Positions 1 to 64,000 of a stretch of 64,000 nucleotides of DNA are shown here, one piece after another (position 1 is the first letter of the stretch; the number at the start of each line of letters is the position of its first letter). The DNA lies in the NCBI RefSeq assembly GCF_018977255.1, contig NW_024704762.1:8370001-8434000 (forward strand), read 5' to 3'. The notes under the pieces were generated by a model that saw only the letters and a program-made list of their open reading frames with translations, was not told the DNA's origin and ran no database searches. The stretch comes from Callorhinchus milii (lineage: Eukaryota). The position numbers and the translations under genes are program-made.

Positions 1-1211
1 TGAAGAGAATTAATTGTACATTTTGTGGGCGAAACCTTGGAACAGTCTCACAGCTGAAACCCAAATGCCCTCTACTGGACACTTCTGAATCCGAGTGCCA
101 AAGACATACAGCGAAGCAGATCTTCCTTCCTCCACTGAACGAAACGAGGCTGCAATGGTGCAGTAATGTTTGCTACCGCACTATATATATATATAAATAT
201 CTATATTTACATTACATAAATATTTATATTTATATCCCCAGACTGTGTGCATTGTATCCATGACCCACTCGACAAGACACAATGTACATAATCCATCGAT
301 ACAATGGTTGATACAACGTATTGCATTTTTATTTTCAGACTTATTTTTTGAAGTCAATCTTTGCAACCGTTTATCTTAAGAGCCTGGCGGAGAAGGTGAT
401 ACCGTAAACGGGAAATAAAACCCCCCACAGGATTGTTGCTATTATTATGATTATGATTATGATTGATGAGCAATTCCCCAGCAAGGAAGGAAGGAAACAT
501 CCAAACCATGCTATATGTTGTGCGTCAGTTACCTTGGACGCTTCCTGATCAAGGAACTAACCATCGTGTTGATTTGACCACTGGCTTTCTGCTCTCCTTT
601 GCTCAAACCAAACAACTACGTGCAGTCGTCTACTGATCTGCTCCCAACCCGTATTCGCATCGCCTCTAATGCCCGGAGAGGAAGGAGGGACTCCACAGGA
701 GCAATGACATGGGTGGATGAATGGGATTAACGAGCAGGAATCAATGGCCAGAAGATCGCCATCAATTTCTGTGTCGGTTCCAAACCATTTATCAAACCCT
801 CCGCAAAACCATACCTACATGTTAAGCAAATATGCATCTTTTAGGATTGCAACCCCCACCCCCCCCCACCCACCCCACCCCCCCCACCCACCCCCAATTC
901 TCTGAGCACAATTCTGTTACATCATATGTCAAATGAAGGTTATGGGGGGGGGGGGGGGAAGAAGAGAAAGAGGGGAGTCGAGGGGGGGGGGGGAAAGGAG
1001 TTGCAATTTTTGCAAATAAAATCCAGGGTTGCAATAAAATAAAAAAAAAGGATAATTGCGGATAAGAGAACGCATTGCACCCTGTGTCTGTGTGGGGAGT
1101 GGGGAGGGGAGGAGGGGGGGGGGGGGGGGGTGATGTGGAGGGGGGGGGGGGGGGGGGGAGGGGGGGGATGTGCTCCTTGCCTTCTGGCCCTGGCTATTGC
1201 CCCTTCCTTAC

Positions 1212-1450
1212 CTTTAAAGCGTTGGTTACCTCCTGCGCTGCTCTGCACAGACACTGCAGCAGTCCCCAGTCCCCAGTACCTGCAGCACTTGATTGACAGC
1301 TCCGTCCAGACGTCACCGTCCGAGGGGGGAGGGGGAGAGGGGGAGGGACTTCGCCTGGCCAGCCCCTGATTGACAGCCCACCAGGCAACCAATAGGGAAC
1401 GGGGGGCAACTTCAGCATCCCTTGGGTTTTCATTCGGAGTCAATTTACGT
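1212..1450 (-). promoter_or_regulatory. Promoter and probable non-coding first exon of the next minus-strand gene (possibly RAB3A by synteny)
   Basis: Two TGATTGACAG (PBX-PREP/MEIS) sites at 1290-1299 and 1367-1376, CCAAT at 1389-1393, CRE-like TGACGTCT at 1308-1315, strong minus-strand donor AAAG|gtaagg at 1212/1211. Confidence 0.55.
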
Positions 1451-1481
1451 CTCATTTTTAAAAAAAATTCGATTATAATAG

Positions 1482-1512
<31 letters not shown>

Positions 1513-1785
1513 TGTGTATATATATATAATCATTGCAAATAAATCACTAACATTCCATAAAAAGAGCCTGAGCTGCAACTGTCAGGATTGGGTCATGTTA
1601 TTGTGTGTTGCATTTCCATCACAGTAACTAACAGTAGCAAACAACCCCCCCCCCCCACCCTCCCTCCCCACCCCCCCACCATCACTGTCTTTGGACTTGT
1701 TTCACCAGATATTTTGTTGATTGAAATGCTTCTGCATCGAGTTTTTCTTTTTTTTTTGCAAAAGCATTAATCCAGCAGAGCCTGG

Positions 1786-1914
1786 NNNNNNNNNNNNNNN
1801 NNNNNNNNNNNNNNNNNNNNNNNNNNNNNNNNNNNNNNNNNNNNNNNNNNNNNNNNNNNNNNNNNNNNNNNNNNNNNNNNNNNNNNNNNNNNNNNNNNNN
1901 NNNNNNNNNNNNNN
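1786..1914. other. Assembly gap (129 N)
   Basis: Run of N. Confidence 1.
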
Positions 1915-2212
1915 ATTCTGCATAATTTATCCATGGGGATTAACTATTCATGGGCTGTTTTCTTTGCAACACACCCAATCTCCTTATCCAATCAATTTAC
2001 TGCAAAAAATATATTCCTCCCTAACACACACACACTCACACCATCACCGATTGATAATAAATTAACGCAACCGAAGTGAAATGAATGGACTATGTATGGA
2101 CAGTCCAGTTGGTTTGGATAATACATGAGGTGGGGAGGGGGGGCGGGGTACCTCATTCATAATTTAGCATGCGCGGCGCTACCTGGAGGCGGTAGGAGGC
2201 CGGTGCAGTTCA

Positions 2213-2870
2213 GCAACAACAACAACAACAACTTGGATTTATATGGTGCCCTCCACGCCGGACGGCGTCTCAGAGCGCTTCACAGTTGCGGATCCCGGGA
2301 CTGAGCCAATGGGGGGGGGGAGGGGGTGAGGGACCAAAGGCGCGACTGAAAAGAAAGGTCTTCAGCAGAGACCTGACAATGGGAAGGGAGGGGAGCGAGG
2401 CGAAGGGAGTGGGGAAGGCAGTTCCGGAGCCTCGGGGCGCAGTGGCTGAACGCATGGCCGCCGAGGGTGGAGCGGAGGACTCGGGGGACGAGGAGGAGGC
2501 CAGACCTGGAGGAACGAAGGCAACGGGTGCTGTTTTGAGGAGCGAGGAGATCAGAGAGGTCGGGGGGTGCAGAGGAGTGGAGGATCTTGAAATCGATCCT
2601 CTCTGGGACAGGGAGCCAGTGCAGTCTGGCCAGGACTGGGGGGATCGGAGAGCAGAGTTTCGTGCGGGTGAGAATGTGGGCGGCAGAGTTCTGAATGAGT
2701 TGGATTTTATGGATGGCAGTGGAGGGGAGACCGACGAGGAGGGCGTTGGAGTAGTCCAGACGAGAGATGACAAAGGCACGGACCAGAGTTTCAGCAGCTT
2801 TTGGGGAGAGATATTGGCGGAGTTCGCGCTTGATTGAGCTGGTGCGTCGAGGCATTTGAGGGGGCAACGC
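2213..2870 (-). mobile_element. 5'-truncated L2-clade LINE (3' end of ORF2 plus 3' UTR, (AAC)n tail on + strand)
   Basis: Peptide VISRLDYSNALLVGLP...QNSAAHILT...LHWLPVPERIDFKIL...LRSS...GGHAFSHCAPRL is typical of the L2 ORF2 C-terminus. Confidence 0.88.
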
Positions 2871-3194
2871 AATGGTTGGGCAGGTTTCACGCCCAATTGG
2901 ACGGGTGCCTAGTATTTGGTTTTTTTTTAAAAGAAAAACCCTGCAAAACTTTTTTGGGTTTCGAAGAGCTTTTCTTGTCACTGTTTCAGAGAAGCATTAA
3001 CCTAAATTGGTCACTCCGCTTCCCCCTATAATGTAATATAGGCGACGCGTAACGTGGGGCTATGTTTTGGGCTAGTATTCGTGGCCGTTGGGCTACAAAG
3101 TTATTTTAATTTCTGAGGGTTAAAAACTGCTCACAAATTCACAGGGGACGGACGACCAGTCGTGACAGCCACTCCGGAGCATTTGAACAAAGTC

Positions 3195-3330
3195 GAGTTT
3201 TACTGTAAAGCGCATTGACTGTATTTTGTGGGCAAAATACGGCAGCTCGTTGCACAAGGCAATGTCCCACGAACAGCCACGGAGTGAGTGACCAGTTTAA
3301 GTTGAGGGATGGTTGGCCAGGACACAACAA
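3195..3330 (-). mobile_element. SINE core fragment
   Basis: actgtaaag...gactgtattttgtgggcaaaa...gcaatgtcccac. Confidence 0.75.
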
Positions 3331-4199
3331 ACCATTGGGACATTTTATTTCTGTTTTTGCGCTCACCAGTTTAGGTTATTTTGATGTGTTGTAATTGAAA
3401 CCCGGTTGTGTGAGTGACTGATAATTCAGTGATCAATAAAAAGCAGTCGATAAACACCATAACAAAAAAAACTGTGCTGTATAAATTCAAATTGTTGTTG
3501 AAAGAGGAGTAGGGTGTAAGCAGGTGAGAGAGGTAGGGAGGTGCTGGGGCATTAAACGTTGAATATTTAATTAAGAGCTTTGGTGCGTTTTCAGAAGTTG
3601 TTGCAAGACAAATTAACAGAGTGCATGCACATCAATGGGGAAGAGTGAGGCGATTAACACACAAACAAGGATAATATTTACAATAACAGACACCCAACAT
3701 ACCCAATAACTGACACAAACAAGCAGAGGAAGGATTTAAATAGCCACGAAAACGACAGTGAGTGATGTGTGCGACCCATGTGTGCCAACTAATGGGTTAC
3801 AAACCTTGCATCAGATTGAACCAACAAGCACACGTGAAAAGAGTAACCGAACGGCACCTTGGATTCAGGTGCGGATTTCGTGCTTTCAAGAATTTTATTG
3901 TGCTTTTTGTTATAAAAAAAATTTGTACAAAGTACAAGAGTGAGACTCGGTTAGAAGAAAACCAAACAAGCCGTGTTTGTGCACAAGACACTGTACAGAT
4001 TCAAATATTGTCCAAAAGAAGTCCTTTAGCTTGGGGTGTCTTCACTTTTGGTTTCCTTAACAAACAAATCGTTCCATGGCCAGATGAAAATACTGATTCC
4101 AGAAAAAAGACATTCCCAATTCTACAAGCCATTTTACGCCCATGCGAACTGAATAGTGACTTGAGCAAAACTGCCCTGTTTCGTCTTGCATCAGATTGA

Positions 4200-4700
4200 A
4201 ATATACTGGAGTGTTATACTCAGTTAACACACTGTGTGTTATATAATATAGATAGAACCGTTATACCCCCAGCAACACACCGTATGTTATGTAAGGTTTA
4301 CCCCATAAAACATTATATAGACAGGAGCATTATACCCAGTAACAAATGGTGTGTTATTATATTGTACATAGAAGAGTGTTATACTTTATAACACAGTGTG
4401 TTGTATAATATATACATAGACAGGAATGTGATACTCAGTAACACATGGTGTGTTATTATATAATATGTACAGGAGTGTTATACCTAGTAACACATGGTGT
4501 GTTCTATTATACATACAGAATGTTGGACACCTCTAATATATATACCCTTGTAATGCAGAGTGTTATAAAACGTGGACAGGCCTATTATACCCGAATAACA
4601 CACAGCATGTTATATAAAATATACAGGGAGCTTTACACCCCAATAACACAGAGTACATAAATATATAACATAGACAGGAGCATTATACCCCAACATAGGG
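4200..4700. repeat. Degenerate ~58-bp tandem minisatellite
   Basis: Repeated acaggagtgttatacc(c)agtaacaca(c/t)(t/g)gtgtgttatataatata; a related array lies at about 7580-7950. Confidence 0.75.
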
Positions 4701-7700
4701 GTTCATTGTTCAATTCAGAAGGAAATCTAGGAATTCTCATCTGGCCTATGATGGAGCTGACATACCAATCACTAGATCGATCGTTGGGACCAGGGCTGCT
4801 CGTTTTCTACAGTCCAGTGTCAGGAAATGTCACTGTTTGAAAAATTATACAAAAAATTCATAAAAAGTGAACCTTCCGTGCTCCTATGGAGGTGTCTCAT
4901 CTGAAAATAAACCCCAAAAAATTAAGTCAGTAAAATAAATTACTAACGCCAAGTTCTCACATTCTGACACGTACTGAATTCTAATTAAACTCAGAATGCT
5001 TTTGTCACCCACTATTTTTCTCCTCTCCTGAAGGCAGTGACTTGTGCTTAGGGTCCTGTTCCCTTGGTTCAATTGCCCTTTTGGAACATCACCCAAGTCT
5101 TGAACTTAATCAAGGAGTATTCATTCTGCAAATGCAAGAATAATATTCTTGCCCAGAACACAGAAGCCAATTGTCGCACCCTTATCAGTTACATCGTCTA
5201 ACTCAAATTGGAGATTGACCCTCAAACCTTCTGAGTGTACGTGGCTCATTATTGAACGGCGATCTTGCCAATTGAACTTAAAGGGAACTCAATCTCTGAA
5301 GGATTGACGCTGTAAAGAACATTACCTTTGTGGAAAGGTTGCTGCCAACATATTTTTACTGGCAAAGGTGAAGAGGTTTTGAGTCAGTTTCAACATTATG
5401 ATACCACGTATCGTGACATGAACACATAATCGTATTGCAAACAAAATGCGAAAAAATTGCCAAGGACTATTTGGTCTAAGATCTGTGATACACTGACTCC
5501 ATCTGTTTGGTGTCACTGTTAGGACAAGGTACTCGAATAAATCTCAACCCTGATCCTCACACTGTCTGGTTGACTTATGGCATTCAGCAGAATGGTTCAT
5601 GTGAAGAGACAGTAAATTTAATGCGATTTAAACATTTATGTTCAGGAATTTCTTCTGAAGTATTTCAACACTAATACAGGATGTGTTTGTGGTCAAAATG
5701 CACCTTCCTCAGTGGGTGGGAAAAAAGTTCCAGTGCATAAAAGTATAGGGTCCTGGTTCATATGGGAAAGGCTGCAAGATTGAGCCTATATTGTCCCAAA
5801 TAACTGCATCCAAGTGCTTGAGCAAACTACTCAGTGCAGATACTGTACTTTGTTACCCTCGTGTTGTATAAATCTGTCTGACAAACATATACAAGGAGGG
5901 CATCCTGCCTTTTTTCTATTCTTTGTTTCATATAGAGGTGGAATGGAATGGGATGGGTAGTGGATCTGTCAGATGAGCAGTCAAATTATGGATTGAAATA
6001 ATAGTTAGAAGCAAAACATCACTCAAAATTCTACAGGAAGGCAAAGGAATCAACCCAAGGTCACTCTTACACACACTCCTTATAACTAGCTTTATAGATT
6101 TTTCGCAGATTGCTTGCAATAGAATTCCTTCACACCATATTCTGTTTGTGGACAGTCGTGGAGCAGTGAGACCTAAATAATATCTCTATCTCTATTCCCC
6201 CCCAACACATACACACACACACACACATTTTAAAACATACATAAAATTAGGTAAAGTATGCCTTACACCTTGTGACACTTAAAATTTTATTATTTTTTTT
6301 AAAAGGAAAGAAATTTGATTTAAAAAAATAATTCTGCTCCCGAAAGAACAACAGCTCACAGAACTGATGAGATTTTGCTTCTCAAGCAAAAAAAAAAATG
6401 TAGAAAAGCTAAACGAGACGTGTTTGTAGATGATGGTTCTTCTTATTTCACTTAAACGTCTCATGGCTACTCCTTCCTAACATAGAATGAAAAACGATGG
6501 CATCAGTCTTTCTCTAGTTGATGAATGGTGCCAGCACAAATGCGCTTCAAACAATTTAATGGAATTTGGCACAAGTGCAAGTTTGGCTCACCAGTTACCA
6601 AATTAACCAAGGAATTATTTGTTGATCCTGTCTGGGGGAGAGAGGGGACACATGAGGACTGGAAGGAGCACAGAAAGGTTTTTTTTTGTTGCTTCTGTTA
6701 TCTTTTGCAAGTGGTTTTAAGGGATATCTTAAAAAGGTTAAGGCACAGCCCCAGTCCCAGAGTACATTGGGTGCACAAATATATTACTGAAGAGTTTATA
6801 TTGAGCAGCATTAGGTATATTGTATCTACAGCATTTTCAGCAATCAGTAATAGTTGGACTCTAAATAAGAGCTTTAAACAGAGACTCGCACCTCTCCTTC
6901 ATGGGAGATGCTCATGTACAGACCGGAATAAATATTATACTTTACAAAATAACCCGGGACAACAATTAAACGCAGTGCGAATGGGGAAGATAATTGAAAG
7001 AACTGTAAAAACAGAGAAAGGAATTACGATTGTTGGACAGTAACAGCATTAACATATACACATAAAAGGCTCATTGTAAAAGTTCCGATCCATCCCAGCA
7101 CCCGGGAATGGATTTGAATAAATAACCAACTGGGTTATTCAAAAGCTTGGTGTTTGCGACAAAAGTTTGGTTTGGAAATAATATTGGTTGGCACTCCAAT
7201 GACATCGGCCAACTGTGTCTACACACTGACAAGGAAGGGCAGCTGGAGCTGAAAATGAGGTGTTAGTAGAGGAAACGAGAGAGACCAGTTCTTTTTTTAG
7301 TCTATCATTGTATTGTCCTAATACCTAAAGTTTAATGGATAAACGCCTGCGTGAATTGTATAAACTCTGCCATGGAGTAGTTAGGCCAAATGCCCCGTTC
7401 CTGTGCTGTCACTTCCCCCTGTTCTTAGCCTTCCACCTTTACTCCATAACTGCACAGAGACCCACCATCTGGTCTTCGTTTCATATACCGTGCAGAAGAA
7501 TGCTCCAGCTAAAAATGCAAAGTGGGTTCCATTTTACTTGATTTGTTTCAAAAGATGGAACTAAATAGACTTCTGTGTGTTCTACAATGTACACAGGAAC
7601 ATAACACACATTAGCACACATTGTGTATATAAATTTTCAGCGCTATAACTCAGCAAGTGTATCACAGATTTGTTGCCGAATATATACAGGATTGGTATAC

Positions 7701-10700
7701 CTGGTATGACAGTACTATTAATATACACGAGTACTACACACAGGTAACGTGAAGTGTGTTATAATAATATGTGTTATATATTCAGGATTGCTGATCACTA
7801 CGCCCAAGTAACATTCATATACAAGAGTATAATACTCTAGCAACACACAATCTTGTTATATAATATCCACAGGAGGGTTAAAACTCTGTATTATACAGCA
7901 TACTATATGATACAGACAGAAGTTTGCCCTGTTAACTGTACCTCAGTGACACAGAAAGGATTGCCTCTCAGTGAAACCATCACTGATCACTCGCTTGGCA
8001 GTGACAAGTTAAAAATATAAAATCCTTCATATGACCTCATGCAGAGCCGTGTAGAAAACCTTCTGTTCATTGTTACAGATACAATCTGATGGTATCAATT
8101 CAATGCGAACGCGTCTAGAAGGAAGTGTATAGATTACAAAAAAATTACATGTTGTTTGGGATTGCAGTTAGGGCCGTAGCTGATTGTCCGCAGTTCGGAT
8201 GAGTATGTTAAAAAGTGAGCTTTGGCTCTGAAGGTTTATGGTGTCATCCAGATTCTTCACGTGAGACAGGGCAAAATAATTAACGCGCAATTGGCACTTG
8301 TGAGATGCAAGGTCAACCTTTCTTTTGAACGTCCCGGGAGCTCTCCAATACTCAAGAACATGTTTAAGAACATGCCACAGAGACAAAATAGCTTCCAAAG
8401 CCACCAGAGTTGTGTGGAATCGGACTCTATCCTTGGCTATTAGAATTTCTCTCTCTTTGAGATACCTGAGGCAGATGGAATTAATATACCGAGGCACTGG
8501 TGAGAATACTCTTCTGATGAATTACTGGATTTGAGGCAGATTAGTTAAAGTGCACAGAGGTGCACATGAGGAAGGTGAACTGGTAAGTCTAAAGTTTTTT
8601 AAAAACTTGAAAGTGCAGGCACCATCAAGGATAAATAGACTGAGGTGCTGATAAAGACACTCTTCTACGCTCATTACTTGTTAAGAGACAAATGAGTTGT
8701 TGTACTCGTGTATAGTGGACCATGGAGATGCTTCAGAATCTGGTTGTAATTTGTGGTTTAAGTGTAAAGCGAAAACCTGTGTGCCACAGGTGCCAAAGTT
8801 ATTAGAACATCAGAGAAACTGGGTGACTGGCTACAAAGGATGAACAGTTTGGTCTAGAAGGTTCAATATTTTTGGATCAATATAATGGAGAATTATAACT
8901 GCATGTCAGAACGTTTTGCGAGAATCAATACTTTCACATGTTAGGAGTAAATAACGTTAATTCAGTCAATTTGGAATGGATTGTCAATGCTCGAGTTTGG
9001 AATAATTAGGATACCATAGAATGAGAACACACATGGGGATTATGTGCTTCTATACACTGGCTTTTGATCAGCTCACTAAGTGAAGTTTGGGCCTTCTAGT
9101 TTCAGCAACAATAAAACATATTGGGAGGAAAAAATGTCACCTTTCTACTTCAAGGTAAAATTAATTGGATTCAGTGGAATTCATCAAAGCAATGCTGGTA
9201 AAAGATAAAGTGGACGTTTTCCATTTCCTTTATCCTATTCCTTCTGTTCTCTCCAACCAAGCTCAACACGCAAGTAACCGGCCAACTGATAAAATTAACT
9301 GATTCCACTTTAAAGTTTTGATACAGCTCACAGGAGCCCTTTCTTTGGGTAGAGGGGAGGGATGATGTTATGCTTGGTTTATATTTTCCCAATGCAAACT
9401 TGCCTTCCGACTTCTTCAGTCAAACCTCAATTTGGACTTATAATTATTTGTTTTTCACCTCCAATTCAGGCAGTATTTCACCAGTTTAACGTGAGGAATG
9501 TGCAGACCTTTACAGCCCATTTTTAAACATCCTCTCTTTCTCACATACCTCCTAATCCCCTTTACCTCTCCCCCTCCCACTAGATTAAATTCTCTGTCTT
9601 TAAGGGAACAACCCAATAATACAATCAAACAATCCTCTTTGCCAACAAACCCTGCGGTTACAAGCCTCTTATATTTCATTGTCTTGGTAGCTTGACAACC
9701 TTAACCTCAATAGATTGATCTTCATGAAATAAACTATGCTGATGAATAAACTTGCACTGAGTCTAATGATGAGATTTCAATATGTTTTGCTAGCAATCAT
9801 TTAATATTCCAAAGAAATTCACACACCTCCATCTCACAAAAGCCCCGGGGGTTTGTGGTTGGGAGGGGGAGAAAGAGTGAACAATATTCTTAACTATGCG
9901 GGGAGTAGGAGTGAAGGAAGGCACATTCAACATAAGACCTATGTTACCAATAAGGGTCCAATATGCATGATGTTGTATTTTAGCCAAAGGATGAAAACAT
10001 GCACTGCCTGCACACACACACGCATACACACAGGTGCCAACACAGATGTCAAGAGTCATAGATAGTGTTCCCTAAACTTGCCCAAACTAAGGTTCACATA
10101 ATCAGGTGGTAAATTGTTAAAAATACTCATTTTAAAAAAAATTACTGTTTGTTCTAAAAAGAATTGACAATCACCTTCCAAAGTTTCGAACAAGAATAAA
10201 TATCCAGGATTCTGGTGCCAGCTACATCCTGATAAGGCAGCAAATTTGGTTTTCTATTCTGATCCTTTGTACAAATTTGATGGAACCATTGCTGTTTTCG
10301 GCTGTTAGTACTCGCAGCTTTTCCCCAGTTCATTTAGCAATTTACTTTAATTTTTTTTTCCTTTTTTTAAAAAAAAATAAAAAACAGAAACATTTTTTTT
10401 TCCCAAGCCGGGTTCTAAAATATTCCTACTGCTCGTTAAAACCAATTACATTTTTTTTCTTCTAGCGATTTATCTCATCACGCTCTTCGTCGGGTTATCT
10501 CATCTCATCCCCTCTCGCCCACACCGCTGAGAGAAGGCCAGAAATCAACCACTATTTCCGCAACGGCCAAATAGTGATTGCGGCAATAAAAAAATTTTTC
10601 TTCTCGTGTCCTCAAAGAAAAAGGGAACCAGTTGGCAACAAGACTCCAGTTGCTTGCTGTTGAAAGCAACGGGTAAATTGTGTGCTTAAATACCATAAAA

Positions 10701-10731
10701 GAGCAGAGATGGTCTTCTTATATATTTTTGG

Positions 10732-11358
10732 TTACGTACCCAGGGGGTGAAATGCCACATTCCCCTCTTTGTCAACAGAACTTCGTACTGCAGTTCCTGA
10801 AATATTTGACGGTGCATTTCCCGCGGTGGATTTCGACTGCACGACCTCCGTGATTTCTTCTTTCAGTTCCCCCAGATTATTCTCAAGGTCCACAATCTTT
10901 GGGGTCGGAGACTTGGGACTTGAACCTGAGATTTTCTTCTTCTGCAGGCGAGATTTCTTTAAGAATTTCTCATGTATGCTCTTGGGGGCACCCTTTACTT
11001 GGGTGTCAATTGTCCCCTGCATTACCGACATTTGGGATTCAGCATCCGTGGGTCTATTATCGCTGCTACTGGCATCTTCATCCACTTCCACTGTTAACTT
11101 GTTTTCCTTGAGCTCCAGTCCCTTGTCCTCATCCAGCGTGAGGTCAAATTGGAATTTATCACCCGTGCTGGGGCTATCCTTGTCGGCATCCTTTGCCCTG
11201 TCCTCTCTGGGAGCCGGTGAGGACGGGCTGTGAGGAATCATACTTTGGAACCACTCCCGGTTATCTTCAAGTGCGTCCAAAAGGTTTTGAGCATCTGGGT
11301 GTACCAGGTCTGCCCAGGTTTCCCATAGAGGGTGCACAATGTAATCGATAAATGAAAC
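10732..11358 (-). CDS. PDE4C: PDE4 last coding exon: end of catalytic domain, ERK site, FQF motif, C-terminal tail
   Basis: Acceptor cag|GTT TCA TTT; [24 protein letters not shown]...MIPHSPSSP...DKFQFDLTL...HPLGT, TAA at 10734-10732. Confidence 0.95.
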
Positions 11359-11459
11359 CTGTCCAAAAGGAACAAGATATGGTGAGTAAAATTGTTACAC
11401 GCGATCCTTTATTAAAGTCTGGAATGGAACCTTTTTTCCAATTTCCAATTGCCCAAATC

Positions 11460-11790
11460 AGTGGGACACAATCTTAAAATTAGAGCTAAACCAATTAGAT
11501 GTGAGATGAGATTTCTTCGCCCACAAAATACATAGTCAATTGACTTTACAGTATATTCTGTGAAGCGCTTTGAGACATCTCAAAGTGCTTCACAGTAAAG
11601 TGGAGTGATTGTGTATTTTGTGGGCAAAACACGGCAGCCAATTTGTGCACTGCAATGTCCCACAAACAACCATAGAATGAGCAACCGATTTTATTTGGGG
11701 AGGTTGTTGGCCAGGACACCGAGAGAGAGAAACTCCCTTCTCTTTTCGAATAGTGCCATGGGATCTTTAACATTCACCTGAACAGGTGAT
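11460..11790. mobile_element. CR1 fragment followed by a + SINE fragment and a - SINE fragment
   Basis: gggacacaatcttaaaattagagct (CR1-like 3' ORF2), then cccacaaaata...gtgaagcgctttgagac, then an inverted SINE core. Confidence 0.7.
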
Positions 11791-11915
11791 CATATCTGAA
11801 TGCAATTATTCATTGTCCACAACATACTAACTATGTAAGTGGTTTCCCTGACCACAGGGAAGAGAAAAACAATTTGAAACAAAGCCCATCCCCTTCCAAT
11901 ATTCTGCTCACCAAC

Positions 11916-12098
11916 CTGGGTCTTCTCAACCGAGGCACTGTGCTTGTCGCACATTGGGCTGATATCCATTCCTCGCTCCTGCTCCTGATCTCCTTGATAG
12001 AAGAACTCCACCATGATCTTATCCACCCACTTCCGGTACAGCTCCAGGGGTTTTGTGGGATTGCTGAGGTCTGCACAGTGAACCATATTCTGGAGAAC
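11916..12098 (-). CDS. PDE4C: PDE4 catalytic exon (183 bp)
   Basis: [61 protein letters not shown]; tttgcag acceptor, CAG|gttggt donor. Confidence 0.95.
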
Positions 12099-12518
12099 CT
12101 GCAAATGACAAGATGCTCATGTTGGAATTTCTGATCACTGTCTGTGCTGTTAGCTGAATTTGTAATGGATGCCAAAATTGGACTTAGTACCCCAAGCTAG
12201 GGAGGAGGTAACTTGATTAGGATTCTGGATGTTGGTTGCTCGACAGTGTATCCTGCCTGAAATTATCTTTATTGGTGGATGTTGGGTGAAGCTAGGATTG
12301 GGAGTGTTTTCTTCCTCTTCCCCCTCCATTGTCTAACAGTTTGCTGACATTCATTGTCTGAGCTCACATATGAAGATGGGTGAGACATCCCAGAGTAACA
12401 GGACCAGCAAATCCTCAGTCAGACTGGGGAAAATACCCGAGAATACAAAGTACCTTCAATATAAATCAATGCTTTGGAGTAATGTCGCTCAATATACAAA
12501 GAAATAAAATGTAATTTA

Positions 12519-12716
<198 letters not shown>

Positions 12717-12814
12717 TCACCAGAAACATCCAAACATCATACCATAGGATCTTACCAATAATTTAACAGTATATTATCTTTTCTCTTCTGAAAGACCCCC
12801 CCAAAAAAATGATA

Positions 12815-12965
12815 ATTTGGCTACTCGATCCATGACTGTTTGTGGGACATTGTTGTGCGCAATTGGCTGCTGCGTTTCACCCACAATATATACAGTAAAT
12901 TCACTTTATGCATCTTGAAAACATGATAAGGTGCTATATCAAATGCAAGGATTATTATTCTTATT
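12815..12965 (+). mobile_element. SINE 3' half
   Basis: gactgtttgtgggacattg...gcgcaattggctgc...aaatgcaaggattattat. Confidence 0.8.
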
Positions 12966-13154
12966 CTTAGTGAATCATACTGAGCTGAGTCTTTTTGGTT
13001 CTGTCAAAAGCTGAGCTGCTCCTAAACATCTTCATTATGACAGGAACATTTCTCACTATCAGAACTTTTTTTTTGGTTTTTAAAACACTTGGTCTCACCA
13101 CCAGGACTCCTTTCGAAGAGAGAATTCCAACTTTGGCCCCCTTTAATAGATAGC

Positions 13155-13440
13155 AGCAGCAACAACAACAACAAATTACATTTGTAAAGCGCCTTTCACA
13201 TCAGGAGGATGTTCCAAGGTGCTGGAACAGACAGGAATCCACACCCGAGCTGGTGGTTGGGATCAGGAGGGGTGGGAGCACAGGGAGGGTAGGGGGTAGG
13301 AGGGTGACCGAAGGCACGGTCGAAGAAGAGTGTCTTGCGATTGGTCTTGACGGAGGCGTGTGAAGGAACGAGGCAAAGCGGACGGAATTACAGAGGGTGG
13401 GGGGCATAGAGGCTGAAGGAGGCCAGATGTGGCAATGCCA
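13155..13440 (-). mobile_element. L2 LINE 3' fragment
   Basis: (AAC)n tail, gcgcctttcac...gtt ccaaggtgct end motif, and similarity to the 2213-2870 and 49363-49700 copies. Confidence 0.7.
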
Positions 13441-13464
13441 CACAGACATGTGGTCCTTACTCAC

Positions 13465-13619
13465 CATGTCGATGGTCATTTTGCGGAGGGACTGTCGCTG
13501 TTTCTTGGTCAAGTTCTGGAAGATGTCACAGTTTTCGTCCTGCAGCAATTTGAAGCCCACAGCCAGGTGATGGTTCTCTAACACGGATGTGTCGTTGTAC
13601 ATCAGTGCTAATTCTGAGT
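13465..13619 (-). CDS. PDE4C: PDE4 catalytic exon (155 bp)
   Basis: (N)[51 protein letters not shown]; cccag acceptor, ATG|gtgagt donor. Confidence 0.95.
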
Positions 13620-14098
13620 CTGGGAAAAATAGAGGCATGATGAGGATTAGAGATAAGGAGACACACACACACACACAGTGATCAGCATCAAAAAATGTGA
13701 TACGAAGCAAAACAGTCAGACCCAAAAAGCCAAACAGAAAGAGAAAAACGAATAAAGAGTAAAGAGAAGTAAGAGAGAACAGAGAGTGTTGGTTTAAACA
13801 ACTGAAAATATAACTTACAAATACCAGCATCTATCTGGCTTCTCTTAAAAATTGCTAACTTTATCCCAGAGGATAAATTACTATAAAAAATATGATGATT
13901 TATATACAGAGGCCAAGATATGCAGATTGCTTAAAAAAGAAGCGATTATTGTAGCCAAGAATTTAGAATGGGAAATCTAATAAGACTTCATAGAATAAAG
14001 GCTATTTGGATTGTTTGTATATAGAATAATGGATACTCACATTGAGAGATCCAGATGATTTAAATGTAACACAGGTACTAGAGTGTGATTGCACATTA

Positions 14099-14314
<216 letters not shown>

Positions 14315-14766
14315 TCAAGTGATTATTTCTCATGAATTGTGACCTACACTAAAAAAAAAACTTCTAATTTGTCACACGTAAGGCAAGTCAGCCCATTTGT
14401 TCCAGAAAGGCCAACGACAACAAGCAACGAATTACATTTGGATAGCGCCTTTCACGTCGGGAGGACACCGTTCTGTCCTTACACCTTCAAGCTGTTTAAG
14501 TGAATCAAGCATCCTGATCTCAACTGTCCTTTCTGGTTGACACTTAATTAAGATGCATCATGGAAACTATCAAACCTCATTTCATGGACAGTGCGCCTAG
14601 AAATTGTGCCATTACATCTGCTAATATCTCTGGGAATCGCCCACTTTCAGTTTAAAAAAAAACACAATAAAACTTTGAGCAAAAGGTCCCACTCAACGAC
14701 AGCAATGACACGGCGTCCCCCCACGGCAGAATAGCGTCCCAGAGCGCTTGCAGCTAAAGCGCTCAC

Positions 14767-14931
14767 CTGGAGTGCTGGTGTCAAGAGCAGGACATGTGTG
14801 GATTGTGCCACATCTGCACCATGGTGATTATTGTGGTAGGACACTTCGGCATGATAGTGGTCTTCAAGGGTGGTCAGATAAGTGAAGAATGTTTCCAAAG
14901 GAATATTAAAGGTCTTCAACAAGTCTCGCTC
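14767..14931 (-). CDS. PDE4C: PDE4 catalytic exon (165 bp) with YHN-x-x-H motif
   Basis: [55 protein letters not shown]; ctag acceptor, CAG|gtgagc donor. Confidence 0.95.
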
Positions 14932-15189
14932 CTAGAGGAAAAGAGGAGAAAGGAAAGAACTTCTGACTACATATACCTGTGCTATACCATGGTCCTTTTG
15001 TATTGCACATTTCTGAGCTGGTGCAATTATCAAATTTGTTGGAATATTTTTGTGGAAGTAGAAATAATTAGGAACGCAAGGTGAAATAAATTCTTACAGG
15101 ATGAGTGTGTGGTGGGAACAGTAGTGATTAAAAACTTGTGAATTCCAGGTCCACTTTTTTTTCACAAAGAAGAAAGCTCCTTAAATTAC

Positions 15190-15288
15190 CTGAAAAATTG
15201 CAAACATCGTGGCTGTTAGGGGCCTGCCTTCAGAATATTCACCCACTTTGAAGATATCCAGCCCCCAACTGTTGATATTTTCCAATTC
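15190..15288 (-). CDS. PDE4C: PDE4 exon at the start of the catalytic domain (99 bp)
   Basis: ELENINSWGLDIFKVGEYSEGRPLTATMFAIFQ; ctag acceptor, CAG|gtaatt donor. Confidence 0.93.
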
Positions 15289-15714
15289 CTAGAGACATAG
15301 AGGACATCAGCCAGAGTTAGTAACACATTAATCTAAGGAAGTGCACTGAACACTAATGTTATCGCAGTACTGAGAAAACTTTTCAAGCAAATGTGCAAGC
15401 TCTCTGAATCCCTCTGCCATTAGCCTGTTCTATACCCCACCTGAGTAGGTCTGATCTTGACACTGTGTTCCCAAAAATAAAAGCAAACATCCCATTTGCC
15501 AAAGCATCTGCATATTGCTAATCACAAATTGAAAAGCCTTGTATTTGTTAAGCAGAAGAATATTAAATCTAGATTAAATTGAACAAGTGATCCCTACATT
15601 GCCCACACAACACAAGTCAATCCACTTTACAGTATATCCTGTGAAGCGCTTTGAGACATCTCAACGACATGATAAGGCGCTATATCAAAAGAAAGGATTA
15701 TTATAACTACATAC

Positions 15715-15875
15715 TTTGGCCAGTTGGGCTTCCTTGGTGGTTCTTACACCGAAGCGTGGGATTTTGGAATTGGTCAGGGTCAAGCTGAGAGGCATTTTTT
15801 TCACAACGATCTGCGATAACGGCCACTTCTCCTCTTTTGATTGCATAGATGGCATTTCTACTTCATGCTGTTTGT
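15715..15875 (-). CDS. PDE4C: PDE4 exon: end of UCR2 and linker LR2 (161 bp)
   Basis: (D)[53 protein letters not shown]; ttttttcccaag acceptor, AAA|gtatgt donor. Confidence 0.9.
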
Positions 15876-16530
15876 CTTGGGAAAAAAAGACAGCATTATT
15901 TTTTTTTACGTCACAATATCTCTCTTGCAACAGGTCAGACCCGCAAGATTCCAAATCGGCATCAGGTCAAGTAGGTGAACGTCCTGTGTGACTTTCGGTC
16001 ACAAGTCAGAGCTGGTTACAGCTGGAGGATAGTTGGCTTCAGCACAGCGAGGCTTGAGGAGAGAAAATAAATCAGAGTGCTCTCTGCTGGTTGCAGTCCA
16101 GAGACCACTTCTATCGAGTGTACTTTGTGGCCAGCTGGGATGTGATCCTGGAGGATGCTTGTGGCCTGGAGTTTTAATTGGGGCTCAGTCTTGGGAAAAG
16201 GAACAGAAACTATAATAAAAGGCGTGTCATAAAATGACAACTGCGACCTTGTGAGGCCCTGTTTGGCTAGATTGTGTCGGGCGGAAAATACTTTAAATAA
16301 ATCACGGACCTCTCATAAATTACTGAGTATGTTCACATCACCTGCAATCAGGTCTTTGCCTGTGCCACACTTGATCCACTTGCCTAAGAGTGGGGACTTT
16401 TGCATCATTGCTGGGCTCCCAGAAGTGAAACAATAATTTCACTCAAATTGTATTAATGGGTTGTGCATTTACATCCAGGCACATTTCTGGGAAGGACTGA
16501 TGACCCATATTCAAATGGGGTTTCACTCAC

Positions 16531-16624
16531 CTAAAAAAGTGCTTGATATGAACTCTGAAACCTGGTTTCCTGAACGACTTGTTTCTGATAATTGTGTTAA
16601 TTCTCGATTCAGCATCCTTTTGAA
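16531..16624 (-). CDS. PDE4C: PDE4 UCR2 second-half exon (94 bp); entry point for super-short isoforms
   Basis: [31 protein letters not shown]; ccgcag acceptor, G|gtgagt donor. Confidence 0.95.
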
Positions 16625-17592
16625 CTGCGGAAAGAAAATACTGTCAATGAATGTGAGCCAGGAACAGCAAAGGGTTGGAGGACTCATCAATTGTAGAGAT
16701 GCTTCGAACACATGGAAAGAGAATCAGGCCACAGAGAGATTGCCACAGCATTTAAATTTTTGAATATTTTTTAAACTTGAGGCAAAAAACCTGATCATTG
16801 GGAAAATCCTAATAAATTAATTGATGAATCTGACCAAAGCTTAGAAACCCAGCAGTCCAAACTGCTTCACATCCACTCTCACCGTACAGAACTTCAAAAG
16901 GGAAATGTACAAAATCCCTTCCGATTAATTGTATTGAATCCTAATACATGAACCTTTCCACTATTTACCGAGTCTTAGCAAAAAACTATTGGATATCTCA
17001 CTGAAAGGGTTCACGCAGTTTCAATATGTTTAAAAGGCTTTGCAATCAGATTCGCTTTCCTAACGTTTCTCAAGATTGACAGCTCTATGTGGACACATAG
17101 TATTGTCTCAAGCCCTACAGTACAAGATAGAAGCAAGTACTTCCTTTTAAACGGCTTTGTACTGAATATGTATATGTGGCTGACACTGAAACTCACACAA
17201 GTTATATAATTCCAGACAGGAGCAAATTGTTCCCCTTTATCTGCTGTGCATTGTACATGTACAGGAGCTGACATAGAAACATCCCACGCAGTACCAGATG
17301 TGACTTCTCATCTTTCTCAGTGCGTGCTGTAGGTCAGTACCTAAACCGAAGAGAATGATGCCCAAGTGCTCTGTGAAAAGTCTACCTTTTAATTAACGAA
17401 CGATCCGAACACAAAAAAAGATGATTTCGATACCGGTTGAAATGGACAAACACAAGAAATAAAAGTTGCTTCACAGATCGATCGACAGCATTTTTACTCC
17501 AACCAAATTCGGGGTTCAAGGGCACGAACAGGTCACGATTTTCTTTTTGGAAAAGCGTCCCACTTGCTTAGCGCCCTGCTCAATCCACATAC

Positions 17593-17640
17593 CTTAATAT
17601 AACCCCAAGAAACAGTCCGTAAATAGTTCACTTCAGGCAT
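17593..17640 (-). CDS. PDE4C: Alternative first coding exon of a super-short PDE4 isoform (PDE4D6/PDE4B5-type)
   Basis: ATG at 17640 encodes MPEVNYLRTVSWGYIK; phase-0 AAG|gtatgt donor joins [12 protein letters not shown]4D6/B5 begin MPEANYLLSVSWGYIK. Confidence 0.9.
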
Positions 17641-18274
17641 TGCAATAACACTCTCTGTTACCAGCCCGAGAAAAGAAAACCAAGGCACGAGGATCCCTGC
17701 AAATCCCTGGAAAACGTACTGCTGCAATGAGAGAGATCTGGATAGCAGACCTTGACCAGGGAGGTGGGGGGGGGGGGGTGGGGGAGAAAAATCCACTCTG
17801 CAGGAAAAGATCTTAAAGGTTTAAAGAAAAAAGAAATAAAACAGACAGCTCCACGTTCCAAACTGTGGCAACGGCGTCCGAAAATCAGCGCAGAGTGATA
17901 GAGCCAGAGCCTGAACCTGCCAGGAGGTGCCAAACTCCCCGTGATGTAAATGCGTTATGAACGTATGGCTGGGAGGGAGGTGGCTACTTCAAAGGGATGA
18001 TGCTTATTCATGTATTAATAGAAATCAACACACAGCAGGTCGTTCTCCCGAAACTACAGAACAGGAGACGAAGGACCAATAAATTATACCCAGCAATAGG
18101 GGCAGGACCATGTTTGCCAGTTTCCATTGGTTGCGGAACAACACAACGACACCAGCTCACTGAGCTAAGCTGTCTGCTTCCTCACCCTTCCCAGTGCCAA
18201 TCTCGCTCTAACGGTTAAGAAGATGGCTTGGATTTATTAAGATTTATGATTTCTGGCCGATTCTCCAGATTCCA

Positions 18275-18390
18275 TCCTCGGCCCCAAAGTCTACAGTCAG
18301 TTCACTTGACAGTGTATCCCGTGAAGCGCTTTGAGACGTCTCGAAGACGTGATAAGGCGCTATATCAAGTGCAAGGATTATTATTAGTAG
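18275..18390 (+). mobile_element. SINE 3' fragment
   Basis: gtgaagcgctttgagacgtctcgaagacgtgataaggcgctatatc. Confidence 0.8.
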
Positions 18391-19540
18391 TAAGTCTTCA
18401 CACTGAAAATGGACTCTATAGTTACTTAGAAAATACAGTAACATATTTGGAAATATAGAGGGTTTATCAGACATGAACTGTTTTGGTGGTGGGAGTGGGG
18501 GGGGTGTCTCTGTGACATACTATATCAGTATCTAAAAATCCTGCAATAGGGAGCCCATGATTCCTTCTCTTCCATTGTAAAATGAGAAGGGAGGATGGTG
18601 ATCTGAGGTCTGCTGTGCGTGGAAGGAGATCACAGTATTGACGCCAATAGGAGAGACTCAAACTATGGCCACTGTCTCCCTGACTATCACTTCCTTGGTG
18701 TAGTCGGTCGAATGATCCAAGGAGGTCAAATGGGAGAAGTAAAACAAAATGAGAAAAACATACTTTGAGGGCAGTTTTGTGTCTTGAAGATATGCTTTGC
18801 TTAAAAGGTAGGAAGTTTACTTGAGAATTGTACTCATTACAAAGGATGAGAATTGCAGATTGCAATCTCATTGCCCTGATACAATACGTGGAAACATCTA
18901 ACCACAAAGTCAATTGAGCGAGTTTAGATTAAAGTCTAGAAATGAGTTTCCTGAGCAGCCTGGTGGTGGGGCTGTAGACTATGTCATGGAAGTGGTATTC
19001 AATTGCACTGGTTATTTATTACCAGTGCAATTTTAAGTGTATAAATAACATGACATTTACAATGTAGAATGAAATTCTACTTTTGAAATTCCATTTCAGT
19101 GATTTCCAATTGCACAGAGACAAACCTCTACATTTGATGTTTGGCTCACATCAGAGAGACCTAATCTTAAAGATGGAACCACAACGACAGTAAGAAATTA
19201 CATTTGTATAGCGCCTTTCACGTCAGGAGGACATATCAAGCTGCTGAAAACCAATTAGGTGTGAGATGAGATATTTTCGGCCACAAAATACACAGCCAAT
19301 CCACTTTATAATATATCCTCTGCAGCGCTTCAAAATGTCTCAATGATGTGTAAAAGCGCTATACCAAATGCAAGGATTATTATTATTATTATTATTGTGA
19401 GAATGTGGAATACTTTGATCCAGAAGGCCGAAAGGCAGAATCAAGTGGGTGTTTAAAAGAGATTATTGGAAAGTAAAATCATTAAAGATTAAGGAGAAAA
19501 GCAATATTTTTTCAGATTAACGGGTCTGCTTTGATGTAAT

Positions 19541-19822
19541 TAATAATCCTTGCATTTGATATAGCGCCTTATCCTGTCTTCTAGACGTTTCAAAGCACTT
19601 CACTGAATATACTGTAAAGTGTATTGATTGTATATTTGTGGGCGAAACACAGCAGCCAATTGTCCCACAAACAGCCGTGGATTGAGTGACCAAATTACTA
19701 TTTATTTATTTTTTCTTGAGGGATTATTATCAGACGTGTGGAGTAAGGAAACCTGCTGGGAATCGAACCCAGGCATCTCGCTTACGAAGGCGAGTGCTCT
19801 AACCACTGAACTACAGGACTCC
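19541..19822 (-). mobile_element. Same SINE family with tRNA head, internally deleted, inserted in a CR1 3' end
   Basis: Reverse complement reads ggagtcctgtagttcagtggttagagcactcgc...gggttcgattccc...aaatgcaaggattatta. Confidence 0.85.
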
Positions 19823-22385
19823 ATTAAATAGCAGAACAGGCATAATGGGCTGAATGGTCTCCTCCTGTCACTATGAATGCGTGTGAATTTTGGAGGAATT
19901 TGGGGAAAAACGCATAGTCACTACACTTTGCAGTGTGTCCTGTGAAGCACTTTGGGACGTCTTGAAGACGTGGTAGGGCGTTATATCAAATACAAGGATT
20001 ATTATTATTATTATATAGAAAATTGCGGACACTAAAAATAAACAGAAAAATACCAATCTGGAAATAAAATGCATCCCTATCGGACCAATTCATCAAATGG
20101 TAGGAAAATGATGCATTTTTTCCCCCCGTCTCAGTCACAAAATATGACTGACCTTGCTCCTCAACGGAAGATGCGTTTGAAATCAAGAGACAAACAACGT
20201 CAGGGAAAGCTGGACTGTCCCCAAGTGCGTGACAGGCTTCCCTTGGGACGAAGGGGAAATTAAATAAGTGCAGTTTGTGTAAATAAAAACAAGAGGGCCT
20301 ATTCCAGGTTGGTACATTCCCACATTCACGGTATGTTTTGCAGTGCTTTGCCACAACTTTCCCTCCTTCCTGCTCCCTCCCTCCCTCTCTCCCTCCCTCC
20401 TAACTTCACTGTTCAAATCAAGATTCATCCCATTCCTCTAACGCAGTTCTTTCCCAGGATCTCAAGACTGTGGAACCCCACCTCCTTCAATCTGCAGGCT
20501 TCTAGACCTAAGTGGGGTAAAATTTAAGCTTAAATGTGAGCCCTCCAGGACACTACCCCATGTGAAGGGCACTATACCAATAAACAAAATTTTGAAGAGA
20601 TAAATCCCGAAGAGCTTTGGCGTTTTGAGGCTGTGCAGTTTATATAGTGGGGTTGAAAATATGACATTACCGAAAGTACTTCAGACCATACAGTGACTCT
20701 CAGGAGGAACGTGGACCTATTATTGACTGGAGATTGCTAAGAGGAGACTTCTCTCAGCTCAGCATCATGTAGGTGAGGGTTCCCTGCAGGAGTTAAGACT
20801 TCACATCACGACGCACTTTCAGGCATCATTCTCATTTCCACTTTTAAATGAGAAAATTTTAAATTCCACCTTGAGCACATTTCCAATCCCAGTCTCACGC
20901 AATGTATAAGCTAGTGGAAACTACTTTACATCGCTTTACATTACTTTGCACAGCAATTATTCTCCAGCCCACGAGAACTAGACCACAAAATGTAGCAATT
21001 TCCTATAAAATTATTCAAAACCACGTGAAATTAGTTTACAACGGATAACCAAAATAACCCACATTTGACCTCAGTACCTAATTCACCGCAGCACGACCTG
21101 ACCGCATTGAGTTACACCGACATTGTTGCACCATGATGTATATTATCACAGCAGGGATCAGTGTATGTGCACTTACATATGTGCCCAGTACTCTGCTAAC
21201 TTGAGTTCAAATGCTGGTGAAACGGTTTATAATTCATGAAAGGTGCAACCGTGTTTTAATCTGATAAAGATGAGAGCTCCTCCACCAGTTAAGTTATTAA
21301 AGCTATTGTCGGAATCTAGGAATAGAAGGATAACGTGCCTCCAAACAAAAAAAAAATTGCTCTTTACAGTAAATTCTGCAAAGCACTTTGAGACCTCCTC
21401 CTGACTCGAATGGCGCTGTATCAAGGTCAAACATGATTATTATAATTCAATTGGGGCTCCTGCTCCCGATTGGGCATCCCCTTGCCCCCTCTCTCTCTAG
21501 AACGTATCCGTATCTGGATATTGGGTGATAGCAGGCTCGACTCTCCCACTCTCCCAGGCACATAGCCTGACACTGTGTAGATCACGCAAAGAGTGGACAT
21601 TCGACATAGAGAGCACTGACTGGGTGACTGAGGAAATGTACTCGAGCAATAATCTGTGCCTTCATAGGCAGTGTTTTTTTTTTAGCCCCGGTGGTTATTA
21701 GTGAACAGGTGGAGTCTAATATGCGCTTTACTCTGAAAAGGCAGAATGTTCAGTTTTCCTGCTGTATCTCAAACCATTGCTGAACAATCTGCTTTTGAAT
21801 GATACGAGACAAAGGCTCCCGTGGGAGAGAGGCACAGTGTGAACTTCACAGATTTCCATGAGATTGTGAAAAGCTGGAAAGAGGAAGACTATAACATGCC
21901 CATCGCTATCTCTTTTCACTCAGTATGTAGGAACGTGAATTGAGGAATCCTCACAATCTGGGGGTGGGGGGGAGGCTGGGGGGGAGAAATGGGAAAAAAA
22001 GAATGGGTACGAGTTAAACAATCCGTTTCAACAGCCTCTCACAACACAGATATCTTCAAATGAGGTTATTCCAACGTGGATTATGTCAGTCCTTCTCCCT
22101 CCCTCTCCCCACCGCATTGCTAACGGCTAAGGTTTGAATGCCAATGTGCCCCTTTCCACTGTGAGCAATCATATCTGATGCGAGATAGACTCTGCTGCGA
22201 AACAGTTTTCAATGCTGCGCTCCCTCTTTTGTTACAGACAGCAACTACCTTGGCGTCACCACCCAGGCTATTTCATGTCATCAGTGCCAAAGCAGTGTTC
22301 CCACAAGGTAAAGTTAAGGCAGTAAATGAGCTGTGGAAAGGGAATTCCTTCCGTACCCTGCAAGCAGAAAGGCCCATGAGCTTAC

Positions 22386-22498
22386 CTTAGTGGAGGCCAT
22401 CTCACTGACAGAATGCCTGGTTTGCAAGGTCTCCAGCTGGTCTAAACACCAGTCAAGTTCCTCCAGCGTCTCGATGGCCAGTTTCTGATAGTTCTCCT
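22386..22498 (-). CDS. PDE4C: PDE4 UCR2 first-half exon (113 bp)
   Basis: (E)[37 protein letters not shown]; cctcag acceptor, AAG|gtaagc donor. Confidence 0.95.
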
Positions 22499-23599
22499 CT
22501 GAGGACAGACAGACAGACATTCAGATCTCTGATCACCTGCACCTGCATTGCCCACGGCTCTAACACAGGGCAGATTTGGAATACACTCAAGGAACCCCCT
22601 TCATCAGCTTTCAATTCGGAGCATTCAGAGATTCCACTCATCGGTTCCCACTTTCAAACAGAAGAAAGAAAACCTCTGTGGCCTTTCCTGAGCTGGATGT
22701 ACAATTTATCAAAGCATCCGACTTCTTTACTTCTTTCCAGTGATTTGAACGAGCCGGTTACAAGTGGAGAAAAAGTGTCGTTTTTATATTCTGTGTTTCC
22801 TATACGAGCAAAGCTTTCACCAGCTCGATTGAATTCTTCGGATGGCTTTTTCAAACAGTCGGATTATTATTATCATTTTTTTTTAACAAAAAGAAGATCT
22901 TCACGTCGAGGTTCAGCTATTACGAGTTGACGTTGTTCAGATCGACAAACAGCACAACCTACATCCCGGTGCCTTGCTGTGGGTCAGCATGGAAACTGAA
23001 GACAGGCAGCGAAAGGAAGAGAGGCATTTTGATCGACTTTCAGCAAAGCCCCTCCAGAAAAAGTGTAAAATAAAACAGCATTTGGAAAGATATAGCCAAA
23101 AAGGACAATAGCATTTCTTCAAGCGCACAACGTCGCGATTCCAGTCTTGCTGAAGTAAGTCAAAGGTTGTAACACATTCTGACAGACTGATTCGGGGGGA
23201 GTTGGGGGGGGGGGGTCAGAAACCCTGGAGGAACCCGGTGACTGAATGGGAAGTTGATCTAACCAGACTCTCAGGAAGATACCTACAGACTTGTGCTCTG
23301 GCTTGGGCACACAGCCTGCGGCAGGGAAACGCTCATTGTGAATGAGGGACTTACTGGAAATTCTGTCATGGAGTTGAGCGACGAGGATCTGGCCATTTAC
23401 ACAATAAAAACTTTCAGACTGGAAGATCGAGGAGGCAGGGGTTGTCTGACACACACTGTTCACTGATACCAGCAGCATTTTTTTTGTTCCAAGTCCGACT
23501 TGAAGCTTCAGCCAAATATAAATGGGCACATTAGTGAGCAATGTGTGTTATAGCTCAATGAATGAAGACGAGACTTAAAAAATAAGCTCTATTTTACCC

Positions 23600-24110
23600 A
23601 ATATTCCTTGAATTTGTTACAGCGCTTTATCAAGTCCCCGAGGTGTCTCAAAGCGCTTCATAAAAAATATACTGTAAAGTGGATTGACTGTATTTTGTGG
23701 GTGAAACGCTGCAGCCAGTTTGAGACAAACCTGAATTGCTAGGACAGGTACCAAGCTGCAGGGATATTATATCAAATCAGCAAATCACAAAATATTCAAT
23801 GCCTGTGGTCTGAAAAACTTCTCAATCAGAAACTGATCGAGGGATTCAAGAAGAGATGGACAGATACTTGGAAAGTAGAAATGTTGAAAGATGTGGTGAG
23901 GTTGCAGGTAAGTGGGATTGACAAGGTTGTTTCGCTCACAAAATATACAGTCAATTCGCTTTACAGTATAGTCTGTGAAGCGCTTTGAGACGCCTCGAAG
24001 ACGTGATAAGGCGCCATATCAAATACAAGGATTATTATTGTTGTAGTCTGCAGTGCTATGGAATGATCCATGGAGTGCGCTTGATGGGGTGAATGATCTT
24101 CTGTTTTTCA
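23600..24110. mobile_element. Inverted SINE fragments with a CR1 3' remnant
   Basis: - SINE at about 23600-23725, + SINE at about 23930-24045, CR1-like flanks. Confidence 0.7.
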
Positions 24111-24349
24111 ATTCATATCTAATCCTATATAATACTGATTATCACTTCCCACGGGTGCTGTATTATGGAGTGCTGGCGAGCATTTAATAAAAGTTACTGA
24201 AGCCTCACCACAAGCACAGAAATGGGTTAAACTGATTCAAAAGTTGCCTGCGAAAGCTGCCTGGGCAGGCAAGGAGAGAAAAGCAAAGTGCTTGGGAGCA
24301 AAGAGTCTGCTCCGATGGCTGAACCTGACATTTTTATTAATGGCCCGAC

Positions 24350-24357
24350 TGACGTCA
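24350..24357. promoter_or_regulatory. Perfect CRE palindrome in the intron where PDE4 short-form promoters lie
   Basis: TGACGTCA about 1.85 kb upstream of the UCR2 exon. Confidence 0.5.
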
Positions 24358-24759
24358 ATAGCATGCTTAGCATACTCACTGCGGCATGAGAGGCAGCCCT
24401 CTCTGGGCTCCCCAGGTACATGCCAGATGGCACGAGGAAAATCCCGGCACAGAGTCTTGGCTCGGGGGGGTGGGGGGTGGTGGGGGGGGGGGGGGAAGGA
24501 GGGAGCAAGTAGTGAAGTGAAGTACTCTAGTGAAGTAGTATTTCAGAAATGTCCAGAATTTGGCAAATTGCTGAATTCAGTGCTAACTATGAAACCGGAT
24601 TGGTGTAGTTCTTCCAGGAAGCTTACAGCTTACTTACAGCAAAACTGTGAAGCGTTCTGAGACATTTTTAACGTAAGAGGCTTTATCAAGTGCGAGGATT
24701 ATTCTATATTATTGATAAATGCGAAATCTCGATTAGCAGATTTCGCATTTACCAATATT

Positions 24760-25025
24760 GCAGGCCGTTTAAGAGTGAAATCAGGAAGCATTTTTTCACT
24801 CAAAGGAAATCTGGAATTCTCTTCCCCAAAAGGCCGTGGATCCCGGATCCATCCACACCTTCAAGAGTGAGGTTGATAGATTGTTGGTAGGTCAGGTTAT
24901 TAAGCGATATGAGGAGAAAGCAGTAAATTGGAATTGAAAGGATTAGTTGAGGCAGATCAGCCAAGATCTAATTAATTGGGGGAACAGGCTTGAAGGGCTG
25001 AACGGCCTCCTCCTGCTCCTATGTA
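24760..25025 (+). mobile_element. CR1-clade LINE 3' end
   Basis: RPFKSEIRKHFFTQR...WNSLP-like ORF2 tail followed by gatcagccaagatct...gggctgaacggcctcctcctgctcctatg 3' UTR. Confidence 0.8.
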
Positions 25026-25393
25026 GCGGTTAGCATAAATTGGACGTGAATTGGCGTTGATAACTCGTTTGCCATCTGGTGAAATAAACAGGGAATGGGT
25101 TAAGCGATTCAAAAAGGAATTGAACAAGCTACAGGATTCCCTCAAGCCGAGATGAATAGCCTTTTCCCGTTTCCTATGTGCTTATTTGAACACCTCTTTT
25201 CTTGTGTCTCCTGCTCTTCCCCTGAGATGCTGTTTCTTGCTGAGATACAATTTGAGTGCCCCTGCCGTTTCCAGCATCTCACCTAAGCCCATTTTGTATC
25301 CATGAGCCTGATAAGCTGAGTGTGCTCTCAGGGATAGGCACAGGAACAGGGTATCTGATACAGTACGCAATCTGCTATGGAGAAAACACTCAC

Positions 25394-25443
25394 CTGACAC
25401 GTTTGCCCAGCAGTTTGAGCTTTGGTTGCATCCTGACGATCTT
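25394..25443 (-). CDS. PDE4C: PDE4 LR1 linker exon (50 bp)
   Basis: tttttcag|A AGA TCG TCA GGA TGC AAC CAA...GTG TCA G|gtgagt; phases 2 and 1 fit the neighbouring exons. Confidence 0.88.
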
Positions 25444-25756
25444 CTGAAAAAAAAACAGAACCAAAATACAACATGGATTTAGGTAAGCAACGGGTCCCTT
25501 CAGGGAGAGAGTGTATATTCCATCCCCTTCTCTGTCCAAAATGTATCCAAATCCACTAAATCTTTAGGTGCTGAACTATGCGGAAGCGCCATTTACAAAC
25601 AGTTCCACCTCCTAGCACAAAACGGATTTGTATCCTTACAAATTCCCGCGTAACTTTTCATAAGGGACAAGACAAGAGCACTTGCTGCTCCATTGCAACG
25701 CACCTCTTGAATTAAACCCGATTGTCCGGTGGGAAACAGTATTATTGAAGGCTTAC

Positions 25757-25830
25757 CTGTTCGGCGTCTTCTCTTGTAAATTTGTCAACGCCGCAAAGTT
25801 GTTCCTTACAGTCCGTAAACTTGCCAGCAC
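25757..25830 (-). CDS. PDE4C: PDE4 UCR1 end exon (74 bp)
   Basis: VLASLRTVRNNFAALTNLQEKTPN(R); ctgtag acceptor, AG|gtaagc donor. Confidence 0.93.
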
Positions 25831-28049
25831 CTACAGAAAAAAAAGTCAAGAGATTAAGATTGACTTTTTAATCGAATACTAGGATCAATAAAAATGCGAA
25901 AATATAGCTGGACCACACTATAATATCTGACACGTATAATATGCGTCAAACAAATGTGTAGCACCCTGCCGTGATCTCTGCCTTAAATACTCTTGACTAA
26001 TTTTGAAACCTATAAACTTCCAGGTCAGTGTTATTCCAGGGTAGATGCAGAGTAACATCTACGTTAACCTAATAATGTGCCTTATTTTCTATTGCGGCTT
26101 ACCCTCTCTGCTTATTCTCTACTTCCCGTAACATGGGAAAGTTTCTCTACGTCAGCTTGAACACTGTACAAAATATCCTATTCCTATGCCTACGACAGCC
26201 AACAACTGTGGCATCTCTTAGTTAGATTGAGAGTTTAGCCCTGAATTAAGAGGACATTTTCTATACTGTGAGCCCAACCATACACTGGGCACTGAGTTGA
26301 CATTGGCTCCTAAATTAATTTTGGACAGTGATGCTTAACGGCCAATTGACGGAGGCTTTCATTTCACCCTTCTCGCTTAGATTTGACTCTGGGGGTTGGA
26401 GATGAAAGGACATTGCCTGACCCACTGTAACACTGTCCATAGTTGGGGTTGTTACCATGTGAGTGAACCTCCTACAACCTATAGCCTTTTAAAATCTAGG
26501 TTCCATATCACCCATCCACTAATTCTTCATTTAGTTAGTTCTTTGGTAAATGATTTAGTAACCCACAACACTACAAAAATGCAAGTTATTTTTTTCTTTT
26601 AGCCCTAGCAGTGGGTCTTGGCCTTTCACCCGCGTTTCTAAATTTGAAAAAAGTTCAACTTCATTGATTAAGCGAAGAATTGATTAACATAAATGACACT
26701 TTTAAACTCCGCACTTGGCGTAACCGGGTGTCTCATGTAAATAAGACAACCAATATGTACTCGGCTAAGGGGGTCAACAAAATACTGTACCTTTTCTTTA
26801 AAAGCTCTATTTGAGCAGCTTAGAAAGTAGAGAGTCACGGGTTTCTACCAGATACACCGGTTTAATGCGAGTTGCAGTTTGCTACGCAAAGTCACTCCAA
26901 GGAATCTTATTCTGCTTAAATGCCACGATTGAATTGGCAATTGTGGGCTGGACTCTGTGTTTTACCTCCTACCCTGAGTTCCTACGTCCTGCAGTTCTCT
27001 CATTTCCACTCTGGCAGCTCAGTGCAGAGATAGAATTACAGGGTTTTTTCTGATCAGTAAGGGACAGTATTACACCATAAAGGAAGTATGCACACAGGCC
27101 TGTTCCCAACACATTTGCAGAAGAAACTGCTGTGCAGAACTGATTTGCCGCAGGCATTTAAGAAAATAACTGACTCTCTCAATAAACCCCTTAATAAGGA
27201 ACAGATTAAAATTAACATACCAATAAATCTAAACTAAACAATAATCCACAATGTCAATAAATAAGATTCATTACTGCAGGGACCATGGAACTCACCAATC
27301 CTAAATTTCCCTGGATGTCTACCCTGGTTCATTTCATATCCCTGACTTTCCCCGAATAGGTTAATAAACTTGGTCAACTGGTAGAACGACTCATTCAAAC
27401 ACATTTGAAATAGATGTTTGAACTTTTAAGAAGAGTAATGGATGGAATGAAAGCCCTGGTATTATGTTCTTAAATGGCGCAGGGATTAAAATTTTAGCTC
27501 TGTTGACACTCACAATACCTCACGCAATGAAAGATGAGAAGGAACAAAATGAGTGGGACTTGTGGTAAGGTAGTCACTGCCCCATGTGTCTCTGGGCCTA
27601 CTGATAGGCTGCCTGGCTGTGGATGTTCCTATAGGAATGGTCCTTGCCTCATGTTGGCAACTGAATATGATGGAGGGTTTGGAATCGGATCACAATGCAG
27701 TGAATTGTGGATGCAGACCCATCATTGTTGCTCAGCGTGCTAGAGCATTGCTGAGAGTAATACTTGAGCCAGTCAATAATTGTGCCCACCTCCCCCACAA
27801 GATGTTAGTAACACTGCTTTAGAACTTCCTGTTCTACACTCACACTTGAAGGAAGATGTTTATACTGACTTTTGTGCCCTTATATTCTTCTTTTATCTCC
27901 TTCCTAGGCTCAGTAGCCTCACCATCTACCTCTGTTACCAAATCTTTATGACAATTTGAGCACCAGTCCAAACAGGAGATGGCCAGGTTATACTTTCTGT
28001 GGCATCTGAAACATCCAAACATATTCACATGTATAAAGAGATAGTTAAC

Positions 28050-28400
28050 TGCCTTGGGTGCCCTCGTTCCCTAGCAACCGATCATCAACTGCCGTTCAAA
28101 AAAAGTGGCCGCTCAGTTTCATCGCTCGTGATTGGCTTCTGCCGACTTTGGGCCGCGATTGTCCATTGTTCTGAGGCGGAGAGGAACTGTCACTCGAGGG
28201 ATCCTCACCAATCGTACGGCTGGTTTCGGGGGCAAGTGAATGACAGTGGTGAGAACAGAACCATTAATGGGCGATTTCTCTTGAGGTTCATTCCCGACGA
28301 GGAAGATCTCACGCTTGGAAATGCGCAAGATCCAGGCAGCGATTTGCGATGGGAGGGGTGCGCGGGCGTGAGGGCAAAGGAAAGGGAAGCTGTGGCAGTC
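28050..28400. promoter_or_regulatory. CpG-rich intronic promoter-like island with an RFX X-box and CCAAT boxes
   Basis: GTTCCCTAGCAAC at 28066-28078, ATTGG at 28131, CCAAT at 28208, many CpGs against AT-rich flanks. Confidence 0.45.
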
Positions 28401-29320
28401 ACATACAGTAGTTACAAGATTCCTCTGCCATTGGGGTGGAAGGGTCCTGTATATGTAAAGGTCCTGCGTGAAAGGAGTTTGTGGACAGTCTAAACCAACT
28501 CCCAGTGGGTGTGGGATCACAGCACAAATCTAACCATAGTTTGTCATTAAATTGGGGATCTCACTCTGAGATCTTCAGGGGTTGTTTATTGTCTGCCTCT
28601 CCTTGTTACCAACCAGACTTGCACTACAATGGCTTTTTGGGCCTCCATTCACGCTCTGCCCAATCTCTGAAGTATCGTGGCTTTCATTTCTATTATTTGG
28701 TCATAATCAGAGGAACTTCACCATGATGACAGTCATTCAATCTTACTGAATTTTACATCTCATCTCGTACCGTCCTATTCTTAAAGGGGTCATGTTCTGA
28801 TAAAGTGTTTGGTAAACCCTTTCCTGTTCATTTACAGCGACCTTAATCCTACATGAACACATCATTCCATCACCTGCATGTGGCATCTTTCCAACAAGGA
28901 ATCTTGCTCTACCCAAAGAAAACCGGATGTCAAATGTTTCCCCCACCCCCCCCACCCCGGAACACTATGTCCCTTTACTTTGTCATGTTCTCTAATTAAT
29001 GTACATTAAACAAAATAAGAATTTTCTCAGATTAATTTGTAGCTTTTGTTCTAGTGAATTTTGTGCTTGTTGGAGATTAAAGAAGTTGGTGCTGGGAAAC
29101 ACTCACAACGACAATAACAACTTGCATTTATATAGCGTCCTTCATGCAGATTAGCGTCCCGGAGTGCTTAATGCCTCCTAGTAGTCAGTCACAAGAAGGC
29201 AGGATCTCTTGCCAGGGATACAGATGGCTATGGCACAACACATCTTAAGAGTGGAGAGGGTAATAGAAACAGATACCACTTTTCTTTCCTTTGAGTGGAG
29301 ACAGAGATTATAATACTTAC

Positions 29321-29357
29321 TTGAGCAAATGGGGTCACAATCATGTCTTCTGCATGG
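29321..29357 (-). CDS. PDE4C: PDE4 UCR1 small exon (37 bp)
   Basis: tttcag|C CAT GCA GAA GAC ATG ATT GTG ACC CCA TTT GCT CAA|gtaagt = (I)HAEDMIVTPFAQ. Confidence 0.92.
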
Positions 29358-32300
29358 CTGAAACCAAAAGACATATCATATGTTCATTATTGTTACTGAG
29401 CAGGAGCACAGTGGATTGTACTGAACAGAAATCCGGTGAAAGACACTGATGTAATGAATTAAGAGTGAAAGCCTCTGACAACTGGTTAATCGATGATAAT
29501 CGACTGGTCAATCAATAAGCCATTGGCCGTTAAGGGTGCAATTAGGTGGGATCATCCAGGGAACAGAGTTGCGTTCATCATAAATACTCACTCTTCACCC
29601 CAAGCTCCATTCTACTTAGATCAATAGTTCCCAAAGCAGAAACAAGAGGGTTCAATTTTTTTTTTACACACTCATTCTGAAACAATCCTCTCTGTTCAAG
29701 CTCTCTCCCTCAAGCCTATCTTGTCTTTTCTGATCGATTGCTTCTCAAAATGTTTCTCGCTTGTTCCTTCTAGGTTTTGAATATTCATCGCACTTACTGA
29801 TCCTGACTCACTTCAGATCCAGTCGAACACTGTGCTCAGCTTATCTGCACTTGGTAAGGAAATAAAACAAATAATCCTCTTTTGACTTGGATTATATTTA
29901 GACTTTATTGGATAGTTGTCCCTTGCAAGCTGCATGATATTGTACATAGCTGTAAATTCAGAGATTATGTGATAACAATCACACTGTCAAACAATGGAGC
30001 TTGCTTCTATTTTTCTGCTTTCCCTCCTTCTGCCAACCCAAAGAATCCAGTCAGAGCCAAACCAATATTTAAGGTTGGTAAAACCAAGCAAAATAAACAT
30101 TCCTGCCGGGCAGCAAGTTTGATAGAGTAATGAATGAATGAATTACTTTTAATGTACTATAAAATTTAGAGCTTTAGGGTTGAACTGAAGAGAACGAACG
30201 TTAGAGTGGTGAATCCAAAGAGAATTGGGGGATGATAAGGTTGATAATTCCAGCAATTATAAAAATAACAAATAATGAAACAAGCTCACATTCATAAACA
30301 TTAGTCCAATTTTTTTTTACAGCTTTAACACTCAATGTAGATACCCAGCTGGAGTTGGCATCCAGTAGATATTTGTTAAAACCTTGGGATAATATTGCTG
30401 GAAAGTAACAGGATTGCTGGGTATAAAAGAGCTTAAAAAAGCCCCATTAGCAAGTTTTGAATCAAACTCAGCCTCAGGTATAAGTCATCTTTGCACGATC
30501 CACCTGTGAGTTTTGTTCAGTAAATCAGACTGATAATAAAGCAAGAGAAAGGCAATCAGGAAGGGATGTCACAGCTCATTGATATTCTGTTATAATATGC
30601 TTTTTTTTTTGCACACAATTCCCACCAAAATAGTATGTTTTCAACCTTGCCAGTGGCCGACGGGATTCAGCATCAAACAGAAGTCAATTTCTCCCAAACA
30701 TGAAAGAAAGTTCCTTTTGGGAATAGCTAACCAGCCAAGAGGCATTCCTGTGCACCTGCTAGCAGCTGGTAATGGAAAGCCTAGCTGTTAAGACACAAAG
30801 ATAGAGAAGAAAATGGAGACAGTCTGACTTACAGAGACAGTTTAGCAAATAGAGTAAAGCTAATGATTGCAAACTGGGACATTGGCGAGTTAACAGTCAG
30901 TAAAGTAGAGGTGTATTCACTTCCATTTTTGTCATGCAACCTCATTGAGCCATGAGGGACATTCTTAGTCGAGGACTAAGGTCATTATTTTGCCTCATTA
31001 ATTAAAAGGGATTTGCTGGATATCTTTACAGGAATGTTCTGTCCCTTTAAAGGTGTGCTTTTAAATCTCACTGTGCTGAGTGAGAAATATCTCTAGCTGA
31101 AATAATCTAGAACCGGTGGTGATCACCAAGGAAAGCAATGGTCCAATAAGCACTGCGTTAAAGGTACACTCTATCATATAGAGTTTCACTGTCTTCATTA
31201 AAGTGATTTATGCCATTTATAGCGTTTTGTATCCACAGAAGTTGTTAGATAAACATTTCAGAAGACCTTCAATGGGTTGCGAAAATTCTTGAGATGTATT
31301 GAATAACTTAGTAGAAAGTCATCGCATACCTCAATTAAAGGCCATACAAGTCAATCATGAGGCCAGAAGGTTAGTTAGGCTCACACTTCCAGGAAGAGAA
31401 GGATATTTCAGAAATTCTGTCAATGTTTGTGAGAGGCGTGAGCAACTGTTGGATCTTGTATTCTTAAACCAACAGATTGCTCAATTCCCAGATGCCCAAT
31501 ACTAGATTTAAAGCATTGAAGTTAAGAAAAAGTACAGTAACAAGCTTCTGAGTCTAGATATCTCGAGCCGCCAATTGAAAGTCTATTAAATTGGAATATT
31601 CAATGTATTCTAGCGACATCTAGTGGAAACGATAGGTACTGCACAAGATTCACAACCGGCTCTGGGAATCTTTGATCTTGTCCTCATGAATTTGGATGTC
31701 AGAAGTCCTTTGGATGTACAACTGAGTTGAACATACACAGTTGCTCCATTTCAATGCAAAAATCTAAAGAAAGATGTAAATCCCATGATCACTTTTCAGC
31801 CACATACGATTGGTGGGAGTGTTGGAGCACGTTTTTCTTTGGGCAGTCAGAATTTTTTTTTCCTCCTTCTTTTGTTTTCTCACGTTTGCTTGCAAATCGG
31901 GTAATTCAGGAAAATGGGGGGTTGGGGAGGGGGTGGGGGTGGGAGTAGCATGTGTGGTTGTTAATGGAGGTGGGCGAAAGGAGTGACAACGTGGTGATGG
32001 GAGCAATCTCAAACTGGTGGGTGCGGACACACTCTGACCTGTATGGCGTGTAGTGGAGGAGAGGCCGCAAGCATCCATTTTGACACATTGGTGTGGAGTG
32101 GAGGCTGAATCGTCTAATCGATTTGATAATATATTTTGAGAGATAAAGGAGGTATTGTCTTGAGGTGATAGATGATTCATTCCTTCTGTACTATTGTTGC
32201 TGGATTTCTGAATTAATAATCAACTTTTTTTTAAAAAAAGAGAGAAAATCAAATGTTCCTCGTGGAGTTGCTTACTCACGCTGGCAGAAGATGTTGACGA

Positions 32301-33443
32301 GAACATCCCTATTGCCACTGTAGCCAAAGCTAATCTTTAGATGGGGCAGTGCTTTATGTTGTCACCTTTGGCCTCTGATCCTGTGCCTCTCTTCTCCCTA
32401 TACAGCTCCCAGTGAATCTATTAAGGATGCCAAACTGTAGTCTGAATCCTGCACTGAAGATGTAATTTGAAATATTTTTTCTTGGCCGGAATGTAATGGA
32501 TTTCAAAAGCACACCTCCACTCTCCCTGGTCTCTCACACACCAACACACAGGTCAGTTATGTCTCTTGGGTTAGTAGGCTGTGCTAGGTTTGCAAGGCTG
32601 GAAATTCTAGGGCCTCGGCGTTCACTTACTTTCCAAATGTCAAGGCTAGGACTGGCTCAGATTGTCGCGCTGCCAAAGCTGGCCTTGGGTGAGCCTTGAA
32701 ATAGCTACTCCTGGTAATGAGGGGACAAAACCATTGGACAGGTCAGTATTTTCCCACTGGTTGGACCTGGTACTTGTTGGTTCATGGTTCATCTTACCTG
32801 GAGACCTTTAAAGTCGTTTCCTCCACAAGTCTGATAATGACCCGCTGTGGCCCTTGCAAGTGCGTGAAATGTCTACAGTGGATACATTCAGCACAACTTA
32901 CATTCTCTGCAATGTGTGATAATTGCTCCTCTTGTGTCGTAATGGATCTATATAACTTGTGTTAAATTGATGAGCACCATCTCTACAATGGAGAAATGGT
33001 ACTTTCAAGGCCATCTGATATGCCAGTCAATCAACTAGCCTCCTCTGCCATTGTGGGCCACCATTTTACACATTAAAATTCATGTGTCGAGTCAGTACCC
33101 TTATCAGCCGTTTAGTACCAAGTGCCAGAAAATGATTCCCCTTTAACCCATTGTGTCCTGTACCTACAGGACCTGATGGTGAGTCGTATAACAATTCTCA
33201 AACCAAACTTTGATCTAAATCACCTAACATCATCTCAATGAGAATGAAACAAACAAGATATGTGTCCTGGCAATTTGAAAGTAACATATTTCTGGTGGAG
33301 GCTTCAGTAAAGGAATAAACCATTCATCTAAACTATGAGTCTCGTCCCACCAATTACAACAATTCCCACACATACAGCGCCTTTCTTTACATACGGATAC
33401 CAATGTGTTAACCTGGAGCAATGGGCTAAACAAAATCACTTAC

Positions 33444-33635
33444 ATGTCACTTGCGATGGAGGAGTTTCGGGACATGTTCTTGGGCGAGATGTCATAATCG
33501 CTGTCGGAGCGGTACAGGAATGATTCCCGCCGCTGACTGTGGGTGAAATTCGCCTGTAAAATGAGTCCGGAACCGGGACTTGTTTGAAGATCCAGTGGAC
33601 TGCGTCCTGCAGAGAGGCCATTTTCAACATCAAAG
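33444..33635 (-). CDS. PDE4C: First common long-form exon with UCR1 start and PKA site RRESF (192 bp)
   Basis: [63 protein letters not shown]; phase-2 cttccag acceptor, AT|gtaagt donor. Confidence 0.95.
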
Positions 33636-34304
33636 CTGGAAGAGAAACGTGAAAGATGGAGGCTCAAGTGGAGGCATAGACCATTGATCCAAAATACGAT
33701 CTCGTCACACCAAATTGCAACAATTTCCACATATACAGCACTGAGCAGTAAGTGAAACCTTCCTCTCGTTTTCTGAGTTTAGCTGCTGGATGGAGAACAG
33801 GATGGAAGAATGTCCCACCCTCAGCACCAATAGTCTCCAGAGCACGCACAAGCGTTAAATAGCTCTGTTTACACAAATGCATTGAGTCAACCTTTTTTTT
33901 TCTAACTGGGCAATTGGAAATGCAAAGCTGGTTGTAACTTGTGTTACTGCGGCATGACATGGAAATGATGTGGTACAAGTCGATTCATGTCATGTTTATA
34001 AACAAGCCGTAAACCACTTTTTCATGATGACCAGCACCTTGTTCAGTCCTCATTCATCACCTTGCTACGGGCAGTGAACTCAATCTGCAGCCATTAAAAA
34101 TAAGGATCGACCACTTCTTTCCTGACCAATCTAGTTCAGACGGGATTGTTTCTCAACAGTGGAGAAGAGATTGCGTTTGCTGATTGCTGTGTAACCGTAC
34201 ACTTAATGCAGGGCCACGAGGATACACTCACAGTCACAGGTCACCTTTGTTTCCTCCATCTGATACCACAACCAGCACACACTGCTCCACACGTGCACAA
34301 TGCG

Positions 34305-34471
34305 CCTTCATTCACCAAACACCCGAGATTGTTGCGAACGTGATCATGGGCGTCTGCCGCTAAAGTTATGGTACCAAACTGATGAAAGTAAATGAAACAC
34401 CATACAAGTGGGAACCCACAGCAAGACACTGTGGAATGCCCTGGCTAATACGCAGTCTTGGTGAATGAAGG
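34305..34471. mobile_element. Possible MITE remnant with 14-bp terminal inverted repeats
   Basis: ccttcattcaccaa (34305-34318) and ttggtgaatgaagg (34458-34471). Confidence 0.4.
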
Positions 34472-34739
34472 TGGGGTTTTCAACAGCTTCCGAACTATCA
34501 TTCAATGTACTCAGCAACTACCTTCCTCTGATGCGTTAGGCGTGAATTGACTGTGCCGCACGGAACTGAATGGACAGTTGCTTTAATGCACAAGATGTAC
34601 GCACGCAAGCCTTCTTGACATGACTGATCTACTTAACAAAATGTTCTACTCTGATTGAACACATGGCTGTTTTTCTTCCCCTTTGAAAGGCTCTATCTAC
34701 ATGTAATTTGTTGTTGTTTAAAAAGCGCGAGTGACTCAC

Positions 34740-34876
34740 GTTGATTTGACAGTTGCAGTCAGCTGAGGCCCCAAAACACCTAAAAATTTATGATTGTTAG
34801 AATCTTTTTGGAAAATTCTTAAATTCAACTTTAGTTTGACCCTCGTCACTCCCCCAAATAAAAAAAATGCAGACAT
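34740..34876 (-). CDS. Candidate alternative first exon for a long PDE4 isoform
   Basis: ATG at 34876 opens MSAFFLFGGVTRVKLKLNLRIFQKDSNNHKFLGVLGPQLTATVKS(T) and ends at phase-2 donor AC|gtgagt, in frame with FDVENG; peptide not recognised. Confidence 0.4.
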
Positions 34877-37737
34877 TTGCCAAACGATTGGTTTCACCCC
34901 GGGAAAATCTGCCTCTTGAAACCATTCATCACACGTGCTCACAAACAAAAAACTCAGTTCATTTCAGAACATTAACAGCAATAACTAATCCAAAATGATA
35001 TCTGTGGTTAATGTGTCGGCCACAGAATTGCCATCCAAATTGCACCGTAATTACTCCCGAGAGCCATAGGTTTGCCATTATTCTTAATTATTCCCCTTGA
35101 TGCAGTCTCAGCTTGTCACCTTGACAGAGTGATACAGGATTGGCAAGACAGACAATCATTGTGCCAAAGTTGTATGTGGTGGGCTGTTGCATTAGAGTCT
35201 GTACTGACTTGTCAAATCAATCCTTGTTAACGCAGAGCTGCTCATCAGATCTGCATCCACAGCCCCATTCCACAGGAAATGGCTTGTCATTTTCAAGGGG
35301 GCGATTAAAGCGTAAAGAGGGAACTTGCATTTTTATGCTGCCAAAATATTGCATCTCTAAGGACTTCAGAAGTAATTCAAGTGGAGTATAATGACTTGTT
35401 TTTGTAGGCAACTGCAGCAGACATTTGTGGACCACAAGATCCCACAAACGAGCGTGAGGAAAATGATCTACAGATCCAGAGGATTGTTGGTCAGGACACC
35501 AGGAGAAGCTCCCTCCTCTTATGAACTTGCTGATGTTGACAAGGAACGTACACACTCCATCTCACCGAGAAAATTTGGCGACAAATTGAAAAATTCACAG
35601 AACAGGTTGTAAGGAAGAGTTCAGGGATAGTGAAAAAGTTTAACAATGGGAAACATGTTCACACGACACACACACATAAAAAAAAATTGCACGGCTTTGC
35701 AGAGCCCTAAAAAGCTGCCTAGAAAACTTTCAATCACCGCAATGAGTGGAGGGGAGAAATCACACCCACAAATAACAACTCTTACTATCCAATAGACATT
35801 CATCACATCGACAAGGAAGATGGTGAAGTTCAGACTGTGCAGTGTCTGCAGGATGAAGGAGCTGAGAGTAGGAGACAACAAGGGGAGATGCTATCAGAGC
35901 ATTTAAAGAGATACATTTAAATGTCTGGTTAATTCAGCACAAATCATCTTTTTTTGGTGGGGAAGAGTAAAAGAAAAAAAATTCCGCCCTCAGCTTCTGC
36001 TGCTTTAAGCTGATTGCTGCAGGGTTGATCAGTTAGCGAGCATGCCTTGTGCACGTAGCAGATAAGCCAGTCTGTCTTAAGACAGCCCCATTCATGGTAA
36101 GGTCTTGAACGAAATTCAAAACCACAGACACAGCAGCAGAGTTATCGGGTGACAGCTCAGCCTGCTGCTTCCTCCTCCATCCCCCCCCCCCCCCCCCCCA
36201 CACACACACAAACACACACACATGTTCTGCCACAAGGCTCAGTGCTAAGGCTTACTTTTAACCCAATGTGGACCACTGCACACTCAATAAAAGTTTAACC
36301 CCTGGCACCAAACGTGCCTTAGTCGAGCTCTGAAGTTCCGCAGTCTCACACAAGGCAGCTGGTTTTGGGAGATAGAACATCTCTCATTGGGGAAGAAGTA
36401 GGAGCTCCTGATGATGGAGCTCAAGCCCATTGTTGATCCAGTGTAGAGTGAGTTTAGTTCTGTAACCGCAGCACGGTATTTGACCTGGAAATAGTGCTGA
36501 ATGCAAATGCGACAAAGGTCCATAATGGGAAGGCAACCCATTCCCGGGCACTCACGTTCTTGAGCACAAAATTCAATCGGAAACGAAGGCTGCAATATAC
36601 TCAGACGTCCCTATCAAAGCGGTTCGGTAGGCCATGCTTCACTTTGCTACTGTTGAAATTCAGTCAACAAAGGGTTAAGTAGTTTAATGTCACCGTATGC
36701 TCTTTTGTGTTTGGTTTAAAGGAAAATAATCAATATGGATTTTTACTTTTCTTGCCTATTCAACTGTTGCTCGCTCGAACCAGGTGAGCTCCAATGAATG
36801 TAATGCATAATAAAATCAGATAAATTGTTCGCTGTTTTCACTGTTCGATTTGTTCAAGTAATAATAATCCTTGCATTTGACACAGCACCTTATCACGTCT
36901 TCGAGACGTCTCAAAGCGCTTCACAGAATATAATAACATGAGAAATGCTAGAAGAGAAAAGACCAAAGTTTATCTAATTTGCCTTCCACCTTCCTGGCCT
37001 TCGCTTGCACATATGTCCCAAACTATCTCTGTACTATATCCCTTAATGTTATTTCCTAAAAGAAAACTATCTATCCTGTGTTGGAAAGACACTGATTCAA
37101 TATACAGTTTGAAATATACTGTAAAGTGAATTGACGGTATATTTTGTGGGCGAAATGGTAACTCACATCGTTTTTTTTAAGAAAAAGAAAAATGGTGTTT
37201 TTTCTAAAATTATGTTTCGCTGAAAGATTTTTTTTNAAGTTCAGGTCTTCTTTGATACTTTTTTCCAGTGGTTCTCAATGGGTTTCATTCAGTGAGTAGT
37301 TGAGTCAGACAGACGAAGAACATTCAATCTCTGGTCTGTCTTGAGGTAGCTGTCTGCCTGGCAGGAAAAATCTGTACGTCATCAGAGATGTGTCCCCCAC
37401 CCACCCAAAAACTACCAAACTTCCCCCAAACACCGGAACAACAGAGAAGCTGGACCCTTGTGAAACCAATATGGATCATTTTAATCAGCAGTTAAACGAA
37501 ATGGTGCAAATCGATTCCTGACTGATAGCGGTGGTCAAGGTCATCACCAGAACATCCATGTCATGTGGATATGGAGCTTGCGGTGAATATCTGTGCGTGT
37601 GTGTGCGTAGCTCCCTTTCTCTGCCTTTTGCTCTGTGTGTGTGTGCGGGTGTGCGCATGTGTGTGCGTGTGTTTCTCTCTGTCTCTGTCTCGAGCTGTTT
37701 GCTGAGTATTTGTTGCCGCCTTTGAAGAGCTGTGGAT

Positions 37738-37809
37738 TGACGTCATTGGCCATGTCTGTGTGTGCGCACGTAGTCTCCAGGGTGATGGCTTGACACAACA
37801 TTCGCCAAT
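37738..37809. promoter_or_regulatory. CRE plus CCAAT boxes (candidate internal promoter or enhancer)
   Basis: TGACGTCA at 37738-37745 overlapping ATTGG; second CCAAT at 37805-37809. Confidence 0.45.
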
Positions 37810-38084
37810 CAGAACTCCTTGGGGACAATATTTCCTCCTTAACCCTCAAACCACTTGTCAGATCTGCTTGTCCCAGTTCAGGTTGGGTTACATGCTCAGT
37901 GGGGGTGGGGGTATGTGGGGGGTATGTGGGGTGGGAAGAGAGCGCGGAGAAAAAAAAATCCCGTCCCTCCATTGCCTTCCTCTAACTTTCAAACCCGTTA
38001 ACCCTTTCCAACCCCACACAGATGAGTGATTTTCCCAACCTTTTTCCAGCAAAGATTTTCAGCCACTAGGAAAGAAGAAAATAA

Positions 38085-38265
38085 TAATAATTTGGTCATT
38101 CAATCCACGACTGTTTGTGGGGACACCGCTTTGCGCAATTGCTTGCAGCGTTTTGCACCACAAGATATACAGTCAATTCACTTTACAGTATGTTCTGTGA
38201 AGCGCTTTGAGACGTCTCGAAGACGTGATAAGCCGCGATGTCAAATGCAAGGATTATTATCATTA
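38085..38265 (+). mobile_element. SINE 3' half
   Basis: Deu-like core and tail. Confidence 0.8.
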
Positions 38266-40044
38266 CATCAAAGTAACATTACCTCTGCACCAACTCATTA
38301 AGTTAGACGGAGAGTGAATATGTATTATTCCCCCTGATAATGTATCGTGATCACAACCAGAGGAGCCCTCCTACCTCGTCCCCACCACCTCCAGTTTATA
38401 TTTCATCAGCTCACTCCTGAACCAGCTTGTCAGGAGGTCAGTGAATGTGCAATTGGAGAAGGCAGGCATCAATGAATTCCCTCTCCCTGTCAAGCCAACT
38501 CACTCTTTTATCTCTCTGAAGGCTCTGTTAAACACAGAATCGGGGAGAGTGAAATAGAATAATCGAGGAACCTGATCCCTTCCAGCTCAAGGCCAGACTG
38601 CATGGCTACTAACTTAAAATGTGCCAACAGAAGGAATCCTAGCCACCAGTTGACCTCTCCTGGTGCTGATGCTCTGTGTGGTTAGGTCATTTGATGGTGT
38701 AAAAGCTACTGCATTTCTTGGGAGACCTCCCGGCATTCCTACTGAACGTACAAGGATCCGTGTTTCAGAGACTGACGAAGATAAGGCACCAGAAGTCCTA
38801 CTCTGAGACCTACCCTGGATACACGTTCCCAGCTACTGTACAAGCATCTATTTGGCTCAGTTGGGAGCACTAACATCCCAGGGTCAGAATGTCCTGGATT
38901 CATCTGGACTTGAACTCAGATTCTAGGCTAACTCCAACGCAATACAGGGTTGCATTGTCGGAGATGCCGTAATTAGTACAAGACATTAAACTAAGACACA
39001 GCTGGCCTGCCTCAAGTGAACAATATTGGAAAAGAGAAGTGAATTTCTCCCTGTATACTGGTCACCCATGACTCTTCGGGGGATCTTGCAAGTGACTGTG
39101 GCATTTCCCTGGAAACAGCAACCACTACAGCTGACAGTAATTACACATGAAGCACTTTCAGATGGTTTGATGTGCAATGGCACTATTAAAATTGCAAGTT
39201 TACTATTCCATTGGCTAGTTTTTTCAAAAAGAGGTCCAAGACAGATGGGGATTAGAGAAGGATTAAAGGGAATTAGGAGCGAGACTTGTATTGTTCTGCC
39301 CTGTTAAATATGGTCATTGTACAGAAATGTGAGCAATAGATTTGTTTCCAACAAGATGCAGAAAGAACACGACCATTAAACACCGGATTTGCATTTACCA
39401 TCGGGGGATGCGTCACAAGAGGATGCATAAGAGGGTGTGGAAACTTGTCCCCTAGTACAGTGACAGGAGTCCTTTAATGTGGGCTTTTACTTGAGATCAA
39501 CGTTGCGATTATACTTCTCGAAACAGAAATGGTGAGACCGCCCCTTAGGTGGAGAGGAGAAACGAAAAGTTAGTTGCATTTTTAAATTGAGAAATCCAGA
39601 TACAGCAATCAAGGCCCATCATGCAGGACAGCAGCAAGATTTGAGGAGAATAGCGGAGAAAGCAGGATAAATCTAGTGGTGTTTGGGTGATATCAATCTT
39701 GCGTTTAAAGCCTGTATGACCGGAGGAGGAAGGGAAGGGAAGAGAGGGGGGAAGATAAGAATTCTGCAGTCTTGAGAGACTTGGAAACAATGAGTCCGAG
39801 AAGGATATGAACTGTCCACTCAGCCTTGGTTTCAACTTAGCAAGGACGCAGAAAGGTGGGCGAGTGTGTACAATGCTGCGTTGTGAGACTAAATTAGAAC
39901 AGTTGTTTGAACAGGTTGTATAATGCCTGGCTAGACCTGGCATTCGCTCGTGTTTCAGTGGATAGCCCACTGACCTGTCACAGGGAAACCAAAGTAGGCA
40001 GAACAAAGAGGAGTGTCAGAGAAGGATTTAAACCCTTGATTTCT

Positions 40045-41475
40045 GAGTAATAATAATAACAACAACAATAATAATAGCAATCCAGCATTTGATATAGCGA
40101 CTTATCGCGTCTTCAAGACTTCTCAAAGTGCTTCACAGAATATACTGTAAACTGAATTGACTTTATATTTTGTGGGCAAAACGAATAAGTACACTACACG
40201 GTGCAGAACGGACTAGAAACCTTTTAGGCTTGAGCTACCTGATCTCAGCTATAGAGGTACATTTGTTCCCAGGCTCATGGTATAGCTCCTGAGTGTTTAA
40301 CTTGACCCCTGCTGGAAAGTCACACGACTTCACCGAATATCCTGTGAAGCGCTTTGAGATGTCTGGACAACGTGATAAGGCGCTATGTCAAAGGCAAGGA
40401 TTATTATTTATTATATGTGGGTGTCAGGGGAGGACAGCATCTGGACTTCTCTGTGATTCACTCCATAATCAAAAGCTCTGCCAGCACACAGTCATGGATC
40501 ACACATGAAGTGCAGCTAATTTGCCAAGAAACCACACCTCAACCTTTAAAAGAAAAAAACAATATTTGGAGTGTTTTGCGGAGTTTAAGCAGTTTGTTCC
40601 AGCTATCGTGTTCTTTTGCAATAATAATCATATATAAATAATAATCCTTGCATTTGATATAGCGCCTCATCACATCATTGAGACGTCCCAAAGCGCGTCA
40701 CGGTAAACATTGTAAAGTGGATCGACTGTAAATTTTTTGTGGGTGAAACGCGGCAGCCAATTGCGCACAGCAGTGTCCCGCAAACGGTCATGGAGTGTGT
40801 GACCAACTGTATGCATTTATACATGTGCTTAACTCGCTGATAACTGATAACTCGTCACCGATTCCCCCCCACTTTCTTCCCCCCACACCCCCCAACCCCT
40901 TTTCCCCAAGAAAAGTCCTCCCGACGTGAAAAGCGCTATATCAAATGCAAGGATTATTATCATTATTATTATTATTATTATAAGAGCGACGAGTTAGCAC
41001 AGAACAAAGACTAAATCTGGACTTCATTGGAAATTCTCTTCTCTATCCTTGGAACGGTGGGGCATTTGACGAGGCTTCACGTTTAAGCCCAAACAAAAGG
41101 GTTAGGGTTAGGAATTCATTCTGAGACAGAAGGTTGTGTGTGTGTGTGTGTGTGTGTGTGATTACAGTGATTGAGATAAACACCAACTCCGGACCTGCTT
41201 TGCATCTTCCCGTCCTGTGATAGGGGAAAGGAAGGGTTTAGACATGAATCGCTGATTTCGGGCCATGTTTAACAAGTGCGATTTTTTTCCCCCCCCTCGT
41301 GCGTGTAAAAAAAAAAGTGACATCTTGTGACACAAAATACACAGTCGATTCACTTTACAGTGTATCCTATCCGGTGAAGCGCTTTGAGACGCCTCGAAGA
41401 CGTGATACGGCGCTGTATCAAATGCAAGGATTATCATATTATTTATTACAGCAAATGCAAGGATTATGATGATGT
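40045..41475. mobile_element. Cluster of about five SINE fragments in both orientations
   Basis: - 40050-40185, + 40330-40410, - 40640-40810, + 40915-40982, + 41330-41470. Confidence 0.8.
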
Positions 41476-42029
41476 TTCCCTCCCCCTCCCACCCCCCACC
41501 CCCACCACCACCCCTCTCTTTGCCCTCTTCCCCCAATAAAAATAAATCTGTGGGGAGGTGGGACTCACAAAAGCGTAGCGTCTAGGAATTATATATATAT
41601 ATTTGTGTGACAATAACACTGTTTTGGGCTGAATTTTACACCATGGATCGAGAATAAAGAAAACACCATCACCACAAAGGAGGACAACACTCTCTGCCTC
41701 AAAATTGCTCTGGAGTACAATAAATGAGTTGCTCGTTCTGAAAGAATGCGACTTAAGTTATATTTTAGTTCCGACCTCGTTGTTGTGCACACTTCACACT
41801 CGCACTCACACACACTCACACACAGGAAAAGGACACTTTGCAATAAATTAAAAGAATAATCAGATGTTTCCAGCTCGGTCTGTCCCGGAGCGGCCACTCC
41901 AGATGTGCTCGAGCCGGACCCGCTCCTGATCAGGTTCAGTTACTTTGTTCACACGAAACCCGGAAAAATAAGTTCGGTTCGAGTTCAGTTCACACCCCTA
42001 ATATTCCCCGACTTCTTACACGCGCACCA

Positions 42030-42682
42030 GCGCTCACACTCATTCACTCGCTCACTAACACGCTCACACTCTCACTCGCTCACACTCTCACTCACTCACA
42101 CTCTCACTCACTCACACGCACACTTATTCACTCACACACTCCCTCACTCATTCACTCACTCCCTCACTCATTCACTCACTCCCTCACTCATTCACTCACT
42201 CACACACTCATTCACTCACTCACTCATACGCTCGCACACACACTCACTCTCACTCTCACTCACTCACTCACACACTCCCTCACTCATTCACTCACTCACA
42301 CACTCATTCACTCACACACTCATTCACTCACTCACACACTCATTCACTCACTCACACAATCATTCACTCACTCACTCATACGCTCGCACACACTCACTCA
42401 CATTCTCACTCACACACACACACACACCCATTCACACTCTCACTCACTCACTCACTCACACGCACACTTATTCACTCACACACTCCCTCACCCACTCACT
42501 CACTCACTCACTCACTCACACATTCATTCATTCACTCGCGCGCGCTCACACACACTCATATTCTCACTCACACACTCACACTCTCACTCATTCACACTCT
42601 CACTCACTCGCACACTCCCTCCTTCACTCCCTCCCTCCCTCCTCCCTCCCTCACTCACTCACACACTCACTCACTCACACAC
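42030..42682. repeat. (CACT/CATT/CA)n compound microsatellite
   Basis: About 650 bp of ctcactcattcactcacaca. Confidence 0.95.
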
Positions 42683-42706
42683 CCATTAAGCGTTAAGTCA
42701 AGTTAC

Positions 42707-42885
42707 CGTCTCCGCTTCTGGACGATGTCTATGGGTCGGTTGATGGCGAAGGGAGAGCCGTGTGTGTTCCCGGTGCGGAGTCTGTCCGCTCTCTCCACCA
42801 CAGTCAGACACCCGGAGCCGCACCCGGAGCCGCACCCGGAGCCGCACCCGGAGCCGCACCCGGAGCCGGCGGTGGGGAGGCTCAT
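42707..42885 (-). CDS. PDE4C: Alternative first coding exon for a long PDE4 isoform
   Basis: MSLPTA(GSGC)x5LTVVERADRLRTGNTHGSPFAINRPIDIVQKRR(R); CG|gtaact phase-2 donor gives CGC with the UCR1 exon; GC-rich context. Confidence 0.75.
42809..42868. repeat. Five perfect 12-bp repeats (cacccggagccg) inside a coding exon
   Basis: Encodes (GSGC)x5 on the minus strand. Confidence 0.95.
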
Positions 42886-43209
42886 ACCCTCACTCGGTGC
42901 CTCTCCCCCCGGACAGTTGGGACCATTCACACCCTAAACCCTCGTCCACTGCACAGCTCCGCGGCTCTCCATCACCATCACATCCCCCGGTGCAGAAGGT
43001 TGAGAGGGAGAGGGAGGGAGGGGGGGGGGGGGGGGGGGGGTGGGGGGGGGTTGGTCCCCCACTCCCCGCACCCTCCTCCCCCCCCACACACACACCCCCA
43101 ACAGAAAAAAAAGAAAAGAAAACCGAAAGGGGTAATAACTTAGGACGGGGTTGGGGTTGTAGGTCTGAATCTTAAGACATCAGTCGTTCTCCCTGTAAGT
43201 TTGTGCATG

Positions 43210-43832
43210 TGGGTGAGGGAGGGAGAGGGGGTGAGGGTGAGGGGGGGAGAGGGGGTGAGGGTGAGAGAGGGGTGAGGGGGGGAGAGGGGGTGAGGGTGAG
43301 GGGGGGAGAGGGGGTGAGGGTGAGGGGGGGAGAGGGGGTGAGGGTGAGGGGGTGAGGGGGGAGAGGGGGGGTGAGGGGGTGAGGGAGGGAGAGGGGGGGG
43401 GAGAGGGGGTGAGGGAGGGAGAGGGGCTGAGGGAGGGAGAGGGGGGAGGGTGAGGGGGTGAGGGAGGGAGAGGGGGTGAGGGAGGGAGAGGGGTGAGGGA
43501 GGGAGAGGCTGAGGAGGGAGGAGGTGGGAGAGGGAGAGGGGGTGGGGAGGGAGGGGAGAGGGGGTGAGGGGGGAGAGGGTGGGAGAGGGAGAGGGGGTGA
43601 GGGGGGAGAGGGGTGAAGGGAGAGGGGTGGGGAGAGGGGGTGAGGGAGGGGAGAGGGTGGGAGAGGGAGAGGGGGTGAGGGTGGGAGAGGGTGAAGTGGG
43701 AGAGGGTGGGAGAGGGGGTGAGGGTGGGAGAGGGGGTGAGGGTGGGAGAGGGGGTGAGGGTGAGGGTGTGAAAGATGGGAGAGGGCGGGTGAAGGGGTGA
43801 GGGTGGGAGGAAGAGAGAGAGAGAGAGAGAGA
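43210..43832. repeat. G/A-rich (GGGTGA/GGGAGA)n low-complexity tract
   Basis: About 600 bp nearly devoid of C on the + strand. Confidence 0.95.
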
Positions 43833-44779
43833 AACAGAAAGTGGCTATTGCTTTCCTCCCCCAAAGTAGTCACTTGTTTGACCTCAGGACAGTGGTGCAA
43901 TGGCAACAGCAGTGGCTCTCTGACAGCTCCACTGTGATTACAGAGCAATGGCCCGAGAGCAACAGTCAGTGGTTCAAGTCAGACTGAAGCCCTGTCCATC
44001 AAACCAGGACGTCACTCTATCTGAAGAAAGGCGTGGACCACAAACAGTTAACCCCTTGGGGGGGAATCATGTTCCTGTGGACTGTCAGCTGTGCTGAGCC
44101 ATTGCCAAATCCTGACCCTCTTTCCCCTATCCCCTGACGCTGATGATTTCATGATTCACTCACTCTTTCTCTCTCTCCCTCCCTCCCTCCTTCCCCCCTC
44201 CCTCCCTCCCTCTCTCTGCAGATCAATCCACGTCCTGCAAATGAATCCGAAACACCATGGCGGAGTGGGCAGAATGTCCACCGATGGTAGCCAACGCCGG
44301 TGAAAACACCGGCGCCCGACCGAACATCCATCAACGGCAGCCGAACTCTTCCCCCTCTCCGCCGGCCACGGGTGATTCAGAACCCTGCAAGCTCATGTCC
44401 TCCCCTGCACCAGGCTCCGTGAACCGATCACACTCCCCCCCCCCCCCGCCCACCCCTCCGCCTCCAGAGTTTGGAACATCGTCATCTACTATCGCTGAAC
44501 CCGCCGTTGTATTTTCAGATTGTCCGTGAAGCCCTTCAGCGTTCGCTGGGCTCAGAGAAGCCCCTGGGTGGGAAATGCAGACGCAATACTGGTTCAGTAG
44601 GGCGGGGGGGGGGGGAGGGGGAGGGCGAGGGGGGGGTGGGTGCGAGCGAGCACATCCAAAGTGAAGCTTGAAGTGTTACCGCTGGAGTAGGGAGGGCTTT
44701 TCCTCTGGATCGAATCCAGCAGAGATCAGAGGTGGAAGAGTGTGCAATTTGTCAGCAAAGACATGACATACTCTGATTA

Positions 44780-44945
44780 TCTGTGCGCAATTGGCTGCCG
44801 CCTTTCACCCCCCCCCACCCCCCCCCCCGCCCACCAAACACACAGTCACTCCACTTTACAGTATATTCCGTGAAGCGCTTTTTTTAGACGTCTCGAAGAC
44901 GTGATAAGGCGCTGTATCAAATGCAGGGGTTATTATTATTATTAG
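44780..44945 (+). mobile_element. SINE 3' half
   Basis: ctgtgcgcaattggctgccg...gacgtctcgaagacgtgataaggcgct. Confidence 0.8.
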
Positions 44946-45309
44946 CAGAAATTTCAAAAATAATTAGATACATATTTCACGAAAGGTACACGTTTAACGT
45001 ATGACCTAACCATGTAACTTGTCTCTGCTGCTTTCCTGAAATATTATTACGGTGATCAGCCAAACATTTACAATGACAATTAATATATGGCCGGCCCATG
45101 ACTTTTGAAACTTGTTTTGGTTTGTTTACAAACACAAAGTCACTAGACTTCGCAGTAATAATCCTGTTAAGCAGCTTGAGATAACTCGATGACGTGATTA
45201 GGCACTATTATCAAATGTAAATCGAACGATTGTAAATACAATCTTGGAACTTGGCTGAATATTAAACCGTGGATTACTGCGGATCGCAGAGATGAATACC
45301 AGTGACAGT

Positions 45310-45630
45310 GGAGTCCTGTAGCTCAGTGGTTAGAGCACTCGCTTTGCAAGTGAGAGACCTGAGTTCAATTCCAGGCAGAGGGCGAAACCTTGGGCAAGTT
45401 TCCTTACTCCACACAGAGCCTAATAATAATCCCTCCAAAAAACCAAAAACAATAATCAATTGGTCATTTTCAATCTACGACTGTTTGTGGGACATTGCTG
45501 TGCGCAATTGGCTGCCGCGTTCGCCCACAAATATACAGTCAATTCACTTTACAGTATATTCTGTGAAGCGCTTTGGGACGTCCTCCCGACGTGAAAAGCG
45601 CTATATCAAATGCAAGGATTATTATTATTA
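45310..45630 (+). mobile_element. Near full-length tRNA-derived SINE (tRNA head, Deu-domain-like core, L2-type tail)
   Basis: A box gtagctcagtggtta, anticodon arm ctcgc-TTTGCAA-gtgag, B box gagttcaattcc, core gggacattgctgtgcgcaattggctgccgcgtt, (TTA)n tail. Confidence 0.9.
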
Positions 45631-48549
45631 GTTGCACAGTGAGCAACTCGGGAGCAGGATTCACAGGCAAGTTCTGTGGTATTCAGAGGGCAAAGCACTC
45701 TTAGCCAAACCGAAACCCTGGTAACATCAGAGGAGGAGAAAAATGCAGCCTTATTTATTTCTTGTTGGATGCAAGTAAAGGTTTTCCTACATATAAACAG
45801 ATATTTCCGTTTGGTAAAGGTTCCGGTTTGCTTTTTCCCCCAAATATCGGGGAGGTCTGTCCTTTCCCTCACTTTGCTATCGAAAAGGAGATGGAATTTT
45901 TTCCCCCTCCCCTCCCCTCCTCCCCTGTGGGCTGCGAGTCTGTTTCGGTTTAGTTGAGGCAGGCTCATACACCGCGGCATCAGATGGTTGTGGGGCCTTG
46001 AGTGCCTTGTTGAGGGTGTGGTCCTTCAGACATGACAGCATCGCCTGGACCACCTGCCCGTGTACTGTTCTACAGTTGAGGAACCGTGAGCTTCTCTCTG
46101 TATCTCAAGCACTCTGAGACATTACCCTGTGTGAGGGGCGTCTACATAAATGCACGTTGTTGTTTCTAACCATTATTACCTGGGAGTGTTTGATATTGAT
46201 AAACAGCGGGGGATAACTTGGTGGTTCTTTGAGAGGGAGCTTTACCTCTTTACGCGTCGATCTCCCTGCCGGATGGAATAGCAAGAGGGAAAAGTCCTCT
46301 ATTTCGGGGAGGTAGCTCCAGTGTGCTTTGATGGGTTAAATTGCCATCTTCTTTGCTGTCATTTCTAATACTAACCCCAACCACTCAGCCACCACCACCC
46401 CACCCCCTACAAAAATATTTTCGGCCACCACCTATGCCCGACATTAAAAACAAAACCCCAATAACGCAATAGTCAATTAGGTTGGGGGGTACAAAGACAA
46501 GTGCAGTGGGGTTGGGGGGGGGGAGAATATCAGTAGATTAGTGGTCGAGGGTTTGGGCTGTTCATTGGGAGGAGCTCTTGGTTTCTCATTTGAAAGTCAT
46601 CAGTCCGAAATTCGGATCTAATCGTGGAGGAGTGAGTTGCACTTTACCCACAGGAAGAATGACACGCGTGTGTTGCTAAATAAATGTGGCGGTGGGAGGG
46701 GGGAGGAGGGGGGAGAAGGAGAAATAAAGAGTGATATGTTAGTTATTGCAAACGAAATAGGCTTCTCCATTTTGTCTCGACTTCACGGAAAAGGTCCATG
46801 ACACAACCTGGAGTCCTGAGGTCGGTGCCACACTCCCCGTCTGTTTACAGACGCGATAGCAAGCTCCGATCTCCGCCACTAAACTGTGTAGCGTCTTCTC
46901 CCACTTGACAAGTTATTTATTGGCCTTCGGAGCAGTCTCGGCTCTTTTAGAGTTTCACAGGAACCCTCGGAGAGTTACTTCCACACAAAGAGTCGGATTG
47001 TTTAAACGACGGCATGTTAAAGGGCTGACGAAACTGCTTTCACATCACACTCCAGAGCGAACACGAGCCATGGCTGTTACCTTCTGACGCACTGCAACCT
47101 CGGGATTTCTCTAAACACTCCAAAACTTTTATCCGAATTCCGCTGTTACTAGTTAAGCAGCGGCGATCGGAAACAAGGGTTGAAAGGCCACGTATGAAGC
47201 GAACGATGTGAAAAGGCACCATATCAAAAGCAAGGATTAATATTATTATTAATTTATGTCGCTACAATACTTCGAGCCGTTTCATTCAGGTGATTCCAAT
47301 AACTCATTTCAGGGCTGGGTAATTAATCACAGGCCAACAACCCACAAACTCACAATGAAAACACACAATGGATCACTGCTGCCTCAACAACCCCTAACAT
47401 CCTGCAGCCTAACTCCAACAACAACAACAACAGCAATAATAATAAAAATAATCCTTGCATTTGATACAGCGCCTTATTAAGTCTTTGAGACGTCTCCAAG
47501 CGCTTCACAGAATTGTGTGTGGACTGTATGTTTTGTGGGCGAAACAACTGCAGACTGAGGGTCCTTCTGTCCATTGCTTTCCCCTTAATCTAACTCACAA
47601 GCTCGTTGGCCGAAGTGGTTCAAGAAGACAGTCTGGTAAATGTAACTGGGCACGGCCTGAAATGGCCCTGATCTTGATCGCGGGAGACGAGAGATGTACA
47701 TGTGGATTCTGCACACGGTTCAGTGGGAGGAAAGGCTTTGAAAGAACTTTCCAATCCTAACCCACGACCGGAGAGCGACTGGCTGAAGCGGGAGAGATGC
47801 AGGAGGAGGGTTATTTAGCCCACTGTGGAGGCTCCAACCGAACGGAGACCGCAGCTGCTGCAGGAATTTAAAGAGCCGATTGTGTGAGACCACAGGGAGA
47901 TGTGATGTGTGTGGCTGCTTCACATCTCGCTCGTCGTCTGTGACATGAGCTCTTAGAACTTACCCTTCGAACCTGACCCCCTACCCCTACCCCCCCACCG
48001 TGATGTCATTTCACAAAGCTCCCAGGGCAGTCTGTACGCAGTTCCCACGCCTCGGAGTGCTCATTGCCTGGGGTTTTGTTTTCCTAACTTCACTGTAAAA
48101 TGCTCCACTGTGCCTCTATCCTTCAAATCAACTGCTGTGCGGACGTCTTATCCACTTAAGACTCTTTCTCCCCCTCCTTCTCACTGTCAGTCAGTGAAGA
48201 CAGACACTTTGGGAAGATAACAATCTCTCTCTTCCCTCCCACGCTGCTGGACTTCGGTTTTGGAAAAGGCAGGGAGGAAATCTGCCCAAAAAGGAAACTG
48301 ATGCATAAGTCCTTCAGACCACCCTGGAAATAATATACGCACAGCTTTCTGAGGGTTGGGTTAAGCTACACTGAAATAAATAGAGAGCGACATACGAAAA
48401 GCTCTCAAACAGCAAAGCTATTGGGTTACTGGCACTCACAATGTAGACTCCGTTTTCTATAGACATTTGCTGTGTGTCTCACTGACTCACGAGACTTCAG
48501 CTTCAATACAATACCTTTGCGATGAGATCTCACAAGTCTTAGAAGAAAA

Positions 48550-48730
48550 TTGGTCACTCAATCCAGAGCTGTTTGTGGGGCACAAATTGGCTGCTGTGTT
48601 TCGCCCCCAAATACACAGTCAATCCATTTTACAGTATATTCTGTGAAGCACTTTTAGATGTCTCAATGACGTGATAAGACGTTATATCAAATCAAGGATT
48701 ATTATTAAGATTATGATGATGATTATTATT
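48550..48730 (+). mobile_element. SINE 3' half
   Basis: Core and tail motifs. Confidence 0.75.
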
Positions 48731-49120
48731 ATAAGAGATTCTCGAAGAATGGTGAAGAAGTTAGTCAACAACAACTTGCATTTATGTCGTGTTTTCATAC
48801 GGGAAAACATCTCAAAGCATTTCACAGAGACGGTGTGGAATTGCACCACCACAGACCGAGAGTTACAAGAGATGTTCAAGACGATTAATGTTGCAGTAAA
48901 ACTCGCACTGGTCTGATCTGTATAAATCGTATAATCGCCTAAGTCGTACAGCAAGTTTGATACAACTCATACTTCGCATAAGTCTTATTAAAGTATCGTC
49001 CCAACTGATAAGACTTTACCCTCCTCTGTTCAAGAGAAAAGAGTCCAAGTATGTTGAGCCTTTCCTGATAGCCTTTTCTCAACTCCTCACTACATAAGCT
49101 GCAGACCATCCAGAACTTTG

Positions 49121-49362
49121 TAATAATAATAATCCTTGCATTTGATATAGCGCTTTTCACGTCGGGAGGACGTCCCAAAGCGCTTCACAGAACACACTGT
49201 AAAGTGAATTGACTGTATATTTGTGGGCGAACGCGGCAGCCAATTGCGCACAGCAATGTCCCACAAACAGTCGTGGATTGAAAATGACCAATTTATTATT
49301 GTTTTTGGTTTTGGAGGATTATTATTAGGCTCTGTGTGGAGTAAGGAAACTTGCCCAAGGTT
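49121..49362 (-). mobile_element. Young 5'-truncated SINE copy
   Basis: Near-identical in reverse complement to 45386-45630. Confidence 0.9.
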
Positions 49363-49700
49363 GTAGCCTGTGTCCTCTCCCGCAACAGCTCCGTGAGCAT
49401 ATCACCCCCATCCTCATTGGCTCCACTGACCCTCAGTTTCCGAGCAGATCAAATTCAAGACCCTACACTCTGGAACTCCATCCCATGGTCCCTTCGCATC
49501 GCTTCCTCCCTTGCCTCCTTCAAGGCCGGTCTCAAGACCCTTCTCTTCGACCGCGCCTTTGGTCGCCCTCCCACCTCTCCGCCTTCCCTCACCCCTACGC
49601 CACCTTTCCCCCATGCTCGGGCCCCGACACCTGACTGTTCAGCGCTTTGGGACGTCCTCCCGCCGTGAAAGGCGCTCTGCAAATGCAATTTTGTTGTTGT
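49363..49700 (+). mobile_element. L2 LINE 3' fragment
   Basis: PTLWNSIPWSLRIASSLASFKAGLKTLLFDRAF; 3' end gcgctttgggacgtcctccc...aaatgcaatt(ttg)n. Confidence 0.8.
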
Positions 49701-49999
49701 TGTACTACATAAATATAAATTGTTGTTGAGTTTCAATTTAATCCAATTTAACTTAAGCATTTAAGAACCGTCCAAATTCTGGCTGCTCTAAAACGGTGCG
49801 TAAGCAAAATAAACCGAGACCCGAGTGAAATTTCTCGTCTTTGAAGTTCAGGCGGAACAAGAGTGGAAAGTTTAATGAACCTCCTCGACAGAAAGTCACT
49901 GGAAGTTGCACATCTGAGCCACAAGAGGCCAGTAAATCACAACAGAGTTCTTGTGATCAGTCCTGTGAATGTAAGGAGCCTGTATAATTAATATTGATA

Positions 50000-50175
50000 A
50001 TAATATTAATAATCGTTGCATTTGATAAAGCGCCTTATCACATCATTGAGACGTCTCGAAGCGCTTCACAGGATATATATTGTAAAGTGAATTGACGGTG
50101 CATTTTGTGGGCAAAACGCGGCAGCCAATTGCACGCAGCAGTGCCCCACAAACTTGTGGATTGAGTGACTAAATC
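50000..50175 (-). mobile_element. SINE 3' half
   Basis: Reverse-complement core and tail. Confidence 0.8.
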
Positions 50176-52339
50176 GTTTGTAGGATAACTATCAAGGGAC
50201 AGCCACATACACCTCACAAGGCAATCCACTACTGTCATGTTGTAACCTCTTTACTAATTCTACGACTCATTGAAAATGAAAATGAAGGAAAGGGGAATGA
50301 GTGGAAATAAGCAGATTAACCAATTGCACTGTGAGACGTCTCGAAGACGTGATAAGGCACCACATCAAATGCAAGGATTGCTGTCAATTGGAATCATGAG
50401 TAAACCAGTGCCTCAAAAATGATATGACTATTTTACTCAAGTCTCTATTTTTTTTTGAAGGTTTTGGCTCTCGTTCTGGGGGACAGTTCCAAACCCATCG
50501 ATTATCATCCGGTCTCTCTGCCTAAGTGGTTTCTCTCTGTGGATGAATCCAGCCGGAGTATTGGCAGGCTAATTGGCAAGGGAGCGGGCTTTTTCTCAGG
50601 GGGCGATTAGACAGTGAAAGAGACCTGTCTGATGATTCTACCCTCCCTAATCCAGATGTGGTTTAGTAAATTCCCAACTGTGAAAAACTGACTCATTCTT
50701 AGCATGAACCGGATTATTTATTGAACGCATGCAGTTAGCTGCAGATTCACACGGTGTTATTCTTGCTTTTCGTCATAAAACATCCATATGTGCTGTGCGC
50801 GGTGGGTGGGGGGTGGAAGGGAGGAGAGGGTTCTTATGCTATTGACATCAATTGAAAGGTGGAATGAGCTCTCGATTACTCACTCGGCCTCCCGTGCCTG
50901 TCAGCCCCAACACTGGAAAGAACCATTAACGTCAGGAAGAATTAGCCTAGTTTAATCAAACATGTTTAACCACACGGGCCCCCACATCCTTTCCCCTCCC
51001 CTCTCACCCCTGGGGCAAACATGCACCCAACCCGACAGCTTTTCACTAGTACTTGGCTTGCGGTTCCACCTCCCTCACTCCCTCTCTCCCTGGGACGTGG
51101 GATTCTCAGTAGCGCGGTTTGGAGACTTACAAGATTGTTGACCAGGACACTGCCAGCATTCCGGACTGGCCGAGTCCCTTTCTCCTTTGCGAATAATACC
51201 GCAGGATTTCACGTGAATAGGCTGACGAGCACTCGCTTATACACCTCACGTAAATGTTGCTGCCTCCAATACCATAGTGAGGTGCAATCCTCTCCAGCTG
51301 CCAACCTAGCCACAGCGATGCACTGTCAAACACACACGCGCGCACAAACAAATAAACTCTCTCTCCTAACAAAAAACCCCATCAGAGCTGTAATATTGAA
51401 CCAGATTCAGGATCAATTCTAGTGCACTAGCCCTCAAGCAGAATTATCACTGAGGGGGAGAGAGAGAGAGAAAGATAGCAGTTAATGTTGTCAGTGTGCT
51501 TTTACCATGCACTTGCTGGCGAGGAATGAATACAGTAGACAGCTGCCAGGGCACAATTCCCCAACCAAACACAGACGAACAGGTGAAGGAACCACGGCAG
51601 GTGAGCTTGCGGTGAGTGGCCTGAATTTCCCCTCAACTTGTTTTTTGTTTGAAACAGCAACACCTGATGGAATCTCTGTACGATACTCGAAGACAGTACT
51701 GAGGCCCCGGGACAGATGGGACTTGAAGCTTATTAGGAGAGGAGGAAGAAGTGAAAGGTGTGGGAAGGATTAAAGGGGCTGGAATTTTGCTCCTTTATTC
51801 GGAAACGCTGGTCGGGTCACAGTAATAATAATAATAATAAGCCTTGCATTTGCTATAGCACTTTACCACATGGTTGAAACGTCTCAAAGCACTTCACGGG
51901 ATATACTCTAAAGTGAATGGACTGTGTATTATATACTCAACTCCACCCTCACCATTATCCCCACGCCCAAGGTATTTATAAATTACACCACCTGGCCTTT
52001 CACAACGGCTGTTTGAGAAATTCTGACCTTTGATGTGGTTTTAGCATCTGTAACCCTTCAACAATCGGTCTGTTTGGTTGCTGGGTAACTTGATCTCCAT
52101 AACCAAATAATCCCCAGTGGGCATACTCCATCGTTCTATCGACAGCAAAATCTGGTAATTATCTGACCACGGAGAGTGCCCACAACAGCATGTAATGTGA
52201 CCAATACAACAGGGCTGTGTGGTGTTCATAACCTGCACACACAAGCTACTACTGTCCTGCTAACATTGGGGACCTGTTAAGCATGGCTCAGGGTTTCTAA
52301 CCCTTTTTATATTGTTTATCCCTCCAAAACAAAATGTGG

Positions 52340-52505
52340 TCTCTCAATTTCATCACTTTTTTGTGGGATGCTGCTGTGCGCAATTGGCTGCCTGCGTTTT
52401 GCCCACAAAATACAGTCAATCCACTTTACAGTATATTCTGTGAAGCGCTTTGAGACATTTCAATGAAGTGATAAAGCTCAGTATCGAATGCAAGAATTAT
52501 TATAA
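52340..52505 (+). mobile_element. SINE 3' half
   Basis: Core and tail motifs. Confidence 0.8.
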
Positions 52506-53257
52506 TTAATGTTCCTTTCGGGAAGGAGCTAACCAGTTAGGTTACCAAAACAGACAGAGTAGAGTGTGCGTTCAGCCTGCGGTTGGATTGGGTAGGGGTG
52601 CACTGCAAACACAACTTAGTGTCCTGCAGATCGACTGACTGTGGACTCCAGCAAAGACGCAAGAACAATCATTGCGCTGAGCCGGCTGATCTCAGTGCTG
52701 CAAGAGTGCACTACAAATGGTCTATAGTGTTTGAAGCTCACACAGAGAGAAAGAGAGATCTCAGGTTCTGTGGGAAGGAACACAGCAAAAATAGTTGCTA
52801 AAAGGCCTTGGGGGCTAAAAACACCTCGAGTTTGGGCTCTGGATTCTCATGACTACTCCTCTCCTCATCTGAGCTGGTTAGAGAGTTCCTCAGGGCACAG
52901 ATAATCAGAATCCTCAAAACAAATAATCTTAAGTACAGTTTCACTGTGAACGTCAAACCTGTCGTCTTGCCAACTGTTGAAAGTGGTATACGAGGGCCAT
53001 CTATTTCAATCAAACTCACTCGGAATCACAGTCAACATAGGGAGGGATAGAATGAAGAGAGGCTTGATTCATCCCTGTTGCCTCCAGAGTGCGCTACAAA
53101 TGGTCCGCGCATTCCAGAGCAAGATAGATCTATCTGCTCTACTTCCTATCCAGTCTCCAGCTCCTTTCTTGGCCCTTAATTTCCTAAGAAAGAGAAAGCA
53201 TGGAAAGACTGCTAGTCCAATCAAACCCACTGCTTGCATAAGCCATGTCTAGTCTTA

Positions 53258-53440
53258 TAATAACAATAATAATCCTTGCATTTGACATTGCGCTTCACAG
53301 AATATTCTGTAAAGTGGATTGACGGTATATTTTGTAGGTGAAATGCAGCAGCCAATTGCACACAGCAACATCCCACAAACAGTTGTAGATTAAGTGACCA
53401 AATTATTTATTTATTCGTTTATTTTTTGGAGGGATTATTA
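53258..53440 (-). mobile_element. SINE 3' half
   Basis: Reverse-complement core and tail. Confidence 0.8.
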
Positions 53441-54199
53441 CGCCCAGAAAGCAATCCGCCAATCGACTAACATCCAGTTTCCTATTTATTACTAGGTAAG
53501 CAGAGTCTAACCTGCAAATGGATTCTACTCTCAACCACTCATTTCCCCAAGGAAGGGCCCACAGAAATACTTTGACAGACATCAAACTAAACCACAGGGG
53601 GGAAGAGAGATCCAGGATATCAAGAGGAGAGGAAATGGATGAAAATGTAAATCTAATGCTTCCATTTCAATCAGTCACATGAACAGAAACACACTGGAGG
53701 CTCAAGTGAGAAAGAGATCTCACCAAAGAGTGGACACAGTAATAAAATCATTTAAACCATTGTTCAATAAAACACCAGTGTATATATATATATAATATAA
53801 ACAGAACCTGAGTAACACCCAAAGACTATCAAGATCCTAACAAGTCTGGGAATTCAATAAGCAAGCGATGGCCAAACAAAGCCTAAGGGATTATCACTTG
53901 CTACTTAACGCACACCCCAGGAAACAAATACAGTAAATGTCGATAATAATAATCCTTGCATTTGATATAGCACCTTATCATGTCTTTGAGACGTTCCAAA
54001 GCTCTTCACAGAATACACTGTAAAGTGAATTGACTGTGCATTTTGTGGGACAAATGATAACTCATCACGCCAAGGCTAAAAGGGGCTCAGTCTCGAGTTA
54101 TCCCGAAGGTCTTTGCACACTGGATAATCTCACCCAGCCAGCATAGACCTTTTGGCATTTACTCACCATCACCCTGTGTGTGACTTACTCCTTACTCAC

Positions 54200-54267
54200 C
54201 AAATCCAAGAATGTCTCCTGTTGGGAAAATGGTTCACGGTCATTTTCAAATGGTCTTTGCGGTCCAT
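54200..54267 (-). CDS. PDE4C: Alternative first coding exon, PDE4D3/PDE4B4-type, with N-terminal PKA site
   Basis: gccATGG Kozak; MDRKDHLKMTVNHFPNRRHSWI(C); TG|gtgagt phase-2 donor. PDE4D3 begins MMHVNNFPFRRHSWIC. Confidence 0.9.
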
Positions 54268-54868
54268 GGCTTTGCCTCGCCTTCGTGACTCTGATCGGTC
54301 GCCCGGTCTTCACCGAGAGGGTCCCCCTCATTCAAGGGCTGCAATCCACCAAACTCACCAAAGCCATGTCTGCCCTCGGTTCAAAAGAAAAACTTGCCTA
54401 CTCTCACTTCATTCTTGTGCTGCTCTGTGGAAATGAACCCGTGTGAGCTGGCTCGCTGGCTGACAAGAGTGGATTTGGTTCCTGGTTGACCTATTTCGCT
54501 GGAACTGATAAGTTAGTGACACATGCAGTCACTGGAATTTCTACAGAGATTAAAACGTAGTTGCCATATACGCCCTTTGAGAGACCTGCAAAGCATTCCT
54601 CTCTTAACTGCACCCAAACCAATTAACAAACAATCATTTCCTGTTGGTTTGGGAGAGGGAAATGACACCTGTATTTACTTACAACACCTTGACTCAAGTC
54701 TCAACCTTCAGCCTGTTAGCTTTAACCCCACTGTGAGAGGCACTTCAGGGATGGAAGAAAGAAACAAACAAGCGAAGGGGATTTTGACACTTTTTTTTGT
54801 AAATTAAAATCCAACCCAGCATTCCTCTCACAAACGAACGAGCCTAGTTTCAAAGGTTGAGACAGAAT

Positions 54869-54876
54869 TGACGTCA
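54869..54876. promoter_or_regulatory. Perfect CRE upstream of the D3-type first exon
   Basis: TTGACGTCAA about 600 bp 5' of the ATG at 54267. Confidence 0.5.
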
Positions 54877-56944
54877 AAGGCAATTTTTTTTTCCCCTTCA
54901 GGGTATTTTCTTCAAAAAAAAGGACAAAACAAAGTACTCGATTGTCACCAATGAATCAGTTGAATTCAGTTCACCCCAAGCTCTGGTTTATCAGATCCAC
55001 TGCTACATGCAAGGTAGAAAGCAGAAACTCCTTAGCAAAAACTTTTCTTCAAACTTTTTTAAACCCTCAAAGTTCTGCAGTCTGTGTTTCCACTGATGGT
55101 CGAAACTCTCAGCATCAATCTCTTCAGCAAGTTCAGCAACAAACCAACACACTTTTTTTTCCCTCCCACAATAATGTTTTTAAAAGCAAAAAAAGAGTTC
55201 AACGTTTCCAGTAGGTCCTTCCACGGTATCAAGCCACATGGAATCCCATTGAAATGTGCTCTGTTTCCTCTCTCCCACACTTGCCTGAAAGCTTCCACTC
55301 CTCTGGACACTTCCAATAGACAAGAGGATCTGAATATTTCAGAGTCAGCTTTCTCGGGAGCCTCCTTCAGTGTGTGTGCATGAGCGAATGTTGCTCCTCA
55401 GATGAGCCTCAGACAGCCTGGGTGGGAACACTTGCTGCTGCTTCTTCGCAAACTCTGCCCGTTCAGTTACAAAAGTGTTGGAATTTAAGTGATAGAGTGA
55501 CGGAAGGATGCAAGTGGGCAGAGAATCCACAACACTGGGGACTTTACAGTAAAGGACGCAGTGGCGTTTACAGCTCAGAGCCTTATAAGGGGGAGGAGAG
55601 ACACGAGGGGTGAGTTCACTCGCTCCTGAAGCCCGCTTCTAAAGGAAACACTAGGAAGATCAACAACACAGCAGAACAAGCCGGCATTCTTTCCCTACCC
55701 TGCAGTCCCACTGTTAATAAATGCCTCTCCGGACAGACAAGTAAAACATGTACACACTGAGCGTCTGACGTATGTAAAACAGCATTGCATTAACCCCTTG
55801 CGATCCAGAACACCAAAGTGGTCTGAAAATAAGTTACTGAACAGCACACTTCAAGTAACCTTGTTTTTGTGTGTTCTGCATATGCCTCGAGTTTAGGAAT
55901 TGCATGCACCCATGCACACTAGGATTAATTGTTTTTACCAGAACTGAAAAAAAGATCGTTAATATTTCTCTCGGCTTCCTTATTGCTGAACTGGCTGGTG
56001 CTTTCAAGTTCTCTGGGATGTTGCCCTGCCTAAGGAGCGCTATATAAATGTAAATTGTTGTTGTTTTATCCGTGGAGGCCTCCAAGATGTACACTGGTAT
56101 GAAGAATTTTATATATAAATGCAAATTGTTGTTGTTGCATGCTTTCCGAGAAGTGATAGGTCTCATTTCCACGCAGTTTTACACATGGAAAATGCCATTT
56201 TATCTCAGTGATAATCTCAAATACTTTTGTTTTTTCCATGAGCAGTGGAAATTTGCAAAGCAGAACTGTACTGTTGTTTAACACGCTACCATTTAACCCA
56301 TGAGCCCTGAACACCAAGCCTGGACTGATGGATTAAAAGCTGTACCATTCCAAGCTCTGTCCAAATTACAGACAGGATGATGCTAAAGTAACTGCTATTC
56401 GTGGCTTTCAACGTGGGAATGCCCATGACCTCTTGAAGCAGTAGAGGAAAGCGAACATCCTCATCAGCTTGATCGAAATCACAGCCCAGCCAAAATCAGT
56501 GCACTGTGGGCTGGGCAAAGCTATAAGAGCAAAGAAAATTACAGTAAGCCTCACGTGATTCGTATCAGTTAATATGACTTAAGCAAAGTAAGAGTTATTT
56601 CAAACTTGCATAGAATATAAACTCTTGAATGGACTTGGGCAGATGTATGACTTAGGTGATTATACGATTTATACAGATCAGGCTTATGCAAGGTTTAAAT
56701 ATAATTATTTTCTTTAATTAACAATCTGAATGTGAAAGATGAAAGTCAAAGAATTCACGATACCCTCAGAGGTTGAAAAGCGTAAGAGAGATTAGATAAA
56801 TCAAGAAATAACCTACAATCTATAGGTTATAAGATCCAATAGATTGTAGAAAGATTGAGGGAAGTATACAGACAGTCCCACGGTCTTGAGATCCTGGCAA
56901 AGAAGGAGATAAATTACAGAAGGTTTCTCATCTTAGTTGGTTGT

Positions 56945-57190
56945 AGACTGGCCTCAGGGTCAGAAGGTTGAGGGTTCAAATCCCATGTCAAGACCTTGAG
57001 CTTGTTAGTCTAGGCTGATGGTCCAGTGCATTGCTGGGGGCAGTGCTGATTATCTGGAGGTGCTGAGCTTTGGTTACGATATTAAATTGGCTGCACATTT
57101 GCACGTTAAAAAAAACAAAAACAATCACTACACTTGGAATTACCTGTGAGGAGCACTGAGACATTGGGACGTGAGAAGCGTAATCTCAAA
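56945..57190 (+). mobile_element. Old degenerate SINE (SacSINE1/AmnSINE1-like 5' region)
   Basis: gtcagaaggttgagggttcaaatccc...cttgagc...tctaggctga...cagtgc; a related copy lies at about 38850-38975. Confidence 0.5.
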
Positions 57191-60100
57191 TGTACAGCAG
57201 CAAAAGTATAATTAAGATGAATTTCAAATCAGTTCAGGATTAGGGTGACCAAGATCCCAGATAGATGGGGTTTGAGCCCACTGACATGTGTTCGTTATCC
57301 TAGCTACAATAGTACGAGGAGTGGAATAGAGGGCATGTACGTACGTACACGGAAGAGAAAAGAACAAGTCAAGGGAAACTCCTCACCAGTTGCCAATGCT
57401 TGCCTCACCTCCTGGGAACTGACTTAATCCCAGCAATTGTAAAGTTCTGAAGGCGAGGCCCTCTATTGAGAGTTGCTTACGTTAGAGACCTTAGAGAACA
57501 TTCAAAGAATAATACACTCATTCAAAAAGCCTGCGCTTGGCACTGGAGTATAGAGCGAGTGGTGTCGGGTTGTAGCCTGGAGCAAGAAATCAATGACTAA
57601 AAAAAAAATGATTCATTGGAGTGCAAAGCTGACATTAAACATCACTACGTCAATCCATCAGGCTTCTTTTCTTATCGACGAATCCGCAAACAAATTGCCT
57701 CTCCGTCTTTCACAGTCGGCTGAGTGACACTGCCAAAGCAGTTGTGGAAGGAAGGACAAACAAAACATATAAACGAGGCCGGTTTAAGCAAAGCAGAACA
57801 ATGAACCCTAGTAATTCGGGCAGCTGAGTCGTTGCGAGTGCTGTATTAATCAAAACGAAATTTGAGACCTGAAAATAGTATTAATAATAATCCTTGCATT
57901 TGATATAGTGCCTTATCATGAGGTTGAGACGTCTCAAAGCGCTTGACAGAATATACTGTAAAGTGGACTCTGTGTATATTTTGTGTCCTTCAATCCCTGT
58001 TGCACATCATCTGGGAAGCCTGTATTGGACACCTGAGGACCCTTAACCTTGTATCAGATCAATGCTGTAGCTGCCCAGCAGTGCTGGTTGGGTCAGTATA
58101 GAGGGACCTCTGCCTCGCTCTCTTTAAGATCTTATGTTAGATATGCCTGGGACCATCCTAATCCAATTCTTAGCAGGATATCTCCACAGCATCAAAATGC
58201 TCCCAACTAGGTAGTAAGTGACTAAGCCAATCACATCGATCACATCAGTGATGGAAATGGAAGTGGAATGATGTTATTTTTATCTCCAAATCATGTTTGT
58301 GATTTTATTCTGATGAGCTGCAGTTAATGTTAGAACAACACTAGTCCTGATCAACGAGTTTTTAGTAATCTTTGTTTAACATCAGCCAAGCTGAGGACTG
58401 GTAGAACCAGTCGGCATGCAGAGACTAGCTTACAGAGATGAGTTTACGCAGAGCTCCTTATTAACAGTGCATTTGAAGCAGAATAGTTTTAACGTCCCAT
58501 AAATCGTTAACAGAAGGCTGAAAAGCTGCCTTCCCCAGTCTTCTGTGGAAGGTAACATTAAACCAGTCTCAATTATCTCGGGGAAGTTTCCTTCAACAAC
58601 TCAGCAGAAACTGATATTAATTCATTTATTTTAGTTTCCATGACGTCCGGATGCAATTATGCAAATAAGTGCATTAAACCAATGAAACTTGAGTTTGTTC
58701 CCTTTGCCTAACCCGAGGGCTACCAACTATGTTCCACAAACAGTCTGACTCTCAGCTCCCAAAGACCTGATGTTCATTTTTAGACATTAAGACGAGTTTC
58801 CATCTCAGGACAACAGCTGCGTAAATCTCTCTGTACATTCCCACTATCCTTTTTCTCGTCTCCCACTCATCCCCCAAGCACTTTGTCCAGTCTCTGCTCT
58901 GTGATTGACAGGCTGTGAAGTGTGCTGGAATGTTACAGGTTGCTCTGCTCTGATTCTTAAACGCTCTGTGACCTTCTCCCGATATGAAAAGTGCTCTATT
59001 AAAATGCAAACTGTTAACTGATAGCTTAGACAAGATTGGAAAAATACGAATTTGCAACGTGAAAGAAGACCAAGGTCCATCCAGTTCGCCTGCCACCATC
59101 CTGACATGCAGTGTCCCAAAGTATATATTGTGGCCCGAGATATTATTTCCTAACAGAAATCTATCTAATTTGTTCTTGAAAGAATCAACATGTTCTGCTT
59201 CCACCCTAGGGAGGTTGTTCCATAGGTAATAATAAAATATAACAATAAAATATAATAATATGTAATATATACCCACAGGAATATTGTTCCAAATCCCTGA
59301 GTGTCAGCACCTTGGGACGTCCTCCTAATGTGAAAGGTGTTACACAAATGTAATTTTGTATTGTATTGTAGGGAAAGATGGAAGAGGGGAGCACATTTAA
59401 AAAGACAGAAAATGTATGGGAATTTATGAATGGGAAAGGATTGAAAGCCACAGATATATTTACATCCACCTCTCAAATGAACATCCGGCCAGAGTAAACC
59501 AGTGGGTTATTTTTCCAATTCCGATTTGATCCTTTCAAGTCGTGCCAAGGATACAGAGCTGCCTGGAGTGTAACTCACATCAGTGGCAAAAGCATTGCAT
59601 CTAAAACCACTCCAACCATCTCCATCCACACTGACCAGATGAAAGGCTCCTCTCTCTTCTGGGTGCACTGACTTGAGTTTTGGGCTAGTCTCAAGCTAGT
59701 TCTCTGTGGATATACAGAACGTTCATTGTAAAAGACCTGGGTCGCTAACTCAGCACAAGTTTCAGTTCAATCCAGAGAATCTATAAAGGATATGCATTGG
59801 GGCTAATTTTCAGAAGTCAAGGTTTAGGTATATTGTTAATATCATTAATAATAATTACATTTCATATAGCGCCTTATCACGCCATTGAGGCATCTCAAAG
59901 AGCTTCAAAGAATATACCATGAAGCGAATTGACTATGTGTTTTGTGGGCGAAACAGGACAGAGTTGTTGGTACCAACTGGAGGGCAGCTTTACTCTATAT
60001 CTAACTTGAATTCTGAATTCTAATACATGACTCAAAGCGATGTGACATGGATAGACTACGTAAGGCAAGAGCTCACGAGTTGTCTGCCCATGTGTAATTA

Positions 60101-63100
60101 TTCACCGTAAAATGATTAATACAATGCCAGCCTTTGATTTTGGAATCTTTTCTGCAAACGACAGTACTTATTCCTGCAGTCGATAATGTGATTAGAAAAT
60201 AGTTTTGATATACCCGTATTTGTATTTCCATTAAATCGGCTATTTGCCTCATAGGCCTGTAGTTTGTGTCCATCTGCTGCTGAAATACTACACTGTTTTG
60301 GGTTCTCTATGAACCTAATGAACTAATGCCAGGGCTCTGATTAAAGCTGGAATGTGTGGCTATGATCCATCCTTAAAGAGTTATCAAACTAAATAAGGAG
60401 ACTGTTGGCGTCGACTGTTAACTACTGTTATTTCACATGTGTTTCCAATTGACTCTTTCCTGATCCTGTTCATTTCTGCTCCCAAAGTTCTTTCGCCTTT
60501 GAACAACAACAACAACAACAACTTGCACTTATAAAGCGTCCTCCGCTCACGGAAGCATCTCAGTGTGCTTAACAGAATCTCGATCATTGATTTCTCTTCA
60601 AGTTTTTAATGTGTTTCTTTTTTCTCCTCTCTCTCTTTCGCTCTCTCGGGGTTGCTTTCTCCTCTCCCTCTCTCCTTTCCCCTCGAGTGGGCAGGCACCG
60701 AAACCTACTCCTACTAGAAAGCACGGTCTGAGAGAGAAAATGCCATTCAGCCTGGGTGCCTCAGACATGACCCTTGATTCCATTTGCTAACAGGAATGGA
60801 ATGAAAACACAGAGAGCGCAAATGGTAAATAACACAATAACAGGAATCTCGCAGGCTGGGAAGAACATTTGAATAACTCGACGTCATTCGGGCAATAAGT
60901 TTGCAGGTTCAGTCATAATATACCTTTTTTGTCCCTGATCCAGCTTTCCCCTTTTTCTCTCTGAAAGTAATCCATTTGCCTACAAATACACAGTCACAAC
61001 ACTTTACAGTAAATCCTGTGAAGCACCTCGAGATGTTCTGATCATTCGAGTAAACGCCTTAGCCAATGCAAGGATTATTATCATCCTCACTTGACATCCC
61101 CACTTGTGTTCTTTTTGGTAGGAGATACTGAACAGAGATCAGAATTAGGAGCTGTGATGGGTGATATTTTGCCTCTGTGAACTCAGGGCTGCTGAGGCCA
61201 TTTGTAGCGCCTTTGTTGTTTGTACCTCGGAGATTAGCTGACGGTACAACCTGGACAATGAACATGAGCATTTGCGGATCTCAAAGCCTCGTTCTATTAT
61301 ACTGTAAGTGCCTTCACAACTGAGCCCTCAAAAGAAGCTTGTCCCAGAACGTTCCAATGGCCTAAACATTGAGTAAAACTTCTCTACACCCTCTACATGA
61401 AGAATAAGTGGGATTGATATTTGAGGATGGGATTTATAAATACACATTATAATCCCCCCGTTATTTCCCGCAACCTGGCTAAATCTCACTGTAAATGTAC
61501 TCTAATTTCATTTCCCTGCATCATGTTTTCTTGCCAGTGGTATATTCCCGTTTTCACGAGGTCAACTCATGTCTCGGATAATGGAAGGTGCTTGCGCAGT
61601 TGATATTCTAACACAACGAACAGAAGTTATGATATACACCAGCCTCAGCTTGATAAAGAACGTGATGCCTTGCCAAGAACTGTCATCCTTGGCTCAGGAA
61701 CTGTATAAACCGCAGATAAAAATAGGCAATTTGCAGATCTCTGCCCCCACAGTGTATTTAATCATCTGTTCAGTGATTTAGTCTAATCACAAGTAGGGAA
61801 AAACATTGGACAAAATGCAGCCTTTAGATACATGCTCTTTCAAAATATGCTGGTGTCGCTATGTGGAATTTGGATAGCAGATTGTGATCAGACTCTGCAG
61901 TATCAAACATCAGGGAACCGGGATGTTAGTTATACAGTGGATCAATGGAAATCTCTTCAAGGGGAATGAATGCGCGATGGGTATCAATGGAAAGGGGTTT
62001 GATAGACTTGGATTCAAGGCTTGTGGTTGTTACAGTATGAATCTGGAATTGACGGTTTATATTGCTAATAGTTCATTACACCAACACCACAAGAAACTGA
62101 TCATCCCCAAGACGCTATCAACAATCAGCATCTGAATAAAAATACTCAAAACCCTCCTCGTGTGAATAGACATGAACTAGAGAGAGTTTGAGAGAATGCA
62201 AACGTTCTAGGAGCGTGGAGACATGCAATTCATTGTAGTCATGCATTACAATGGACCATGAGAATTAAACTTGTGCAGTTTGCCACGACCAAATTATAGC
62301 GGGATTACACAGCATTGGGTTCCACTCCACCAAACCCAACAACACAGACACAGGCAACACAAGGTAAAGTTACCACTGAAGACAAACTGCAAAATAACCC
62401 CAAATGGCGTTGACTCATTCTCAAATTTCACCTCTTACACACGGTCTATAGACAACAGATATTTTGGGCGTACTGTATACTTGTGGTGAGATCTTTGGAA
62501 AGTCCAGGAACACAAATAAGAGCACTGTCAGTTAGACATTTCTCTCCTTGTATGTTTTGGGGGAGTTTTTGTATTGCTCAAGATGAAGGTGGAAGGGGTC
62601 AGTGCAAGGGAATGGTACATGCTTCCAATTCTTGATACACATTGCCTCATGATACACAGTGAAACATCAATGTCTCGCAGTGCTGTCAGTTGTGGCAAAT
62701 AGAGAACATTTTAGGGAATGATTATCTAACCCAGTAGAGCACAGTGACCCTAAAGCCAAGCCAGCAGAGACAAGCCTACCGAGGTGGAACTAATGCAGAA
62801 GTGCACTGTTCCTCAAATTAATTGGAGTAAGTTTTACCCGCACAGAAAAGATACAAGATGTTCCAACTTGCGTTTTTATGCCCCACGTTTATATGGGACT
62901 GTGCGGTCTTCTTCTGCAATTAACCTACAACAATATCACGTCCCAACATTACTCACTGGGTGCGAGCTAACTACGTGCGTCGTTTGTCTGACTCTTGGCT
63001 GCACACCACTAGTCTTCCTTGGCTTGAGAATTGGTACAGTTGAGTCTTCAAACCTCAATCTGAAGTCTAAACAATTGCAGTTGGATTGGGTGAAATAGGG

Positions 63101-63429
63101 GGGAAAAAGGGTTCCTTGAAAGATTTTCCAATGTATCTGGAACCAGGAAAAAAAAGCACTCAATTGAAAATCCAAAGCCTTGGCTTCTGTCAATATCTAG
63201 TGAGGTGAATTGCCAAGTTGACTCAGTCAACGTCTTGTAAGGAAGCTGTCCTAACACTATAATGTCGAGCCTGCCCCTTGGTTCCATCACCTACACTGCA
63301 GACAGCTCGGGTTAGAAATCGCACTCTTCACATTGTCTCCACTTTATCTTTTTGTGTTGACGACTAGACTCCAAGTTTCACATCCGCTGATCTCCTACTG
63401 TCCTGCTCCTCTTTCTACTCCCTCTGGTC

Positions 63430-63890
63430 TCATGCAAAGGGGTAGGGGAAATCTGGAACACCCTCCCTCTGTCCTTCCCCCAAACGGCTGTGGGTACTAG
63501 ATCCATTAAAATTTTCAAGACTGAGGTGGACAGATTTTTGTTAGGTCAGGGTATTGAGGGATACAACAACAACAAGATTCCATTTATAGAGCTCCTTTCA
63601 CGTTGGGAGGACGTCCCAAGGCGCTGGACAGTTGGATCAGGACCCAAGCAAGGGGGAAATGGTCAGGGTGAGGGGAGGGAAGGGAGGGAGCGAGGAGGGG
63701 GGAAATGGTCAGGGTGAGGGGAGGGAAGGGAGGGAGCGAGGAGGGGGTAGAGAGTCGAGAGGGGAGCTGAATGCACGGTCAAAGATATGGGGCAAAGGCA
63801 GATAATTGGAGTGAAGTACAGATCAGCCATGGTCTAATAGAATGGCGGAACAGGCTCGAGGGGACTGAATGGCCCTATCTTCTGATATTC
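63430..63890. mobile_element. CR1 3' end (+) interrupted by a - L2 tail that contains a 46-bp tandem duplication
   Basis: aaatctggaacaccctc...ttcaagactgaggtggacagatttttg, then (AAC)n L2 tail, then CR1 resumes at gatcagccatggtctaatagaatggcggaacaggctcgagggg. Confidence 0.75.
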
Positions 63891-64000
63891 TGTCCACCCC
63901 ATAAGCAGCGGGTGAGCTTTTAGCTACTTTGCTCCCTCTCTGTGGAACACACTCCCTAAATTCCTCATCTTGCTCCCTCCTCCCTCTCTGCTTTGAAACC

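What the first reader, a model, noticed from the sequence alone, without database searches (positions are those of the whole stretch)
54200..54267. PDE4D3/PDE4B4-type 'RRHSWIC' first exon in a PDE4C-type gene
Seen: a 68-bp coding stretch missed by the ORF track. It has a strong Kozak ATG, encodes MDRKDHLKMTVNHFPNRRHSWI(C), and ends in a phase-2 GTGAGT donor in frame with UCR1. Established: PDE4D3 (MMHVNNFPFRRHSWIC) and PDE4B4 carry this N-terminus, with a PKA site (Ser13 in D3) linked to mAKAP anchoring. I do not know of it in mammalian PDE4C. Inference: the exon predates the vertebrate genome duplications and was kept in this lineage's PDE4C.
Basis: partly seen in the sequence, partly recalled or inferred. 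Interest (0 to 1): 0.7.

Follow-up and report, generated by a model that had tools for sequence, protein, structure and literature searches.

The report
Ancient PKA-site first exon of PDE4C
This short piece is a real, spliced alternative start of the elephant shark's cAMP-degrading enzyme gene PDE4C, almost the same as the start of human PDE4D3 and likely adding a kinase-controlled docking tag; database annotations of many other vertebrates already contain it, so it is old rather than new.

Summary
Observation confirmed, on the minus strand: ATG 54267, phase-2 donor after 54200. Contigs from 2 of 4 RNA-like runs (one study) join 54200 to the UCR1 acceptor at 33635. The gene is Callorhinchus milii PDE4C: NCBI name, tree (96/91; grouping with PDE4D rejected, p=0.00015), linked IFI30. 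The exon is already in predicted C. milii proteins (XP_007897039.1). The same exon type opens annotated PDE4C-type proteins of 28 other species: sharks, teleosts, amphibians, echidna. Its age is supported: this genome's PDE4D carries the human D3 peptide, and five first-exon types lie in the same order in PDE4C and PDE4D. No copy was found in the PDE4A or PDE4B stretches fetched. One crustacean-like PDE4 has the motif, and the scan earlier noted it in an invertebrate genome. Likely function: a second PKA site (Ser20) for AKAP docking, untested. Modest interest: it contradicts a 2010 model of independent, mostly mammalian exon origin.

The parts
54200..54267 (-). Coding part of the PDE4D3-type alternative first exon (22 codons + 2 nt, phase-2 end)
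   Evidence: Sequence; spliced contigs in X2, X3; start of P0126 and P0130
54208..54219 (-). Codons of R-R-H-S, a PKA consensus; Ser20 corresponds to PDE4D3 Ser13
   Evidence: spacing to the UCR1 serine is 41 residues as for Ser13/Ser54. Phosphorylation not tested
54241..54243 (-). Second in-frame ATG, aligned with the start of the PDE4D exon (would give a 15-residue N-terminus)
   Evidence: DNA alignment with L006; which ATG is used is untested
54194..54199 (-). Splice donor GTGAGT
54268..55000 (-). 5' leader, continuous with the coding part in contigs and holding short upstream ATG frames; contigs run on past 55000
   Evidence: table 8. Contigs cannot show the transcription start
42707..42885 (-). 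Next alternative first exon (NRPIDI type, phase 2)
   Evidence: Homology to P0132-type N-termini; counterpart in PDE4D locus; not checked in RNA
33444..33635 (-). UCR1a exon with the RRES PKA site (Ser61); acceptor of the first exons
32630..32710 (-). 81-nt in-frame cassette exon inside UCR1
   Evidence: Included in X1, X2, X3, skipped in X1, X2, X5; in P0126
29321..29357 (-). UCR1b exon
25757..25830 (-). UCR1c exon
25394..25443 (-). LR1 exon
   Evidence: Predicted, joints
22386..22498 (-). UCR2a exon
10732..16624 (-). Nine further exons, UCR2b to stop: 16624-16531, 15875-15715, 15288-15190, 14931-14767, 14260-14161, 13619-13465, 12656-12534, 12098-11916, 11358-10732; metal- and nucleotide-binding motifs present

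Best explanation
54267-54200 is a spliced alternative first coding exon of elephant-shark PDE4C, a duplication-born copy of the PDE4D3 exon, which gives a long-form cAMP phosphodiesterase a short N-terminus predicted to be phosphorylated by PKA at Ser20 and likely to dock the enzyme on an A-kinase anchoring protein. Shown: the exon, its splice to UCR1a, the gene's identity, the matching exon in the same position in PDE4D, and its presence in annotated PDE4C-type proteins from sharks to the echidna. Inferred: its own promoter; translation from 54267 (or 54243); a full-length mRNA of about 746 codons (773 with the UCR1 cassette); PKA phosphorylation of Ser20 and Ser61; and a D3-like local feedback loop in which cAMP activates anchored PKA, phospho-Ser20 tightens anchoring and phospho-Ser61 raises activity. 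Exon identity and homology about 0.95; PKA use of Ser20 about 0.75; mAKAP/AKAP9-type anchoring about 0.4.
For: Splice junction in 2 of 4 runs laid; downstream exons joined in contigs. NCBI names the protein whose first exon maps here at 100% 'PDE4C' (P0121). Tree of 20 rows, 571 columns: this gene with shark PDE4C 100/99, PDE4C clade 96/91, C+D 100/99; AU test rejects grouping with PDE4D, p=0.00015. The only IFI30/GILT match and a Jun gene lie on the same contig within 1.1 Mb (the human linkage is recalled). PDE4D locus exon 243 kb upstream of its UCR1a, same strand and phase. Five first-exon types in the same order in both genes. 41 of 473 fetched proteins with a recognisable UCR1a start carry the motif: 31 PDE4C-type from 29 species, 9 PDE4D-type, 1 invertebrate-type; all keep R-R-H-S/T. 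Ser13 and Ser54 roles in PDE4D3: passage in PMC7770493.
Against: RNA support is two contigs from one study, labelled 'RNA?' by the tool; X1 reads through the donor unspliced. No single contig links the exon to the catalytic exons. No protein, phosphorylation or binding data. The residues ahead of RRHS vary widely across PDE4C-type proteins and the Trp is Cys or Phe in bony vertebrates, so a D3-specific binding surface may not be kept; here D3 Phe9 is Asn and Asn6 is His. PMC7770493 itself doubts that PDE4D3 is the native mAKAP partner in heart. No such exon was found in 250 kb fetched for PDE4B or 150 kb for PDE4A.
Confidence: 0.8

Rival explanations
1. The exon is real and homologous, but it is kept mainly for its promoter and leader (tissue-specific expression and translational tuning of a long form); the RRHS serine is a regulatory site with no AKAP-docking role in PDE4C.
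For: Only R-R-H-S/T and the last three residues are conserved across PDE4C-type proteins; length runs from 16 to 64 residues. Leader of at least 730 nt with several short upstream ATG frames. Doubt about native D3-mAKAP pairing.
Against: 11 of 13 residues are shared with the PDE4D exon since the C/D duplication, and sawshark P0191 keeps NHFPNRRHSWIC: selection on the peptide, not only on the promoter.
Confidence: 0.35
2. The gene is really a second PDE4D or PDE4B copy, so a D3/B4-type exon is expected.
For: Raw best hits among solved structures are PDE4B and PDE4D, with PDE4C slightly lower; several fish and frog orthologues are named '4D-like' by their sources.
Against: Four PDE4 loci exist and each falls in its own group; AU p=0.00015 against grouping with PDE4D; IFI30 linkage.
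Confidence: 0.02
3. The exon reached PDE4C later by gene conversion or exon copying from PDE4D, or arose by convergence on a PKA motif.
For: Not found in the fetched PDE4A and PDE4B stretches of this genome. PMC2929239 proposes independent origin of first exons by sequence drift.
Against: Same rank in a collinear array of five exon types in two genes on different contigs; present across jawed-vertebrate PDE4C; a further shared cassette exon; an invertebrate-type PDE4 has the motif at the same place.
Confidence: 0.05

Closest known systems
Human/rat PDE4D3 unique N-terminal region (Ser13 PKA site, mAKAP and AKAP9 complexes)
   Same: Short phase-2 first exon spliced to UCR1a; core VNxFPxRRHSWIC; 41-residue spacing between the two PKA serines; same rank among first exons.
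   Different: Sits in PDE4C; 8 extra N-terminal residues if the first ATG is used; two changes in the 13-residue core; no functional data.
Predicted C. milii PDE4C isoforms XP_007897039.1 (P0126) and UniProt A0A4W3H2F2 (P0130)
   Same: Identical first 23 residues; same gene.
   Different: They include the 27-residue UCR1 cassette and end with a few different C-terminal residues from the window's reading.
Annotated PDE4C-type isoforms of sharks (RRH[ST]WIC), teleosts (RRHSCLG), amphibians and echidna (RRHS[CF]I[CG])
   Same: Same position, same PKA consensus, same junction to UCR1a.
   Different: Bony vertebrates lack the Trp; upstream residues diverge; none among 36 turtle, 23 marsupial or 2 lungfish long-form rows listed.
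Rat PDE4B4 N-terminus
   Same: Recalled to share the RRHSWIC end; its existence as a 659-residue long form is stated in PMC7291338.
   Different: Sequence not seen in any call; no counterpart found in the fetched stretch of this genome's PDE4B.
PDE4B5/PDE4D6 shared N-terminus (PMC2929239)
   Same: A first exon shared between PDE4 paralogues since early vertebrates.
   Different: That paper calls it the exception; here sharing is the rule for five long-form exons.

Membership tests
PDE4 long form | UCR1, UCR2 and a class I PDE catalytic domain with metal-binding His/Asp and the invariant Gln | tested here: met
   Open 15-exon model with RRES, YHN, HD, HCAD and Q motifs; Pfam PF18100+PF00233 on the matching C. 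milii proteins
PDE4C subfamily | Groups with PDE4C orthologues in a phylogeny | tested here: met
   96/91 support; AU rejects PDE4D grouping. No placental PDE4A-C or cyclostome rows were in the tree
PDE4C subfamily | Conserved neighbourhood (IFI30, JUND; linkage recalled from human) | tested here: met
   GILT at C21:9.485 Mb, Jun-family gene at C21:9.067 Mb; immediate neighbours not identified
PDE4D3-type N-terminal exon | Short exon ending RRHSWI + phase-2 donor, spliced to UCR1a | tested here: met
PDE4D3-type N-terminal exon | Position after the D7-, D4- and D5-type exons (labels recalled) | tested here: met
   Same order on C21 and C1
PDE4D3-type N-terminal exon | Own promoter / true first exon | tested here: inconclusive
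   No joint within 54200-55000 and an upstream in-frame stop; contigs cannot show a start, and an upstream non-coding exon is not excluded
PDE4D3-type N-terminal exon | PKA phosphorylation of the N-terminal serine | not testable with these tools
   Consensus present and conserved only
PDE4D3-type N-terminal exon | Phospho-dependent binding to mAKAP (AKAP6) or AKAP9 | not tested
   No AKAP sequence fetched, no complex job run
PDE4B4-type N-terminal exon | Sequence homology to the PDE4B4 exon | tested here: inconclusive
   PDE4B4 sequence not obtained

The most novel reading that the evidence does not exclude
The PDE4 first-exon array is an ancient, ordered cassette: five long-form N-terminal exons and a UCR1 cassette exon were copied whole in the vertebrate genome duplications and then lost gene by gene, and the D3-type PKA exon goes back to the bilaterian ancestor. 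PDE4 'isoform-unique' N-termini are then paralogous modules, and D3-type AKAP anchoring could be served by PDE4C in fish, amphibians and monotremes and by dunce-type PDE4 in arthropods, overturning the published view of independent, mostly mammalian origin.
Probability: 0.6. Interest if true: 0.45.

Novelty: new member of a known kind. Interest (0 to 1): 0.25.

Why it matters
PDE4 N-termini set where cAMP is degraded and are treated as gene-specific. A D3-type PKA site in PDE4C of most jawed-vertebrate groups means fish and frog models have a second candidate for D3-type anchoring, that antibodies or peptides aimed at the D3 N-terminus may cross-react there, and that the one evolutionary study read (PMC2929239) underestimates the age of these exons. 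The natural Trp/Cys and upstream variants give a ready series for mapping AKAP binding. The exon itself is already in sequence databases, so the gain is interpretive.

Tried and rejected
No holder was listed as RNA on record; the 'RNA?' runs were taken as RNA because their contigs skip introns at CT..AC ends. Best hit among solved structures does not separate the subfamilies; one search was out of frame and found nothing. The tree is void (my script overwrote an input file); one search gave only a quick tree; one search is the one used, and its window model carried one surplus Glu, corrected. The search with P0126 residues 1-40 had only 5 candidates and added one species. The protein search of the own genome with the 22 residues found only the exon itself and missed the PDE4D copy. 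The metagenome scan for a spliced junction pattern gave 1 match, with no RRHS or PDE4 context. The Atlas look-up of P0492 did not complete. The original PDE4B4 and mAKAP papers were not held. Absence of the exon from turtle, marsupial, lungfish, coelacanth and placental rows is absence from listed annotations only (at most 15 members per cluster shown), not from genomes. In one search the script labels D5type and D7type are swapped relative to the names used in this report. No complex prediction was run.

Full report
1. Observation. The feature lies on the minus strand. From 54267 to 54200 there are 68 bases: a strong-context ATG, 22 codons (MDRKDHLKMTVNHFPNRRHSWI), two more bases and the donor GTGAGT. 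The open frame is 37 codons, so an in-frame stop lies 15 codons upstream. The UCR1a exon begins at 33635 after a pyrimidine tract and AG, in phase 2, completing a Cys codon. Four runs were laid on 54100-55000: contigs of X2 and X3 stop at 54200 and continue with the first 29 bases of UCR1a, X1's contig is unspliced across the donor, X4 laid nothing; all four are one study and are only guessed to be RNA. Their contigs skip the downstream introns at CT..AC ends, which is what spliced RNA gives. The similarity to the PDE4D exon is far above background: 56 against a next best of 24 among 53,622 candidate frames. The genome-wide pattern count alone is not informative (3 matches, 3 in the control).

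2. The gene. Fifteen exons from 54267 to 10732 give an open long-form PDE4 with UCR1, UCR2 and the catalytic motifs (one boundary corrected to 15875, about 746 codons). UCR1a matches Callorhinchus milii proteins at 100%, and NCBI names one whose first exon maps upstream here 'PDE4C' (P0121). The genome holds four PDE4 loci, on C21 (this), C1, C5 and C29. In a 20-row tree this gene joins shark PDE4C (100/99) within a PDE4C clade (96/91); C1 joins PDE4D (100/98); forcing this gene into PDE4D is rejected (p-AU 0.00015). C5 grouped with a named PDE4B only in the quick tree (80); the PDE4A label for C29 rests on elimination and recall. The rows were my pick from fetched proteins and lack placental PDE4A-C and cyclostomes. 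The one GILT/IFI30 match and a Jun gene are on C21, and other Jun genes on C5 and C29, as recalled for human PDE4C, B and A. Solved-structure scores do not separate the subfamilies.

3. Already annotated, and widespread. P0126 (XP_007897039.1) and P0130 (A0A4W3H2F2) begin with exactly this exon. Of 524 proteins fetched, 473 have a recognisable UCR1a start and 41 of those carry RRH[ST][WCF][IL][CG] directly before it: 31 with a PDE4C-type UCR1a from 29 species (this one, 6 sharks, 9 teleosts, 12 amphibians, the echidna Tachyglossus), 9 PDE4D-type (a bird, salmonids and pike) and one invertebrate-type. Some of the 31 are named '4D-like' or left unnamed by their sources; 6 were placed in the PDE4C clade and 3 more, the rest are typed by UCR1a sequence. 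None of 36 turtle, 23 marsupial or 2 lungfish long-form rows has it; these are partial listings. Cartilaginous fishes keep the Trp; bony vertebrates have Cys or Phe.

4. Age. The PDE4D locus has the exon 243 kb upstream of its UCR1a, encoding MMHVNNFPFRRHSWI; its first 14 residues equal the human PDE4D3 peptide printed in PMC2173774 (passage seen). The window's core shares 11 of 13 residues with it, and the second ATG at 54243 aligns with the D3 start. Five first-exon types lie in the same order in both genes: D7-, D4-, D5-, D3- and NRPIDI-type (type names recalled). On C21 they are at window positions about 90,000, 82,300, 70,500, 54,200 and 42,800; on C1 at 121.825, 121.854, 121.950, 122.050 and 122.182 Mb (the last is a weak hit, E 0.1, confirmed by reading L070). 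C29 has four of the five types and C5 two, in the same order, but no D3-type exon in the stretches fetched. So origin before the C/D duplication is shown. An older origin is suggested by P0492, an unnamed protein whose UCR1 is closest to crayfish (77 of 86 identical) and which has RRRHSWICG directly before UCR1a; it is one sequence, with unknown exon structure. An earlier AI note of this scan reports the same exon type in arthropods and amphioxus; I did not check its examples. The PDE4B4 sequence was not seen in any call.

5. Mechanism. Most likely the exon is driven by its own promoter and yields a long-form PDE4C with two PKA sites, Ser20 and Ser61, 41 residues apart like Ser13 and Ser54 of PDE4D3. 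For PDE4D3, Ser13 phosphorylation enhances mAKAP binding and Ser54 raises activity, closing a local feedback loop; the same review warns that D3 may not be the native cardiac partner (PMC7770493, passages; mAKAP and AKAP9 binding also in PMC10261250, passage). Transfer to PDE4C is inference. All 41 variants keep R-R-H-S/T while the residues before it drift, so the phosphosite is more secure than the binding partner. The leader is at least 730 bases with short upstream frames.

6. Literature. PMC2929239 (parts 1-4 of 6 read: abstract, background, results, conclusions; not methods, references or supplements, which may hold relevant alignments) sampled no cartilaginous fish in the text read, lists two conserved PDE4C long forms, finds PDE4D3 mainly in mammals, attributes first exons to sequence drift and treats B5/D6 as the one shared N-terminus. 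The results here disagree. Ten searches listed no paper describing a D3-type exon in PDE4C; most hits were seen as listings only, passages were read in PMC7460819, PMC7291338 and PMC11820465, and the library lacks most subscription papers, including the original PDE4B4 and mAKAP papers.

7. Verdict. Real, expressed, correctly identified, but already in database annotations and shared by most jawed-vertebrate groups sampled; a new member of a known kind. Interest 0.25; the wider reading (an ancient, ordered exon array reaching back to bilaterians) would merit about 0.45.

Noticed in passing
window 32630-32710 (-); G000:C1 about 122,308,516-122,308,587 (+): An 81-nt in-frame cassette exon inside UCR1, between the PKA-site exon and UCR1b, alternatively spliced. 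The 27-residue insert is in 27 of 415 fetched proteins (cartilaginous-fish PDE4C and one unnamed); a homologous AG/GT-flanked exon lies in this genome's PDE4D, and related inserts occur in three other proteins, two of them teleost PDE4D-type. It could alter UCR1 dimerisation or PKA activation.
   Followed up: partly
proteins P0017, P0044, P0087 and others: Teleost PDE4C-type proteins carry a different, 14-residue insert at the same UCR1 position (19 of 415 rows), and an aphid protein a 12-residue one: a recurrent insertion point.
   Followed up: no
G000:C5:3,570,123-3,575,045: In the PDE4B-type locus six catalytic exons lie on the strand opposite to the rest of the gene and two of them occur twice: an inverted duplication or an assembly error.
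   Followed up: no
window 42707-42885 (-): NRPIDI-type first exon containing a five-fold GSGC repeat; the type occurs in PDE4C, PDE4D and apparently PDE4A loci here and in PDE4C up to marsupials.
   Followed up: partly
G000:C21 about 8,459,953 (window position about 89,953): Run X1 splices the D7-type first exon to the same UCR1a acceptor, so at least two first exons are in use.
   Followed up: yes
window 11916-12098 and 14767-14931 (-): The catalytic domain differs from the three paralogues at usually conserved places (WVDKI for WTDRI; HNNHHG for HNNIHA/HNSLHA), in line with its longer branch; possible effect on inhibitor binding untested.
   Followed up: no
window 10732-10760 (-): The window's last codons differ from the C-termini of P0126 and P0130: a small sequence or splice difference.
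   Followed up: no
window 2283-2996 (-), 58755-59303 (-) and many introns: Fragments that look like LINE reverse-transcriptase C-termini and a recurrent short interspersed repeat (identification from recall).
   Followed up: no
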